Source of the DNA: Octopus vulgaris
Taxonomy: Eukaryota
Direction: 5' to 3'
Length of the DNA: 64,000 bases
NCBI GenBank assembly: GCA_951406725.2
Contig: OX597833.1
Coordinates: forward strand, 52,452,001-52,516,000
Shown: positions 1 through 64,000 of the stretch, piece by piece
Position numbering within the stretch: the first letter of the stretch is position 1
Layout: each line of letters begins with the position of its first letter
The notes under the pieces: generated by a model
What the model was told of the DNA's origin: nothing
What the model saw: only the letters and a program-made list of their open reading frames with translations
The model's database searches: none
Made by a program: the position numbers and the translations under genes

Positions 1-340
1 ACTCTTCAATCCTTTTCTATGTTGTTGACATAGATGATAGTTTTTCTTTGCTCTCCTTCTTCCCTTTCGCTTTGGCACTCTCCTCCCGGACATATATATT
101 GAAAATCATTTTTTTTAGGCATTACATATTTAGTACTATATTATCCGAAACATTCTGCACTTTCTAGGGCTGCAGAATGAGATTTCAGACAAATTTAGCT
201 GTTATTTCTTGCATATCAAGTGAATTGTGAGAGATTTCCCAGTTGGCTCGACATATTCATATATGAAGAGGATTTAACAATATTCTACGAATGTGTTTTT
301 CCGTTTGTTCCGTTTGTTTGTATTTCTATATATCTTTTGG

Positions 341-375
<35 letters not shown>

Positions 376-435
376 GCACACACATATATCATATGATATA
401 TCATATGTATGTATATATTTATTACATATGTATGC

Positions 436-528
<93 letters not shown>

Positions 529-614
529 ACAACAAAAGAATGAAAGCGACCTCGATATTATGTAAATAGAAGAATTTATCTGTAAGATAATATGTGACAA
601 AATGCATTTTTTGA

Positions 615-689
615 TTGCCTCGATAACTGATGAGATGCTGGAGCAGATTTCCGCCCCGACATCCGAAACTCGGAGTCTTGTTATGGCAA
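615..689 (+). ncRNA. Type I hammerhead ribozyme motif (Penelope/retrozyme type), partly decayed
   Basis: CTGATGA 627-633; imperfect stem II GATG...CATC; GAAA 665-668; stem III ACTC-G-GAGT; GTC cleavage triplet ending 677; stem I ttgcc..gataa / ttgtt..ggcaa. Confidence 0.65.
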
Positions 690-1458
690 CCGAATAATTG
701 TCACATACTATATATTATTTTATATTATGTTATATTATATATATATATATATAATTGTCTGATTACTTAAATATTGCGCTCTAGTATGGCTACAGTTGAA
801 TGACTAACGCGTGTATAAAGGAAGGAATGATTACATTCGCCAAGTATAAACATAACATTACGTCATCGACAAGACACGAAGCGGTGGACATCGTAACTAG
901 TAATACCTCACGCCCGATCGACACTGTAATATAAAAAATAATTGTAACCGTCGAACGTGTTATGAACCAATCCCCGAAGTAGAAGAAGGAGGAAAAAGCC
1001 TGTAATTTCTTGGGCTCAGCATTAAATCGTTACAAGCAGATTACTCTCTGAGGCCTAAAGTTTAGATATCTTATCACTTAAGCGATATTTCACACAGCCG
1101 CCTCTACCATCGTTAAACAATTCTGGTTTTGTTTGTCGTAGATTTCTTTTACAAAGCAAACTGGTTTCGGTAGCAGACATTAAACAGAAGAACTATCTAC
1201 GTTGTTTCGCTACGCTTCTTTAAGAAATAAGTATTATTTTTATACACACAGATTTTAATAAGAATCTAGTGTACACCCAAATTTGTAGCACAGTTTTCTT
1301 TCTGATGACGAATATGTTTAATAATTGTAACAGAGATATTTATAAAAATACGGCAATAACATTAGAATTATTGTTATGGTTAAAACACATTATGTGTTAC
1401 TAGCGGGAAATTTCACGGTGTAAGCCAGTATATTTGAAAACATGTTAATATATTGATT

Positions 1459-2318
1459 TCAGATTTTGCCACAGGACCAGCAGTGTTGGGGATGAGATAA
1501 ATCGATTTCATCGCCCTCAGTTCTCACCTGGCACTTATTTTATAGACTGTCGCAAGGATGAAAGGCAAAGACGACCTCAGAGGAATTTGAACTTGGATCG
1601 TAAAGTCGGACGAAAAGTTACTAAGTATTTAACTAGGCGTGCTAACGACTTAGCCAGCTCACTGCTTTACGAAAAAAAAAGCATATGCTAATATATTGAT
1701 TTCAAACTTTGGTTCAAGGCTACTAACTTCAGGTGAGTGGGTAAGTCGCTTCCATCGACCCCAGTGCTCAACTGATACTTAATTTATTGACTCCGAACGG
1801 ATGAAAGATAACGTGTACCTCGGCGAGATTTGAACGCAGAACGTAACAGCGGACGAAATGCCGCTAAGCATTTTTCCCGGCGCGCTAAAGATTCCGCCTG
1901 CTCACCGCCTTAATAAACATTTCCACTATAGGCACACGGCCTGAAAAATTGGGGGAGTTGCGGATAGTCGATTACATCAACCCCAGTACACAACTGGTAC
2001 TTTAATTTATCAATCCCGACGGGATGAAAGGCAAAGTTCACCTCGGCGGAATTTGATCTCAGAACGTAACGACTGACGAAATACCTATTTCTTTACTACC
2101 CACAAGGGGCTAAACACAGAGGGGACAAACAAGGACAGGCAAACGGATTAAATCGATTATATCGACCCCAGTGGGTAACTGGCACTTATTTAATCGACCC
2201 CGAAAGGATGAAAGGTAAAGTCGACCTCGGCGGAATTTGAACTCAGAACGTAGCTGCAGACGAAATACCGCTAAGTATTTTGTCCGGCGCGGTAACGATT
2301 CTGCCAGCTTACTGCCTT
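1459..2318 (-). mobile_element. Cluster of family A tRNA-derived SINE copies
   Basis: Repeated reverse-complement matches to ggcggcgagctggcagaa...gagttcaaattccgccgaggtcgactttgcctttcatcctttcggggtcgat. Confidence 0.85.
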
Positions 2319-2565
2319 AATAATAATAATGTAAAAAGAAAAAAAAAAAACAAAAAAAAAAAACAAATATATTAGACACAAGCAAAGAATTTCCAAATGT
2401 TTCTTTTGAAATTTTTCCAATTAATCTAAAGTGTACTTTTAAATATAATCGAAATGAACTTCAACATTATTGCTTAATTACCATGTTTTAATGTTCGACA
2501 GATAAATTCTATACCCAGCCCTTGACAAGACACTTCCTTTCACGTTGTTCCAGTCTATGCAGCTG

Positions 2566-2628
2566 AGTCGACTTTTGAGTCGTACTTTTGAGTCGTACTT
2601 GTGAGTCGTACATGTGAGTCGTACTTGT
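2566..2628. repeat. 13-bp minisatellite (gagtcgtacttkt) x~5
   Basis: Direct tandem units visible, adjoining a decayed family C SINE tail. Confidence 0.8.
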
Positions 2629-2751
2629 ATTTCAATGGGACGGTTGTGACACATTCTGTGTCATGCGGAATCTCATTGAGAACTACATTAGGTGTACACA
2701 TGTCTGTGGAGTGTTCAGCCACTTTCATGTTAATTTCACGAACAGGTTAAC

Positions 2752-3228
2752 GCGGTGAGCTGGCACAAACATTAGCACGCCGGGTGAAATGCTTAGCAGT
2801 ATTTCGTCTGTCTTTACGTTCCGAGTTCAAATTCCGCCAAAGTCGACTTTGCCTTTCATCGTTTCGGGGTCGATAAATTAAGTACCGGCTACGCACTGGG
2901 ATCGATATAATCGACTTAATCCGTTTGTCTGTCCTTGTTTGCCCTCTCTGTGTTTAGCCCCTTGTGGTTAGTAAAGAAATAGGTATTTCGTCTGCCGCTA
3001 CGTTCTGAGTTCAAATTCTGCCGAGGTCGACTTTACCTTTCATCCTTTCGGGGTCGATAAATTAAGTACCGATTACGCACTGGGGTCGATATAATCGACT
3101 TAATCCGTTTGTCTGTCCTTGTTTGCCCTCTCTGTGTTTAGCCCCTTGTGGTTAGTAAAGAAATAGGTATTTCGTCTGCAGCTACGTTCTGAGTTCAAAT
3201 TCCACCAAGGTCGACTTTGCCTTTCATC
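2752..3228 (+). mobile_element. Family A SINE multimer (head + ~2.4 body units)
   Basis: One A-box head, then body repeated with junction aaagaaatag|gtatttcgtc. Confidence 0.9.
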
Positions 3229-3559
3229 AAACAAACAAACAAAAAATAATAATTTCTAATCTAAAGATAAAGATAATTTGGTGAGAGGAATTGGTCGATA
3301 ATAGTGATACCAGTATTTAACTGGTATCTATTTTATCGATACTAGAAGGATGACAGATTCCAAACTTTTGTTGTTCGCTTTTCCTTACCATAGGATACAA
3401 GATCACAATATTAAGGTAAGGATATGTAGTCACTTGAATAGATCAAATTCAACTCAAATTCATTCTATCAACAGACGGGAATGATGGAAGAGCAGACTCT
3501 CCCTTGGCAGGATTTGAATTACAAATTTGATATCTTTTTCTTACTGCACTGAATTAACT

Positions 3560-3921
3560 ATTTCTTTACTACCCACAAGGGGCTAAACACAGAGAGGACA
3601 AACAAGGACAGACACACGGATTAAGTCGATTACATCGACCTCAATGCGTAAAAGGTACTCTATTTATCGACCCCGGCAGACAATATACCTATTTCTTTAT
3701 TACCCACAAGGGGCTAAACACAGAGGGAACAAACAAGGACAGACATAGGTATTAAGTCGATTACATCGACCCCAGTTCGTAACTGGTACTTAATTTATCG
3801 ACCCCGAAAGGATGAAAGGCAAAGTCGACCTCGGCGGAATTTGAACTCAGAATGTAACGACAGACGAAATACCGCTAATCATTTCACCCGGCGTGCTAAC
3901 GTTTCTGCCAAGTCGCCGCCT
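3560..3921 (-). mobile_element. Family A SINE with partial second unit and target-site duplication
   Basis: TSD ttactgcact(ga/cc)attaact at 3541-3559 and 3922-3940. Confidence 0.9.
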
Positions 3922-4632
3922 TTACTGCACTCCATTAACTTTGAGTTTTTGGTTTAAGTGTGGCGCTTGAGTACAGAATAATCAAGACATTAATTAACAT
4001 AACCTTTCTTTCTTTGTTTGTTTCTTTCTTACCTTCTTTCTTTCCTTCTTTCTTTCTTTCTTTCTTTCTTTCTTTTATTTCTTACTCCCTCCTCTCGCAC
4101 CCACACCCTCCACGCTTTTATTCTCGCTTCTGGCATCACTAATTTCAATACCAGCCAGCATATGATGTTTGTTTGTTAGAAGGGAACATATTGCTGCAGC
4201 TTAGACGCTATTAATGCAAGCCTTTTTGACTTCTCACTTAGTGCACAGAGACATGCACTCACACAAGTGCAGGTGTATGTATGGATTTATCTGGTTGTAT
4301 AAGAGAGTACGAAACAGAATGAGTGTCCATCTGTTGAGGTTAGTAATTTCTACGTTGAAAATGCCTGGAGTCGCTTACAATGTGAACTAGTACGGAATAT
4401 AGCAATTATGTATTTCTTTTAGACAAATATTAAGCAAAATACATAAACTGAGATTTACTTGATGCCAGGAGAAGCAGCAAACATTGTAGAAAAAAAAATC
4501 TGCAAGAAATTTCCTTAATTTGTCAGAACACCAGCATATTATTTCTTGGTAATGCTTTAACTGAAGGTGGTGAATTGGTGGCTCAGTTAGCACAAGTGAA
4601 TCTCTTTGTGGTGATTAGGTGCAGCTCGATAA

Positions 4633-5231
4633 GGCGGCGAGCTGGCAGAAACGTTAGCACCCCGGGCGAAATGCTTAGCAGTATTTCGTCTGCCGCTACG
4701 TTCTGAGTTCAAATTCCGCCGAGGTCGACTTTGCCTTTCATCCTTTCGGGGTCGATAAATTAAGTACCAGTTACGCACTGGGGTCGATATAATCGACTTA
4801 ATCCGTTTGTCTGTCCTTGTTTGTCCCCTCTGCGTTTAGCCTCTTGTGGGTAGTAAAGAAATAGGTATTTCGTCCGTCGCTACGTTCTGAGTTCAAATTC
4901 CGCCGAGGACGACTTTGCCTTTCATCCTTTCGGGGTCGATTAAATAAGTACCAGTAACGCACTGGAAACGATATAATCGACTTAATCCGTTTGTCTGTCC
5001 TTGTTTGTCCCCTCTGTGTTTAGCCCCTTGTGGGTAGTAAAGAAATAGGTATTTCGCCCGTCGCTACGTTCTGAGCTCAAATTCCGCCGAGGACGACTTT
5101 GCCTTTCATCCTTTCGGAATCGATTAAATAAGTACCAGTCAAGCACTGGGGTCGTTGTAATCGACTTAATCCGTTTGTCTGTCCTTGTTTGTCCCCTCTA
5201 TGTTTAGCACCTTGTGGGTAATAAAGAAACA
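4633..5231 (+). mobile_element. Family A SINE trimer (184-bp period) with TSD
   Basis: Units start at 4681, 4865, 5049; TSD gattaggt(g/a)cagct at 4613-4626 and 5232-5245; B box gagttcaaattcc in the first two units. Confidence 0.92.
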
Positions 5232-6324
5232 GATTAGGTACAGCTGCTTGTATTCTGAGTTCAATTCGTGCCGAGGTCACTTTTTTTGTTTGTTTGTTTG
5301 TTTGTTTGTCTTTTTTTCGCGTTTGACGCACCTGCAGTCGATAGAATAAATACTGGTTCATAATACTGATATCGATTTTATTGATTGCATCCAGCTTGAA
5401 TTTTCTGGACGCGTTCCAGATTTAAAGTTTAATACAAACGCCATTGTAAACGTAAAGCGAGAGTAATCTAGTCTCTTCGATTTTTAATGCTAGTGAACAT
5501 CTGATATTACCAACTAAAATTATTTGCGTGCAGAGCAAAGTAGAATGCCTGTACACTGTACCTCAGTCTGCTAGGAAGAACGACCGAATCACTCTTTTAC
5601 ATTGGTTATGTTCATGTAAATATCTCACATAAGTAGCGTTGTCCTAAACATGCTATGTCAGAGAAAATCGGGATGGTCACGGCCAGAAGAATAACATTTT
5701 GATAACGCTCTGCCTGTAAGAAATAGTACAGAGATCCCTCGTGTACAATTACCTGTACTCTCTCATAAAGGAAGGTCATAATAGAAGGTCATGTAGTCCC
5801 ACAGAAACTGTGTCAGAAAGAAAGTGGTATGGTCACTGCTGAAATGATTCTGATCAGAAATTCTTTCAAGCAAAAGCATCTTAATAAGCTCACTGTTGAT
5901 GGCAGCGAGTTGGATGAATCGTTAGCACGCCGGGCAAAATGCTTAGCGATAGACTTTCTGTATGTTCTGAGTTCAAATCCCGTCGTTGTCGACCTTGCTT
6001 TTTATCATTTCGGAGCCGATAAAATAAATACTAGATGAGCGCTGAGGTCGATATAATTGACTTAGCCCTACCCACGAAATTGCTGACCTCATGCCAAAAT
6101 TTGAAACCAGTAATCTCACTGTTGGTGCCATAAGCCAAACTGAATATCACTGCAAAATGCCACTGTAATGCCAAACTAAAATTAGTAAGTAATGACTATA
6201 GATAGCTAATAGTTACAAAGCACGGTTGTATAGAATTTTACAGAGGTCCTGCTGCATGTAATTATTTTGAGCTGTGGATACCGAAGGAATATCATTTTAT
6301 TTGAATGTGGTTTTTATTTGAATG

Positions 6325-6989
6325 TGCTCTTTCCAAAACTTGGATTATAACACCCTCAAGAAATTCAGACCTCAACTTCTCTGGTTTCTCTATTGATATT
6401 CTCCTTCAGTTGCTCCAGGGTCTCCGGTTTATTGACATAAACCGTCTCATTCAGGTATCCGCACCAGAAAAAAATCCAGTTTAGTCAAGTCTGGGGTACG
6501 TGAAGGACAATCAAGATGGAGCAACTGCTCATACCGCCAGAGAAACATGCAGTTGCTACGGTAGTGCTTTAGAGAGAGATTCATCTACCGCTATGGGAAT
6601 ATCAACTGGCCTTCACGTTCCCCAGAATTGACTAGCCCGGATTTTCTCTTGTGGTGGATACCTGAAAGAGCGGATTTACAATAATAAACCGGAGACCCTG
6701 GTGCAGCTGAAGGAGAACATCAATAGAGAAATCAGAGAAGTAGGGTCTGAATTTCTTGAGGGTGTTATGGTGCAAGTTTAGGAAAGAGCATGGCAGTGCG
6801 TAGCCGAAAATGGCTGCCATTCAAGCGATGGCATTTTCATATGTGATGTAGTGGCGTTGCAAATTTTAAACTCATGCATATCAATTTTCATTATGTTCCT
6901 TATATTGTATTAAAATTTCAAGCAGTAATTTAAAACGTTAAGGAAGTTATTAAAAACTGAAACCCTTCAGTTATTTTGCGGACAGCTTG

Positions 6990-6990
<1 letters not shown>
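6325..6990 (+). mobile_element. Decayed Tc1/mariner-superfamily transposase 3' region with fold-back inversion
   Basis: + strand translation QDGATAHTARE...NWPSRSPELTSPDF../WGYLKERIYNNKPETLVQLKENINREI (frameshifted); 6325-6506 is an inverted copy of 6610-6790. Confidence 0.8.
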
Positions 6991-7042
<52 letters not shown>

Positions 7043-7046
<4 letters not shown>

Positions 7047-7510
7047 CGTATATTTGCCATTTGAATATGGCTAACCCCTAAGGGTGAATGCTACTGTAGT
7101 TTGTAGCCCCAGGAGGACACCTCCTCCAGCTGGCTATAGACACACTTTCTGTGCCCTATCAGTATTTGCAAAGGGAAGCCATCCTTCCCGTCTTCAACTT
7201 ATGATACACACGGACTCGAGTTTCAGGGTATTGACCCGTCATCGGCGTGTGACAATCATAGTTGTCGATGAGAAGTTGGTTCCCTTCGCAAATACATATA
7301 CTTTTTCCAGTATCGATTGACACTGATATTGAAAAAGTGAAATCAAACAATGATAAATCTCAGAGCGAGTTATAAACAGTAGCAGCAACACATCGTGACG
7401 TATATTTGCCAAGGGTGAATGCTACTGTAGTTTATAGCCCCAGGAGGACACCTCCCCCAGCTGGCTATAGACACACTTTCTGTGCCCTCTGCGAAAGAAA
7501 ATTATGTCAC
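7043..7510 (-). mobile_element. Retrozyme-like / Penelope pseudo-LTR element: ~1.3 copies of a 352-bp unit with a hammerhead
   Basis: Direct repeats 7043-7157 and 7395-7488; internal minus-strand HHR; adjacent to (TA)n. Confidence 0.7.
7207..7251 (-). ncRNA. Type I hammerhead ribozyme motif (CCGATGA core variant)
   Basis: Minus strand: cacacg CCGATGA c-gggt-caat-accc-t GAA ACTCGAGT C cgtgtg; 6-bp stem I, palindromic stem III, GUC site. Confidence 0.75.
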
Positions 7511-8019
7511 TGTATGTATGAATAGCTCAACTCCAATGCAAATTAGATATTAAATATTTCATTTTACGTTCCTGCTTCCAGAACGCCATTGCTTTCTCTG
7601 AAACGGTGAGTCGTAATTCTCTTTTTACGAATGCTGAAGCTCATCTCAGAAACTTTTCTGTAAAGTTTGCAGATAATTTCTGTTCTCCACTTAATCATTT
7701 GATCTCTATCTACGACACACCCAGCAAGTAGGTTTACTTATATATATATGTGTGTATGTATGTGTGTGTGTGTGTGTGTGTACTGATGTACATTCATACA
7801 TACCTACACATACCTATATATTTGTAATCTTCATTGATACATATATGCATTCATATATATTTATATATATATATATATATATATAGATATATATATATAT
7901 ATATTCACACATATATTATTTATATATATTTATATATATATTCACACACATATATTATATATTTATATACATGCATATAATATATATAAATATATATACA
8001 TACATATATATACAGACGT

Positions 8020-8064
<45 letters not shown>

Positions 8065-8606
8065 TACATATATCATATACATACATACATATTTATACAC
8101 ACACCCAGACGTATACATACATGCACAGGCACACATATGCCTGTGTATGAGTGGATAGGAGTATGTTCTTAAATATGCGAAGATTTACGTATATGTTCAG
8201 ATGTATAGATATCAAAAATACTCAGCCACCACTGCACACTGTTCCAGTGAAATACAGTTGTGCACATGCGCATATATACTCCCCATTTCCTCCCTTACAC
8301 GTATTTAGTTCTTCACATACGCATACACAAGCATACGACGATATAGACACATATACACGCACATCACACATATATGTAAGTGTGTAAGTATATATGCGTG
8401 TATGTATATATTACAACGATTCACAAAGTTTATCTCTCTTCATTTGCACACGTGAATAATATACACATAAATAACATTGCAGTCATGCACCAATTCATTT
8501 GTATACATATATATGTATATATATTGAAACAATATAATGCTACGCGAAAACTTTAATACGCATTTACACACACATTTGTATATATACGCAGAAACACTTA
8601 CACGCA

Positions 8607-8672
<66 letters not shown>

Positions 8673-8739
8673 GAGAGAGAGAGAGAGAAAGATTCAGAGA
8701 AAGGTATACATATATATATATATATATATGTGGTTAGGG

Positions 8740-9010
8740 CAGTGGTTAGGGCAGCGGACTCGCGGTCGTAGGATCGCGGTTTCTATTCTCAGACCGGGCG
8801 TTGTGAGTGTTTATTGAGCGAAAACACCTAAAAGCTCCACGATGCTCCGGCAGGGGTTGGTGATCCCTGCTGTATTCTTTCACCACAACTTTCTCTCACT
8901 CGCTTAGCCAGTGGGTAGGCGTCATTCGAAGGCTAAAACAATGCGAACGCATTGTGACCAGCGATGTGTAGCAACATCTGATGGTCTAGTCGGTCACGTG
9001 ATCACGTGAT
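8740..9010 (+). mobile_element. Family C tRNA-Arg-like SINE head with alternative tail
   Basis: Head matches the 25553-25938 element but the 3' part differs; flanked by duplicated (GA)n-aagattcagagaaaggtatacatat. Confidence 0.75.
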
Positions 9011-9605
9011 ATATATATATATATATATATAAAGAGAGAGAGAGAGAGAGAGAGAAAGATTCAGAGAAAGGTATACATATTTGTATATATATATTTATAT
9101 GTATATATATATATATGTACATATATATATATCTGTATATATATGTGTGTGTGTGTATGTATGTATAAATATATATATATATGTATACATAAATCTATAA
9201 TTATGTATGCGTATTTAGAATGTTGCTTCTATATAGGAGCTTATGTGTGTATATATATATGTGTATAATATATATATATGTACACATATATATATATGTG
9301 TGTGTGTATGATATATATGTATATATGTATATATATATAAATTTATGTATGTATGGATATGTATGTGAAGTATGCATATGCATAAATATACTTATATATA
9401 CACAGATATATACAGATCTAAATTAATATACGTATATATACTTTTCTATTTTGTGTATATATATGTATATGTATATGTATGCGTGTGTGTATAGTTACAC
9501 ATATGCATGTATTCATATATGTGTATGTATCTGTGTGTGTGTGTGTGTGTGTTATCTGTTATAAAACAGTGAGTAATGTGTGTGTATATATGTGCTTTTG
9601 TATCC

Positions 9606-9651
9606 GTGCTCTGAGGAGTGAAACAGTGAAACGTTTCGTCTATGTCGGCAT
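9606..9651 (+). ncRNA. Possible decayed hammerhead motif
   Basis: gtgct CTGAGGA gtgaaacagt GAA acgt..atgt C ggcat; core intact, stem II weak. Confidence 0.4.
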
Positions 9652-10274
9652 AAAAACTGTATTGCATTTGTGTGCTTTGAGTCATGCCCAGCTGCGTACA
9701 AATCATCTACATCTAGAAATAGTTGCAGTCAACCATTTCGATTATGTGCACGAGATTAGAAATTAAACAAATATTATAATCTCGCTATATTCTCCTTGCC
9801 AATCGTTCTAGAAATCTCTGTAAGATTCTGTAGAACCACATCAAAGGAAATGAATATTTTGCCGCGTCCTGTTTATTTTTTTTTTTTTACTCGTTCTTGA
9901 AACATCATGGAATTATGACACATTTAATTTGTGCATTTAACATATCTTAACAAATTATTTTAGACTTTCTGTACATAAGTAACAAAAAAAAAAAATGTTA
10001 AATAAGTAATAAATTCTATTAAAACAAATTTTAAATATAAAAAAAAAACAACATATCTTTTATCTTTTACATGTTTCAGTTATTAAATTGCGGCCATGTT
10101 AGGGCACCGCCTCGAATAAGTTTTCGTCGAGTTTATCGACCCCAGCATTTATTTTTATAAAAGTCTAATATTTATTCTATCGGTTCATTTTGCCAAATCG
10201 CTATGTATTGCCTTGCAGGGTATTATTGCCAAACCGGTTGCCAAGCGGTTCTAGGAAGATAAATACTGAGAAAG

Positions 10275-10310
<36 letters not shown>

Positions 10311-10317
10311 GAATCGC

Positions 10318-10512
10318 TAGCTTCTGCACGCATTTTTTTTCTCTCCTTGTTTCTCTCCGTGTTTCTTTTCTGTGTATCTTTCTGTTGAAGAGCGTAGGCT
10401 CGAAACGTAAAAGACTTGTTTTATTTATATTCCTGAGCGCCATACTAATACAATTGTTTGTTTGTACTCCACCTGCCTTCGTCTTTTGTTTATTTTCATA
10501 AAGCTTCCCGTT
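10318..10512 (+). mobile_element. Penelope-like terminal fragment with HHR-like motif (10377-10414)
   Basis: tcttt CTGTTGA a gagc-gtag-gctc GAA ACGT A aaaga; related copies at 15737-15870 (-) and 50150-50290 (+). Confidence 0.65.
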
Positions 10513-11119
10513 ATATATTTATATATATATATGCACATATATACGACGAGCTTCTTCCAGTTTCCGCCAACCAATTGCACTCGCATGGCGTATTGGTCGG
10601 CTGGAGGCTATAGTAGAAGATATATGACCAAGTTTCCACGCAGTGGGACTGAATCTGGAACCATGTGATTTGGAAGCAAGCTTCTTACCACACAGCCACG
10701 CCTGCGCCTATCAATATATAAAGATTTTAAGAATGCAAAAATTCATATAAGATCTTCTTTGAATGAATCATAATTACATGTTTTTTGTTTCATTTTTGGT
10801 ACATCTACGAGGTATTTTATCTCATTTTTACAGTGACATGAAGTGCATAATATGCTTCTTAGACGAAGTTCGTTGCAAAACTGATCAATTAACCACAGTT
10901 ATTAAACTACTGAGTAAAATTACTTGATTTTGTTATCAGTCATCAAACTTTCAAATGCAACCAGAATATTTCTATCCCCAATACCATTGTGGTACCTTTA
11001 TGCAGCCTGACGAACTGAGTCTCTAAATGTAAAATTTTGAATATGGACTGAGCGCTCGTGAAAGAACTTACCCCACTGTCTTTTCTGCTCAATGAATGTC
11101 TCCCAATATGGTTGACATC

Positions 11120-11286
11120 AGCTGTGTGGTAAGTAGCTTGCTTACTAACCACATGGTTCCGAGTTCATTCCCACTGCGTGGCACCTTGGGCAAGTCTCTT
11201 CTGCTATAGCCTCGGGCCGACGAAAGCCTTGTTAGTAGATTTGGTAGACGGAAACTGAAAGAAGCCCGTCGTATCTATATACATAT

Positions 11287-11358
<72 letters not shown>

Positions 11359-11609
11359 ATGTATGTATGCATGTATGTATGTATGTATGTGTGTGTATGT
11401 GTTTGTGCGTGTGTTTCTCCCCCAACATCGCTTGACAACCGATGCTGGTGTGTTTACGTCCCTGTAACTTAGCGGTTCGGCAAAAGACACCGATAAAATA
11501 AGTGCTGGGCTTACAAAGAATAAAGTCCCGGGGTCGATTTGCCCGACTAAAGGCGGTGCTCCTGCATGACCGCAGTCAAATGACTGAAACAAGTAAAAGA
11601 GTAAAAGAC
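11120..11609 (+). mobile_element. Family B tRNA-derived SINE with internal microsatellite
   Basis: Head gctgtgtggtaagtagcttg...; CORE-like ccttgggcaag; internal (TA/TG)n; tail cagtcaaatgactgaaacaagtaaaaga. Confidence 0.9.
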
Positions 11610-12338
11610 TATATTTTTTTTTTCAAGAATGCAAGAGATTTGAGTGCTACTTCTAGCAAGTTGAGTGACCAGGAAGAAGATCCGTCATTGACTGGTGCGT
11701 CATAAAAGAGAGAGAAAAGAACACAAAGGTAAACCAGCCGCTAATAGAGATATTCAGATTTCTGTACCCGACGGACAGTTAATTAGCCAAAAACGCACGT
11801 ATGTTTGACAGATACCCGAATACCTCCATATGTTAAAACAAGTGCTTAGTTAACCATAAAATATTGTATGCTTTCGACAAATTAACTTAACCATATGTAA
11901 CCATATGTTTCATCATATTACTGACACACACAACGATATTTACGAGTTCATCTGCCACCTACATACTACGACATAGTTGCACATCTCCCCATAAGTGTTA
12001 CTATTCTCAACGTTATATGTATATATGTATATGTATGAATTTTGTGTGCGTATATGTATAATGAGGAGGAGGAAGAGATGTGCTTGGGCGGGTGGGTGGG
12101 TGTGTATTTTTGTGTTTGTTCGTAAGAGCAAGGCTTTCATATGCAGACTAGAGTATTCAATACTTCAAGAAGGAATATTGAGGCCAATTTACAGAGTTAA
12201 GTTACTCTTGTTTTGTTCATGGCCAAACTGAAAGACGATATGTTATGAACTCTGAAAGCTAGTAAGTAATCAATAACATATTATAATATAACATAACACA
12301 ACACAACACAACACAACACAATATTATATTATATTATA

Positions 12339-12684
12339 CTAGCACTATGACCCGGCAACGTCGGGTCATAGTGCTAGTGCATGCATATACAACTGCGTGC
12401 GTGCGCACATACACGCGAGTACTGTCCAAATCTCCGGCCATTCACATACAGCTAGCTGGCATTCAATTGGCGTATCAAGTTTTGACTGGGTTTTGGATAG
12501 AAAATTCACAAAAATGTCACTTCTATTGATTTTTTAATGGCTTTGCGGGGTGACTAGGTAAATGTAAAGATGTGCACGACCACCCTTGGATGGTTTTGAA
12601 TGACCATAGAAAGTGCGAGCCCTCTAACTGATTTGTATAAAGGACACACACACAGACATTTTGCCGTTTATATATAGAGAGAGA
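12339..12684 (-). mobile_element. Non-autonomous Helitron
   Basis: Minus strand starts TC(TC)nTATATATAAA and ends CTAG between A and T; perfect 17-bp-arm palindrome 12338-12378. Confidence 0.8.
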
Positions 12685-12959
12685 TTAAATTACTGTGAGG
12701 TAGCGAACTGGCAGAATCGTTAGCACACCGTGCAAAACGCTTAGAAGTATTTTGTCCGAATTTACTTACTGAGTTCAAATTCTGCCGTTGACTTTGCCTT
12801 TCATACTTTTCGGTGTCGATAAAATAAGTACCTGTTTAGCACTGGGGGTCGATGTAATCGACTTACTCCTCCCCCAATATTGCTGGTCTTGTACCAAAAG
12901 TTGAAACCAGTATCATATAATATATTGTGACATATACATTATATTATATTTTGTTATAT

Positions 12960-13215
12960 GATTGACAAAAGGCAGGTTCTGACTAGGCTTACTTGAGAAA
13001 CAAAGGGTTTGAAGCAAAACACAAAACAGAGAAAGACAAGGCAATACAGAAAGAGGAGGAAAAGGGTGGGGAAAACTCAAATGGTAGGGCAGCAGGGCCA
13101 ACAAAGACAATGGTTGTCATAGAAGAAACTTCAAGGAAATCTCAACTGGAATGACATACAATACAGCTCATGTTTGAATCAGCTTCTTCCTTAGATTTGC
13201 ATATAACTTATTGCT
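12960..13215 (+). mobile_element. Heavily decayed HERO-like non-LTR retrotransposon fragment
   Basis: Broken frames give QGQQRQWLS..LNWNDI..ISFFLRFAYNLL, resembling the QG.W..W...L.W.D....ISF.LR..Y.LL motif recalled for HERO ORFs. Confidence 0.4.
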
Positions 13216-15588
13216 TTTGAGTACAAGGCAAGCGAAATGGGGGTCAGGAATTAGGTAACCTCGTGTACCCGCTCTATAAAGCAATCAAACAATGAAAGTT
13301 TTCCTGATCTCATGCAAAGAGGTACTCGTCTAAAAGAAGTAAGCTCCGAGGTACCGTCAAGTGCATAAAGGATCGTAGATGCGATTTGCTAGAGTACACC
13401 ACCTGAAGCTCTATCAATATTTTATGCAGCATTTCGTCCGTCTTGACGTTCTGAGTTCCTCTGCGGCCGATTTTACCTTTCATCTTTTCGAGAGTCGATA
13501 AAATAAGTACCAGTTGAGCATTGGGGTCGATGTAATCGTTTTAACCCCTCCTCCGAAATTTCTGACTTTGTGCCAAGATGTGAAACAAATATTTTAAGTG
13601 GCCGGTGACAGAAAATCGTAACCTGAAACATCCGTGAAAACCAGAAACAAGGATTGATGGAAAGCATAGAGGACCATCCAGAATAGAAGTCAACTAGAAA
13701 CCATCAACAAGCGTATAATGAAACTGGATATTGTATTCCCCTCATTTTCATCAAAACAGAATTGCTGGAGCCTCAGACGAGATGGTATTTGTATGCCAGT
13801 TTTGTGTTCTGTCTTCTAGGGTGGTGATTCTAATAGGACCCACTGCGCCATGTGACAGCAACTTAGAGGAAGTCCACATCAACAAGACTATAAAGCATTC
13901 CTGTTTAGACAACAGCTTAAAAAATATTTGGCTTACAAACCAATATCGTCGGTGGGAAGGAGGGATTAGAGTCAAAATTATTTATGATCATATGAAGCAT
14001 TTCTCATTTTCTGGAGAAAAGAAGACCATAACTCTAAACGCAACTGTGGAAACCTCAGTAATTAAGAAAGAACAAAGTGAACTCCAAAAGACAGAACCTC
14101 ACTCTGCGTACAGCTGGCGTTATATACCGAAGTAGTTATAACTTTAATGCTTAGTGCGAGCTGCTGAACACTCCATAGACGCATGACGGCTCTAAGGTAG
14201 CTCTATAACTTATAAACTACAATACCCAATCTCCGTTATACTTTTAATGGCTATTGTATATTTTGTCTCTCAAGGGATAATCGATTAAACAGAAAATATA
14301 TAGCTTCTCATTTCTAATCCATTTTAATATATTGCTCTTGTTTATTCCAACCATAGTCACCTTTTTTTTTTCGATTGAACTAGTGATGCACACTGTTCTC
14401 GGTGAACTGGTCTAATTTTTTAAAATTTTGTTATGTTAAGTAGAATTTGCCAAAATTCCTTGGGAAGAGTCTTGTTTTTATTTCATGTCTCTCCTAATGA
14501 TTTTATCACTTCTAACTATCGTAATGATGTTATCAATTTCACGCTTGTAAACTTCAGCGTAATAGATGCTGAGATCTTTTCCTTGCTGCAGATGTTGCTT
14601 CGGTGTTACAATCTGGGTCTCATATAATGTTACTATAGAGTTAGGGCCCCGGCTGCCTTCCATGCGTGGGAAATATAAACTATTACTAAAATTTCCAGTA
14701 ACATTGAGCAATTTCTGAGATTTAAAAGAAAAATCCACCTCTTTTAAATTCTTATTCTGACTAGATCTGAAGGCCAAATTTAGGATACCGTAGCGGCCAG
14801 CTGTGAAGGCGAAAATAGGATGCTGCCGTGGAGATCTCTGAAGGCCAAAGTAGAATGATGTAATGATCAGCTCTGAAAGCCAAATGTAGAAAGATTTACT
14901 GACGAGCACAGGGCTGTTGTAGTGATCAACTCCGAAGGACAAATGTATGAGGTTGTAGCAACCAAATCAAGGCCGAAGGTGATACAGGTACGACAAACAT
15001 ATCGTGCACTATATGCATGGTTTGTGCTGTGAAATTTGAAGGCTCACATATTGCCCTCTCTCTCATTATTAAAGTATCCGTGTTATTTCTGGCCTCCAAG
15101 GGAAGTTTTTCAAACAGGATAAGAACTTCTTCCGAGCATTCAGGTGATGGAACTCTTAAAATTTAAGGGGTTTTTGAGATGTTTTGTTCGTCTTAGTGAG
15201 AGGCTCCTTAAACATTCATAAGTCCTCTGAACCATGTGATTAGGACGCAAGCTTCTTATTTCTTTATTGACCACAAGGGGCTAAACATAGAGGGGACAAG
15301 CAAAGACAGACAAAGGGATTAAATCGATTACATCGACCCCAGTGCGTAACTGGTACTTCTTATAACACAACCACGACGGGCTTATTTCCGTCTACCATAG
15401 CCACTCGCAATGCTTTGGTAGGCCCGAGGCTATGGCAAAAGACATTTGCCCAAAGTGCCACGCAGAGGGAGTGAACACAGAACGATGTGGTTTGGAAGCA
15501 ATCTTCATACCACACACCCACGCTTGGGCCTGTGTATATATGCATACATGCATGGATGCATGCTTGCCTACATACTTGCATACATACA

Positions 15589-15620
<32 letters not shown>

Positions 15621-15736
15621 CATATACACACATACATACATACATACATACATACATACACACATACATACATACATACATACATACATACATACATACA
15701 TACATACATACATACATACATACCACATACATACAT

Positions 15737-15870
15737 AAAGGGAAAGTTTACGAAAATAAACAAAAGACGAAGGCAGGTAGAGCTACAAACAAACAAATGT
15801 ATTAGTATAGCGCTCAGGAATAGAAAAAGTATTTTAGGCTAATGAGCCTACGCTCTTCGACAGAAAGATA
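15737..15870 (-). mobile_element. Penelope-like terminal fragment (same family as 10318-10512), HHR disrupted
   Basis: Minus strand tatctttCTGTCGAagagcgtaggctc; the GAAA half is replaced. Confidence 0.65.
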
Positions 15871-16090
15871 TTGCAGACAGCTTTTCCCATTCACTATACG
15901 AGCCGGCGCTTTGCGCAGCTCGCTTAAGTTCTTCATGCTGGATACGTGCTCTCTCAAAAGTGTCGATCCCCTCCTTAACCTGCTTCCTCCATCTGTGGCG
16001 ATGACAGGCATTGTTCTCCCAGTCGGTGTCCTGCATATCACAGGCCTTTAATGAAGACTTGACACAGTCCTTAAATCGCAGCATAACTGC
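15871..16090 (-). mobile_element. RTE-clade LINE 3' ORF fragment
   Basis: LRFKDCVKSSLKACDMQDTDWENNACHRHRWRKQVKEGIDTFE matches the R.KD.LK..LK...I....WE..A.DR..WR C-terminal pattern of RTE elements. Confidence 0.7.
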
Positions 16091-17379
16091 ATACATACAT
16101 ACATACATACATACATACATACATACATACATACATACATACATACATACATACATAAATTACCATTATTCCAGATCCATTCTCTCCTGGAGCAGTAGCA
16201 CCTTTCAGGATCCTATCTATGGATTGAACAGAGTTTCGCAGGTGTGGAAGTGGCTCCCATTAATTTTTGACGTAACCATGGGGAAGGCAGCTGTTCTAAG
16301 AGACACAAAACTTGATGTCAAAATAGTGGCAGAAATCTTGCAATGCTTGTCACTGAAACCAACTATGACGGCGGAGAGAGCAGCAAATGTGTTGTACAAG
16401 CTTTTATCATATAAATCCAGTGACGTACAGATGTCTCACTATCGCGTAATATGAGAAGGACATGATCTGACAAGATGAAGCTATCATCATCAACATTTGT
16501 CTATCTCGGTCCGTCTGTCAGTCAGTCTGTCAGTCTGTCTGTCAGTCTGTCTGTCTGTATGCATGTATGTATGTATGTATGTGTGTGTGTGTGTACATAC
16601 GTAAGTACGCTAGTATGTATGTATGCACGTATGTACTTACGTAAGTATTATGTATGTATGCAGTTATGTTCGTATGTATGTATGCATGCATATGTGTGTA
16701 CGTACATATGTATGTGTGTATTTATGTATGCATGTATTTATGTATGTATGTACGTATGTATGTATTATGTATGTATGCAGTTATGTACGTATGTATGTAT
16801 GCATGCATGAATGTATGTGTATACATACATATGTATGTGTGTATTTATGTATGCATATATTTATGTATGTATGTATGTACGTATGCATGTATTATTTATG
16901 TATGCAGTTATGTACGTATGTATGTATGCATGCATGAAGGTATGTGTATACGTACATATGTATGTATGTGTTTGTCCCACACTGTTTAACGACCGGTATT
17001 GGTTTGTTTTCGCCCTCATAACTTAGCGGATTTGCAAAAAGATACCGACAGAATAAGTTCTAAGTTTAAAACTTCAAATGTACTGGAATAGATTTTACCG
17101 CCTCAAACCCTTCAAAATGTTGCTCCAGCTTAGCCGCAATTTAATGACTACAACAAGGGAAAATCTACAAGAATAATGCAATATATGTGTACGTGTGTGT
17201 GTATATGTGTGTTTTTGTAATTTGGTTATGTAATATTGTTGGACCATTATATGCAAGATAGCTAATTCTATGGTTCTATATATATGTACACGAAATTTCA
17301 TTTCAAGACAGAGAAATACAATCTAGATACACGTAGATGACTATGCGTGCGTTCGTACGTGCGGGTATGAGTATTTGAA

Positions 17380-17447
<68 letters not shown>

Positions 17448-17579
17448 TGTGTGTATGTGTGCGTGCTGTGCACTCATTTAACCTCGAGAAGTCAGGTAAT
17501 TATTTATCCACGTCTGTGTATGAAGATGTATTTTCGTGAGAGAATGTACGTGTGTGTGTTTGTATGGTTGCTGTTATGT

Positions 17580-17644
<65 letters not shown>

Positions 17645-17701
17645 TACGTACATATCAATATATATACATATATATATGTATGCGATACACATACATATAT
17701 G

Positions 17702-17762
<61 letters not shown>

Positions 17763-18416
17763 TATATGTATATCAAACACACCATATGTTTGTACACGAA
17801 AACCACCTAATCGCGTTTCTCTGCAGTCCCGCACCGCAGGATGCCGTTAGAGAAAGTTAATCAACTGTATATACACACGCATAATAAACATACATGCATA
17901 CAAACACACACACACACATATATATGCATACATACATATATACATACATAAATATATATACATACACATATATATATATGTATATATATATACGTATGCA
18001 TATTTACACACACACATTTATATATAAGTATATATGTACACACATACCCACATAGAAATCTCTCCACATACACACACACACACGCACACACACTGACGCA
18101 CACAAATACATGCGTTTATACATATATGCATATGCATACATACTAGCAGAGTACCTGATGTTTGTTGCCCGAGAAATAGACGACTTAGTTGGTGGCCAAT
18201 CTTTTAACAAAAAAAAAAAAGTTAAGCGTGAAAATTCTGTACATTATATTGGTATATTGTTTGAAACATCTAGATCTAGTATATTCCTTGTAACGGAGTC
18301 GCACGGTGCAGCAGATCAGAAATGTAGGTTTTCTATCTTGATCATTGATATAAAGATTACTTTTGGCCTCAAAATTCTGGATATCCAACGTATAGGTTTT
18401 CACGAGGTAATCACAC

Positions 18417-18636
18417 CAGGTACAGGTGACCTCCAAAGAAGACGTCCTTATCCTCGGTTTGTTAATCCTCCCATCTTCCATTTGCCCTATCCTCAGGTCT
18501 AAGTTTCGCCGGCTTACAAGATTAATGGACAGACTGAATGTGATCGACGCCCACCCAGCCTTGTTCCTCTTAAGGAACTGCTTCGCCATATGGAAGCTAT
18601 TGTATACTCTCCACAGTACTCCTTGCTACAGCCACG
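18417..18636 (+). mobile_element. CRE-like non-LTR retrotransposon fragment
   Basis: RLNVIDAHPALFLLRNCFAIWKLLYTLHSTPC resembles the post-RT AH.AL.LLR.C...PKL.Y.LR.SP motif recalled for CRE elements. Confidence 0.55.
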
Positions 18637-19054
18637 TATAAACATACACACACAAACACAAACACAAACACACACACACACTCATATGTATATATGTATA
18701 TGACAATCAGTGTCCATATAAATAGGTTCTCATGTTATAGATTTATATAGGTTTGATAATTCTGTTACAATTTCCGAATGGCATTTTGAAGTAAAGAATG
18801 ATAACAACAGATGCAAAATACTGACAAGATCGTAATTTTCATACCAACTGTCAGTTCTGAAGCGATTTCTTACTAAATATAACCTTTTCCTTTTTTTTTT
18901 TTTTTTCTTCTTTTTCCAGAGCTTCAAAACTTGTGGTAGGAAGGGCGGAAGTTATCCTTAAACAGCTTAAATGTTGGCGACAGGATAAATTCCGGTGAGA
19001 GCAGCTAAATCTAGCTGGTGGCTTTAAAGCAGGCAGCGGATTAAGTCAACTATA

Positions 19055-19268
19055 AGATGCCGAGCTGGTAGAAACGTTAGCACGCCGGGCGAAATGCTTA
19101 GCGGCATTTCGTTTGCTGCAATACGTCCTGAGTTCAAATACCGCCGAGGTCAACTTTGCCTTTCATCCTTTCGAGGTCGATAAATTAAGTACCAGCTGCG
19201 TACTGGGGTTGATCTAATCGACTGTCCCCTTCTCTCAAAATTTCGGGCCTTGTGCCTAGAGTAGAAAA
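19055..19268 (+). mobile_element. Family A SINE (short-tail variant) with 17-bp TSD
   Basis: TSD ggattaagtcaactata at 19038-19054 and 19269-19285. Confidence 0.9.
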
Positions 19269-19381
19269 GGATTAAGTCAACTATACAAGAACAAAGAACG
19301 CAAAGAACGAGAACAAACACCAGTAGATATCTTGTTCGATGCTCCATCAATTCAGCGATCCTATCCAGCACCTTGGACTGT

Positions 19382-19620
19382 GGAGACGCGTGGCTTAGGG
19401 GGTTGGACTCATGATCGTATGCTTGTGGTTTCGATTTATGGACCGGGTGACGTGTTGTTCTTGAACAAAATATTTCATTTCACGTTGCTCCATTCTACTC
19501 AGCTGGCAAATATGAGTAGTCCTGCGACGGACCGGCGTCCCGTCCGGGTGGGGGATATATACACTAGGAAACAGGGAAACCAGCCCTTTATAAATTGGTA
19601 TGACTCGAGACGGTATCTTT
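19382..19620 (+). mobile_element. Family D tRNA-derived SINE, decayed
   Basis: Homologous to 45675-45915 and 56569-56806. Confidence 0.75.
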
Positions 19621-20442
19621 ACCTTTTTTACCACTATGGTCTAGTACTTGCGTTCAATCAGCCACGAAACGATGAAAAGCAATGTTGCCATCGGCAAGAT
19701 TCGAACTCAGCGCACAGAGAGCAGAGTAAACACTACACAGCATTTTGTCCAACACGCTAACGATACTGCCATTTTGTTCTTTAACCCTTAAACTAAAAAA
19801 TGGATAAGCATTCCTAGGACGACATTTTATCATTGGTTTCATTGATCAGAAATTACTTACAGTATTGGACGAAATGCTTTGTAGTGCTTGTTCTGCACTC
19901 TGTGCGCTGAGTTCAAATCCTGCCGGTGGTAACATTGCTTTTTATTCTTTCCTGGTCGACTTGAAATGCTTATCTGTCTTTTGTTCTTTAAGATACATCA
20001 ACCTCCAATAACATCTTCCAATGTATCACTTCTTTCTTTTTAAAGAAGGCAACACGTAATTAGAAGGGAAAGGTTGCTGCTCTTTCTAGCAGAATGACAG
20101 ACCAGTAAAAGTTACATTAATGGTGTTAATTTATTCTGTAACTCTATATCTTTACCGAAAGACGGTAACACATAACATTATAACACTACCGTTGTCATGC
20201 TGCTTAAATTGCGTGCGATATTATATGATAATGAATCATAGTTTGTTATGCAAAGAGAACAATTGCAATTGTTTTATATTAAACATGTTAATGTATTTAC
20301 GTAAATGATGCAAAAGATAAAGAATAAGTGGAAGTTAGGTGGACGATTGCACGTATGTATATGCGTGTGTATGTGTATGTGTGTGTGTGTAATATACTCA
20401 CATATATGTTTCTGTGTCTATATATCTAAGTATGTATATGTG

Positions 20443-20591
<149 letters not shown>

Positions 20592-20603
20592 GCATATGTG
20601 CTC

Positions 20604-20652
<49 letters not shown>

Positions 20653-21852
20653 CCTATATACTTGTACACGCACACAGACACAGACACACGTGTGCATGCA
20701 CACACACATACACGTATGTATGGGCGGATAAGTTGGGCGATAAAGAGTTAGATAGGTTAACGTGGTATGTCTGTATGTACACACAGACACATGCATACAT
20801 ACATGCATACATACATACATGCATACATACATACATACATACATACATACATACATACATACATACATACATACATACATACATACATACATACATACAT
20901 ACATACATACATACATACATACATACATACATACATACATACATACATACATACATACATGCAGAGAAGAGTGAGAGACAGAATCTGATAAAATGAAAGA
21001 AGAATTGAAGAAATCTTTTAAGTCACTTATCTATACGGAAGACATTGCAGTCACATTTTCAGATATTCTCGTTCGTTTGTTCATTTGGTTTGGGTTTTTT
21101 TTTTTTTAGTCTGATATTTTCCACCATATTTTTGCTTGAATTTCACTCCGTTCATCACCATTGTCTCTATTTCTCTCGCACCTTCTTCCCCACCACACAC
21201 TCTCTCACTCATTCTCTCTGTTCCTCGTTCTTTCTCTTCTTGTTGGCCAAAAGGGGGAACTTCTATGTCGTCATCTACTTTTGCTAGAAATGAATATCAA
21301 ATCTTCCTGAAATTACACTCTCCGTCTTGGAAAGCGACGGGTGACACACATATGACTTTAGTCATAAATATGTAACAACCAAGAGAGCAAGAGCAGTGCG
21401 AAGTGGTCATGGCTGGAAAATCTATGCTTGTTGCTTTGCTTTGCTCATCCTGGGTCAACCTAGGGCTAAACAACAGCTTAAAACCTTTCTAGTTTTCTCT
21501 CCCTTCTGCCCACCGGATCTCCTTTCATTGCCTCTCTCTACCATTTTCTCGATCTCTTCATCACTCTCCCACTTCTTTCATCGAAACCTTTCTCTTCTCT
21601 CCATTCTTATTCCCCCCCCCCTCTCTCTCTCTCTCTACCTTTGTCTCACATTCTCTAATGGAAACCATCCTAATAGTTGGAAACATGGTACAGTTTACAT
21701 TATTTACATTATTTACATTTGACTGATATTTTTTCTCGCCTTGTTTCTAGTTAACATAACGTTTCAGCTGATATACTCTCCAGCCTCCATCTGGTGTCTT
21801 GGAGCAAATTTCGAACCTGGGTTCTCATTCCTAAGGTATTTTTCGATGTTGT

Positions 21853-21915
<63 letters not shown>

Positions 21916-21916
21916 C

Positions 21917-22259
21917 AATACCAGCGGATGACAACGTGTCTCTAAAAGAAATGGAGAAACTTTCAAAATACAAAGACCTGGAAATAGAGGTAACCAGAAT
22001 GTGGAATCTAAAAACAGAAACAATTCCTATCATAATAGGTGCATTAGGCATGATAAAAAAATATTCAGACAAATACATAACAAAAACACCAGGACTTACA
22101 AACACATATAACATACAGAAAATTGCACTACTAGGCACTGCACACATCCTACGCAGAACACTTTCCGTACAATAGCCATCAGAGCATCACAACATATCAC
22201 AGCACACAGAGCTGCGCTCGGTAGTGAAGTGAAAGCATGATATAAAAAATATACTACTG
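21917..22259 (+). mobile_element. Dong/R4-clade LINE 3' fragment inserted in (TAA)n
   Basis: EKLSKYKDLEIEVTRMWNLKTETIPIIIGALG...QKIALLGTAHILRRTLS; (AAT)n on both sides. Confidence 0.85.
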
Positions 22260-22336
<77 letters not shown>

Positions 22337-22984
22337 TCCTCCTCCTTCTCCTCCTTCACCTCCTCCACATCATCATCATCACCATTTATCTTCATCTTTT
22401 TTTTTGCCGTTTTTTATTTTCACTTTCATCATCATCACCACCGCCACTACGACCACGACCACCACGACCACGAGCACCACGACGAGCAGTACCATCACCA
22501 TCATCATCATCATGACCACCCCCATCATCTACTTTTCCTCCTCCTCCTTCTCCACCTCTTCCCCCATGTCCTTTGCTCCCTCCTATCCTACCGCTATTTT
22601 TTTTCACTTTTTACCTCTTATCTCTCCTCTAAAACTCCATAGCAATGTAACCTTTTGACAGATTACCGTTAAATAAAATGCAAGAATCAGATTGAGATCT
22701 TCAGATGGAATCATAAATATCTCATCATTCCCTTATTAATCATAATTTTCTTTTCTTCTAGAACATTCGGTGAGGAGAGGAGAAGAGGGGGCAAAAGCGG
22801 AACGTAATAGATAATGAAATAAAAATTCCATTCTTCAGTTATTCTTTGTATATTCCTGTTCTTGTTCTTGTCGCTTCTATAATTTTATTTTTTTTTAATG
22901 TTCATCGGAAAGCATTATCCAGAGTGGCAAGCGTGTTTTTAGGCCCCCAAACACTTAGCGCCTGATGGTAGGGGTAAATGTAAG

Positions 22985-24121
22985 TACGAGATATATTCCA
23001 AAAGTTTTGAGATTTTTTTTAGCTGAGGCAGTTATAACTGTTCTAGATTATTACAATTTTGGTATATCATTACTGTGCATCCAATAAGCTGGTTTGCCAA
23101 ATTTTGTTATTCCAGATTGAAAGAAGCGACTGTGATGCCCCTTTGAACACACCTTACAAAACAATGTTTGCCACAGCTGAATTGGTTGCAGAATGTAGTC
23201 AGGACGTTTGGAAGATCACTGTGCATTAATATTTTGTATTAAACTGGGAGGAAACTCTACAGAAACCTATGCAATGTTCCAGACTGGTTATGGATGAATG
23301 ACTTTTGCTGGAATAAGAAGTTCGAGGACGATAGAGAGGAAGTGAGAGACAATGAGAGGAGTGGAAGGAAGATGGACGTAAGTTCGTTGGAGCTTGTTGA
23401 GAAAATTCGCAGTTTTCTGGATGAAGACTATCGTGTCTATAAAAGGCGGCGAGCTGGCAGAAACGTTAGCACGCCGGGCGAAATGCGTAGCCGTATTTCG
23501 TCTGCCGCTTCGTTCTGAGTTCAAATTCCGCCGAAGTCGACTTTGCCTTTCATCCTTTCGGGGTCGATAAATTAAGTACCAGTTACGCACTGGGGTCGAT
23601 ATAATCGACTTAATTCGTTTGTCTGTCCTTCTTTGTCCTCTCTGTGTTTAGTCCCTTGTGGGTAGTAAAGAATCATATCGTGTGTCTATAAAGACAATAA
23701 ACATACAGTCTGGAGTTGGTGTGGAAACTGTACACAGAATTATTCATTTGAACATGCACAAAATTTGTGAAAAGTTTGATCCAAGTGTCCTCAGTGAAGT
23801 GTATCCTGGTAAGCAAATACTTGACAGAGATGGACATCAAAATTATCCCTCAGCCTCCTACAGTTAATACCTTATTTCCTGTGGCTTCTGGTTGTTCTCC
23901 GATTTGAATAAAAACCTCGGTGGCAGTCGTTTTGAAGATGGAGTTCTCTGACACCTTCATTTTGGGAGACTTCCATGTGGCTGTCAAGATGTGACTGGAG
24001 TGCTACAGCAAGTGTATTGAAGTTAGATTGTCCAACTTTGAAGGAGCTTAAAGTTTTGTACTTCTTTGAATTTAATAAATGTTATTTTTTTCTGCACGAG
24101 TCTGTAAACTTCTGGAATGTA
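22985..24121 (+). mobile_element. Decayed mariner element interrupted by a SINE
   Basis: Termini tacgagatatattccaaaagttt / aaacttctggaatgta; remnants KFEDDREEVRDNERSGR and TVHRIIH-LNMHKIC. Confidence 0.7.
23445..23672 (+). mobile_element. Family A SINE nested in mariner
   Basis: Full monomer; TSD tatcgtg(tg)tctataaa on both sides. Confidence 0.9.
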
Positions 24122-24124
24122 GAA

Positions 24125-24525
24125 ATGGCTGTGTGGTAAGAAGCTTGCTTACCAACCACATGGTTGCGGGTGCAGTCCCACTGCGTGGCACCTTGGGCAA
24201 GTGTCTTCTACTATAGCCTCGAGTCGACCAAAGCCTTGTGAGTGGATCTGGTATACGGAAACTGAAAGGAGTCTGTCGTATATATGTATGTATATATGTA
24301 TGTGTGTATATGTTTGTGAGTCTGTTTTTGTCCCCCCAACATCGCTTAACAACCGATGCTGTTGTGTTTACGTCCCCGTAACTGAGCGGTTCGGCAGAAG
24401 AGACCGATAGAAAAAGTACCAGGCTTACAAAGAATAAGTCCTGGGGTCGATTTGTTCGACTAAAAGCGGTTCTCCAGCATGGCCACAATCTAAAGACTGA
24501 AACAGGTAAAAGAGGAAAGAGAGAG
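24125..24525 (+). mobile_element. Family B SINE
   Basis: Near full-length match to other family B copies. Confidence 0.9.
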
Positions 24526-25552
24526 TACCTTGTAATTTATTTTAAAAATATTCTTAGTCCTGTTCTTTGTGTACAAACGGACTGGCTGCAAGACGTCTCC
24601 AATCATCCCGGTTTTGAGTACAGTTACCGACAGAGTCGCACTCAGGCCTTTAGTTTGGTCACTATGCAGTTACAGAAATTGCTAGAAAGCGCTGACAAAT
24701 CCATCTTAAATCATAGCTTAACCTCTTAAAAAATTGTAAAGCAGCATTAAATAATTTAATCCTAAATGCGCCATGATTGAAAAAGAAAATACGCGATGAT
24801 AAACGCTGGAACATCTTTGATAATAGGTCCTAGTAGGACTAGTCCGAGGCAGCTACATAACAACAACAAAAATAACAGCTAATCTGTACTAAAACGCTCT
24901 AGATTATTTGCCTATTTCAATGGATTACAGAGAAATATACACAGTGTCTTGCTAGGACGTGTAGTATTCCTCCTGTATATTCCAGTAAATTGTCTTGCAG
25001 CAACAGAAAATCAACTGCAGCCGTGACAATAGCAATTATTGTTTAGACTCAGACAGTTCTGATGGTTTAAACCTACGATCAAAATTGTTACAGCCATCGT
25101 AATTCCGTCTTCCTCACAGGCATTGCTCATCTAGGACTATCATAGTTAATGTATTTCTCCCATTTCAAGACTGATTTCAAGGGGATTTCGTTGCTAATTT
25201 TTGCTGACAAAGATACCGTCCATTACGGCCATGGACTAATGATATTTACGTGTAGCAAATTATACGAAGTTACGGATCGACCGTAGGCTGTAGATGAAGA
25301 TACTCGCCCTCAAGAAATGTGGTTGCAAAGCCAATTTTTTAGCTTTACAAAATGCTTAATGCCACTTTGTGCGCATCTACATTCTGAGTTCAAATCCCGC
25401 CGTGGTCAACTTCACTTTTTTTTTTACCTATACCGGTTTTGATGATATAAGTACCAGTTCGGAACTGGGGTCGAAGTAATCGAGTTACCCCCCACTCCGC
25501 TTTTTCGAACTTGCTGACTTTGTGCCAAAATTGCTAATTTTTGCTGACAAAG

Positions 25553-25938
25553 GGAGGGAAGCACTCCGTCGGTTACGACGACGAGGGTTCCGGTTGATCC
25601 GATCAACGGAACAGCCTGCTCGTGAAATTAACGTGTAAGTGGCTGAGCACTCCACAGACACGTGAACCCTTAACGTAGTTCTCGGGGATATTCAGCGTGA
25701 CACAGAGAGTGACAAGGCCGGCCCTTTGAAATACAGGTACAACAGAAACAGGAAGTAAGAGTGAGAAAAAGTTGTGGTGAAATAGTACAGCAGGGATCAC
25801 CACCATCCCTGCCGGAGCCTCGTGGAGCTTTAGGTGCTTTCGCTCAATAAACACTCACAACGCCCGGTCTGGGAATCGAAACCGCGATCCTACGACCGCG
25901 AGTCCGCTGCCCTAACCACTGAGCCATTGCGCCTCCAC
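25553..25938 (-). mobile_element. Family C tRNA-Arg-like SINE, full length, 13-bp TSD
   Basis: A box tggctcagtggttag, anticodon-like ctcgcgg, B box-like ggtttcgattccc; TSD tttgctgacaaag 25540-25552 and 25939-25951. Confidence 0.9.
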
Positions 25939-26809
25939 TTTGCTGACAAAGATACCGTCATGGACTAATGATATTTACGTGTAGCAAATTATACGAAGTT
26001 ACCGATCGACCGTAGGCTGTAGATGTAAAGAGTAAAACAAGTAGTAAGAAAACCCAGTATAGTCTACGGAAATTCCTGACATACGTGGTTTATTTAACCC
26101 ATGCAAATATAAATGTCCTTCAGAACTATATCATTCTCGCAATATCCTATTTCTATTCTCGTATACATTTGATATGCTGCGGTTATTTCAGGTATGAGTA
26201 TCATTTGTCGGTGCGCAAGGTGTATTTATTTTTAAATGAACACCCGATTACCTCTGTACTGTAATGTGTATATTTCCTGTTCTTCATCGTCATTCTTCTA
26301 AATACGTATTCATACACATATGTTCTTGCACACCTTACAACGTTCCTACATATTTATGTACACGAGGCTCGCATCATACACTCTCATACAAGAGACAAAA
26401 TTTTTATTGAAAGCAACAGTTAAAAACCTCCACACTTACGAACTTAAAAAACACATGTACCCTAATATTCGCTTTCCTGAAAGAATCTGGCCAACCCTCT
26501 GCTCTATTACGTTTGTCAGTCACGCAACATTTCCAAAACCACGGGTGTAGCTAGTTTATTTTGACAGTTCGCAAACAGATGGTCTCGTCTGTCGGCTGTC
26601 AACCCCAAAATGCTACACTAGAGGTGCCATTAAGAAAAGAAGCGGTAAAGTCTTTTACACTGAGATTTCTGCTTTAGAGCATCGCTCGTTCTCATGATTA
26701 AAAGTACGGAAGACGATTCAATCATATACATGTATGCTTACTGATGTGCGTATCACTGAATCACTGGTAAAAATTGGCTTTCTACACACGTACACGCACA
26801 TTAAATATG

Positions 26810-26841
<32 letters not shown>

Positions 26842-26869
26842 CTGTGTCTGTGTGTGTCTGTGTGTGTCT

Positions 26870-26914
<45 letters not shown>

Positions 26915-26944
26915 GTGTGTGTGTGCGTGTGTGTGTTAACACCT

Positions 26945-27257
26945 ATAAGGAGGTGCTTTATTCATTGACCAAAGTGAATGGAGCCTTGACCAGGAGGAAC
27001 TGATATCGTCAGACGGTATCCAAGGTTCATCGGGTGTTTTGACCCTGAACCGTAACACCATCCGATCGGTGTGTCAGCAGAGGTGGCCAAGTCACTGCTC
27101 CTCATCTTCTCCTCATCTTCTCCTCACTTCCACTTCTTTCTTACTCCAAAACCAACAAGAAGTTCTTTCAGCTGCTTCTCCCATCCGCAGCACGGCCACC
27201 CTTCGCTCTTTAACTCGCATCCCAATTGCAGTAAGCGCGTCCTCCATGCCGGCCGAT
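26945..27257 (-). mobile_element. HERO-like non-LTR retrotransposon 3' end (ORF end + 3' UTR)
   Basis: Minus strand LTAIGMRVKERRVAVLRMGEAAERTSCWFWSKKE..stop, then structured UTR and AATAAA. Confidence 0.6.
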
Positions 27258-28459
27258 ACACACACACACACACGCAGATATATATATATATTTATCGTGA
27301 AAGTCCTGGTTGGAGGCCCAACCCTCCGAGTTCTTTTACAGGGTTTAGAAAAACTGAAGGACTGTTACAATAAGTGTGTGAATCTGAATGTGCTTAATAA
27401 AACCATAATTAGCTGATCCTCCTGTGTCTCCTTTTACCCCAAAACAAGAATTTATCTGCATCCCATCGTGTAAATATATATATATATATATATATTTAAA
27501 TATAGACGTACATATAAAGAGTTAAGAGAAGGAGAGAGAAAGCGAGAGAGAGAGAGAGAGAGCTGTAAAGTTACATAAGTGATTCAAGTTTTGAGAGTTT
27601 CGTTCCTTACAATTATCAAAATTTTGGTAAGTTTGATAAGTGCATTGCAGAAACCTCTTGGCAACTGAATTACTTAATTAGATTTAGAGCTAAATATAAA
27701 GACATTTATAACCGAATATTGAGTTATACCTCCTGTTCGTAAACATACATATGAACACTACGAAGAGTGTGATTGTTTAGTCTTTAATGTATGGTGCATT
27801 CATATCACACATACTCACTTAGTAATAACGAACTCCAGTTTTGGCATAACGTCAGCAAGTTCAGAGAAGTGGAGTAACTCGATTACATCGACCCCAGTTC
27901 CGAACTGGTACTTATAGCATCAAACCCCGTAAAGGTAAAAAAGTGAAGTCGATCACGGCGGAATTTGAACTCAGATTGTAAATGCGCACGAAGCATTTTG
28001 CCCGGCGTGCGGACGATTCAACCAATTCACCGCCTTAGGCACACTGTAATAATATAATGGTCCTGTTTTTATGCATTTATGTGTGGTGGACTATAGATAT
28101 GACGAAATTATGCCAGTAATGTCGCTCTTTAAACTTTAATGGCTTTATATTTAAATATATTCATGCATTTATATATCATATAAATATCACATAATTCAAA
28201 GAAAGATCATAAGAGTGGTTGGCAGGGTCCATGATGTCTCTCTTGTCAGCACACCCTTTTTGTATTCCCAGTATGATGGATAAATGTTTCTTTCCTTTCC
28301 TGAGAGTGTAGATATTTACGTGTAGCAAATTATACGAAGTTACGGATCGACCGTAGGCTGTACATAAAGATACTCGCCCACAAGAAATGTTGTTGCAAAG
28401 CCAACTTTTTAGCCTTACAGATGCGCCTACACCTGTTTCATATATATATATGTATTTAA

Positions 28460-29160
28460 ATTGGCTCATCCTATAAATAATGCTGTTTTATTTTACTTCT
28501 TTTATTTTTCACAATTAAGATAAACAAAGTTCTTTCTTAATGTAAAATATACTCTCCTTCATTTTCTACAATGCTCTTTCATCTATCTGGTAGACTTGAA
28601 AGGTCCATCTTCCGAAATTCGCTTGTCCGTGACGAAAAATCCTCCTCCGGTACTGTTCTAACCTCGTGAAAAAGAATTCATATTTTTTCCATCCAAATGA
28701 TTTTGAAGACTGCGGAATAAATGATGATCAGATGGGGCAATGTCCGGCAAATATGGTCCGTGAGGTATCGTTTCCGATTCAAACTCCTCCACCCTTTTGA
28801 ATGTCATCTTCGATGTATGCGACCGAGCATTATCCTGATGGAATGACACCTTTCGTCTTGAAACCAAAGATGGTCTTTCTCTAATGGCACGCAGGTGTCG
28901 ATGAATAGTTGAATGACCAAATCCGAACTTCTCTGCTAGATACTCAACAGTTACGATGGGATTTTGCAAGACATCCTCGTCGAACTCTATAAATCTTCAG
29001 TACGTGGCTCGTCTTCTAGGCTTTAGTTTCCGGCTTAGGATTTCTGGAACCAAAGTTGACCCTGGTTTACGCATATTGTACGATCCCTATATACTCCAAT
29101 AATATTCCTCGTACTTTCCGTTAACTTGTTGCCTTTATTGAGCTCATAAACCAAAACGTA
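28460..29160 (-). mobile_element. Decayed mariner transposase
   Basis: ORF 28658-28969: FHQDNARSHT...PYLPDIAPSDHHLFRSLQNHLDGK, corresponding to the DD34D motifs HDNA and YSPDLAPSD. Confidence 0.85.
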
Positions 29161-29996
29161 ATGGACAAGCCTCTTCCCTCAAAATGTCTGACACTGTGCC
29201 TATAATAGAAAGGATTTAATACCCTAAAGATCATTAACATTCAACTAGGGCTTGTAATTTCTTCCGGAAGGAAGTGCAGATCATTATCTGCAGATGATTA
29301 GGATGATGAGGATGAGGATAATAATGACCATAATCATGATCGTCATAACGATGAAGAATTAAACGATGGTTTCTCAACCATCTTTTACCTTTTGACCCCT
29401 TAGATTAGTTATTTATTCTGGTGGAGCTCCATAACCATTCGATATTTAAAAACTAGCTTTATAGATGATGCTTTCAAAATTCCTATTTTATTTTTCACAC
29501 ATTGAATTTTGAAGGTTGAACTAAGTAAAATATTAGAGAAACAAATCTAGCTGTTTCATGCAATACATGTCAATACATGTACCTAAAGAAAATGATTTTT
29601 CAGGGACCCTTGAAATATTAATGTGGATCCCCAATTGGTTATTTTCTTGCGCAGAGATCTGATGTGTTCCCTTAGAGGATATATGCACACTGGTTGAAAA
29701 CCACAGGATTAAATCATGAAAATTATGAAATTTTTGTTTGAAACAAGGCGCAGGAGTGGCTGTGTGGTAAGTAGCTTGCTAACCAACCACATGGTTCCGG
29801 GTTCAGTCCCACTGCGTGGCACCTTGTGCAGATGTCTTCTACTATAGCCTCGGGCCGACCAATGAAAGAAGCCCGTCGTATATATACTCTTTAAACGGCG
29901 GTGCATCTGCATGGCCACAGCTCTGAGCTGAAACTAGAAAAAAATATATATATATAATTTATAAAATATTGAGGGTTATGCTTCAATATTTAGATA

Positions 29997-30049
<53 letters not shown>

Positions 30050-30456
30050 CGTACATGTCTCAAAAGATACTTTCAATCAAATCGAAACGACTGCCTGAAT
30101 TTATGATTCCATGACGTTTCAACTGGCGAATTGTCAAGCAAGCCCACGTTAAATCGTTATCTGGTACTGTTACTTGGACTAGATTTTAATTACATTTTTA
30201 CTTGGCTCTGCAGCCAGCACTGAGTTCTTTCTAAGTATAAGTGTATCCACGCGGCAATAGATTACATGTACATATAACACATACGTTCGTGTATATACAC
30301 ACACATATATATATGTGTGTGTGTGTGTGTGTATGTATGTGTATATATATGTATATATACATATGTATTTATATATATACATATATATGTATATATATAT
30401 ATATATTATATATGTATATATTATATATATATATATATATGAACAAATTTACAAGC

Positions 30457-30529
30457 GGCCGCGTGGCCTAATGGATAAGGCGCCTGACTTCGAATCAGAA
30501 GATTGCGAGTTCGAATCTCGTCGTGGTCG
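30457..30529 (+). tRNA. trnR-TCG: tRNA-Arg (anticodon TCG)
   Basis: 73-nt cloverleaf: acceptor GGCCGCG/CGTGGTC, D arm TGGCCTAATGGATAAGGC, anticodon loop CTTCGAA, T arm GCGAG-TTCGAAT-CTCGT; one C:A mismatch at 27:43. Confidence 0.9.
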
Positions 30530-30536
30530 AATATTC

Positions 30537-30548
30537 TTTTAACTTTTT
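30537..30548 (+). terminator. Pol III oligo-T terminator
   Basis: T-tracts starting 8 nt after the tRNA 3' end. Confidence 0.65.
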
Positions 30549-30628
30549 AATGGCGGTGCCCCAGCATGGCCTCAGCTCGCGAGCTGAAACTAGATGAAAC
30601 AAAAAATCTGTATGTGTATATATATATG

Positions 30629-30659
<31 letters not shown>

Positions 30660-30661
30660 GC

Positions 30662-30704
<43 letters not shown>

Positions 30705-30719
30705 ATAGAATTATGTATT

Positions 30720-31088
30720 ATTGTGGTAAGTAGCTTGCTTACCAACCACATGATTACGGGTTCAGTCCCACTCGCTTGGGCAGGTGTGTTCTACTATAGC
30801 CTCGGCCCGACTAAAGCTTTGTGAGTGGATTTGGTTGACGGAAGTCCGTCATATACATACGTATGTATTTGTGTTTGTGTGTCTCTGTGTTTGTCTCCCC
30901 CCCCATCATCACATGACAACCGATTTTGGTGTGTTTACGTCCCCGTAATCTAGTGGAACGGCAAAAATAACCGATAGAATAAGTACTAGGCTTACAAAGA
31001 ATAAGTCCTGAGGTCGATTTGTTCGGCTAAATGCTGTGCTCCAGCTTATTCGCAGTCAAATGACTGAAACAAGTAAAAGAATAAAAGA
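30720..31088 (+). mobile_element. Family B SINE, decayed
   Basis: Homology to the family B consensus across head, body and tail. Confidence 0.8.
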
Positions 31089-31203
31089 ATTTATATATAC
31101 ATTATACAGACCCTTGTACATATATACAACATACACACACGTATGATATATATTATACATATAAATATCATACACATAATGTATGTATATGCATATGTAT
31201 ATA

Positions 31204-31496
31204 TCTTTATATATAAAAGAGAGGTTGTGTGTCTGTCTCCTACGATTTAGATTCCTAACTACTCCCACATGTTGCGGTGCAGTTTAACCAGAACCGGGTA
31301 TCTTATAGTCGTGATTCATATTAAGCCCTTCTGGGTATTAGCGCACGTCTACGATGAGTCTACGATTAAAAAAAAATTACCATCATTTTTTTCCATTTTT
31401 AATGCATTTTTTGGCTATTTTTTGGCTATAACTCTCTAAAAATGCTTATATAGTTATTTCCCTTACAAACCCGAGCAACGCCGGGCGATACTGCTA

Positions 31497-31497
<1 letters not shown>
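31204..31497 (+). mobile_element. Non-autonomous Helitron
   Basis: 5' TCTTTATATATAAAA; subterminal hairpin cccg-agcaacgc-cggg; 3' CTAG; A|T target. Confidence 0.8.
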
Positions 31498-31546
<49 letters not shown>

Positions 31547-31658
31547 GAAATATGTTACAAAATGAAAATATAAAATACACGTGGACACACATTTATATAT
31601 ATATATATGTATATATACATATATATACTCACACACACATTCATATATACACATAAGC

Positions 31659-31695
<37 letters not shown>

Positions 31696-32539
31696 CATAC
31701 ATACATACATACATACATACATACATACATACGTACATACATGTGTATATGGGTGTTCACAAGCACACACATGCTCATACGCACGCAGATACACTCCGTA
31801 TCTTCGTAGGGCGCAGGTTACGCTCGTTATCACAGACAATGTTTTTCAAATTTATTTTCCACCATATTGTTTACTTAACAATAATAATTAATCCCTCATA
31901 TTAAATCATATTCTCGATATTACTGCTGTTTATATGATATTTACTGCTTAATTGTTTATCTGATAGTTGTATATTTAATTTGTTGGTTTACTATTTCCTT
32001 GTTGCTTTAGTATTTATTATATAAACAGTTCGGTTTTCATGAACTTCACTAAAACTGCATCTATATACTGGCTCACTTCTCTCCTATTTTACACGTGACT
32101 GACTTCAAAATACATGTGAAACTACATATGGCGTCTATCACACATATACATACACACGTACACACACACACACACACGCACACACACACACACACATATA
32201 AGATATATAGACAGTCTCTCTTCTATCCTTCTTGGTCTTCTTCTTCTCTCTCTCCCTCCCTTTCTCTCTCTTTCACTGTCTCTCTCTCTCTCTTTCTCTC
32301 TCGCCCTTTCTTCGTACCCTGTTACGCTTTCTTAAGTAACCCCTCTTATTCTTTGTTCCCAATTTAATCCATCATTCGTGCACTCCCTGTTTCTGCGGTG
32401 TTCAGATACTTCTCACATACTCTCTCTCCCTCTCTGTCTTTCTCTCTTTCCCTCTATCTAACTATCTCGCTCATTCCCTCTCACTCCTTCTCTGTCTCTC
32501 TCTTGTGTCTCTGCAGTATCCTTCATTGATATTGTTGAT

Positions 32540-32608
32540 GTTCTTCGCCATCTTCTTCTTCTTCTTCTTCTTCTTCTTTTTTCTTCTTCTTCTTCTTCTT
32601 CTTCTTCT

Positions 32609-32643
<35 letters not shown>

Positions 32644-32672
32644 TTCATCTTCATCTTCATTTTCTTCTTCCA

Positions 32673-32726
<54 letters not shown>

Positions 32727-32796
32727 AATATTATTATTATTATCATCATCATCATCATCATCATCATTATCCTCATCATCATCATCATCATCATCA

Positions 32797-32858
<62 letters not shown>
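32540..32858. repeat. Compound trinucleotide microsatellite (CTT)n/(ATT)n/(CAT)n
   Basis: Direct reading; a similar (ATT/CAT)n block lies at 33361-33594. Confidence 0.95.
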
Positions 32859-32859
<1 letters not shown>

Positions 32860-32999
32860 TCTCCCGCTCCCTGCATTCACTTTTAACCGACCCGATGTGT
32901 TTGTCGCAGTCTCAAGAAAACGTGTTGATCTGCACTACGTCATATCTTGACAATAACACAGGCATACACAGAGACAAAGACACAACGAGATATATACAT

Positions 33000-33074
<75 letters not shown>

Positions 33075-33357
33075 TGCACTCAGACACATACACAAACATA
33101 CAGAGAGAGGGAACGTGGGAGATCCCATCCTTCTGATGTTGGCGCAGGCATGGGTGTGTGGTTAAGAAACTTGCTTCATAACAGTGAGATTTTCAGTTCA
33201 GTCCCACAGCGCGTTACCTTAGGCATTGTCCTCTACTCTAGCCACGGATAAACCAAAATACTCTTCGTGTATCTGGTTGTAAGAAACAGATTGAAACCTG
33301 AAGTCCGTTGTATACACATAATATAGACACAATGACTACAAGATGTACAATTTAGTT

Positions 33358-33482
<125 letters not shown>

Positions 33483-33559
33483 TATTATTATTATTATTAT
33501 TATCATTATTATTATCATCATCATTATCATCTTTATCATCATCATCATCATCATCATCA

Positions 33560-33597
<38 letters not shown>

Positions 33598-33816
33598 CCA
33601 TTACCCAACAATTATTTTGAAAATAAATGTATTTTTGCAGAAATATTTTTGAATTGTTTTATTTTACTATGTTTTGAATGGTGATTTCGAGGTATATTTC
33701 AAACTTTATTTATTATGAATTTTAATCTTTTAAAATCTTTTGACGAGTTAACTTGCCAGAGATAGAAAAAAACGACTGCGGTCAAAACGCATATATTCGT
33801 TTCTGCCGAGTAAGGG

Positions 33817-34506
<690 letters not shown>

Positions 34507-34511
34507 ATTTA

Positions 34512-34583
<72 letters not shown>

Positions 34584-34680
34584 GTTTTTTTCCTTCTTTC
34601 TTCGAATTTTCTTCCGTTTCTCGCCGAGTGTTTTCCATACACGAGAAACGGAAGAAAATTTGAAGAAAAAAGAAAAGAAC

Positions 34681-34713
<33 letters not shown>

Positions 34714-34714
<1 letters not shown>

Positions 34715-34886
34715 CCCTTATGCAGTACCAGGCAGTGGCTCTCATGGTTTCTGATCTTAACTGATTGGAAGTGTTATCACGTACATTGTTTTGTCTTGGT
34801 ATAAAAGATGGGCTACAGCAAATATTCTGCTCAATACCACAGATTTGCTTGTCAGTTGTTTGACCTTAACCACTTGAGTATGTCCC

Positions 34887-34889
<3 letters not shown>
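34714..34889 (+). mobile_element. 5' part of the same (TAA)n-flanked element
   Basis: tgcagtaccaggcagtggctctcatgg... matches 39590-39757. Confidence 0.85.
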
Positions 34890-34940
<51 letters not shown>

Positions 34941-35055
34941 AAGCAACCTTAGGTTATTCATAATAATTCATTCCGTGATCCCGGCTTCCCGCCCTTGTTT
35001 AACTACATATGGTAGACAAAAAAAAACGAGTTCTTTACACAAACACAAATACACG

Positions 35056-35118
<63 letters not shown>

Positions 35119-35714
35119 CATAACCAAAGACTGTGACTACGAAACGAGTAATAGTAAGCACGATAAGATTATTGCTTTATGTAATGAGTGCATATATTTC
35201 CCAGATTGTAAATCCAAACACTTGCACGTGCACTCACATAGACAGACAGACAGACAGACAGATAGATAGATAGAGAGATAGAGAGATAGAGAGAGAGATA
35301 ACGTGTGTGGTACGCGTTTGTGTGAGAAGCAGAGGAATGGATATAGATGAACAAGATCCTTCAAAGTTCGAATTGTTATTAGTCAACTATGTGTGACCTG
35401 AACATTTTCCCTGCTATGAATAGTTTGATAAAAATCGTGTGTGCATGTGTGTGTTTCTGTGAAAAAGAGAGAGAGAGAGTGTGTGTGTGTGAATGTATGT
35501 GTGCAAACAATTATGTTTGTATGTGTACGTGTGGGTTCGCATATTCCTATGTATATGTGTGCATAGATTTGAGTATATATGTATGTGTGTATATATAGTT
35601 ATATATATATATATACATTTAATATGTATGTATGTGTCTATGTATGCATGTAAATTTATAGATATATATACTTCCATACATATATATATATGTGTGTGTG
35701 TATCTATCTATTTA

Positions 35715-35788
<74 letters not shown>

Positions 35789-35789
35789 T

Positions 35790-35915
<126 letters not shown>

Positions 35916-36262
35916 ATAATTTTGTATATGCGTGTATGTATTTGTGCTGTTTGCGATAAGAATGGATGGAAGTAAGGAAGGAAGCGAAAAGTGAAACTGA
36001 AAACAGAAACACGAAAAATTTTAACAAAATTCAAAAAAAAAAAAAAAAATTAGGAAACGAAGGAAATGGAAGGACGAGAGAAAGGACAGAAAGAAAGGGT
36101 TATATGGAGACTCGTGAGTGTGTCCGTCTGGAGAAACGATACGTTTCTAGAGACGTATACAATACAAGTCTGATGTATTCTAATATGAATATCAGTGGGT
36201 GGTAATGAGAGAGAGAGAGAGAGAAACAGAGTTAGTTTGGAAGAATAGATAGATGTAATGAT

Positions 36263-36305
<43 letters not shown>

Positions 36306-36674
36306 GGTAGGAAGAGAATGAAGTGAACTCATGGAGAGAGAATCTCGTAGCGAACACAGCATATAGTCTTGATGTTAGAGATAATGAATCTCAGAGATAA
36401 GGCGCCTGTGTCCCCACCCGTTCGTTGAATGTCGATAGATACATATAAATATGCCTAAATACGCACGTACATGCATACATATATAAAGCACGTCTACATA
36501 ACGACAATCATGTATGTATATATATATATATGCATATTCATAAATACTTATAAAATGTGTGTGTATGTGTGTGTGTGAAAATATATCTGTCTATCTGTAT
36601 CGCTCTTTATCTGCTCATCTCTCGAATTGCCTATCCATCTACCCATATATTCCATTTCAAATTGTATACGGGCA

Positions 36675-36713
<39 letters not shown>

Positions 36714-36786
36714 CAGACAGACAAACAGATAGATACATACATACATACATACATACATGCATGCATACATAGAAACATATACATGG

Positions 36787-36822
<36 letters not shown>

Positions 36823-36842
36823 GTATATATATATATTCAAAA

Positions 36843-37045
36843 TGTGACCGCGTGTGTACCGTTGGCGATTTTTTTCCTCTGTCTTCCCTTCTCTGGATCT
36901 TTCCTTCTATGTTTCCGACGAAGAGCTCTCCTCGAAACGTTAAACCCTCCTTCTTTCCTTATTTCCTGAGCGTCCAATAATACAATATTTGTTCCACGTC
37001 CTCGCGTTGTTGTGTTTTTTTGCGCTTTCTTGTTTGGATTAAATT
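36843..37045 (+). mobile_element. Penelope-like terminal fragment with HHR motif 36911-36945
   Basis: gttt CCGACGA a gag-ctctc-ctc GAA ACGT T aaac; second copy at 37980-38193. Confidence 0.7.
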
Positions 37046-37949
37046 TATATATATATATAAAGCACATATCATACACTCACACACACACACACACACACAC
37101 ACATACAAATGAACACACAAAAACACATAAAGATTTAATCCCAAATATTTTAGCCGAGAAAATATATTTTGACGGACAATTGTGGATTGAATAATTATTC
37201 ACTCTCAGGCATGTCTTTGAGATCTTTACTCTAAGTGACCAAATAAGGATCCCTTGAACCTATTATCCCTTGAAATAATGCAAAATAATACACCTACTTG
37301 TCATTCCTTTATCTGTCTTCATTTTTTCCGTAAATTTGAACTATACATATATATATTACATACATATAAGTGGGATGGCCACTAAGTGGACATCCATTAT
37401 GCCAGAAATAGGCTCCATATGGTCTGACTACCAAGAAAAGATTGTTCTCAAGTAAATTCAGCAAACGCCAGAACGTAAGCGAGCAAGACAAATGAAAAGA
37501 TACAAAATATAAAGATTAATCACAAACTTTATTTCATTGTTACCACATACGTAATACTTACGTAAATATCCGCAATCCATCAGTGTGATCGTCATAGCAA
37601 AATATAATATGCAGAACTATACTCGAGACGTCCGCATGTGATTGAAAATGCATATAGTTCTACCAATTACATTTGGGGTTATATTTCAAAAGTCTTCGTT
37701 TTGGCGTGCCTAAATATGTGTAAGAACTATACACGTATTGTACCTGTATTTCAATGGGCCGGCCTTGTCACACTCTGTGTCACGATGAATCTCCCTGAGA
37801 ACTACGTTGGTGGGGGGTACGCGTGTCTGTGGTATGCTCAGCCACTTGCACGTTAATTTCACGAGCAAGCTGTTCCGTTGATCGTATCAGCTGAGACCCT
37901 CGTCGTCGTAACTGACGGAGTGCTCCTACTATATATATATATATATGTA

Positions 37950-37979
<30 letters not shown>

Positions 37980-37984
<5 letters not shown>

Positions 37985-38188
37985 CCGCGTGTGTGACCGC
38001 GTGTGTACCGTTGGCGATTTTTTTCCTCTGTCTTCCCTTCTCTGGATCTTTCCTTTTCCTATGTTTCCGACGAAGAGCTCCGCTCGAAACGTTAAACCCT
38101 CCTTCTTTCCTGAGCGTCCAATAATACTATATTTGTTCCACGTCCTCGCGTTGTTGTGTTTTTTTTTTTAGTGCTCTCATGTTTGGAT

Positions 38189-38193
<5 letters not shown>
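37980..38193 (+). mobile_element. Penelope-like terminal fragment with HHR motif 38063-38097
   Basis: gttt CCGACGA a gagc-tcc-gctc GAA ACGT T aaac. Confidence 0.72.
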
Positions 38194-38235
<42 letters not shown>

Positions 38236-38602
38236 TTTGTTTACGCATGGAGAGCTTAATAATGTCAGAACCCCGATGTACACATGTTCCATATAAAGCG
38301 TTAGCCGAGTACAAAGCATAATTTGACATTAAATAAATGACTCAGGAAGAAGAAATTATGTTCAATAGGTTACGGCTGTTTCGGCTATATACCATTTCCT
38401 AGAAATTTTTATGTTTTCGACAGTGATCGTGTCCATGTATGTATAAGCTTTCCCAGACAAAACTTGCACTTCATTTTAGAAGCGCCAAGGAAACTATAAG
38501 TTGACGGACAACCACTGAAATTAAGCGTGTTGCATCATATAACAAACACAGCTGTGTGGTAATGAATTTCATTACATAATTCTTTCTTCGTCCATTTAAT
38601 TT

Positions 38603-38648
<46 letters not shown>

Positions 38649-38872
38649 CACACACACTCACACACATACTCACATATGCTTTCGTCCAACCAAATCCACT
38701 CACAAGGTTTTAGTCAGCCGAAGTTATAGTTGAGGACGCTTACTCAAGGTGCCACGCAGTGGCAATGAATCCGGAACCATGTGGTTGGGAAACAAAGTTC
38801 TTACCACTCTGCTACGCCGGAGACTACATATATGTATGTGTGTGTATATATATATGAGTGTGTGTGTGTATT

Positions 38873-38903
<31 letters not shown>

Positions 38904-39409
38904 ATGCATGCATGTGTACATGTGTGTATGTGTGTAGCTTTGCCAGTATTTCTCTGAACGGCTAACAGGCGTTCATCTCGAGTTGAAGCGAAGCGTAACT
39001 AACTGAAATTTCTCATCGAATATAACAAAGGAATCTCACCTTTTCGTCGCCATTAATCTATGAATTTTGCGTATTTTTCTTTTAAATTTTTAGTTATGCT
39101 TCCAAAACGAGCGCTATTCTTCCGTTAAAATACATTTGAATTGTTTTACAAGACGTGTGTATTTCTACTGACTACATTTACATTAAAATACGAGTTAAAT
39201 TAATTTATATATACGATCAGAAAAATCCGTCGGCGAATAAATCCAGGAAACTGTTATAAATATATTATAAATTACTCGTAGTCTAGAAGGAAAAACTGGA
39301 AAGGAAAAAAATTGTAAAAAAAAGAATCAGCTCTGATACACCAAACGAAAAATTTTTGGTATACGACTACTGCTACTGCTACGGCTACTGAGTTATTGCT
39401 GCTGCTGAG

Positions 39410-39514
<105 letters not shown>

Positions 39515-40137
39515 CTGATGCAGTACCAGGTAATTGCCCTGATGCAGTACCAGGTAATTGCCCTGATGCAGTACCAGGTAATTGCCCTGATGCAGTACCA
39601 GGCAGTGGCTCTCATGGCTTCTGATCTTAACTGATTGGAAGTGTTATCATGTACATTGTTTTGTCTTGGTATAAAAGATGGGCTACAGCAAATATTCTGC
39701 TCAATACCACAGATTTACTTGTCAGTTGTTTGACCTTAACCAGTTGAGCATGTCCCTTAGTGGCTGACGATATGTGCATCTCTGATCACGAGCAGAAGTA
39801 GTGGGGGAGCATCATAGCCATGTGTTGAGAAGGATTCTTTGGGGTTTGAATAGTTCACCTCTGGAAACATGGGTGTTTCGTTCAACGTCCTTAAACAACC
39901 CTTATTCAGGGACCTTTTGAGCGGGATGGGTTACTCGATCTGAAAAAAATTCTAACTGGGCCCCACCTGCAAGGTCATGTGCTGTTTATCTTGATATGAG
40001 ATCACCATGTCGCGCACATATGGTTGTGATGCATGTACCTGGTGTACCCTTATCAGACGGGTAGTCATGATGGGTATACTGGGCTTCGTATATTTTACCC
40101 CAGTGTCACTTTGATGGCATGCTCTGCTCGCTCACTC
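39515..40137 (+). mobile_element. Non-coding (TAA)n-flanked element with 24-bp 5' tandem repeats
   Basis: (ctgatgcagtaccaggtaattgcc) x~3.6 at 39515-39601, then ~550-bp body; (AAT)n flanks. Confidence 0.85.
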
Positions 40138-40208
<71 letters not shown>

Positions 40209-40209
<1 letters not shown>

Positions 40210-41303
40210 GAAGCTTCATTCTATCATAAAGGAAAGCAAAAACTTTGCTATTGATCTCGTGCAGGATACCCAAACTGAACAACCCGAGGGAAGTACGGCA
40301 ACTATTGTTGCAAAGAAGGTGAAAATGATGGCAATGAAAAAAGCGCACGAGCAATTGGCTGATAGGTGGGAGGAGAAACCTCTGCACGGCAAATATGTGA
40401 CCCGCAGCAAACAAGCTGATGTTGACCAGAAGCAAACCCATCAGTGGCTACGGAGCTCAGGGCTAAAAGCAGAGAGCGAAGGTTTCATCCTGGCTGCTCA
40501 AGATCAAAGCCTATTAACCCGGAACTACCAGGCCAATGTGATGAAAAATGGAGCAGACCCAAAATGCCGATTCTGCAACGACATGATTGAAACAGTGGAC
40601 CACCTAATCTCTGGGTGTAAAGTCTTAGCACCAGTGGAGTATAAATTAAGACATGACAGAGTTGGCCAATATCTACACTGGCTAATAAGTCGGCATTACA
40701 ATATCAAAACTGCCGACAAGTGGTATAATCACCACCCTGAGGCTGTAACTGAAGGAGAAAATGTAACCATTCTGTGGGACTTTCCAGTACATACAGACCG
40801 AACCATCAAGGCCAATAAACCAGATATTGTTGTGAAAGACCAAAACAATAAAGTTTGCTTATTGATCGACATGAGCATCCCCTGTGATCATAATATCTCA
40901 GCGAAAGAGTTTGACAAGCTCAGAAAATATAAAGACCTACTCATTGAAATTGAGAAAATGTGGCATCTCAAGGCGGTTACAATACCAGTGATCGTAGGAG
41001 CACTAGGAATGATCAAGAAGGGAACCGAAAATTATATGAGAATGATCCCTGGCTTACCATCCCTGCAAGAAGTGCAAAAGATTGTCTTAACTGGTACATC
41101 ACACGTATTGAGAAGAGCATTGTCGATGTGAGAACTGTTGCTGCTCATGTATTTTAATTTAACTTAAAAAAAAAAAAAAAAAAATGAACGAATTATTGAG
41201 TTTGATTTAATGGCCAACCAATGTATACTATGAGTTTCTTTGCCCTAGGAGTCGGGAAGACACTCGGCAAGAAATGGAAGCAAATTTGAAAGAAGAAAAA
41301 AAA
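40209..41303 (+). mobile_element. 5'-truncated Dong/R4-clade non-LTR retrotransposon
   Basis: (AAT)n on both sides; uninterrupted C-terminal ORF followed by a 3' UTR. Confidence 0.9.
40259..41131 (+). CDS. C-terminal part of R4/Dong ORF: CCHC zinc knuckle + restriction-like endonuclease (RT domain missing)
   Basis: CRFC..ETVDHLISGC, RHD, KPDIVV, LLIDMSIP, KLRKYKDL, PVIVGALG motifs in an open 290-aa frame; truncated, so probably not translated. Confidence 0.85.
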   Translation: MQDTQTEQPEGSTATIVAKKVKMMAMKKAHEQLADRWEEKPLHGKYVTRSKQADVDQKQTHQWLRSSGLKAESEGFILAAQDQSLLTRNYQANVMKNGADPKCRFCNDMIETVDHLISGCKVLAPVEYKLRHDRVGQYLHWLISRHYNIKTADKWYNHHPEAVTEGENVTILWDFPVHTDRTIKANKPDIVVKDQNNKVCLLIDMSIPCDHNISAKEFDKLRKYKDLLIEIEKMWHLKAVTIPVIVGALGMIKKGTENYMRMIPGLPSLQEVQKIVLTGTSHVLRRALSM

Positions 41304-41462
41304 GTAATAATAATAATAATAATAATAATGATAATAATAATAATACTATCGCACAGTCGTTTTCCGTAAAGTTATTTGTATGTGTGTGTATTGACATACA
41401 TACTGATGTGTGTGTATACATATATATATATATATATTATGTATTAATATATGTAAATATAT

Positions 41463-41499
<37 letters not shown>

Positions 41500-41568
41500 A
41501 TGTATACACTCACACATATATACACACACAGACACAGACACACGCACACACATATGTCTATCTATCTT

Positions 41569-41642
<74 letters not shown>

Positions 41643-41656
41643 AGTGTGTGTGTGTG

Positions 41657-41754
<98 letters not shown>

Positions 41755-42212
41755 TATGGCTGGAAGGACGGATGTAGTTGTTGTGTTATGTTTTCGCGAA
41801 TGTATTGACTGCAGGTTTATTTTCAGAGAGAGCCCCTTTTTAAAATAAACAACAATAAAACAGTGTTTACTGTCCAGGAGAATGTGTCACAGCATCGTTC
41901 ACCGTAGAAGAGAAACGTCTAGTGAGATCACTACGATGAGGACCCACTTTGTTTCCTGTTCACTGTTGGGGGTTCTCGCAGACAATGAGTTCATTCTGTG
42001 AATGAAATAATTGAGAGCAAGAACTGCGAGGCTTGTCTGATGGCCTGACCGTCTGCGTAACTAGGTTGCAAAATGGCGTCTTTCTTCGTTGTTTGGATAC
42101 GTTCAACAGACACACAAACAAATGACCGATCCCCTGTGTGGTCGAATTGAGCTGCTGAAGATAACGGGCAGTTATCCCTAAATATTACGCCCTACTTTCT
42201 TACACACACACA

Positions 42213-42260
<48 letters not shown>

Positions 42261-42273
42261 CATACAGACATAC

Positions 42274-42309
<36 letters not shown>

Positions 42310-42314
42310 GTACC

Positions 42315-42367
<53 letters not shown>

Positions 42368-42692
42368 ATGTATATATATACACGCGCACACATATATATA
42401 CATGTGTATGTATATGTATATATATATATATTACATTATATGCATACATATATACGCTGACATACATACATACACACACACAGGTTTATACGTATATAAA
42501 CAATTATTAGGCGCAAACATGGCTGTGTGGTTAGGAAGATTGTTTTGTAACCACATGGTACTGAGTTCAATCCTACTGTTCGGCAACTTTGGCAAGTATC
42601 TTCTTTTATAATCACTGGTTCGCTCAATGCATTGTGAATTAATTGGATACACGGAAACCGTGTGGAAGCATTTCGTATATGTATATATATAA

Positions 42693-42731
<39 letters not shown>

Positions 42732-43494
42732 TGTGTTTGTCCCCCACCCATCGCCACTTGACAACCGGTGTTGGTTTGTTTACCTCCTCGTAACTTAGCG
42801 GTTCGGCAAAAGAGAATGATAGAATAGGTATCAGGCTTTTAAAATTAGCATTGGGATCGATTCATTCGTCCAAAAAATTCGAGGTGGTGCTCCATCATGA
42901 CTGCAGTTTAATGACCTAAACAGGTCAAAACATAAAAGATAGAAGATAATAAATTAACTAATTTAAGAAGCAGCCAAAAATGCGTTATGCTATCGAAATC
43001 GACCTTTCGGAATTTCGTCAGCCATTTGTAATAACGTACTTATATGCAATATGTCTTTTGATAGCTAAAGTGGGTACCAGTATAGACATAGTTGCTTGTG
43101 AAATCCCAAAACAGGATTGAAACTAGTTCAGCTGATCCCATGTTTACAACCGTGACGAGTTTGCATATAAAAGCAAGCTGTTTACAACTGTCTGCTACAT
43201 ACATTGGCTAAACCCCCTAATTTTCTCTGTAAAACAGAAAAGCACATGCGACTAGTGTAAATATATATTTATGTATATAAATTCAAACAAGCTGTTATAT
43301 CTAATATGAATGTATAAGCGCTGTTTGGTTCTCCGGAATGTAGTTTACATTTCGACTTATTTTAGAACATGGTTGAGTCCATAAAATAGGATTTGACTAC
43401 ACCTCCATTTAGAGCACAGTTTAAGCTATCTTTTCGTGGAAGAAGGTTTATGTTCCTATAACCTGTGTTAATTCTGTAACCCTTTAAAATTGAA

Positions 43495-43873
43495 GATAAG
43501 AAAGTTCATTTTCGGCATATGATGCTTTGGGAACCAAACAAAAATTGCTGCACCTCGGCTGAGATGTTTTACTCCACCCTCCATATTCACTAGATATTGC
43601 TCCATCGGATTTCCACTTATTCAGATATCTGCAGAATAGTCTTGATGGTAAAAATTTCAATTCATTGGATGACGTAAAAGGATACCTTGATGAATTTTTT
43701 GCCATGAAACCACCTCAATTCTGGGAAGAGAGTATTTTCAAGTTAAAGGAAAGATGGAGACGCATTGTGCAACAAAATGGTTCGTATTTCGTTGATTAAA
43801 AATGAAATAGCAAGTATTTATTGACCTTTTTCTTTCCTTTAAAAATCGGCACGAACTTTCCGGACAACCCAAT
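43495..43873 (+). mobile_element. Mariner 3' fragment with terminus
   Basis: HPPYSLDIAPSDFHLFRYLQNSLDGKNFNSLDDVK...KLKERWRRIVQQNGSYF; ends gaactttccggacaacccaata. Confidence 0.88.
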
Positions 43874-43978
43874 ATATTTGTTTGTATGTGTGCAAGTAGT
43901 TGTGACTTCGTGAGCTTACGTATCCTATCTGAATTTTTTACTAGTTTGTACGTATATCGTTCATTCGCTCTCTTCCTC

Positions 43979-44038
<60 letters not shown>

Positions 44039-44466
44039 TTCTTGTCTGTTTATGTATCTATCCAAGTTCTGCTTCCTTTGTCTCTCAGTGTTACTCATCC
44101 CTATCTATTTATTCATCTACATATATCTATCAACGCACGCACCTAGCATTTGACCTGGAAAGACAAGCCGGTGGCTGTAAATGCTGTTCCCTGCATTGTA
44201 CAGATGCGATGAATCGGTAATGTGATCATTTTAAGGACAACATCGCCTACGATCGAGGCCCACCCAAGATTTTCTTTTTTTTTTAAACTATTTTCTTATT
44301 ACTATTAGTTATAAATACACACACAGACACACACACAAGGATCTATTCAAACACGCTCGCGCATAGTACATACATGCATGCACACAAAACACACACACAT
44401 ATCTAGACATACACACTGATACATTTGTTTGCATGCATATAAATACACACATAAACACACATATAT

Positions 44467-44880
44467 TTTTCTTTACTACCCACAAGGGGCTAAACATGGA
44501 GGGGACGAACAAGGACAGATAAACGGATTAAGTCGATTACATCGACCCCAGTGCGAAACTGGTACTTTATTTATCGACCCCGAAAGGATGAAAGGCAAAG
44601 TCGACCTCGGCGAAATTTGAACACAGAACGTAACGACAGACGAAATACCTATTTCTTTACTACCCACAAGGGGCTAAACACAGAGAGGGCAAACAAGGAC
44701 AGACAAACGGATTAAGTCGATTACATCGACCCCAGTGCGAAACTGGTACTTTATTTATCGACTCCGAAAGAATGAAAGGCAAAGTCGACCTCGGCGGAAT
44801 TTGAACTCAGAACGTAACGGCAGACGAAATACCGATAATCATTTCGCCCGGCGCGCTAACGTTTCTGCCAGCTCGCCGCC
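44467..44880 (-). mobile_element. Family A SINE dimer
   Basis: Two ~184-bp bodies, one head, same junction as the other multimers. Confidence 0.9.
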
Positions 44881-45213
44881 ACATACACACATATCTATGC
44901 AAACACACACACAACCATACACACTCGTACATATTTTTTCATTGACGCGTAGTTCCATTTACAATTGGTTTTGCAGGAAGTCCAAAAATTTTACTTGGTT
45001 TCGATTTTTGGATATAGCATTTCACTTGGTTTGCATCTTAAAAAACAAAGTCTAAAACCATAAGAAAAAGCGATATCGTATCGTCTTATGAACCGTCGCT
45101 GATAAAATATCTATTAGGGAAGTCGTCGGAATTTTAAAGTTTAAGCAAAAATATTTTTCTGGAACTGAAATTGTTTCTACGTGATATCGCAACGCCTGAG
45201 AAAAATACACACA

Positions 45214-45244
<31 letters not shown>

Positions 45245-45674
45245 GCCAATATACGTATGTATATACGAGGTCTGATGAAAATGTATCGCGACAGTGTTTG
45301 CTATGTTAACGGAGCTAGAATACGCGGATTGAAGCTAGAATACGACAGATTGACTTTGAACTCCGTCGTGCATGCGCACTGTGTTATAAACGTTATCGCT
45401 CACGTCTGTTGCTTATAGCAAATTTTAAATGTAGAGTGTGCAGAGTGTGGGCGTCTCAAAAAGAATTTGAGGCTTCAGCTGTACTCTATGTCCTTGATTG
45501 GGTTGCGGAAGAAAATTTTTTTTTAAAACGGTCATAACAGGTGACGAATCGTGTGCCTATAGCTATCATTAAAAAATAATTCAAATTTTCTGTTAATGAT
45601 AGCCAAATATTTGTTTAACTCCGCAAGATCCTGGAAAACACCATTAACTCTGTTTTATATCCGGAATTGTATGA

Positions 45675-45915
45675 AGGCACGTGGTTAAATGGTTAGGGTT
45701 TTAGCATCATGATCGTAAGATTGTGGTTTCGATTCCTGGATCGGGCGACACGTTGTGCTCTTGAGCAACACTTCATTTCACGTTGCTCCAGTCCACTCAG
45801 CTGGCAAAAATGAGTAACGCTGCGATGGACTGACGTCCCGTCCTATTGGGAAACACATACGCCATAGAAACCGGGAGACCGGGCCCATGAGCCGCGCTAG
45901 GCTTTAAAAGGGTGC
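45675..45915 (+). mobile_element. Family D SINE
   Basis: tRNA-like head; cgttgtgctcttgagcaacacttcatttcacgttgctccagtccactcagctgg body. Confidence 0.8.
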
Positions 45916-46132
45916 ATTTAATATATATTTTTTTTAATATCTGGAATCATAATCATGTACTTCTTTATCTTTTATCTTTTACTTTTTTTCAGCCACTGGA
46001 TTGCGGCCATACAGGAGCAGGACCGTGAACGGTAATGAAGTCTCTCGATGTTTAAAAATTAGTTTTATAGATACTTCTTTCAAAATTCCTGTTTCGTTTT
46101 TTCACACATTTATTTGTGTAAGTTGAACAATA

Positions 46133-46536
46133 GGCGCAGGAGTGGCTGTGTGGTAAGTAGCTTGCTAACCAACCACATAGTTCCGGGTTCAGTCCCACTG
46201 CGTGGCACCTTGGGCAAGTGTCTTCTGCTATAGCCCCGGGCCGACCAATGCCTTGTGAGTGGATTTGGTAGTCGGAAACTGAAAGAAGCCTGTCGTATAT
46301 ATGTATATATATATATAAGTGTGTGTGTATATGTTTGTGTGTCTGTGTTTGTCCCCCTAGCATTGTTTGACAACCGATGCTGTTGTGTTTACGTCCCCGT
46401 CACTTAGCGGTTTGGCAAAAGAGACCGATAGAATAAGTACTGGGCTTACAAAAGAATAAGTCCCGGGGTCGATTTGCTCGACTAAAGGCGGTGCTCCGGC
46501 ATGGCCGCAGTCAAATGACTGAAACAAGTAAAAGAA
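46133..46536 (+). mobile_element. Family B SINE, full length
   Basis: ggcgcaggagtggctgtgtggtaag...gactgaaacaagtaaaaga. Confidence 0.92.
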
Positions 46537-46756
46537 TGTAAAATGTTACGAAACAAACTTAGTTGTTTCTTACAATAAATAAATCGAAAGCAAATTTTTT
46601 TTTTTCCTGGACCCTAAATATATTTCTGTATATACCCAATTTACTATTTTGCTTCCATGGACTCCCAAAAAATCTCATATCGACCTCTTGGGGGGATCAT
46701 ATGGATTCCGGTTGAGAATCACTGGTTTCGATGCTACCGTATTTTCTGGCATACAA

Positions 46757-47030
46757 CTCTTTTTACTCTTTACTCTTTTACTCTTTTACTTGTTTCAGTC
46801 ATTTGACTGTGGCCACGCTGGAGCACCGCCTTTAGTCGAGCAAATTGACCCCAGGACTTATTCCTTGTAAGCCTAGTACCCTATTCTATCGGTCTCTTTT
46901 GCCGAACCGCTAAGTGACAGGGACGTAAACACACCAGCATCGGTTGTCAAGCGATGTTGGTACGACAAACACAAACACACAAGCATATGCACAAACATAC
47001 ACTCACACACACACACACATATATATATAT

Positions 47031-47117
<87 letters not shown>

Positions 47118-47291
47118 TACATATATACGATGGACTTCTTTCAGGTTCCGTCTACCAAATCCACTCACAAGAATTTGGTCGGCCCGAGGCTATAGTAGAA
47201 GACACTTGCCCAAGGTGCCACGCAGTGGGACTGAACCCAGAACCATCTGGTTGGTAAACAAGCTATTTACCACACAGCCACTCCTACGCCT
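46757..47291 (-). mobile_element. Family B SINE, full length, inverted relative to its neighbour
   Basis: Reverse-complement match including the (gtaaaaga)n tail. Confidence 0.92.
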
Positions 47292-47602
47292 TTATTTGTC
47301 GAATATATATACAAGTCGAACATTTCAGACCAAAATTTACAGCCAATGTAAGTCGACTTATACACCAGGTCGACTTGAGAGGACTAAAAATTTCACGTGG
47401 AAAGACAGTGCCAATATTTGAAACTTTACACTACATGTTTACACTACATGTTTACACTATATATTTACTACATTCGTCTTGTTTGCCGAAAAATACGGTG
47501 AATGGTTATATGATTAAGAACCGGTAAACCTGAGGTATAGCAAGGCTGGGTAGTTGCTATGTTAGACTTCGAGGTAAGGGTAACACGTTATGAAAAATGA
47601 TA

Positions 47603-47832
47603 CGGCGAGCTGGCAGAATCGTTAGCACGCGGGCGAAATCCTTAGCGGTATTTCATCTGCCGCTACGTTCTGAGTTCAAATTACGCCGAGGTCGACTTTG
47701 CCTTTCATCCTTTCGGGGTCGATAAATTAAGTACCAGTTACGCCCTGGGGTCGATTTAATCGACTTAATATCTATGTCTGTCCTTGTTTATCCCCTCTGT
47801 GTTTAGCCCCTTGTGGGTAATAAAGAAATAGG
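47603..47832 (+). mobile_element. Family A SINE monomer
   Basis: Full head and body. Confidence 0.9.
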
Positions 47833-48131
47833 TATAAAAAATGAGGTCGAGTAACTTTTGCTGTCGTCAGATGCAAGGGTAGTGACACTATGACAATTGA
47901 TGAATTGTAATTCAGTGTATCATCATAATATCTGTTGGGTGGGTGACTGAAAGTTGATGGAGTGATTACCTAAGTGCAGATCTATGTGCGTAACAGCGTG
48001 AGAAAAACAGCTACCATTGATTCCCGTAAGCAACGAAAATGATGGGTAAAAACTAGAGATATTGAAGACGCGGTGATTATCAAATATTGTTTTGTTTATT
48101 AAACATAATTATTATTGTTGTTGTTGTTGTT

Positions 48132-48293
<162 letters not shown>

Positions 48294-49130
48294 TTCATTA
48301 TTGACTGATAAACTGTTATTAGCGCTAGTGATGACTGCCTCATTATGAAACCCACTGAACGACATGTCCGCGAGCACCGGATGCAATATTTTTGGTTGTG
48401 ACGAACGATTGCCGCAGTCGCCATCTCAATGAGGGGTCCTAATCGTTTGGTAATGAACATTACGGGGTCATTGCGTAACGGTTGACATAGTTACGCATGT
48501 AGGTTATTTCGTTTGATTTACGTCTCCACTGCACTTATTAAGAGAGGTTGACGTGATAGGCACACAGTATGGTTGAATGGTTAAGAAGTTCGTGTCGCAA
48601 CCACGAAATCTCGGGTTCGATACCACTACATGGCATCACTTTCTGCAGCGTAGATGTGTTGGAAGTACTATGCTTCCCAACCACATGGTTTCTGGTTCAG
48701 TCCCACTGTGCGGGACCTTGGGTGAGTGTCTTCCAATATAACACTGGGTCGACCGAAACCAAAAATTAGTTATACTTGTGCAATACACAAAATATTTTAA
48801 GAATTTTTCAATAGAATTCCTACTATTTAAATATAAGAATATAATAGGATTTTTAAAAACATCTTTTTCTACTTTAGGCAAGATTCGTCATGTGAAATCG
48901 TGTTGAAACAGATTTTAATGTATCTTGGGAAAGATATTAGGCCAAGGCGACGGAAGGACACAGAGGAAATCGAAATGATCAATTGAATGACCGAAAGATT
49001 AATCAAACAATCGTGATATACATACATACTTATATATATATATATATATATAAATTTCAGGGTAGTAAAATATTATTTAGAATTTTTTACCACAGTGGCC
49101 TAGCGTGTAGAAAAACTAGTCAATAGACTA

Positions 49131-49555
49131 TATATACAGTGTACATTTAAGCTCATAAGAGTTGGGCATAATCGGACGTCTAAACTGCTAGAAAGAGTAG
49201 TTAAACTCCAAACCACAATTAGGGGTCATTTCGAAAGGGAATGAAAAATAAAAACATTTACCATCTATTTCCTGAACCATGGTTTCAAGCTATAACTTGT
49301 AAGCACGAGATATGTTCTGTATTGCCGCGGACTTATATGTTAATCTTTGGCTTTCCTGCTGATGAGAGCTTCGCCTAGCAAATTACTTTATTTGCTGAAG
49401 ATAGCTTGAAACCATGGTCCAGGAAATAGATGGGTAAATGTTTTTATTTTTAATTCCCTTTCGAAATTACCCCTAATTGGGATTTGGATTTTAACTACTC
49501 CTTCTAGCAGTTTAGATGTCCGATTATGGCCATCTCTTATGTGTTTAAATGTACA

Positions 49556-49564
<9 letters not shown>
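49131..49564. repeat. Imperfect ~163-bp inverted repeat (Penelope-like fold-back) in (TA)n
   Basis: 49131-49293 pairs with 49401-49564. Confidence 0.85.
49352..49426 (+). ncRNA. Canonical type I hammerhead ribozyme motif
   Basis: tttcctg CTGATGA gagct..agcaaat-tacttt-atttgct..agctt GAA ACCATGGT C caggaaa; 7-bp stem I, extended stem II, palindromic stem III, GUC site at 49419. Confidence 0.85.
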
Positions 49565-49611
<47 letters not shown>

Positions 49612-49930
49612 AATAAATTAAATAGAGAGATTCAATTAACAATCCAATAATTTATTTATATTATAATAAAACATAATATACTATGAATATAATATAAGGT
49701 AACATAATAAATCATTAAAACACCAAAATAGCCAATAATTTGTTTCAACTTATATACAGCATTTGATGTATAGACAGATGAAATTCCGTGTGAAAGGACG
49801 GGCAGATTGTAAAAATATTAATTCCTTTCCTTAGTTATATATATATATATATATATACATCATACTACACCGCACACACTAGCACTGACCACTTCCCAGC
49901 ACCTTCACCATCATCCACACATTTATACAT

Positions 49931-49971
<41 letters not shown>

Positions 49972-50149
49972 AATGTCACCAGCCAACTTCCACAGGTACA
50001 TACACGCTCTCTCTTCCACGCACGCTCACCTTCCTTTAAGGATAACCACTACTTCATCATCTTCCCTTCTTCCTAGCTCTCCTGTGTGACTCCCTCTGTC
50101 CGGCATTTGCCATTATAGATCATTAGACCCCACACCTTTCTCTCCCTGT

Positions 50150-50290
50150 TTATTTTTATGTTCCTTTCTGTCGAAGAGCGTAGGCTCGAAACGTAAAAGA
50201 CTTTCTCACTCCCCGAGCGTTAAACTCATACATTTGTTTGTTGTTTACAACACACCCGTCTTGGTCTTTTGTCTTTTGTAAATTCTCACT
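50150..50290 (+). mobile_element. Penelope-like terminal fragment with HHR-like motif 50164-50199
   Basis: cttt CTGTCGA a gagc-gtag-gctc GAA ACGT A aaag. Confidence 0.65.
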
Positions 50291-50303
50291 ATATATATAC
50301 ATA

Positions 50304-51502
50304 CGAGGGAGAGTCAAAATTTATACACACTCCTGTTTTTTTTCAATGTACTTATACAAAAGCAGGAGATAAACAAGACATCATTTTTTCTATATAGTCT
50401 CCTTCCTCTTCGATGCACTTGATCCAGCAGTCCACAAGCTTGCGCATTCCAGCCAAGAAGATTTTCGATTGGTCGTGTAACGATTTATGCACCGCTCCCT
50501 TCACATCTTCATCCGTAGGAAATCGACGACCTCGTAAAGCATCTTTGAGCGGTCAAGTGATATGATTGTCGAACGGGGTAAGATCTGGACAATAGGCTGG
50601 GTGTTCTAGCACCTCAAAATCCAATTGGTTAATGGTTTCAACAGTCTGGGCCCTGTATGTGGGCGTTCATTGTTATGCAACAACAAAACGTTCTTCGACA
50701 ATAGGTTTCGGCGTCTGGTGCGAATTGTTGGCTTCAGTTTGTTGTCCAGCAAAGCACTGTATCTTGCACTGTTGACCGTACACCCCTTTTTCTAGATAGT
50801 CTTGCAGAATAGGCTCCTTTGAATCCCCAAAAGGAGTTAACATTACCTTTCCCGCGGAAGACTGGGTCTTGAATATTTCACTCTTTACTCTGTCTTTTGG
50901 ATTCTGCCTCATAATGATGGACCCAGGTTTCGTCTCCTGTGACTATTCTGCTAAAAAAATCCTTGCCCCGGTTGTTGTAGTGATCGAGTAAGCGTTGGCA
51001 GACATCAAGACGTTTGCGCTTGTACTTTGCAGTAAGCTCTCTTGGCACCCATCTTGCACAGGAATTATAGAAGCCGAGCTCGTCGTGGAAGATTTGATAG
51101 GCAGAACCATGAATACTAATCTACAGAGAATGAGCTACCTCGTCGAATATAACTCGCCGGTTCACCATTACCATCTCTTGAGCTTGCTGAATCTTCTCGG
51201 CAGTGGTGGAGGTTGAAGGACGTCCTCGTATTCTGCTAAAATCCGCTGATGACTTTCAGCACCTGAAACACCTTCCGAGCAGAGAAATCGGATCACGGCT
51301 CTTTGTTTTTCTTTGGTGCACATTGCTAGTGAAGCGGCCATGCTTACACTGTTAAAGCCAGGAAGGAAAACAGCGCGATCAGACTCAAACCTCGATCACG
51401 TGACCACAATAATACCAAATATAAGCACGCATGCGCATGAGGCAGTGTGGCAATAACAAAGACATGATGGCAAAAGTGCGGATAATTTTTGACTTACCCT
51501 CG
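50304..51502 (-). mobile_element. Near full-length decayed mariner (~1.2 kb) with TIRs and TA duplication
   Basis: TA-cgagggagagtcaaaatttat / ataatttttgacttaccctcg-TA; remnants RIVTGDETWVHHY and FKTQSSAGKVMLT. Confidence 0.9.
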
Positions 51503-51568
51503 TATACATAAAAGTGAGGGAGAGAGAACGAGAGAAAGACAAAGAGAGGGAGACACTCAGTCACAGTA

Positions 51569-51611
<43 letters not shown>

Positions 51612-51614
51612 TAA

Positions 51615-51699
<85 letters not shown>

Positions 51700-51721
51700 C
51701 AGATAGGTAGATAGATTGATT

Positions 51722-51794
<73 letters not shown>

Positions 51795-52124
51795 TTACAC
51801 ACACATATATGCTCTCATCCATCTACACATACATACATACATACATACATACATACATACATACATACATACATACATACATACAAGTGTGTGTGTGTGT
51901 GTTTATATAATATTTATTTTCGGTATTTATTTAATAATACATCAATAGGATCTCGCATTGTGTTTAAAGTGTGAATGAGTGCAGCAATTAATTACTGGTA
52001 AATTAAAAGAGGGAACAACGGCGACAGGAAACTCTCGTTACTTTAATTTAACCGAACCTCGTCCTTTGCCAGATCTTCTACCATCGTTTGTCACAGGTTT
52101 GCTCAGTAATATACTCTTTTTTTT

Positions 52125-52899
52125 TTTACTCTTTTACTTGTTTCAGTCATTTGACTGCGGCCATGCTGGAGCACCACCTTTTAGTACTTATTCTATCGGT
52201 CTCTTTTTGCCGAACCGCTAAGTGACGGGGACGTAAACACACCAGCATCGGTTGTCAAGCAGTGCTAGGGGGACAAACACAGACACACAAACACATACAC
52301 ACACATACATATATATACATATATACGACAGGCTTCTTTCAGTTTCCGTCTACCAAATCCACTCACAAGGCATTGGTCGGCCCGGGGCTATAGCAGAAGA
52401 CACTTGCCCAAGATGCCACGCAGTGGGACTGAACCCGCAACCGTGTGGTTGGTTAGCATGCTACTTACCACACAGCCACACTCTTTTATTTTACTCTTTT
52501 ACTTGTTTCAGTCATTTGACTGCGGCCATGCTGGAGCACCGCCTTTTGATCGAGCAAATCGACCCCGGGACTTATTCTTTTGTAAGCCCAGTACTTATTC
52601 TATCGGTCTCTTTTGCCGAACCGCTAGGTGACGGGGACGTAAACACACTAGCATCGGTTGTCAAGCAATGCTAGGGGGACAAACACAGACACACAAACAT
52701 ATACACACACATACATATATATATATATATACATATATACGACAGGCTTCTTTCAGTTTCCGTCGACCAAATCCACTCACAAGGCATTTGTCGGTCCGAG
52801 GCTATAGCAGAAGACACTTGCCCAAGATGGACACGCAGTGGGAATGAACCCGGAACCATGTGGTTGGTAAGCAAGCTACTTACCACACAGCCACTCCTA
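52125..52899 (-). mobile_element. Two tandem family B SINEs
   Basis: Copies at about 52125-52480 and 52485-52899. Confidence 0.9.
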
Positions 52900-55074
52900 T
52901 AATATGCAGATGAATTGAATCCGCACTAGCAAATACGGATGACATCAACACATACATAGAAACACATGCACGCACATAAACTTTCTCCCTCTCTCTTTCC
53001 CTTTCTTTCTCTATCTCTTTCTTTCTCGAAGAAAAACACCTACACATACATAAGTACATATTTGCCTAAATGAAGATCAAGGACGTGTCCTCTGATTTTC
53101 CCTAGGAATCATAGGACACTTGCGTATACAGTCGCAAAAATACACACACATTCTCATGTACACCCTGGTGCACACTGACAGCTAGAAGTTGTTTGGGATA
53201 AATTCGACAGTTTGCCTTAAAAGGAAAAGGGAACACAATATGCAAAGTAACTTGTTCTAAAATTCCCATTGGAGTTACCAGTAGTAACTCTAATGAAAAG
53301 TAATTCTTGTTACTCCTCGACGTGATTGTTTCGTACAAAAAACTGTTAATACTCTTTTTAACCCCCAAAAGACAACCTCCTCCAGCTGGTTAACGACACA
53401 CTATTTGCGTCCGTTATATTGCAAACAAGCGAACGAACAAATCCCATCCAGCGGTGACTGGTCAGTAGACCAGCTAGTTTCAGGGTCTTGCTCTTCCTCA
53501 GTACTGATACACCTGTCTGCGAGACAGTGCAGTCGTTCGTTCCGGTTCGCAATATATAAATAAATAAGCGATATTCAACCGCTGATCTTGCAACAAGCAA
53601 AGCAGCAAGTTCTAAAATTTCTATATCAACCACATGGTTCCGAGCTTTGGGTAACTGTCTTCTACTATAGCCTCGGGCCGACCAAAGCCTTGTGAGTGGA
53701 TTTGGTAGACGGAAACTAAAAGAAGCTTATCGTATATATGCATATATATATATGTATGTGTATGTGTGTGTATATGTTTGTGTCTGTGTCTGTCCCCCCA
53801 ACATCGCTTGACAACCGATGCTGGTGTGTTTACGTCCCCGTAACTTAGCGGTTCGGCAAAACAGTCCGATAGAATAAGTACTAGGCTTACAAAGAATAGG
53901 TCCTGAGTCATTCAAAGAATAAGTCCTGAGTTCAAATGCCTCCGGGGTCGACGATGGCTCTCATCATTTCAGGTTCGATAAAATAAGTACCACTTGATCA
54001 CTGAAGGTCGATGTAATCGACTTACTCCTTTCCCCGAAATTGCCGGTCATGTACGAAAATGTGACTAATATAGAAAGGCAGCGATTTGGCAGAATTATTA
54101 GCACGCTACACAAAATACTCAAACGAATTTCTTCCGGTTTTAGATCCTGAGTTCAAATGCCACTGAGGACAACTTTCATCGTTCATTTTCTCAGGGCCGA
54201 TTAAAATAGTGATTTCAAATTCTGGTGCAAGGCCAGAAAGTTCATTGGGTGGATTACATCGACCCCAGTGCTTAACTGGAACTTATTTTATCGTCCCCGA
54301 AAGGATGAAAGCAAAGTCAATATCGGCGGAATTTGAACTCAGAACCTAAGGAGGGATGAAACGCCGCTAAGCGCTTTGTCTGGCGCGCTAACGATTCTAC
54401 CAGCACGCCGCCTTAGTGCAGATTAAAATAATCTTTTCTGCTATAGGCACAAGGTTGAAATTTTGAAGGAGGGAGGCACCCGATTAGATCAACCCAAGTA
54501 CGCAACTGGTACTTAATTTATCGACCCCGAAAGAATGAAAGGCAAAGTTGACCTCGGTGGGGAAAGATTAAAATAATATCAGTTTGATAGTTGAGTCTAT
54601 GTAACCGACTTACCTTTCTCCTCAAAATTACTGGCCTTGTGCCAATAATTAGAAAAAATTGTACATACCAAAATTACAGGCATAATCATATAACTAACCG
54701 AGAAAAAGCGGGTAATAAGAATGCCCTAAATTAAGACATGATGTAATTTTCTTTGTTAAAAATATAATTTGAGTCAATTTAATGTCGTGAACCCAACAAA
54801 ACAAAATTAAATGAATAAATAAAGAAGAGGTAATTATGCGGCGAGGAAACAGTATTTTATAAATGACTAATGTTATTTTCATTTTGTAGGGTAAGTGTAG
54901 TCATGGATATGTGGTTAAGAATCTTACTTTGCAGTCACGAGATTTCAGGTTCAATCCTACTCTTGGGCAAGTGTCTTCTACTCTAGCCTCGGGCCGAGCA
55001 AAGCCTTGTGAGTGGATTTGGTAGACGGAAACTGAAAGAAGCCCGTCCTATAGATGTATGTCTATCTATATATG

Positions 55075-55306
55075 TTTCTTTACTACCCACAAGGAGCTAA
55101 ACATAGAGGGGACAAACAAGGACAGACAAACGGATTAAGTCGATTACATCGGACCCAGTGCGTAACTGGTACTTAATTTATCGACCCCGAAAGGATGAAA
55201 GGCAAAGTCGACCTCGGCGGAATTTGAACTCAGAACGTAGCGACGGGCGAAATACCGCGAAGCACTTCGCCCGGCGTGCTAACGGTCTCTGCCAGCTCGC
55301 CGCCTT
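55075..55306 (-). mobile_element. Family A SINE monomer
   Basis: Full reverse-complement match. Confidence 0.9.
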
Positions 55307-55333
55307 ACGAATGTCTATCTATCTATCTATCTA

Positions 55334-55400
<67 letters not shown>

Positions 55401-55409
<9 letters not shown>

Positions 55410-55709
55410 TGTTCCTTCTCAAACCATGCCTGTCTCATAAGGGCCGGTTTCCAGGTTTCCTGGGCGTATAGGTTCCCCACCTGGACGGGAGACCGGTCCG
55501 TTGCGAGTGGGCTGCTAGATGCAGGAGGAAAGAGTGAGAGAAAGTTGTGACGAAAGAGTGAGCAGAAGTTCGCCATTACCTTCTGTCAGAGCCGCGTGGA
55601 GCTAAGGTGTTTCGCGCATAAACACACACACATCGCCCGATCTGAGATTCGAACCCACGATCCCTCGACCGCGAGTCCGCTGCTCTAACCACTAGGCCAT
55701 GTGCCTCCA
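55401..55709 (-). mobile_element. Chimeric SINE: family C-like head with family D-like tail
   Basis: Head like 25553-25938; tail cccgtccaggtgg..aacctatacgcc..ggaaacc..ggcccttatgag..gagaaggaacaaacaa like 56569-56806. Confidence 0.75.
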
Positions 55710-55901
55710 CATACACACACACACACACACACGCGTGTGTATGTGTCTGTGTTTGCCCCCCCACCACCACCACCATAGCTTGACAATCGATGATGGTGAT
55801 TTTCTTCCTGGAGTCGATTTCTTCGACTAAAACATTTTAAGGCGGTGCTCCAGCATGGCTGCAGTCACCGAAGTAAAAGATTATAAGAATAAAAGAATAT
55901 A

Positions 55902-55939
<38 letters not shown>

Positions 55940-55986
55940 CGTGGGTTTTGTGTGTGTGTGTGTGTGTTTGTGTGTGTGCGTACGTG

Positions 55987-56021
<35 letters not shown>

Positions 56022-56568
56022 TGCATGTGTTTGTGTGTGTGTGCATGCGTCAACTCCCGCGCCATTCGACAACCCGTGTCGGTTTGTTTACGTATCCCTA
56101 ACTATCAGTTCGGTTCAAGGGAACGACGGAATATGTACCTCGAATTAAAGGTGGATTTGTACGACTAAATTCTTCAAGGCGCCGCCCCAGCATGACCGCA
56201 CTCAAATGACTGAAGCAAGTAAAAGATACGAACAAGATAATATCATAAGCATAACATGTAATCAGGGTTTCTATTAACATGAAAAGTTCACTACATGGTT
56301 GTGATTTCTGCTAGAGATAGTAGCTAAATATCCCAGAAAACATACTGAATAAGTACTATCTAAAATATTGTGATCCCTTATACAGCCAAAAGATGAGATG
56401 TTGATGGCTGTGATCAATCAAGGTCGAAGTAGGGTTAAATAACAACAACATCAATAGTAGCAGACATCGAGGGGTTCAATCAGGGCTTTCTATGCGGTCA
56501 TGAAGACTGCTAGAAATAGGAACCAAATCTCCCTCAGCACAATATTAGAGATGTAAGCTATAATATGT

Positions 56569-56806
56569 GGAGGCGCGTGGCTTAGTGGTTAGGATGTCAG
56601 CCTCATGATAGTAAGATTGTGGTCTCAATTCCTGGACCGGGCGACGCGTTGTGTTCTTGAGCAAAACACTTCATTTCACGTTGCTCCAGTCCACTCAACT
56701 GGCAAAAATATGTAACGCGTCCCGTCCAGGTGGAAAACCTATACGCCAAGGAAACCGGGAAACCGGGCCCTTATGAGCCAGGCGTGGCTCGAGAAGGAAC
56801 AAACAA
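56569..56806 (+). mobile_element. Family D SINE
   Basis: A box tggcttagtggttag; conserved body and tail. Confidence 0.85.
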
Positions 56807-57079
56807 TGCCACGTGCCATTAGTAACATTATCGTAAAGTTTTAGATTCAAGTAATTATTTCTGGGAATTTCGACTGGCTGAAAATAAACAGGAGTAAATT
56901 AAATATAGATTACTTAATCAAGTTTTTTTTTTTTTGCGGTTCTACGATGTTTTTACTCAGTTACATAATGCAGAATTAGTCTAAACCATATAAGATTCAT
57001 ATCTAATACAGTTAAACCCTTGCTCTATCCCATCACACACACACACACACACACCTGCGCGCACATACATATATACATA

Positions 57080-57380
57080 GGGTGAAGACCTCCTTGGTCA
57101 TGAATGACCACGGGTTTGCATCTAAAAAGTTTCCCTCCGAGGCACAAGTGTGGGCAAGATTATTTGCGGAAGACCAGCAGTCGCCCATGCATACCAGCCT
57201 CTCCTCGCCATGCCACCAGTGTTATCCAAGTGAAAGGCAAAGGCAGATACAGATGAGTGAACTGGAGCAACGTAAAATAAAGTGTCTTGCTCAAGAACAC
57301 AACACACAACCCGGTCCGGAAATCGAACTCATTACCTCTTGATTGCAAGGCCGACAATCTAACCACTGAGCCATGCACCT
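57080..57380 (-). mobile_element. SINE with family D-like head/body and a different tail
   Basis: Minus strand ...ttgtgttcttgagcaagacact...; ends ggtcattcatgaccaaggaggtcttcacc. Confidence 0.7.
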
Positions 57381-58130
57381 TGACATATATACATATATTC
57401 CGTCTCCTTGTTGCTTGCTCACTGCCTAAGGCATCATTGATTTTTCACCTGTAACCTCATAGATGGCTGACAGTTCTGTTGCAGGTGTGCAAGGTTTGTA
57501 GCATAGATAACAAACAAAAGATGTTACTTACTGTGCACTCTCAGCCAGGTACCTCAACCAGGTACCTCAACACAACATGACGTCACTCTTCCATTGCTGT
57601 AGGACTTTCAGCAGATGGGATGACAGACACGCACGCGCACACACGCACACACACACACAAACATATATTTATGTACACATATGTATATATACGTATATTC
57701 ATATATACAGGTGTATATATATATATTCTTTTACTCTTTTACTTGTTTCAGTCATTTGAGTGCGGCCATACTGGAGCACTGCCGAACGAATCGACCCCAG
57801 GACCTATTCTTTGTAAGCCTAGTATATGTATATATTTGAGCACCCCTGTTTGTTTCCACCCCCACTCCAGACCGTCACCTGACAACCGATGCTGGTGTGT
57901 TTTTGTCCCCGTAACTTAGCGTCTAGGCAAAAGAGACCGATAGAATATGTACTCGGCTTGCAAAACAATATGTCTTGGGTCGATTTGCTCGACTAAATGC
58001 GGTGCTCCAGCATGCCCACAGTCAAATGACTGAAACAAGTAAAAGAATATATATATATACCGGAGTAAACACATAAATGTGAAACAAGGTTGAAAAAAGA
58101 GTACTCAAATACCAGTGGTAGAGTAATATG

Positions 58131-58288
58131 CTTTATTTAAAGCAGCAGAAAATTCAACAAAATCTGTTACTCTGAGTTTCTCGTTGCCGTTCATCAGACA
58201 GTTTTTGCTAGAAAAAACTGTCTGATGAACGGCAACGAGAAACTCAGAGTAACAGATTTTGTTGAATTTTCTGCTGCTTTAAATAAAG
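58131..58288. repeat. Perfect 76-bp inverted repeat with 6-nt loop, hammerhead motif in each arm
   Basis: 58131-58206 is the exact reverse complement of 58213-58288; ctgt CTGATGA a-cg-gcaa-cg-a GAA ACTC-A-GAGT A acag. Confidence 0.9.
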
Positions 58289-58661
58289 TATATATATATA
58301 TTTGTATCACCTTGTATTGGCTTTTGGAATTAATTCGAAGGGATATAACATGCAGTGAGAGAGATTTTCTCATTCATTGGAGCCAAGATGTCTGTGATCT
58401 TGTATGCTAATGATGATGACGATGATGATGATTATGATGATGATGGTGATGTTGATGATGATGATGATAAGTATGACGATGGTGGTGACGATGATAAGGA
58501 TGATGCTGCTTGTGCTGGTGCTGGTGTTGGTATGGGGGTTAGATTTTGGTGGCGGCGGCGGCGGTGCTCGTGACGGAGGTGGTTTACAACGTTGGCAGAT
58601 ATATCAGTCGAATTAGTTGTTATTAACAGTAGATAGTCGCAACGGAATTAGAAGATTCGAC

Positions 58662-58750
<89 letters not shown>

Positions 58751-58890
58751 GGGTGGTGGTGGTGTTGGTTGTGGTGGTGGTGGTGGTGGTGGTGGTGGTG
58801 GTGGTGGTGGTGGTGGTGGTGGTGGTGGTGGTGGTGGTGGTGGTGGTGGTGGTGGTTGTGGTGGTGGTGGTGGTGTAGGTGGTGGTGGTG

Positions 58891-58956
<66 letters not shown>

Positions 58957-59022
58957 ATGGTGGTGTTTGTGGTGGTGGTGGTGGTGTTGGTGGTAAAGGT
59001 GTTGATGGTGGTGGTAGTAGTT

Positions 59023-59058
<36 letters not shown>

Positions 59059-59079
59059 GCAGTAGTGGTAGTGGTGGTG

Positions 59080-59115
<36 letters not shown>

Positions 59116-59150
59116 GTTGTTGTTGTTGTTGTTGTAGTAGTAGTAGCAGT
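58662..59150. repeat. Compound (AGT)n/(GGT)n microsatellite
   Basis: Direct reading. Confidence 0.95.
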
Positions 59151-59368
59151 GGCGGGAGAATCACGAGTATTTTTTTTTGGTGTTTCATTTTGGTTTTTTC
59201 TTCTCGTCGTGGAATGTTTGATATTTTAGGAACGCATAGAATTCCATCTGCCGAATGATTGGTGCCAAGTGATATTGCACCGAAAAGCACTGCACTTGTA
59301 TGTAAATGCACCAAGAGGAACTGCACCCTGTTGAGGCACTCATTAACTTAAACACGGAGCTTGATACA

Positions 59369-59423
<55 letters not shown>

Positions 59424-59702
59424 TTTGGTCTTGATTTTTATCTGGTGTACGTACGTAAAGCGTTTTGGCTCTTTTCATCTCACTTTCATCAACAGTCGCC
59501 ATCTTACTCGACACGAGCAGCGATGAAAACCGAGCCCACGCGATGTCCTCTTTCGTGTTACCTAATATCATTGGAAAGCAAACTTCCCATACTACTACAC
59601 TTGTAGCACAACATGGTAACACTAATCTTGCACATCATAGTTTAAAACCAGGAGCTGACGAACCAACTATAAAGCTCCACATTTGCAATATCCTGTTGTA
59701 AT

Positions 59703-60444
59703 AGCATCTTGTAAAGCGTTCACTGATATGAATCAAATCAAAGATCGTGTTTCTGGTTTATGATAACTCACGCAGCGTGGCATACGCTCCTACTACTTCA
59801 ATAGGCGTCACTGGAAAGCGGGTATTACTTGATAACAAGTACCGTACTTTCGCTAATTGTTTCAGGTGCCTGTGTAGTCACGAGGAGACATAAATACATT
59901 TTCGGTCCTCTCTTTCTTGACTCTGCGGAATATCTAGGATGCGGCATCTAGCTAGAAAGGAGAAAGGGTCGCACTAGCAATCGTTCGATACTCAGTTCAG
60001 CTGATACATGAAATGGTGTGCTTCGCTCAATGAAGTCAACGACTCGCCTAATTCAGGGTACCGAACCTAAGAAAGCATCTTGTAAAGCATTCACTGATAT
60101 GAATCAAATCAAAGATCGTGTTTCTGGTTTATGATAACTCACGCAGCGAGACATACGCTCCTACTACTTCAATAGGCGTTACTGGAAAGCGGGTATTACT
60201 TAATAACAAGTACCGTGCTTTCGCTAATTGTTTCAGGTGCCTGTGTAGTCACGAGCAGACATAAGCACTCTTTCGGTCATCTCATTCTTGACTCTGAGGA
60301 ATATCTAGGGTGCGGCATCTAGCCAGAAAGGAGAAAGGGTCGCACTAGCAATCGTTCGATACTCAGTTCAGCTGATACATGAAATGGTGTGCTTCGCTCA
60401 ATGAAGTCAACGACTCGCCTAATTCAGGGTACCGAACCTAAGAA
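59703..60444. repeat. Tandem duplication, 371-bp period, two copies
   Basis: 59703-60073 and 60074-60444 are near-identical with scattered substitutions. Confidence 0.92.
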
Positions 60445-60904
60445 CTTATGGTCGTGAGATCAACACCTTAACCACTAGAGTACGCATCATTGTGATGTGA
60501 GAGATAGTGTGTTGAGGACTGAGGTTGTTGCATACTTCTTTGTTACTCTTAGATTAAGTCATCGACCCACTCGAATTCACATAATGAAGACAAATAAACC
60601 ATGATTTCTCCCTGCGGTCACCCGCCTTGCTAGAAATAGCATTCAAATATCCCCCAAATAAAACTATCGATTACTTACATGAATTACGAATGTGTTTATA
60701 CTATCATAGAAGGTTCTATCGATCGAGAATGTTCAATACAAGAAGCGCAGAACCTGAATATTGGTTGAAAGATATCACAAGAAAGGAGGGGGTCTTTTTG
60801 TTTTGGTGTCGGGTAAGGGGTAAGAAAAAGTAAAACACTGGAAAGGTGGGATGACCACGGTTAGAAGGTATTTGATCTTCGCCGAGATTTGCTTGACTAA
60901 GATA

Positions 60905-61320
60905 GGCGGTGAGTTAGCAGAAGCGTTAGCATGTCGGGCGAAATGCTTAGCGGTATCACGTCTGCCGTTATGTCCTGAGTTCAAATTCCGCCAAGGTCGA
61001 CTTTGCCTTTCATCCTTTCGGGGTCGTTAAATTATGTACCAGTTACGCACTGGGGTCGATATAATCGACTTAATCCGTTTGTCTGTCCTTGTTTGTCCTC
61101 TCTGTGTTTATTCCCCTGTGGATAGTAAGGAAATAGGTATTTCATCTGCCGTTATGTTCTGAGTTCAAATTCCGCCGTGGTCGACTTTGCCTTTCATCCT
61201 TTCGGGGTCGATAAATTAAGTACCAGTTAAACACTGGGGTCAATGTAATTGACTTAATCTGTTTGTCTGTCCTTGTTTGTCCCCTCTATGTTTAGACCCT
61301 TGTGAGCAATAAAGAAATAA
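60905..61320 (+). mobile_element. Family A SINE dimer
   Basis: One head and two bodies; junction gaaatag|gtatttc. Confidence 0.9.
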
Positions 61321-61769
61321 GGTAGGCCCGAAGCTACACAAAGGCACAAATAACGTTAAAATTATCTGCATCCAAATATACGTAGACAATAAGACTGTCA
61401 TACTATTTGTGTTTTGCATAACATGACAACCATATTTGTAGCAGCATATATAAATGTCAGGACGATGTTACAAAGTGTTATGAAAGCTTATAAACGCTGG
61501 CAACATTGCCAGCGTTTATATGCTCTTTACGTTTTGAGATGAAATCCCGCCATTGATTAGTAACGTGATAGACTTAGAACGTCTCCCTGTTTAACGCCGC
61601 CAGATGGCGCCTTAGATGCTTTTAGCGGATTCAATTTTGTTGCAAGTTTTCAACTTCTCGGCTTGGGAGTATTTATTTATCCTCTTCCAACGCACTTGAT
61701 GGTTCTACAGCAGGCCAGGGGACACAATATTCTCGCCAAAGATTTCAAAATATGTGATCGGAATGATTA

Positions 61770-62200
61770 AGGCAATAAGATAAGACATTGTTATCGTTAA
61801 TCTAAAGATAGGCAGTATACAATAATTAGTATAGCATTACTGTGTAACAATAATTTTGTATGAGAAAAAGAAGGGGCATCAAGAGATTCAGAAAGTCCCC
61901 AAATCTAAAAAGACAACATGCAAATGTATGAGGTAAGAAATGCTGCAATGGTGCCGGTGATAGCGGGCATTTTTCAGACAAACATAAAGAAAATAGTGTC
62001 ATGGTTGAAGGAATTTGGGACTGACGGAAATTCAGACAGGATAATACAGAAAAACCACACTGCTAGGAACCACAAGGATCCCAAGGAAAGTGTTTGAAAA
62101 CTGAGCTGAGGAAAGAATCCCACAGGAGAATTATTCACTGGTTGTGTCTCGTTCCTTGGACTGTGAAAGTGATACATGATCTATGTGCGATATGGATATA
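61770..62200 (+). mobile_element. Decayed Dong/R4-like 3' fragment
   Basis: Remnants DIVIVNLKIG..., VPVIAG, RIIQKNHT and a 3' end ctgtgaaagtgata similar to 22220-22240. Confidence 0.5.
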
Positions 62201-62444
62201 ATTATAATAATGTCTGAGAAATCACTGGCCACGTATTCTGGGGCAGGATGTTAACGATTTAAACGACTTCAGCACTTGACATCTACTTAATTTACCTTCC
62301 CCGGAAGGACGAATGCGTTAAAGAACGGGTTAAACCCTTTGCCCCCCTGGTGAGAGCTGAACTAAAATTGTATAAGATCCTAACTAAAAACCGGAAGGCA
62401 TTTTGTTCACTGCTTTAACGATTCTGTTGTCGATTACCTTAATG

Positions 62445-62550
<106 letters not shown>

Positions 62551-62741
62551 TAATACTTTCTACTATAGGCACAAGGCCTGAAGTTTTGGAGGAGGGGACC
62601 AGTCGATTGCATCGACCCCAGTGCTTAACTGGTACTTATTTCATCGACCCCGAAAAGATGAAAGATAACGATTCTGCCAGCTTAATAACGATTCGTGCTA
62701 ACGATTCTGCCAGCTTAATAATAATAATAATGATAATAATG

Positions 62742-62801
<60 letters not shown>

Positions 62802-63013
62802 GGTTCAAATTTTGCCACAAGGGCAAACATTTTGGGGGAGGAGGTGTGTTGATTATATCGGCCCCAGTGTTCAGCTGGGTCTTATTTTATCGACCCTGAA
62901 AGGATGAAAAACTAAGCTGACCACAGCAGAATTTGAACTCAGGACGTAGCGACGGTCGAAATACCGCTAAGCATTTAGCCCGGCGTGCTAACGAGTATTT
63001 CAGCTCAGCGCGT

Positions 63014-63061
<48 letters not shown>

Positions 63062-63095
63062 CGATGATGATGATGATGATGATGATGATGACGAC

Positions 63096-63136
<41 letters not shown>

Positions 63137-63173
63137 CGATGATGACGATGATGACGATGATGACGATGATGAC

Positions 63174-63224
<51 letters not shown>
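63014..63224. repeat. (GAT)n/(GAC) microsatellite
   Basis: Direct reading. Confidence 0.95.
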
Positions 63225-64000
63225 ATATTTTAGTTACAAGATCTACATTTTTTAGTAGAACAGATTCGTCGATACTGGCGACCTCATTCTGCGACTGGAA
63301 CTTTATTTTATTGATCCTGAAAGGATTAAAAGGATGGTCGACTTCAGGGGAATTTGAACTCAGAATGTAAATTGTCTTAAAAAGACTACGAACTATTTCT
63401 TCTGATGCTCTACCGATTGTGCGACAGGTCTATGCCTTTGAATTACAACTACAATCCATCCTATGAGTTTCACGCAATTTCTGTCTACCCAATTTCACTC
63501 AGATGGCCTTGGTTGGCCCGAGGTAACAGAGAAAGACATTTATCCAAGATGACCTGCAAAGGGATGGAATCCCAGATCTCGTAATGGCGAAGCTAACTTC
63601 TTAACTATTTGGTAAAGCTGCGTCCAGGATTCAACTTCAACCTCAACAAATTTTAGCAAGAACTGAAGTAATACGAAAATCTATGGAACGTTAACAAATA
63701 AGAAGAGAATATTTTGATAAGGAATATCGACAATGAATAGAAAAAACCCGCAATCGAGAATGTTCCACATAAGAATCGCAGCACCTGGACAGTATTTGGA
63801 AGAAAAAACAAATGAAGAAGAAGCCGCAAAACACTACAGAAAATGAGCTATTGGTGAACAATAGGAAATGATGACGAACCAAGTTTCTTGTTAAAATATC
63901 TATAAGAATACACAAAGTATGTGCAAACATATTCCATGATAAATGATAATACAGAAAACTCTACACGGAAGAGAAAAAGTCTCCTAATTCCTGAGTGTGG

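What the first reader, a model, noticed from the sequence alone, without database searches (positions are those of the whole stretch)
7043..7510. Candidate retrozyme: 352-bp repeat unit carrying one hammerhead
Seen: the first ~115 bp recur 352 bp later (second copy with a ~21-bp deletion). Between them is a minus-strand HHR with 6-bp stem I, palindromic ACTCGAGT stem III and a GUC site. There is no credible ORF and the element abuts (TA)n. Established: metazoan non-LTR retrozymes are tandem repeats of a few hundred nt with one type I HHR per unit and yield circular RNAs. Inference: this partial-dimer layout is the footprint expected from reverse transcription of a ~350-nt circRNA, or of a Penelope pseudo-LTR tandem.
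Basis: partly seen in the sequence, partly recalled or inferred. Interest (0 to 1): 0.8.

Follow-up and report, generated by a model that had tools for sequence, protein, structure and literature searches.

The report
Hammerhead retrozyme copy at TA microsatellite
A 446-base non-coding insert, one and a third copies of a 352-base unit that carries a hammerhead (self-cutting RNA) motif, belongs to a highly repeated family and is likely a retrozyme pasted in by the enzymes of Penelope-like retrotransposons; the kind is already known from other animals, and whether this family makes RNA circles is untested.

Summary
Observation confirmed; the element ends at 7488, not 7510. It spans 7043-7488: a 352-nt unit plus 94 nt of a second unit that lacks 21 nt, beside (TA)26. 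The minus strand holds a type I hammerhead motif of canonical animal build (cut site 7213/7212) with two defects, C4 and a C10.1-U11.1 mismatch. Public-run contigs show a heterogeneous family at roughly 2,000-50,000 times the depth of the single-copy flank. Other copies carry the undeleted head-to-tail junction. About 60% of DNA depth has canonical U4, one subfamily restores G10.1-C11.1, and stem II covaries. One run appears to lack the insert here. Both repeats share a base that at most 0.3% of family depth carries, so they come from one unit. Best reading: a dispersed copy of a non-LTR retrozyme family, inserted by Penelope-type target-primed reverse transcription that started inside the RNA and read across the ribozyme site. 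The layout cannot tell a circular template (about 0.5) from an uncut tandem transcript (about 0.33). With one ribozyme, this locus cannot release a circle. No two-ribozyme array, cleavage or circle was shown, and Rfam gave no hammerhead hit. New member of a known kind.

The parts
6991..7042 (.). (TA)26 microsatellite abutting the 3' end of the minus-strand element; likely target site
   Evidence: no target-site duplication longer than 4 nt between the 40-nt flanks
7043..7488 (-). Whole insertion, 446 bp, 1.33 template units; 3' end at 7043, truncated 5' end at 7488
7043..7394 (-). 352-nt repeat unit, 43% G+C, no ORF, strongly self-paired in prediction
   Evidence: z -7.3 linear, -8.0 circular; joint 7394->7043 in runs X3 and X13
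7043..7157 (-). Repeat copy 1 (115 nt); includes the stretch most similar to the relative at 53.3 kb
7059..7079 (-). 21 nt present in copy 1 and missing from copy 2; other family copies keep it at this junction
   Evidence: loose ends at 7411 in 24, 33 and 5 contigs of X1, X3, X11
7162..7295 (-). Predicted long rod-like stem with the hammerhead at its tip
7207..7251 (-). Type I hammerhead motif; predicted cut between 7213 (C17) and 7212; U4C and C10.1-U11.1 in this copy
   Evidence: family variants
7346..7348 (-). Position of a second family 3' end, about 48 nt beyond this copy's end in unit coordinates; seen in other copies only
   Evidence: loose ends: 22 contigs of X3 at 7348 (median 190 unlike letters, agreement 0.53) and 1 contig of X11 at 7346 running into a TA tract
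7395..7488 (-). Repeat copy 2 (94 nt, 21-nt deletion, 2 substitutions against copy 1)
7489..7735 (.). Single-copy host flank, not part of the family
   Evidence: flat depth 15.7 (X1) and 50.3 (X3), 0 in X11 and X13; no second copy in the window
53236..53624 (-). Diverged relative of about 1.1 units: 355-nt period and its own type I hammerhead motif (U4, C17 at 53468)
   Evidence: score 142 against a maximum of 94.5 in 200 shuffles; 34-nt repeat, 0 of 500 shuffles

Best explanation
The insert is one dispersed 1.33-unit copy of a highly repeated, non-coding 352-nt family with a type I hammerhead motif, likely a non-LTR retrozyme pasted in by a Penelope-like reverse transcriptase-endonuclease that likely read a circular RNA more than once round. 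Steps: (1) Inferred: source arrays with two or more intact ribozymes are transcribed on the minus strand, cut at 7213/7212 (probably as ribozyme dimers through the palindromic stem III) and ligated into 352-nt circles. (2) Inferred from the PAc enzyme: the Penelope protein nicks AT-rich DNA, here the end of a (TA)n tract, and starts reverse transcription inside the RNA at one of two sites, 7043 or about 7347, both in predicted hairpin loops. (3) Shown by the sequence: the copy runs 170 nt to the cut site, reads across it, completes the unit and goes 115 template nt into a second pass before stopping at 7488, with 21 nt lost in the second pass. (4) Shown: it has one ribozyme, with U4C and an open 10.1-11.1 pair, so it cannot release a unit-length RNA; it is likely a dead end. 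Identity as a retrozyme-type Penelope passenger is about 0.83; the confidence given is for the whole chain including the circle.
For: Family: 4047 and 5470 contigs laid in two DNA-guessed runs, with summed depth 2,359-49,730 times (X1) and 1,871-34,344 times (X3) that of the flank over the 15 bins 7043-7402 (the tool says this is no copy number, so order of magnitude only). Head-to-tail continuity is family-wide: joint 7394->7043 in 2 contigs of X3 and 1 of X13, and the undeleted continuation at 7411 in 24, 33 and 5 contigs. Ribozyme under constraint: none of the 40 variant rows shown (of 59) hits the 11 invariant core positions or stem I. U4 makes up 59, 61, 53 and 36% of depth in the four runs. 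7238/7225 change together to G10.1-C11.1 and 7237/7226 to A-U at matching frequencies. Depth arithmetic places U4, G10.1-C11.1 and A10.2-U11.2 on one contig, X13 record 23. Of 23 variant rows at predicted pairs, 16 keep pairing alone or with a partner change and 7 break it. Build matches the canonical metazoan type (helix I 6 bp, helix II 4 bp, helix III 1-2 bp with a palindromic loop) rather than the Penelope minimal type (PMC4209133). Fold: z -7.3 and -8.0, against -2.2 to +1.7 for 12 control windows. Insertion: X3 record 32 matches the flank from exactly 7489 and has 22 letters that do not continue into the element. Ends: depth is highest on the 3' side and falls towards the 5' side; single contigs end at 7182, 7292 and 7461; recurrent ends lie at 7044 (3 contigs, X13) and 7346-7348. 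Both 3' ends fall in predicted hairpin loops, like the two internal start sites and tail of Penelope elements (PMC11167929; PMC8557442). One-unit origin: both repeats have A at 7087/7418, where 99.7% of DNA depth has G, and they differ at only 2 of 94 sites while most laid contigs are under 95% alike.
Against: No circle, cleavage or array with two ribozymes was seen; contigs cannot show them and no genome is held. This copy's ribozyme has U4C, which lowers activity in vitro (PMC3088659), plus an open 10.1-11.1 pair. About 40% of DNA depth keeps C4 and 55-66% has C10.1-A11.1, so much of the family may cut poorly, which favours uncut templates. In the predicted circle the hammerhead fold lies 5.7 kcal/mol above the minimum; stem II probability is 0.07-0.09 and stem III 0. 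PAc inserts unprocessed RNA and needs no cleavage in vitro. 8 of 9 tested Xenopus retrozyme dimers did not cleave. Rfam finds no hammerhead. The depth slope is confounded by subfamily divergence at the 85% cut-off: the loose ends at 7124, 7189 and 7193 are sequence variants, not termini. The deepest hammerhead-covering contig in X13 keeps C4 and runs on into 145 unlike letters, as a copy embedded in another sequence would. The 22 letters of the apparent empty site were not printed. One of the four reciprocal pair changes (7179/7279) has unmatched frequencies in X3 (0.47 and 0.02). No autonomous partner was identified.
Confidence: 0.5

Rival explanations
1. Same family and same Penelope enzyme, but the template is an uncut linear transcript of a tandem source array (or a jump back onto the same RNA). 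The hammerhead is a slow or vestigial passenger and circles, if made, are a side product.
For: PAc starts internally on unprocessed RNA and hammerhead mutants insert as well as wild type (PMC11167929). C4 and an open 10.1-11.1 pair are common in the family yet amplified. Depth falls gradually across 7187-7282 with no step at the cut site. The layout is identical to that from a circle.
Against: The core and stem I show no listed variants and stem II covaries, which implies selection on the ribozyme. The two repeats share a rare base, which needs a young or homogenised source array. Mussel, coral and axolotl retrozymes of the same size accumulate as circles (PMC7229834).
Confidence: 0.33
2. The sequence is the pseudo-LTR or end region of a coding Penelope element; the deep 7043-7200 part comes from truncated autonomous copies and the 352-nt period is a local deletion derivative.
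For: Depth is about 20-fold higher in 7067-7186 than in 7259-7282. (TA)n targets, tails and partial tandems are Penelope traits. Penelope-type minimal hammerheads occur in the window (58126-58293).
Against: The 352-nt junction recurs in other copies, and a diverged relative has its own 355-nt period. The hammerhead is of canonical, not minimal, build. The 22 loose ends at 7348 agree at only 0.53 and are AT-rich, not one shared ORF. No ORF lies in or beside the element.
Confidence: 0.08
3. A DNA-level repeat (non-autonomous Helitron/Helentron-like rolling-circle element or dispersed satellite monomer) whose hammerhead motif is an inherited relic.
For: A partial tandem, a hairpin 13 nt from the 3' end (7057-7072) and a microsatellite neighbour are also seen in such elements (recalled, no call).
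Against: The unit junction has no TC...CTRR termini (sequence; Helitron ends recalled) and no terminal inverted repeats were reported. There are two different 3' ends. Unpartnered transitions at predicted pairs favour G-U on the minus strand by 8 to 1, or 6 to 1 without the window's own wobble pairs (hand count; weak).
Confidence: 0.05

Closest known systems
Metazoan non-LTR retrozymes (Cervera and de la Pena 2020, PMC7229834; passages and sections 14 and 17 read), nearest the Mytilus galloprovincialis family of 350-390 bp
   Same: Unit size 352 nt, G+C 43%, one canonical-build type I hammerhead motif per unit, no ORF, no LTR, strong predicted self-pairing, high copy number, head-to-tail junctions.
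   Different: Seen here as a dispersed 1.33-mer with one ribozyme; arrays, cleavage and circles not shown; U4C and an open 10.1-11.1 pair in this copy and in a large share of the family; no target-site duplication.
Retrozymes as non-autonomous Penelope derivatives (Li, Clavereau and Pollet, bioRxiv 10.64898/2026.07.22.740005; parts 1-3 of 5 read, supplements not available)
   Same: Dispersed monomer-class copies are described there; Penelope-type hammerhead repeats co-occur in this window.
   Different: That study covers 31 vertebrates, 3 insects and 1 coral and rests on co-occurrence and pLTR homology. By its definition (two consecutive complete ribozymes) this locus is not an active retrozyme. 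No homology to a coding Penelope element could be tested here.
Penelope-like elements, PAc/Poseidon of Anolis (PMC11167929, parts 1-2 of 4 read; PMC8557442, passages)
   Same: AT-rich or (TA)n target, partial tandem, no target-site duplication, 3' end downstream of the ribozyme cut site, two alternative ends in predicted stem-loops.
   Different: No RT or endonuclease ORF. The ends lie 170 and about 218 nt after the cut site and 48 nt apart, against a 30-40 nt tail. The ribozyme is canonical rather than minimal.
Axolotl HHR_Amex2 retrozyme Rtz_353 (PMC7229834, passages)
   Same: About 350-nt unit, 2-bp helix III with a tetraloop, a mismatch at the base of helix II; it cuts weakly as a monomer and well as a dimer.
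   Different: U-U there, C-U here (C-A in the family majority), and U4C in addition.

Membership tests
Metazoan non-LTR retrozyme | Canonical type I hammerhead motif in the unit | tested here: met
   Motif and helix lengths match; the family has U4 in 36-61% of depth and a fully canonical subfamily. This copy deviates at 4 and 10.1-11.1; Rfam gave no hit.
Metazoan non-LTR retrozyme | Repeat unit of 150-450 bp joined head to tail | tested here: met
   352-nt period; joint 7394->7043 in 2 of 4 runs and the undeleted continuation in 3 of 4 among the rows shown.
Metazoan non-LTR retrozyme | Arrays with two or more ribozymes (dimers to multimers) | not testable with these tools
   This locus has one. 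No genome is held and no laid contig spans the stretch.
Metazoan non-LTR retrozyme | G+C below 50%, no ORF, no LTR organisation | tested here: met
   43% G+C. Primer-binding site and polypurine tract were not searched for specifically.
Metazoan non-LTR retrozyme | Highly self-paired unit-length RNA | tested here: met
   Prediction only: -128.2 kcal/mol as a circle, z -8.0, best of 60 shuffles -94.7.
Metazoan non-LTR retrozyme | Self-cleavage in vitro | not testable with these tools
   Needs bench work; U4C is known to lower activity.
Metazoan non-LTR retrozyme | Expressed as circular RNA | not testable with these tools
   Only contigs of runs guessed to be RNA were laid; they cannot show strand, ends or circles.
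Metazoan non-LTR retrozyme | Mobile: dispersed copies, presence/absence between genomes | tested here: inconclusive
   High summed depth, varied flanks and an apparent empty site in X3 whose letters were not printed.
Autonomous Penelope-like element | RT plus GIY-YIG ORF between pseudo-LTRs | tested here: not met
   No ORF of 120 aa or more in or beside the element; the flank is single-copy.
Autonomous Penelope-like element | Minimal hammerhead (helix II 7-8 bp, helix I 4-5 bp) | tested here: not met
   Helix I 6 bp, helix II 3-4 bp, helix III 2 bp against the definition in PMC4209133.
Penelope-mobilised (works like) | AT-rich or (TA)n target, no clear target-site duplication, partial tandem | tested here: met
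Penelope-mobilised (works like) | Two alternative 3' ends (tail) | tested here: inconclusive
   Ends at 7043/7044 (this copy, 3 contigs of X13) and 7346-7348 (22 contigs of X3, 1 of X11); 557 loose-end rows were not shown.
Penelope-mobilised (works like) | Sequence shared with the pLTR of a coding element in the same genome | not testable with these tools
   No genome; collection scans empty.
Helitron/Helentron non-autonomous element | 5' TC and 3' CTRR termini or sub-terminal inverted repeats (features recalled) | tested here: not met
   Ends read; no such inverted pair among those listed (25 longest of 824 shown).

The most novel reading that the evidence does not exclude
The family is a genome-scale record of how retrozymes move. 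Its copies start at two internal hairpin-loop sites about 48 nt apart, the Penelope tail signature on a non-coding ribozyme circle, and more-than-unit copies are literal re-reads of one circle. A large branch with a crippled hammerhead (C4, open 10.1-11.1) amplified alongside a canonical branch, so slow cutting may be favoured because it keeps the template closed during reverse transcription. That would tie retrozyme mobility to Penelope enzymes by mechanism and give a natural fast-versus-slow ribozyme comparison in one genome.
Probability: 0.22. Interest if true: 0.62.

Novelty: new member of a known kind. Interest (0 to 1): 0.32.

Why it matters
As it stands this is another animal retrozyme family, possibly the first noted in a cephalopod. 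The host group is recalled from the look of its 184-bp repeats and was not confirmed; searches listed no paper on octopus or squid retrozymes. Its use is as test material for two open questions: whether the circle or the uncut multimer is the retrotransposition template, and what the hammerhead does for Penelope-type mobility. A family with thousands of dispersed copies, two candidate start sites, more-than-unit copies and both canonical and U4C branches allows both to be tested by counting in one assembly.

Tried and rejected
Rfam: no hammerhead hit for this motif or for the 53-kb relative; the hits seen were TA-driven or chance. No whole genome was available. Two exact motif scans of metagenome contigs and one of viral contigs found 0 loci. 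Run search: no RNA holder listed on record. X11 and X13 are only guessed to be RNA, and the flank had no cover in them; neither is used as evidence on expression. Earlier findings by sequence, by place and by two word sets returned nothing. Host group: a homologue search with the ORF at 40208-41128 named only Penaeus and Clytia proteins at 57-68% identity and a paper search for a window repeat motif found nothing, so the host is unresolved. Target-site duplication: nothing over 4 nt between the 40-nt flanks. Retained-intron idea: a pyrimidine run plus CAG ends exactly at 7489 on the minus strand, but that flank is single-copy and present in X3 without the element, so it is not an intron of the family. 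ATG inside the core: it opens only 27 codons. The 371-bp tandem at 59703-60444 as a second retrozyme: only a loose core-like match without stem I, and fold z +0.87. The bacterial promoter scan was at chance level and is not applicable. Control folds: 13 of 25 windows were dropped for simple repeats. Variant analysis used 34 of the 40 rows shown (those in 7043-7394); 19 further rows were not shown. Lunse et al. 2017 is not held. The supplement of PMC7229834 could not be read and that of PMC13282606 was listed but not read; either may mention cephalopod repeats of this kind.

Full report
Observation. The window is microsatellite-rich DNA of 31-43% G+C with an animal-like repeat content. The host was not identified; its 184-bp repeats look like octopus SINEs to me, which is recall and comes from no call. 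Bases 7040-7157 recur at 7392-7488 with a 21-nt gap (7059-7079), period 352, and two substitutions inside the element. The element runs from 7043, next to (TA)26, to 7488; the stated end of 7510 is 22 bases too far. There is no ORF and no target-site duplication over 4 nt.

The ribozyme motif. On the minus strand: stem I of 6 bp, core CCGAUGA (7245-7239), a C10.1-U11.1 mismatch, a 3-4 bp stem II, GAAA, a 2-bp stem III capped by UCGA, and C17 at 7213. It was the only hit of its quality among 5 descriptor hits in the window, with none in 20 shuffles, and a fixed pattern gave 1 match against 0 of 100 shuffles; both tests were fitted after the fact. Rfam did not find it at any threshold tried. The helix lengths are those given for canonical metazoan type I hammerheads, not the minimal Penelope type (PMC4209133, passages and part 1 of 4). 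The stem III octamer self-pairs at -10.7 kcal/mol, as needed for a dimeric ribozyme. In the predicted monomer circle the active fold costs 5.7 kcal/mol and stem III does not form. U4C is a known natural variant that lowers activity in vitro but supports viroid infectivity (PMC3088659, passages and section 8). The unit folds far better than its shuffles (z -7.3 linear, 0 of 100; -8.0 circular, 0 of 60), while 12 control windows (13 of 25 dropped for simple repeats) range from -2.2 to +1.7.

It is a family. 20 of 24 listed runs hold the stretch or part of it, 9 with half of its words or more, under four organism labels. I laid four runs, chosen as X1 and X3 (DNA by guess) and X11 and X13 (RNA by guess), at 85% likeness on 7043-7735. 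They gave 4047, 5470, 598 and 155 contigs, most under 95% alike. Summed depth over the unit is about 1,900 to 50,000 times that of the flank 7499-7735, which one contig covers in each DNA run. The tool warns that this is no copy number, so I take only the order of magnitude. X1 matches the flank with no differences and may be the source sample. The joint 7394->7043 stands in X3 (2 contigs) and X13 (1), and contigs of three runs continue at 7411 with the 21 bases that copy 2 lacks. Head-to-tail continuity is therefore a property of the family, and the deletion belongs to this copy or a minority. A diverged relative at 53236-53624 has the same predicted rod with a hammerhead motif at its tip and a 355-nt period.

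Selection on the RNA. Of 40 variant rows shown (19 more hidden), none touches the 11 invariant core positions or stem I. U4 accounts for 59, 61, 53 and 36% of depth. Positions 7238 and 7225 change together to G10.1-C11.1 (17-26%), 7237 and 7226 together to A-U (25-36%), and 7311 and 7322 together in a neighbouring hairpin. A fourth pair (7179/7279) has unmatched frequencies in X3. Of 23 rows at predicted pairs, 16 keep pairing and 7 break it. Depth arithmetic shows that X13 record 23 carries U4, G10.1-C11.1 and A10.2-U11.2 together, while record 24, the deepest, keeps C4 and runs into 145 unlike letters. So canonical and defective branches coexist, and 55-66% of depth has C10.1-A11.1. Loose-end consensus lines at 7193 show a UCGG loop variant that by inspection still self-pairs through G-U.

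Insertion anatomy. X3 record 32 matches the flank from exactly 7489 and has 22 further letters that do not enter the element, whereas X1 record 8 runs 30 bases into it. This fits an empty site in X3, perhaps the TA tract, but the letters were not printed. The flank differs by 5 of 247 bases in X3, similar to the 2 of 94 between the repeats. Depth is highest in 7067-7186, falls about 20-fold to 7259-7282 and rises again over 7331-7402. Loose ends occur at 7044 (3 contigs, X13), at 7346-7348 (22 contigs of X3 with varied AT-rich flanks; 1 of X11 into a TA run), and singly at 7182, 7292 and 7461. This suggests two 3' ends about 48 nt apart and scattered 5' ends. The caution is real: divergence at the 85% cut-off also lowers depth, several loose ends are only subfamily variants, and 557 rows were hidden. 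Both candidate 3' ends lie in loops of weak predicted hairpins (pair probabilities about 0.45-0.57). The Penelope enzyme PAc nicks AT-rich DNA and starts inside the RNA at two stem-loop sites that define the genomic tail (PMC11167929, parts 1-2 of 4), and (TA)n targeting, partial tandems and 30-40 bp tails are general Penelope traits (PMC8557442, passages).

Mechanism. Shown: a copy with its 3' end 170 nt past the cut site that reads across that site and on for a third of a unit, and whose two repeats share A7087/A7418 where 99.7% of DNA depth has G. The repeats therefore descend from one unit, not from two random family members. Inferred: target-primed reverse transcription by a Penelope protein. 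A linear monomer cut at both ends is excluded unless the enzyme jumped. A circle read 1.33 times explains the shared base most simply and matches the published model and the circles seen in mussel, coral and axolotl (PMC7229834, passages and sections 14 and 17; PMC7761336, passages). An uncut transcript of a young tandem array explains it almost as well and is favoured by the weak ribozyme and by PAc's use of unprocessed RNA. I put the circle at 0.5, the uncut multimer or jump at 0.33, a coding-element end at 0.08 and a DNA-level repeat at 0.05. With one ribozyme, this locus cannot release a unit-length RNA.

Comparison and novelty. It meets the sequence-level features of metazoan non-LTR retrozymes; arrays, cleavage and circles could not be tested, and it fails membership of autonomous Penelope elements. 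Five searches listed no paper on cephalopod retrozymes, and a recent Octopus vulgaris repeat annotation lists 31 recently active Penelope-like families and has no occurrence of 'ribozyme' in its main text (PMC13282606, passages). The library lacks most subscription papers, and supplements that I could not read may cover it. PMC6765202 was read as passages only. Verdict: real, a new member of a known kind, interest 0.32. The bolder reading, that the family records Penelope-type internal starts on a circle and that slow ribozymes are favoured, stays open at about 0.22.

Noticed in passing
window 53236-53624: Diverged relative of the element, about 1.1 units with a 355-nt period and a U4 hammerhead motif (C17 at 53468, minus strand). 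Its left end aligns roughly with the 7346 region of the main unit; fold z -2.3.
   Followed up: partly
window 58126-58293: Perfect 84-bp inverted pair with no spacer; each arm holds a small hammerhead-like core with a 4-bp stem I, as in inverted Penelope ends.
   Followed up: partly
window 9605-9651: Plus-strand hammerhead-like core with a 5-bp stem I and GUC site, isolated among TA/TG repeats; probably a Penelope remnant.
   Followed up: partly
window 59703-60444: Exact two-copy tandem of a 371-bp unit (95% alike), no convincing hammerhead and no folding signal on the minus strand (z +0.87); unexplained.
   Followed up: partly
window 40208-41128: 307-aa 3' fragment of a non-LTR retrotransposon (zf-RVT, E 0.00046) starting at an (AAT)n tract; R4/Dong-like by recall; 322 relatives at E<=1e-40.
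   Followed up: partly
window 30456-30530: A single intact tRNA-Arg(UCG) gene between TA-rich repeats.
   Followed up: no
window 7489-7501, minus strand: A pyrimidine run plus CAG in the single-copy flank ends exactly at the element's 5' junction; it could act as a splice acceptor into the element, or be chance.
   Followed up: partly
window 2799-3228, 4681-5229, 44468-44833, 60961-61294: 184-bp SINE-like repeat in short tandem runs of 1.8-3 units; a 20-nt core occurs 8 times in the window. The more-than-unit layout resembles that of the finding.
   Followed up: no
window 6375-6741: 135-bp inverted arms (82% complementary) around a 97-bp spacer just left of the element; MITE-like.
   Followed up: no
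runs X11 and X13, positions 7311-7322: One subfamily is 16-25% of depth in the DNA-guessed runs but 47-48% and 76-78% in the RNA-guessed runs; in X13 it is the contig with the canonical core. A possible hint of uneven expression, on few contigs.
   Followed up: partly

Follow-up and report, generated by a model that had tools for sequence, protein, structure and literature searches.

A hammerhead-bearing fold-back in a (TA)n tract, probably the dead 3' end of a Penelope-like retroelement

Positions 49137-49558 of the window, i.e., the whole 64,000-nt stretch of DNA that was analysed, are best explained as the dead 3' end of a Penelope-like retroelement (PLE) with (TA)n as its target; this end consists of a direct 5'-truncated copy (49293-49558) and a head-to-head inverted copy (49137-49293), and the probability of this reading is put at roughly 0.84. 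The masking of the ribozyme that is predicted for this arrangement would be a by-product of the insertion rather than a regulatory state, since the element would have been laid down as a direct plus an inverted copy. The assignment to PLEs is drawn from the anatomy of the locus and stays putative. As read, the locus is one more decayed retroelement end in repeat-rich animal DNA (GC 31-43%, long microsatellites), and it matters little. It may serve as a clean record of the PLE insertion mechanism, with a perfect self-primed palindrome minus 109 nt suggested, and its 7-bp stem I and 8-nt palindrome make a convenient construct for the study of trans cleavage by solo PLE hammerheads.

The hammerhead motif occupies 49352-49426 of the forward strand and was delineated from the sequence, motif scans and folding. 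It displays the CUGANGA and GAAA core, helices I-III and the NUH site of a type I hammerhead. Stem I (49352-49358/49420-49426) comprises Watson-Crick pairs at 7/7 positions, the 5' half of the core, CTGATGA, lies at 49359-49365, and the 3' half, GAAA, at 49408-49411. The base of stem II (49366-49370/49403-49407) opens with G-U at 10.1-11.1, which is followed by four Watson-Crick pairs, while the whole of stem II with its extension (49366-49407) includes a further 2 bp and an 8-bp hairpin. The helix III palindrome ACCATGGT spans 49411-49418, and cleavage is predicted 3' of C17 at 49419. In RNA letters, the palindromic ACCAUGGU is part of the same motif, with its CUGAUGA/GAAA core. The canonical core, perfect 7-bp stem I, long stem II and palindrome described in the sequence-only reading are all present in the sequence and the scans. 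Its description of the motif as the best-preserved hammerhead is borne out as well, as 49352-49426 scores 16 in a relaxed hammerhead scan and heads the five window matches with a score of at least 9 (the others score 13, 11, 10 and 10); a score of 16 was reached by 0/40 block-wise doublet shuffles, the shuffle maximum being 12. The call is based on pattern and pairing scans, the Rfam model being unmatched: an Rfam search of the window returned the hammerhead family neither at the gathering score nor at E<=10. A generic core pattern allowing 5-35 nt in stem II gave 17 window matches, a number equalled in 4/100 shuffles, and overlooked 49352-49426, whose stem II measures 42 nt.

The folding predictions point to a hammerhead that would work in pairs. 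Taken alone, the 91-nt motif does not exceed its shuffles in stability (z -0.38), helix III has 2 bp in the monomer and 8 bp in the predicted dimer, and its formation in the monomer costs +2.2 kcal/mol. When two copies are co-folded, the double hammerhead is the lowest-energy form (-51.2 vs 2 x -21.3 kcal/mol); 49352-49426 is accordingly predicted to be of the short-helix-III type and to need a dimer. Dimeric PLE hammerheads have reportedly been treated by Lunse et al. in 2017. The hammerheads of PLEs are characterised by dimer dependence and low in vitro activity in the relevant passages of PMC4209133. Like these dimeric motifs and the amphibian type (PMC7229834, in the part consulted), the present one has type I topology, a 15.1-16.1 palindrome and a dimer as the predicted lowest-energy form; unlike them, it carries G10.1-U11.1 in place of the usual G-C and is a single copy that lacks a tandem partner in cis. 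A further PLE hammerhead cleaves only with the protein of its element, is dispensable for in vitro insertion and leaves no read ends at its site, as excerpts of PMC11167929 have it. The earlier description of the ribozyme as active-looking therefore holds with a reservation, given the short helix III, the predicted need for a dimer, and related motifs that cleave poorly in vitro or need a protein.

The upstream arm is an inverted repeat of the distal half of the element. A comparison of 49129-49293 with 49401-49566 gives 92.2% identity over 166 nt (E 1e-64); trimmed of their flanking TA, the arms comprise 49137-49293 (157 bases, reverse strand) and 49401-49558. As the sequence-only reading had stated, the former is antisense to the 3' half of the ribozyme, being a 92% inverted copy of 49401-49558, i.e., of the hammerhead 3' half and the element 3' end. 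The stretch to which it is antisense includes GAAA, C17, stem III and the downstream strand of stem I; position 17 of the arm itself is U, and the repeat 3' end shared by both arms extends 132 nt beyond the hammerhead motif. The direct copy (49293-49558, forward strand) is a 5'-truncated copy of the repeat 3' end of about 265 nt and contains the complete hammerhead. At the head-to-head junction lies an imperfect palindrome (49283-49302, centred between 49292 and 49293) with 8/10 pairs. The whole region folds as a single long hairpin of -261 kcal/mol (z -28), which was matched by 0/100 shuffles. The insertion is flanked by the two parts of its microsatellite target, (TA)4 at 49129-49136 and (TA)25 at 49559-49608. 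The arm ends coincide on the same base, with no 30-40 bp tail and with a target-site duplication that is unreadable inside (TA)n, and the end sequences are symmetric (TA-CAGTG...CACTG-TA).

Over 158 alignment columns, one indel and 12 substitutions, of which 5 are transitions and 7 transversions, separate the two arms. Compared with the contigs of relatives, paired subfamily variants are common to both arms (49173/49522, 49184/49511, 49186/49509 and 49217/49478), whereas other changes are private to the left arm (49151, 49153, 49162, 49166, 49178 and 49227) or to the right arm (49452, 49480, 49482 and the indel at 49432). These shared paired variants and private changes are what one template followed by independent neutral decay would leave. 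The divergence is 0.040 per arm, which, assuming an octopus host, as SINE and microsatellite features of the window would suggest, corresponds to an arm age of about 11 My (5.6-20) at the rate implied by the accessible part of PMC13282606 (JC 0.065 = 18 My).

The geometry can be accounted for by a short series of steps. Target-primed reverse transcription into (TA)n would halt near 49293, and self-priming or a template switch would then yield a mirror copy. A slip or deletion of 109 nt between 11-nt near-repeats (49292 and 49401), during synthesis or later, would remove the mirrored 5' half of the ribozyme and leave one complete hammerhead instead of two. For the first 11-mer of the direct copy (49292), the top internal match falls at the very base where the inverted arm begins (49401), with 9/11 identical, a level reached by 14 of 29,403 site pairs for a length of 11 nt that was picked post hoc. 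The simplest reading of the junction is that of a perfect palindrome, the left arm of which has lost 109 nt. A second fold-back, 9 kb away, may represent the unbroken form of such a palindrome: it has zero spacer, its centre lies between 58209 and 58210, and 78/80 of its pairs are intact over 58126-58293 (58060-58293 with a one-sided extension of about 70 nt), with (TA)n at both ends and two head-to-head hammerhead motifs at 58218-58255 (forward) and 58201-58164 (reverse). In tandem transcripts of the parent, the hammerhead would act as a dimer, held together by its palindrome, and cleave 3' of 49419. Read-through RNA of the solo locus would form a dead 150-bp hairpin, likelier a substrate of RNA silencing or A-to-I editing than a self-cleaving RNA.

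Parts of this arrangement have counterparts among published PLE insertions. An inverted 5'-truncated copy beside the 5' end is typical of them according to the sections of PMC8557442 at hand, and those of PMC3846280 describe head-to-head inverted pLTRs with short junction palindromes, which are read as self-priming, with small RNAs arising from most copies. An excerpt of PMC4209133 notes hammerheads that occur in pairs, one per strand, at distances of 100-700 bp. The link to inverted pLTR insertions of Penelope-like elements, drawn earlier from the sequence alone, is supported by the head-to-head shorter copy and the junction palindrome, both of which fit the published cases. The locus resembles complex insertions of EN+ PLEs (PMC3846280 and PMC8557442, in part) in its head-to-head shorter 5' inverted copy with variable junctions, its junction palindrome, its microsatellite target, and its terminal-repeat hammerhead in sense orientation near the 3' end. 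It differs from them in that it has neither an ORF nor a tandem copy and in that both arms end on the same base, i.e., without the 30-40 bp tail on one end, which is optional in PLE insertions (PMC3846280, same portion).

Compared by eye, the repeat also resembles the Hydra clade, whose PLEs, one of them from Octopus bimaculoides, combine (TA)n targets, a sense hammerhead near the 3' end and an AC..GT palindrome in the portions available of Files S1, S2 and S7 of PMC8557442. The present repeat shares with this clade, including Hydra-1_Obim, the (TA)n target and a canonical sense 3' hammerhead with an AC..GT palindromic helix III; the helix III palindrome of Hydra-1_oBim reads ACCA-A-TGGT, and File S2 lists hammerheads at comparable positions relative to the 3' end. 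In the same table, a G-U or mismatched stem II base also occurs, and for one entry the attachment of an inverted 5'-truncated copy is recorded. By eye, however, the repeat shows no match to the 3' end of the Hydra-1_Obim consensus as published, and stem II is far longer here (42 nt between the core halves). Three short element motifs were not found in the PMC8557442 supplement. According to the main text of that source, as excerpted, Naiad and Neptune elements likewise favour microsatellites, and the repeat is assigned to no clade. Looking for the parent element itself was unsuccessful within the window: neither the element nor the window contains an RT or GIY-YIG ORF tied to the repeat, the six-frame translation of the element is closed, and Pfam matched 1/103 window ORFs, an unrelated non-LTR fragment, with 0 matches for the other 102. 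Additionally, 43 metagenome loci with both core halves were considered and discarded as chance, since BLASTN at E<=0.1 linked 0/43 of them to the element; viral contigs gave 0 matches, and a bacterial promoter scan, irrelevant here, returned 4 sites vs 6.1 expected.

The family is represented in sequencing runs of relatives. Contigs or reads from 4 of 24 runs were aligned to the region, among them the contigs of two related animals, X1 (2539 aligned) and X3 (2079 aligned), at 80% likeness. In X1, the summed depth, which does not equal copy number and also drops with divergence, is 227,127-352,022 on the best arm bins vs 1,536-4,761 over 49288-49359, and it declines 5'-ward. At 49286-49287, 82 contigs in X1 and 44 in X3 leave the left arm into stem-II-like sequence rather than into the spacer. 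The family thus appears to be very abundant, most copies continuing past the arm into stem II, and it may already stand in a curated octopus repeat library. Among the 21 joints listed (21 of 65), which tolerate 80% likeness and short sides (19-45 letters), may stem from other repeats and cannot include the window's own junction, nine are head-to-head fold-backs at nine different positions. Each of these nine occurs in 1-2 contigs per run and two occur in both X1 and X3; none of the nine listed has a direct copy starting at or before the core, and one has unknown letters in between. The other 12 listed joints comprise 5 of the left-flank repeat, 2 internal deletions, 2 continuations into stem II and 3 of ambiguous orientation. 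Single joints are weak evidence, and it is the scatter of the junction positions that would carry weight.

The relatives' contigs also suggest constraint on the hammerhead across family members. At position 17, about 55% of their summed contig depth reads A, against C at 49419 and U in the left arm. At position 3 of stem II, which is G-C here, relatives mostly have A (49368), with T opposite in loose ends, as read from separate tables rather than the same molecules. In the RNA run X23, 239 reads fall on the region, 232 of them partial and 159 less than 90% alike; their ends do not pile up, and the depth over the 5' half, about 4 or fewer reads per strand, is too thin to inform on cleavage. As a separate observation, 134 X23 RNA reads (49405-49457) share one different upstream sequence at 49405, and they are read as an expressed, truncated family copy that lacks the 5' half of the core in the source organism of that run (organism C).

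The depth profile also bears on an alternative in which the repeat is a non-autonomous PLE derivative, i.e., a unit of about 270 nt, akin to a retrozyme or SINE, that is mobilised in trans, the fold-back still being an insertion by-product. Such a unit would suit the very high abundance and the lack of an ORF linked to the repeat, and solo retrozyme monomers derived from pLTRs have been described (10.64898/2026.07.22.740005, in the portion seen). Furthermore, a natural 5' boundary may lie at 49290-49291, the start of two listed joints and of three pieces from X3, but 49291 is also where the reference ceases to match longer copies. The depth decays 5'-ward and forms no plateau over a fixed unit, and a tandem copy is absent from the window, which makes this alternative unlikely. 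A non-LTR retrozyme would consist of tandem units, each with a hammerhead, and a second direct copy is absent from the window. The region shares with non-LTR retrozymes, as treated in parts of PMC7229834 and 10.64898/2026.07.22.740005, a non-coding, AT-rich sequence of a few hundred bases, a type I hammerhead and a likely PLE origin, and differs from them in that 49137-49558 is inverted, not tandem, with circular RNA not in evidence.

Regarding the masking itself, equilibrium predictions agree with the sequence-only reading that a long transcript hides its ribozyme: the pairing probability of stems I/II is 0.00 for transcripts that start at or upstream of 49282, and thus include the arm, and 0.66-0.94 for starts from 49290 onwards. 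The energy needed to impose the hammerhead fold is 35 kcal/mol with the arm and 3.5 kcal/mol without it, likewise at equilibrium, and the arm is predicted to capture the 3' half of the ribozyme during transcription, as that half emerges. The further proposal of a built-in conformational off state would imply a selected switch, in which the arm would hide or expose the hammerhead depending on where transcription starts, on processing or on A-to-I editing. In its favour, the predicted masking is all-or-none, hinging on about 12 nt of the arm, and the hammerhead is intact although the arms have diverged by 7.6%; against the latter, a core of about 15 nt would remain intact with about even chance at about 4% divergence per arm. 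A switch would be expected to have two folds of comparable energy that are kept by covariation, whereas the two states here are separated by about 35 kcal/mol and the 12 arm substitutions include 0/12 compensatory changes (2/12 leave G-U). The energy gap in these models acts as a sink, not a toggle. Owing to this gap, the lack of compensatory changes and the junctions scattered across the family, a switch is unsupported, and its off state as a function is at odds with the predicted co-transcriptional masking and uncompensated decay; the geometry, moreover, follows from known PLE insertion. Very little chance is therefore given to a selected switch.

In its most specific form, the copy would be kept as a natural antisense-gated hammerhead: starts upstream of about 49286 would lock the RNA in the long hairpin, while starts at 49290-49351, or A-to-I editing, would expose a ribozyme that cleaves once paired in trans, via the ACCAUGGU palindrome, with transcripts of the many dispersed family copies. 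This is considered highly doubtful. An arm selected as a gate would make this a natural antisense-controlled ribozyme in an animal, of which the literature searched yielded no example; judged from titles and passages, that literature contained nothing on this repeat family or on a PLE arm as a ribozyme regulator.

The symmetric CAGTG...CACTG ends flanked by TA, which we take to resemble Tc1 ends, would also fit the insertion, at TA, of a Tc1/mariner-type MITE whose terminal inverted repeats measure 157 bp. However, a TIR of fixed length with a shared interior is contradicted by the depth profile, the loose ends and the scattered joints: the best arm bins exceed the spacer in coverage about 50-200-fold, and beyond the arm most contigs enter stem II rather than the spacer. 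Moreover, a complete hammerhead overlaps the supposed TIR, and the target is a TA microsatellite, as in PLEs, so a MITE is very improbable. A fold-back artefact of assembly or sequencing is hardly credible, for although none of the 24 pieces listed (of 4996, from four runs) extends 31 letters to both sides of the junction, nor does any of those listed from run X15 (RNA by guess only) span it, the arms differ at 13/158 columns with private changes, where an artefact would duplicate one arm exactly.

The insertion preferred here, a decayed PLE end, stands among several other repeats. Its left flank (49054-49135) is itself the end of a highly abundant repeat and adjoins TA; the summed depth, which again differs from copy number, peaks at 89,415 in X3. 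The first ~30 bases of this repeat are tied to 49291-49315-like sequence by three listed joints, and the two repeats may be related or often adjacent. Further hammerhead-like motifs with a palindromic helix III occur in different repeat families at 622-682 (forward) and 7251-7207 (reverse), the second with one core mismatch. By eye, a minimal, degenerate hammerhead-like motif with an altered core, a stem II of 4 bp and GAAACGTA can be made out at 50166-50205, where the relaxed scan gave no hit. The motif of the second fold-back resembles, by eye, the Hydra-2_aMil row in the part of PMC8557442 File S2 consulted. Other inverted repeat pairs, 80-95% identical and a few hundred bases apart, are found at 34332-34888, 46361-46956, 1961-3925 and 10544-11271, and they could give long double-stranded RNA if transcribed. 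At 40208-41128 (forward), directly after a (TAA)n tract, lies the C-terminal part of a non-LTR retroelement (307 aa; zf-RVT at E 5e-4), which we take to be R4/Dong-like; it has 229 relatives at E<=1e-60, the named ones being from shrimp and Clytia. Besides TA-repeat noise, Rfam identified a tRNA gene at 30457-30529 (forward; 63.8 bits) with the anticodon TCG (Arg).
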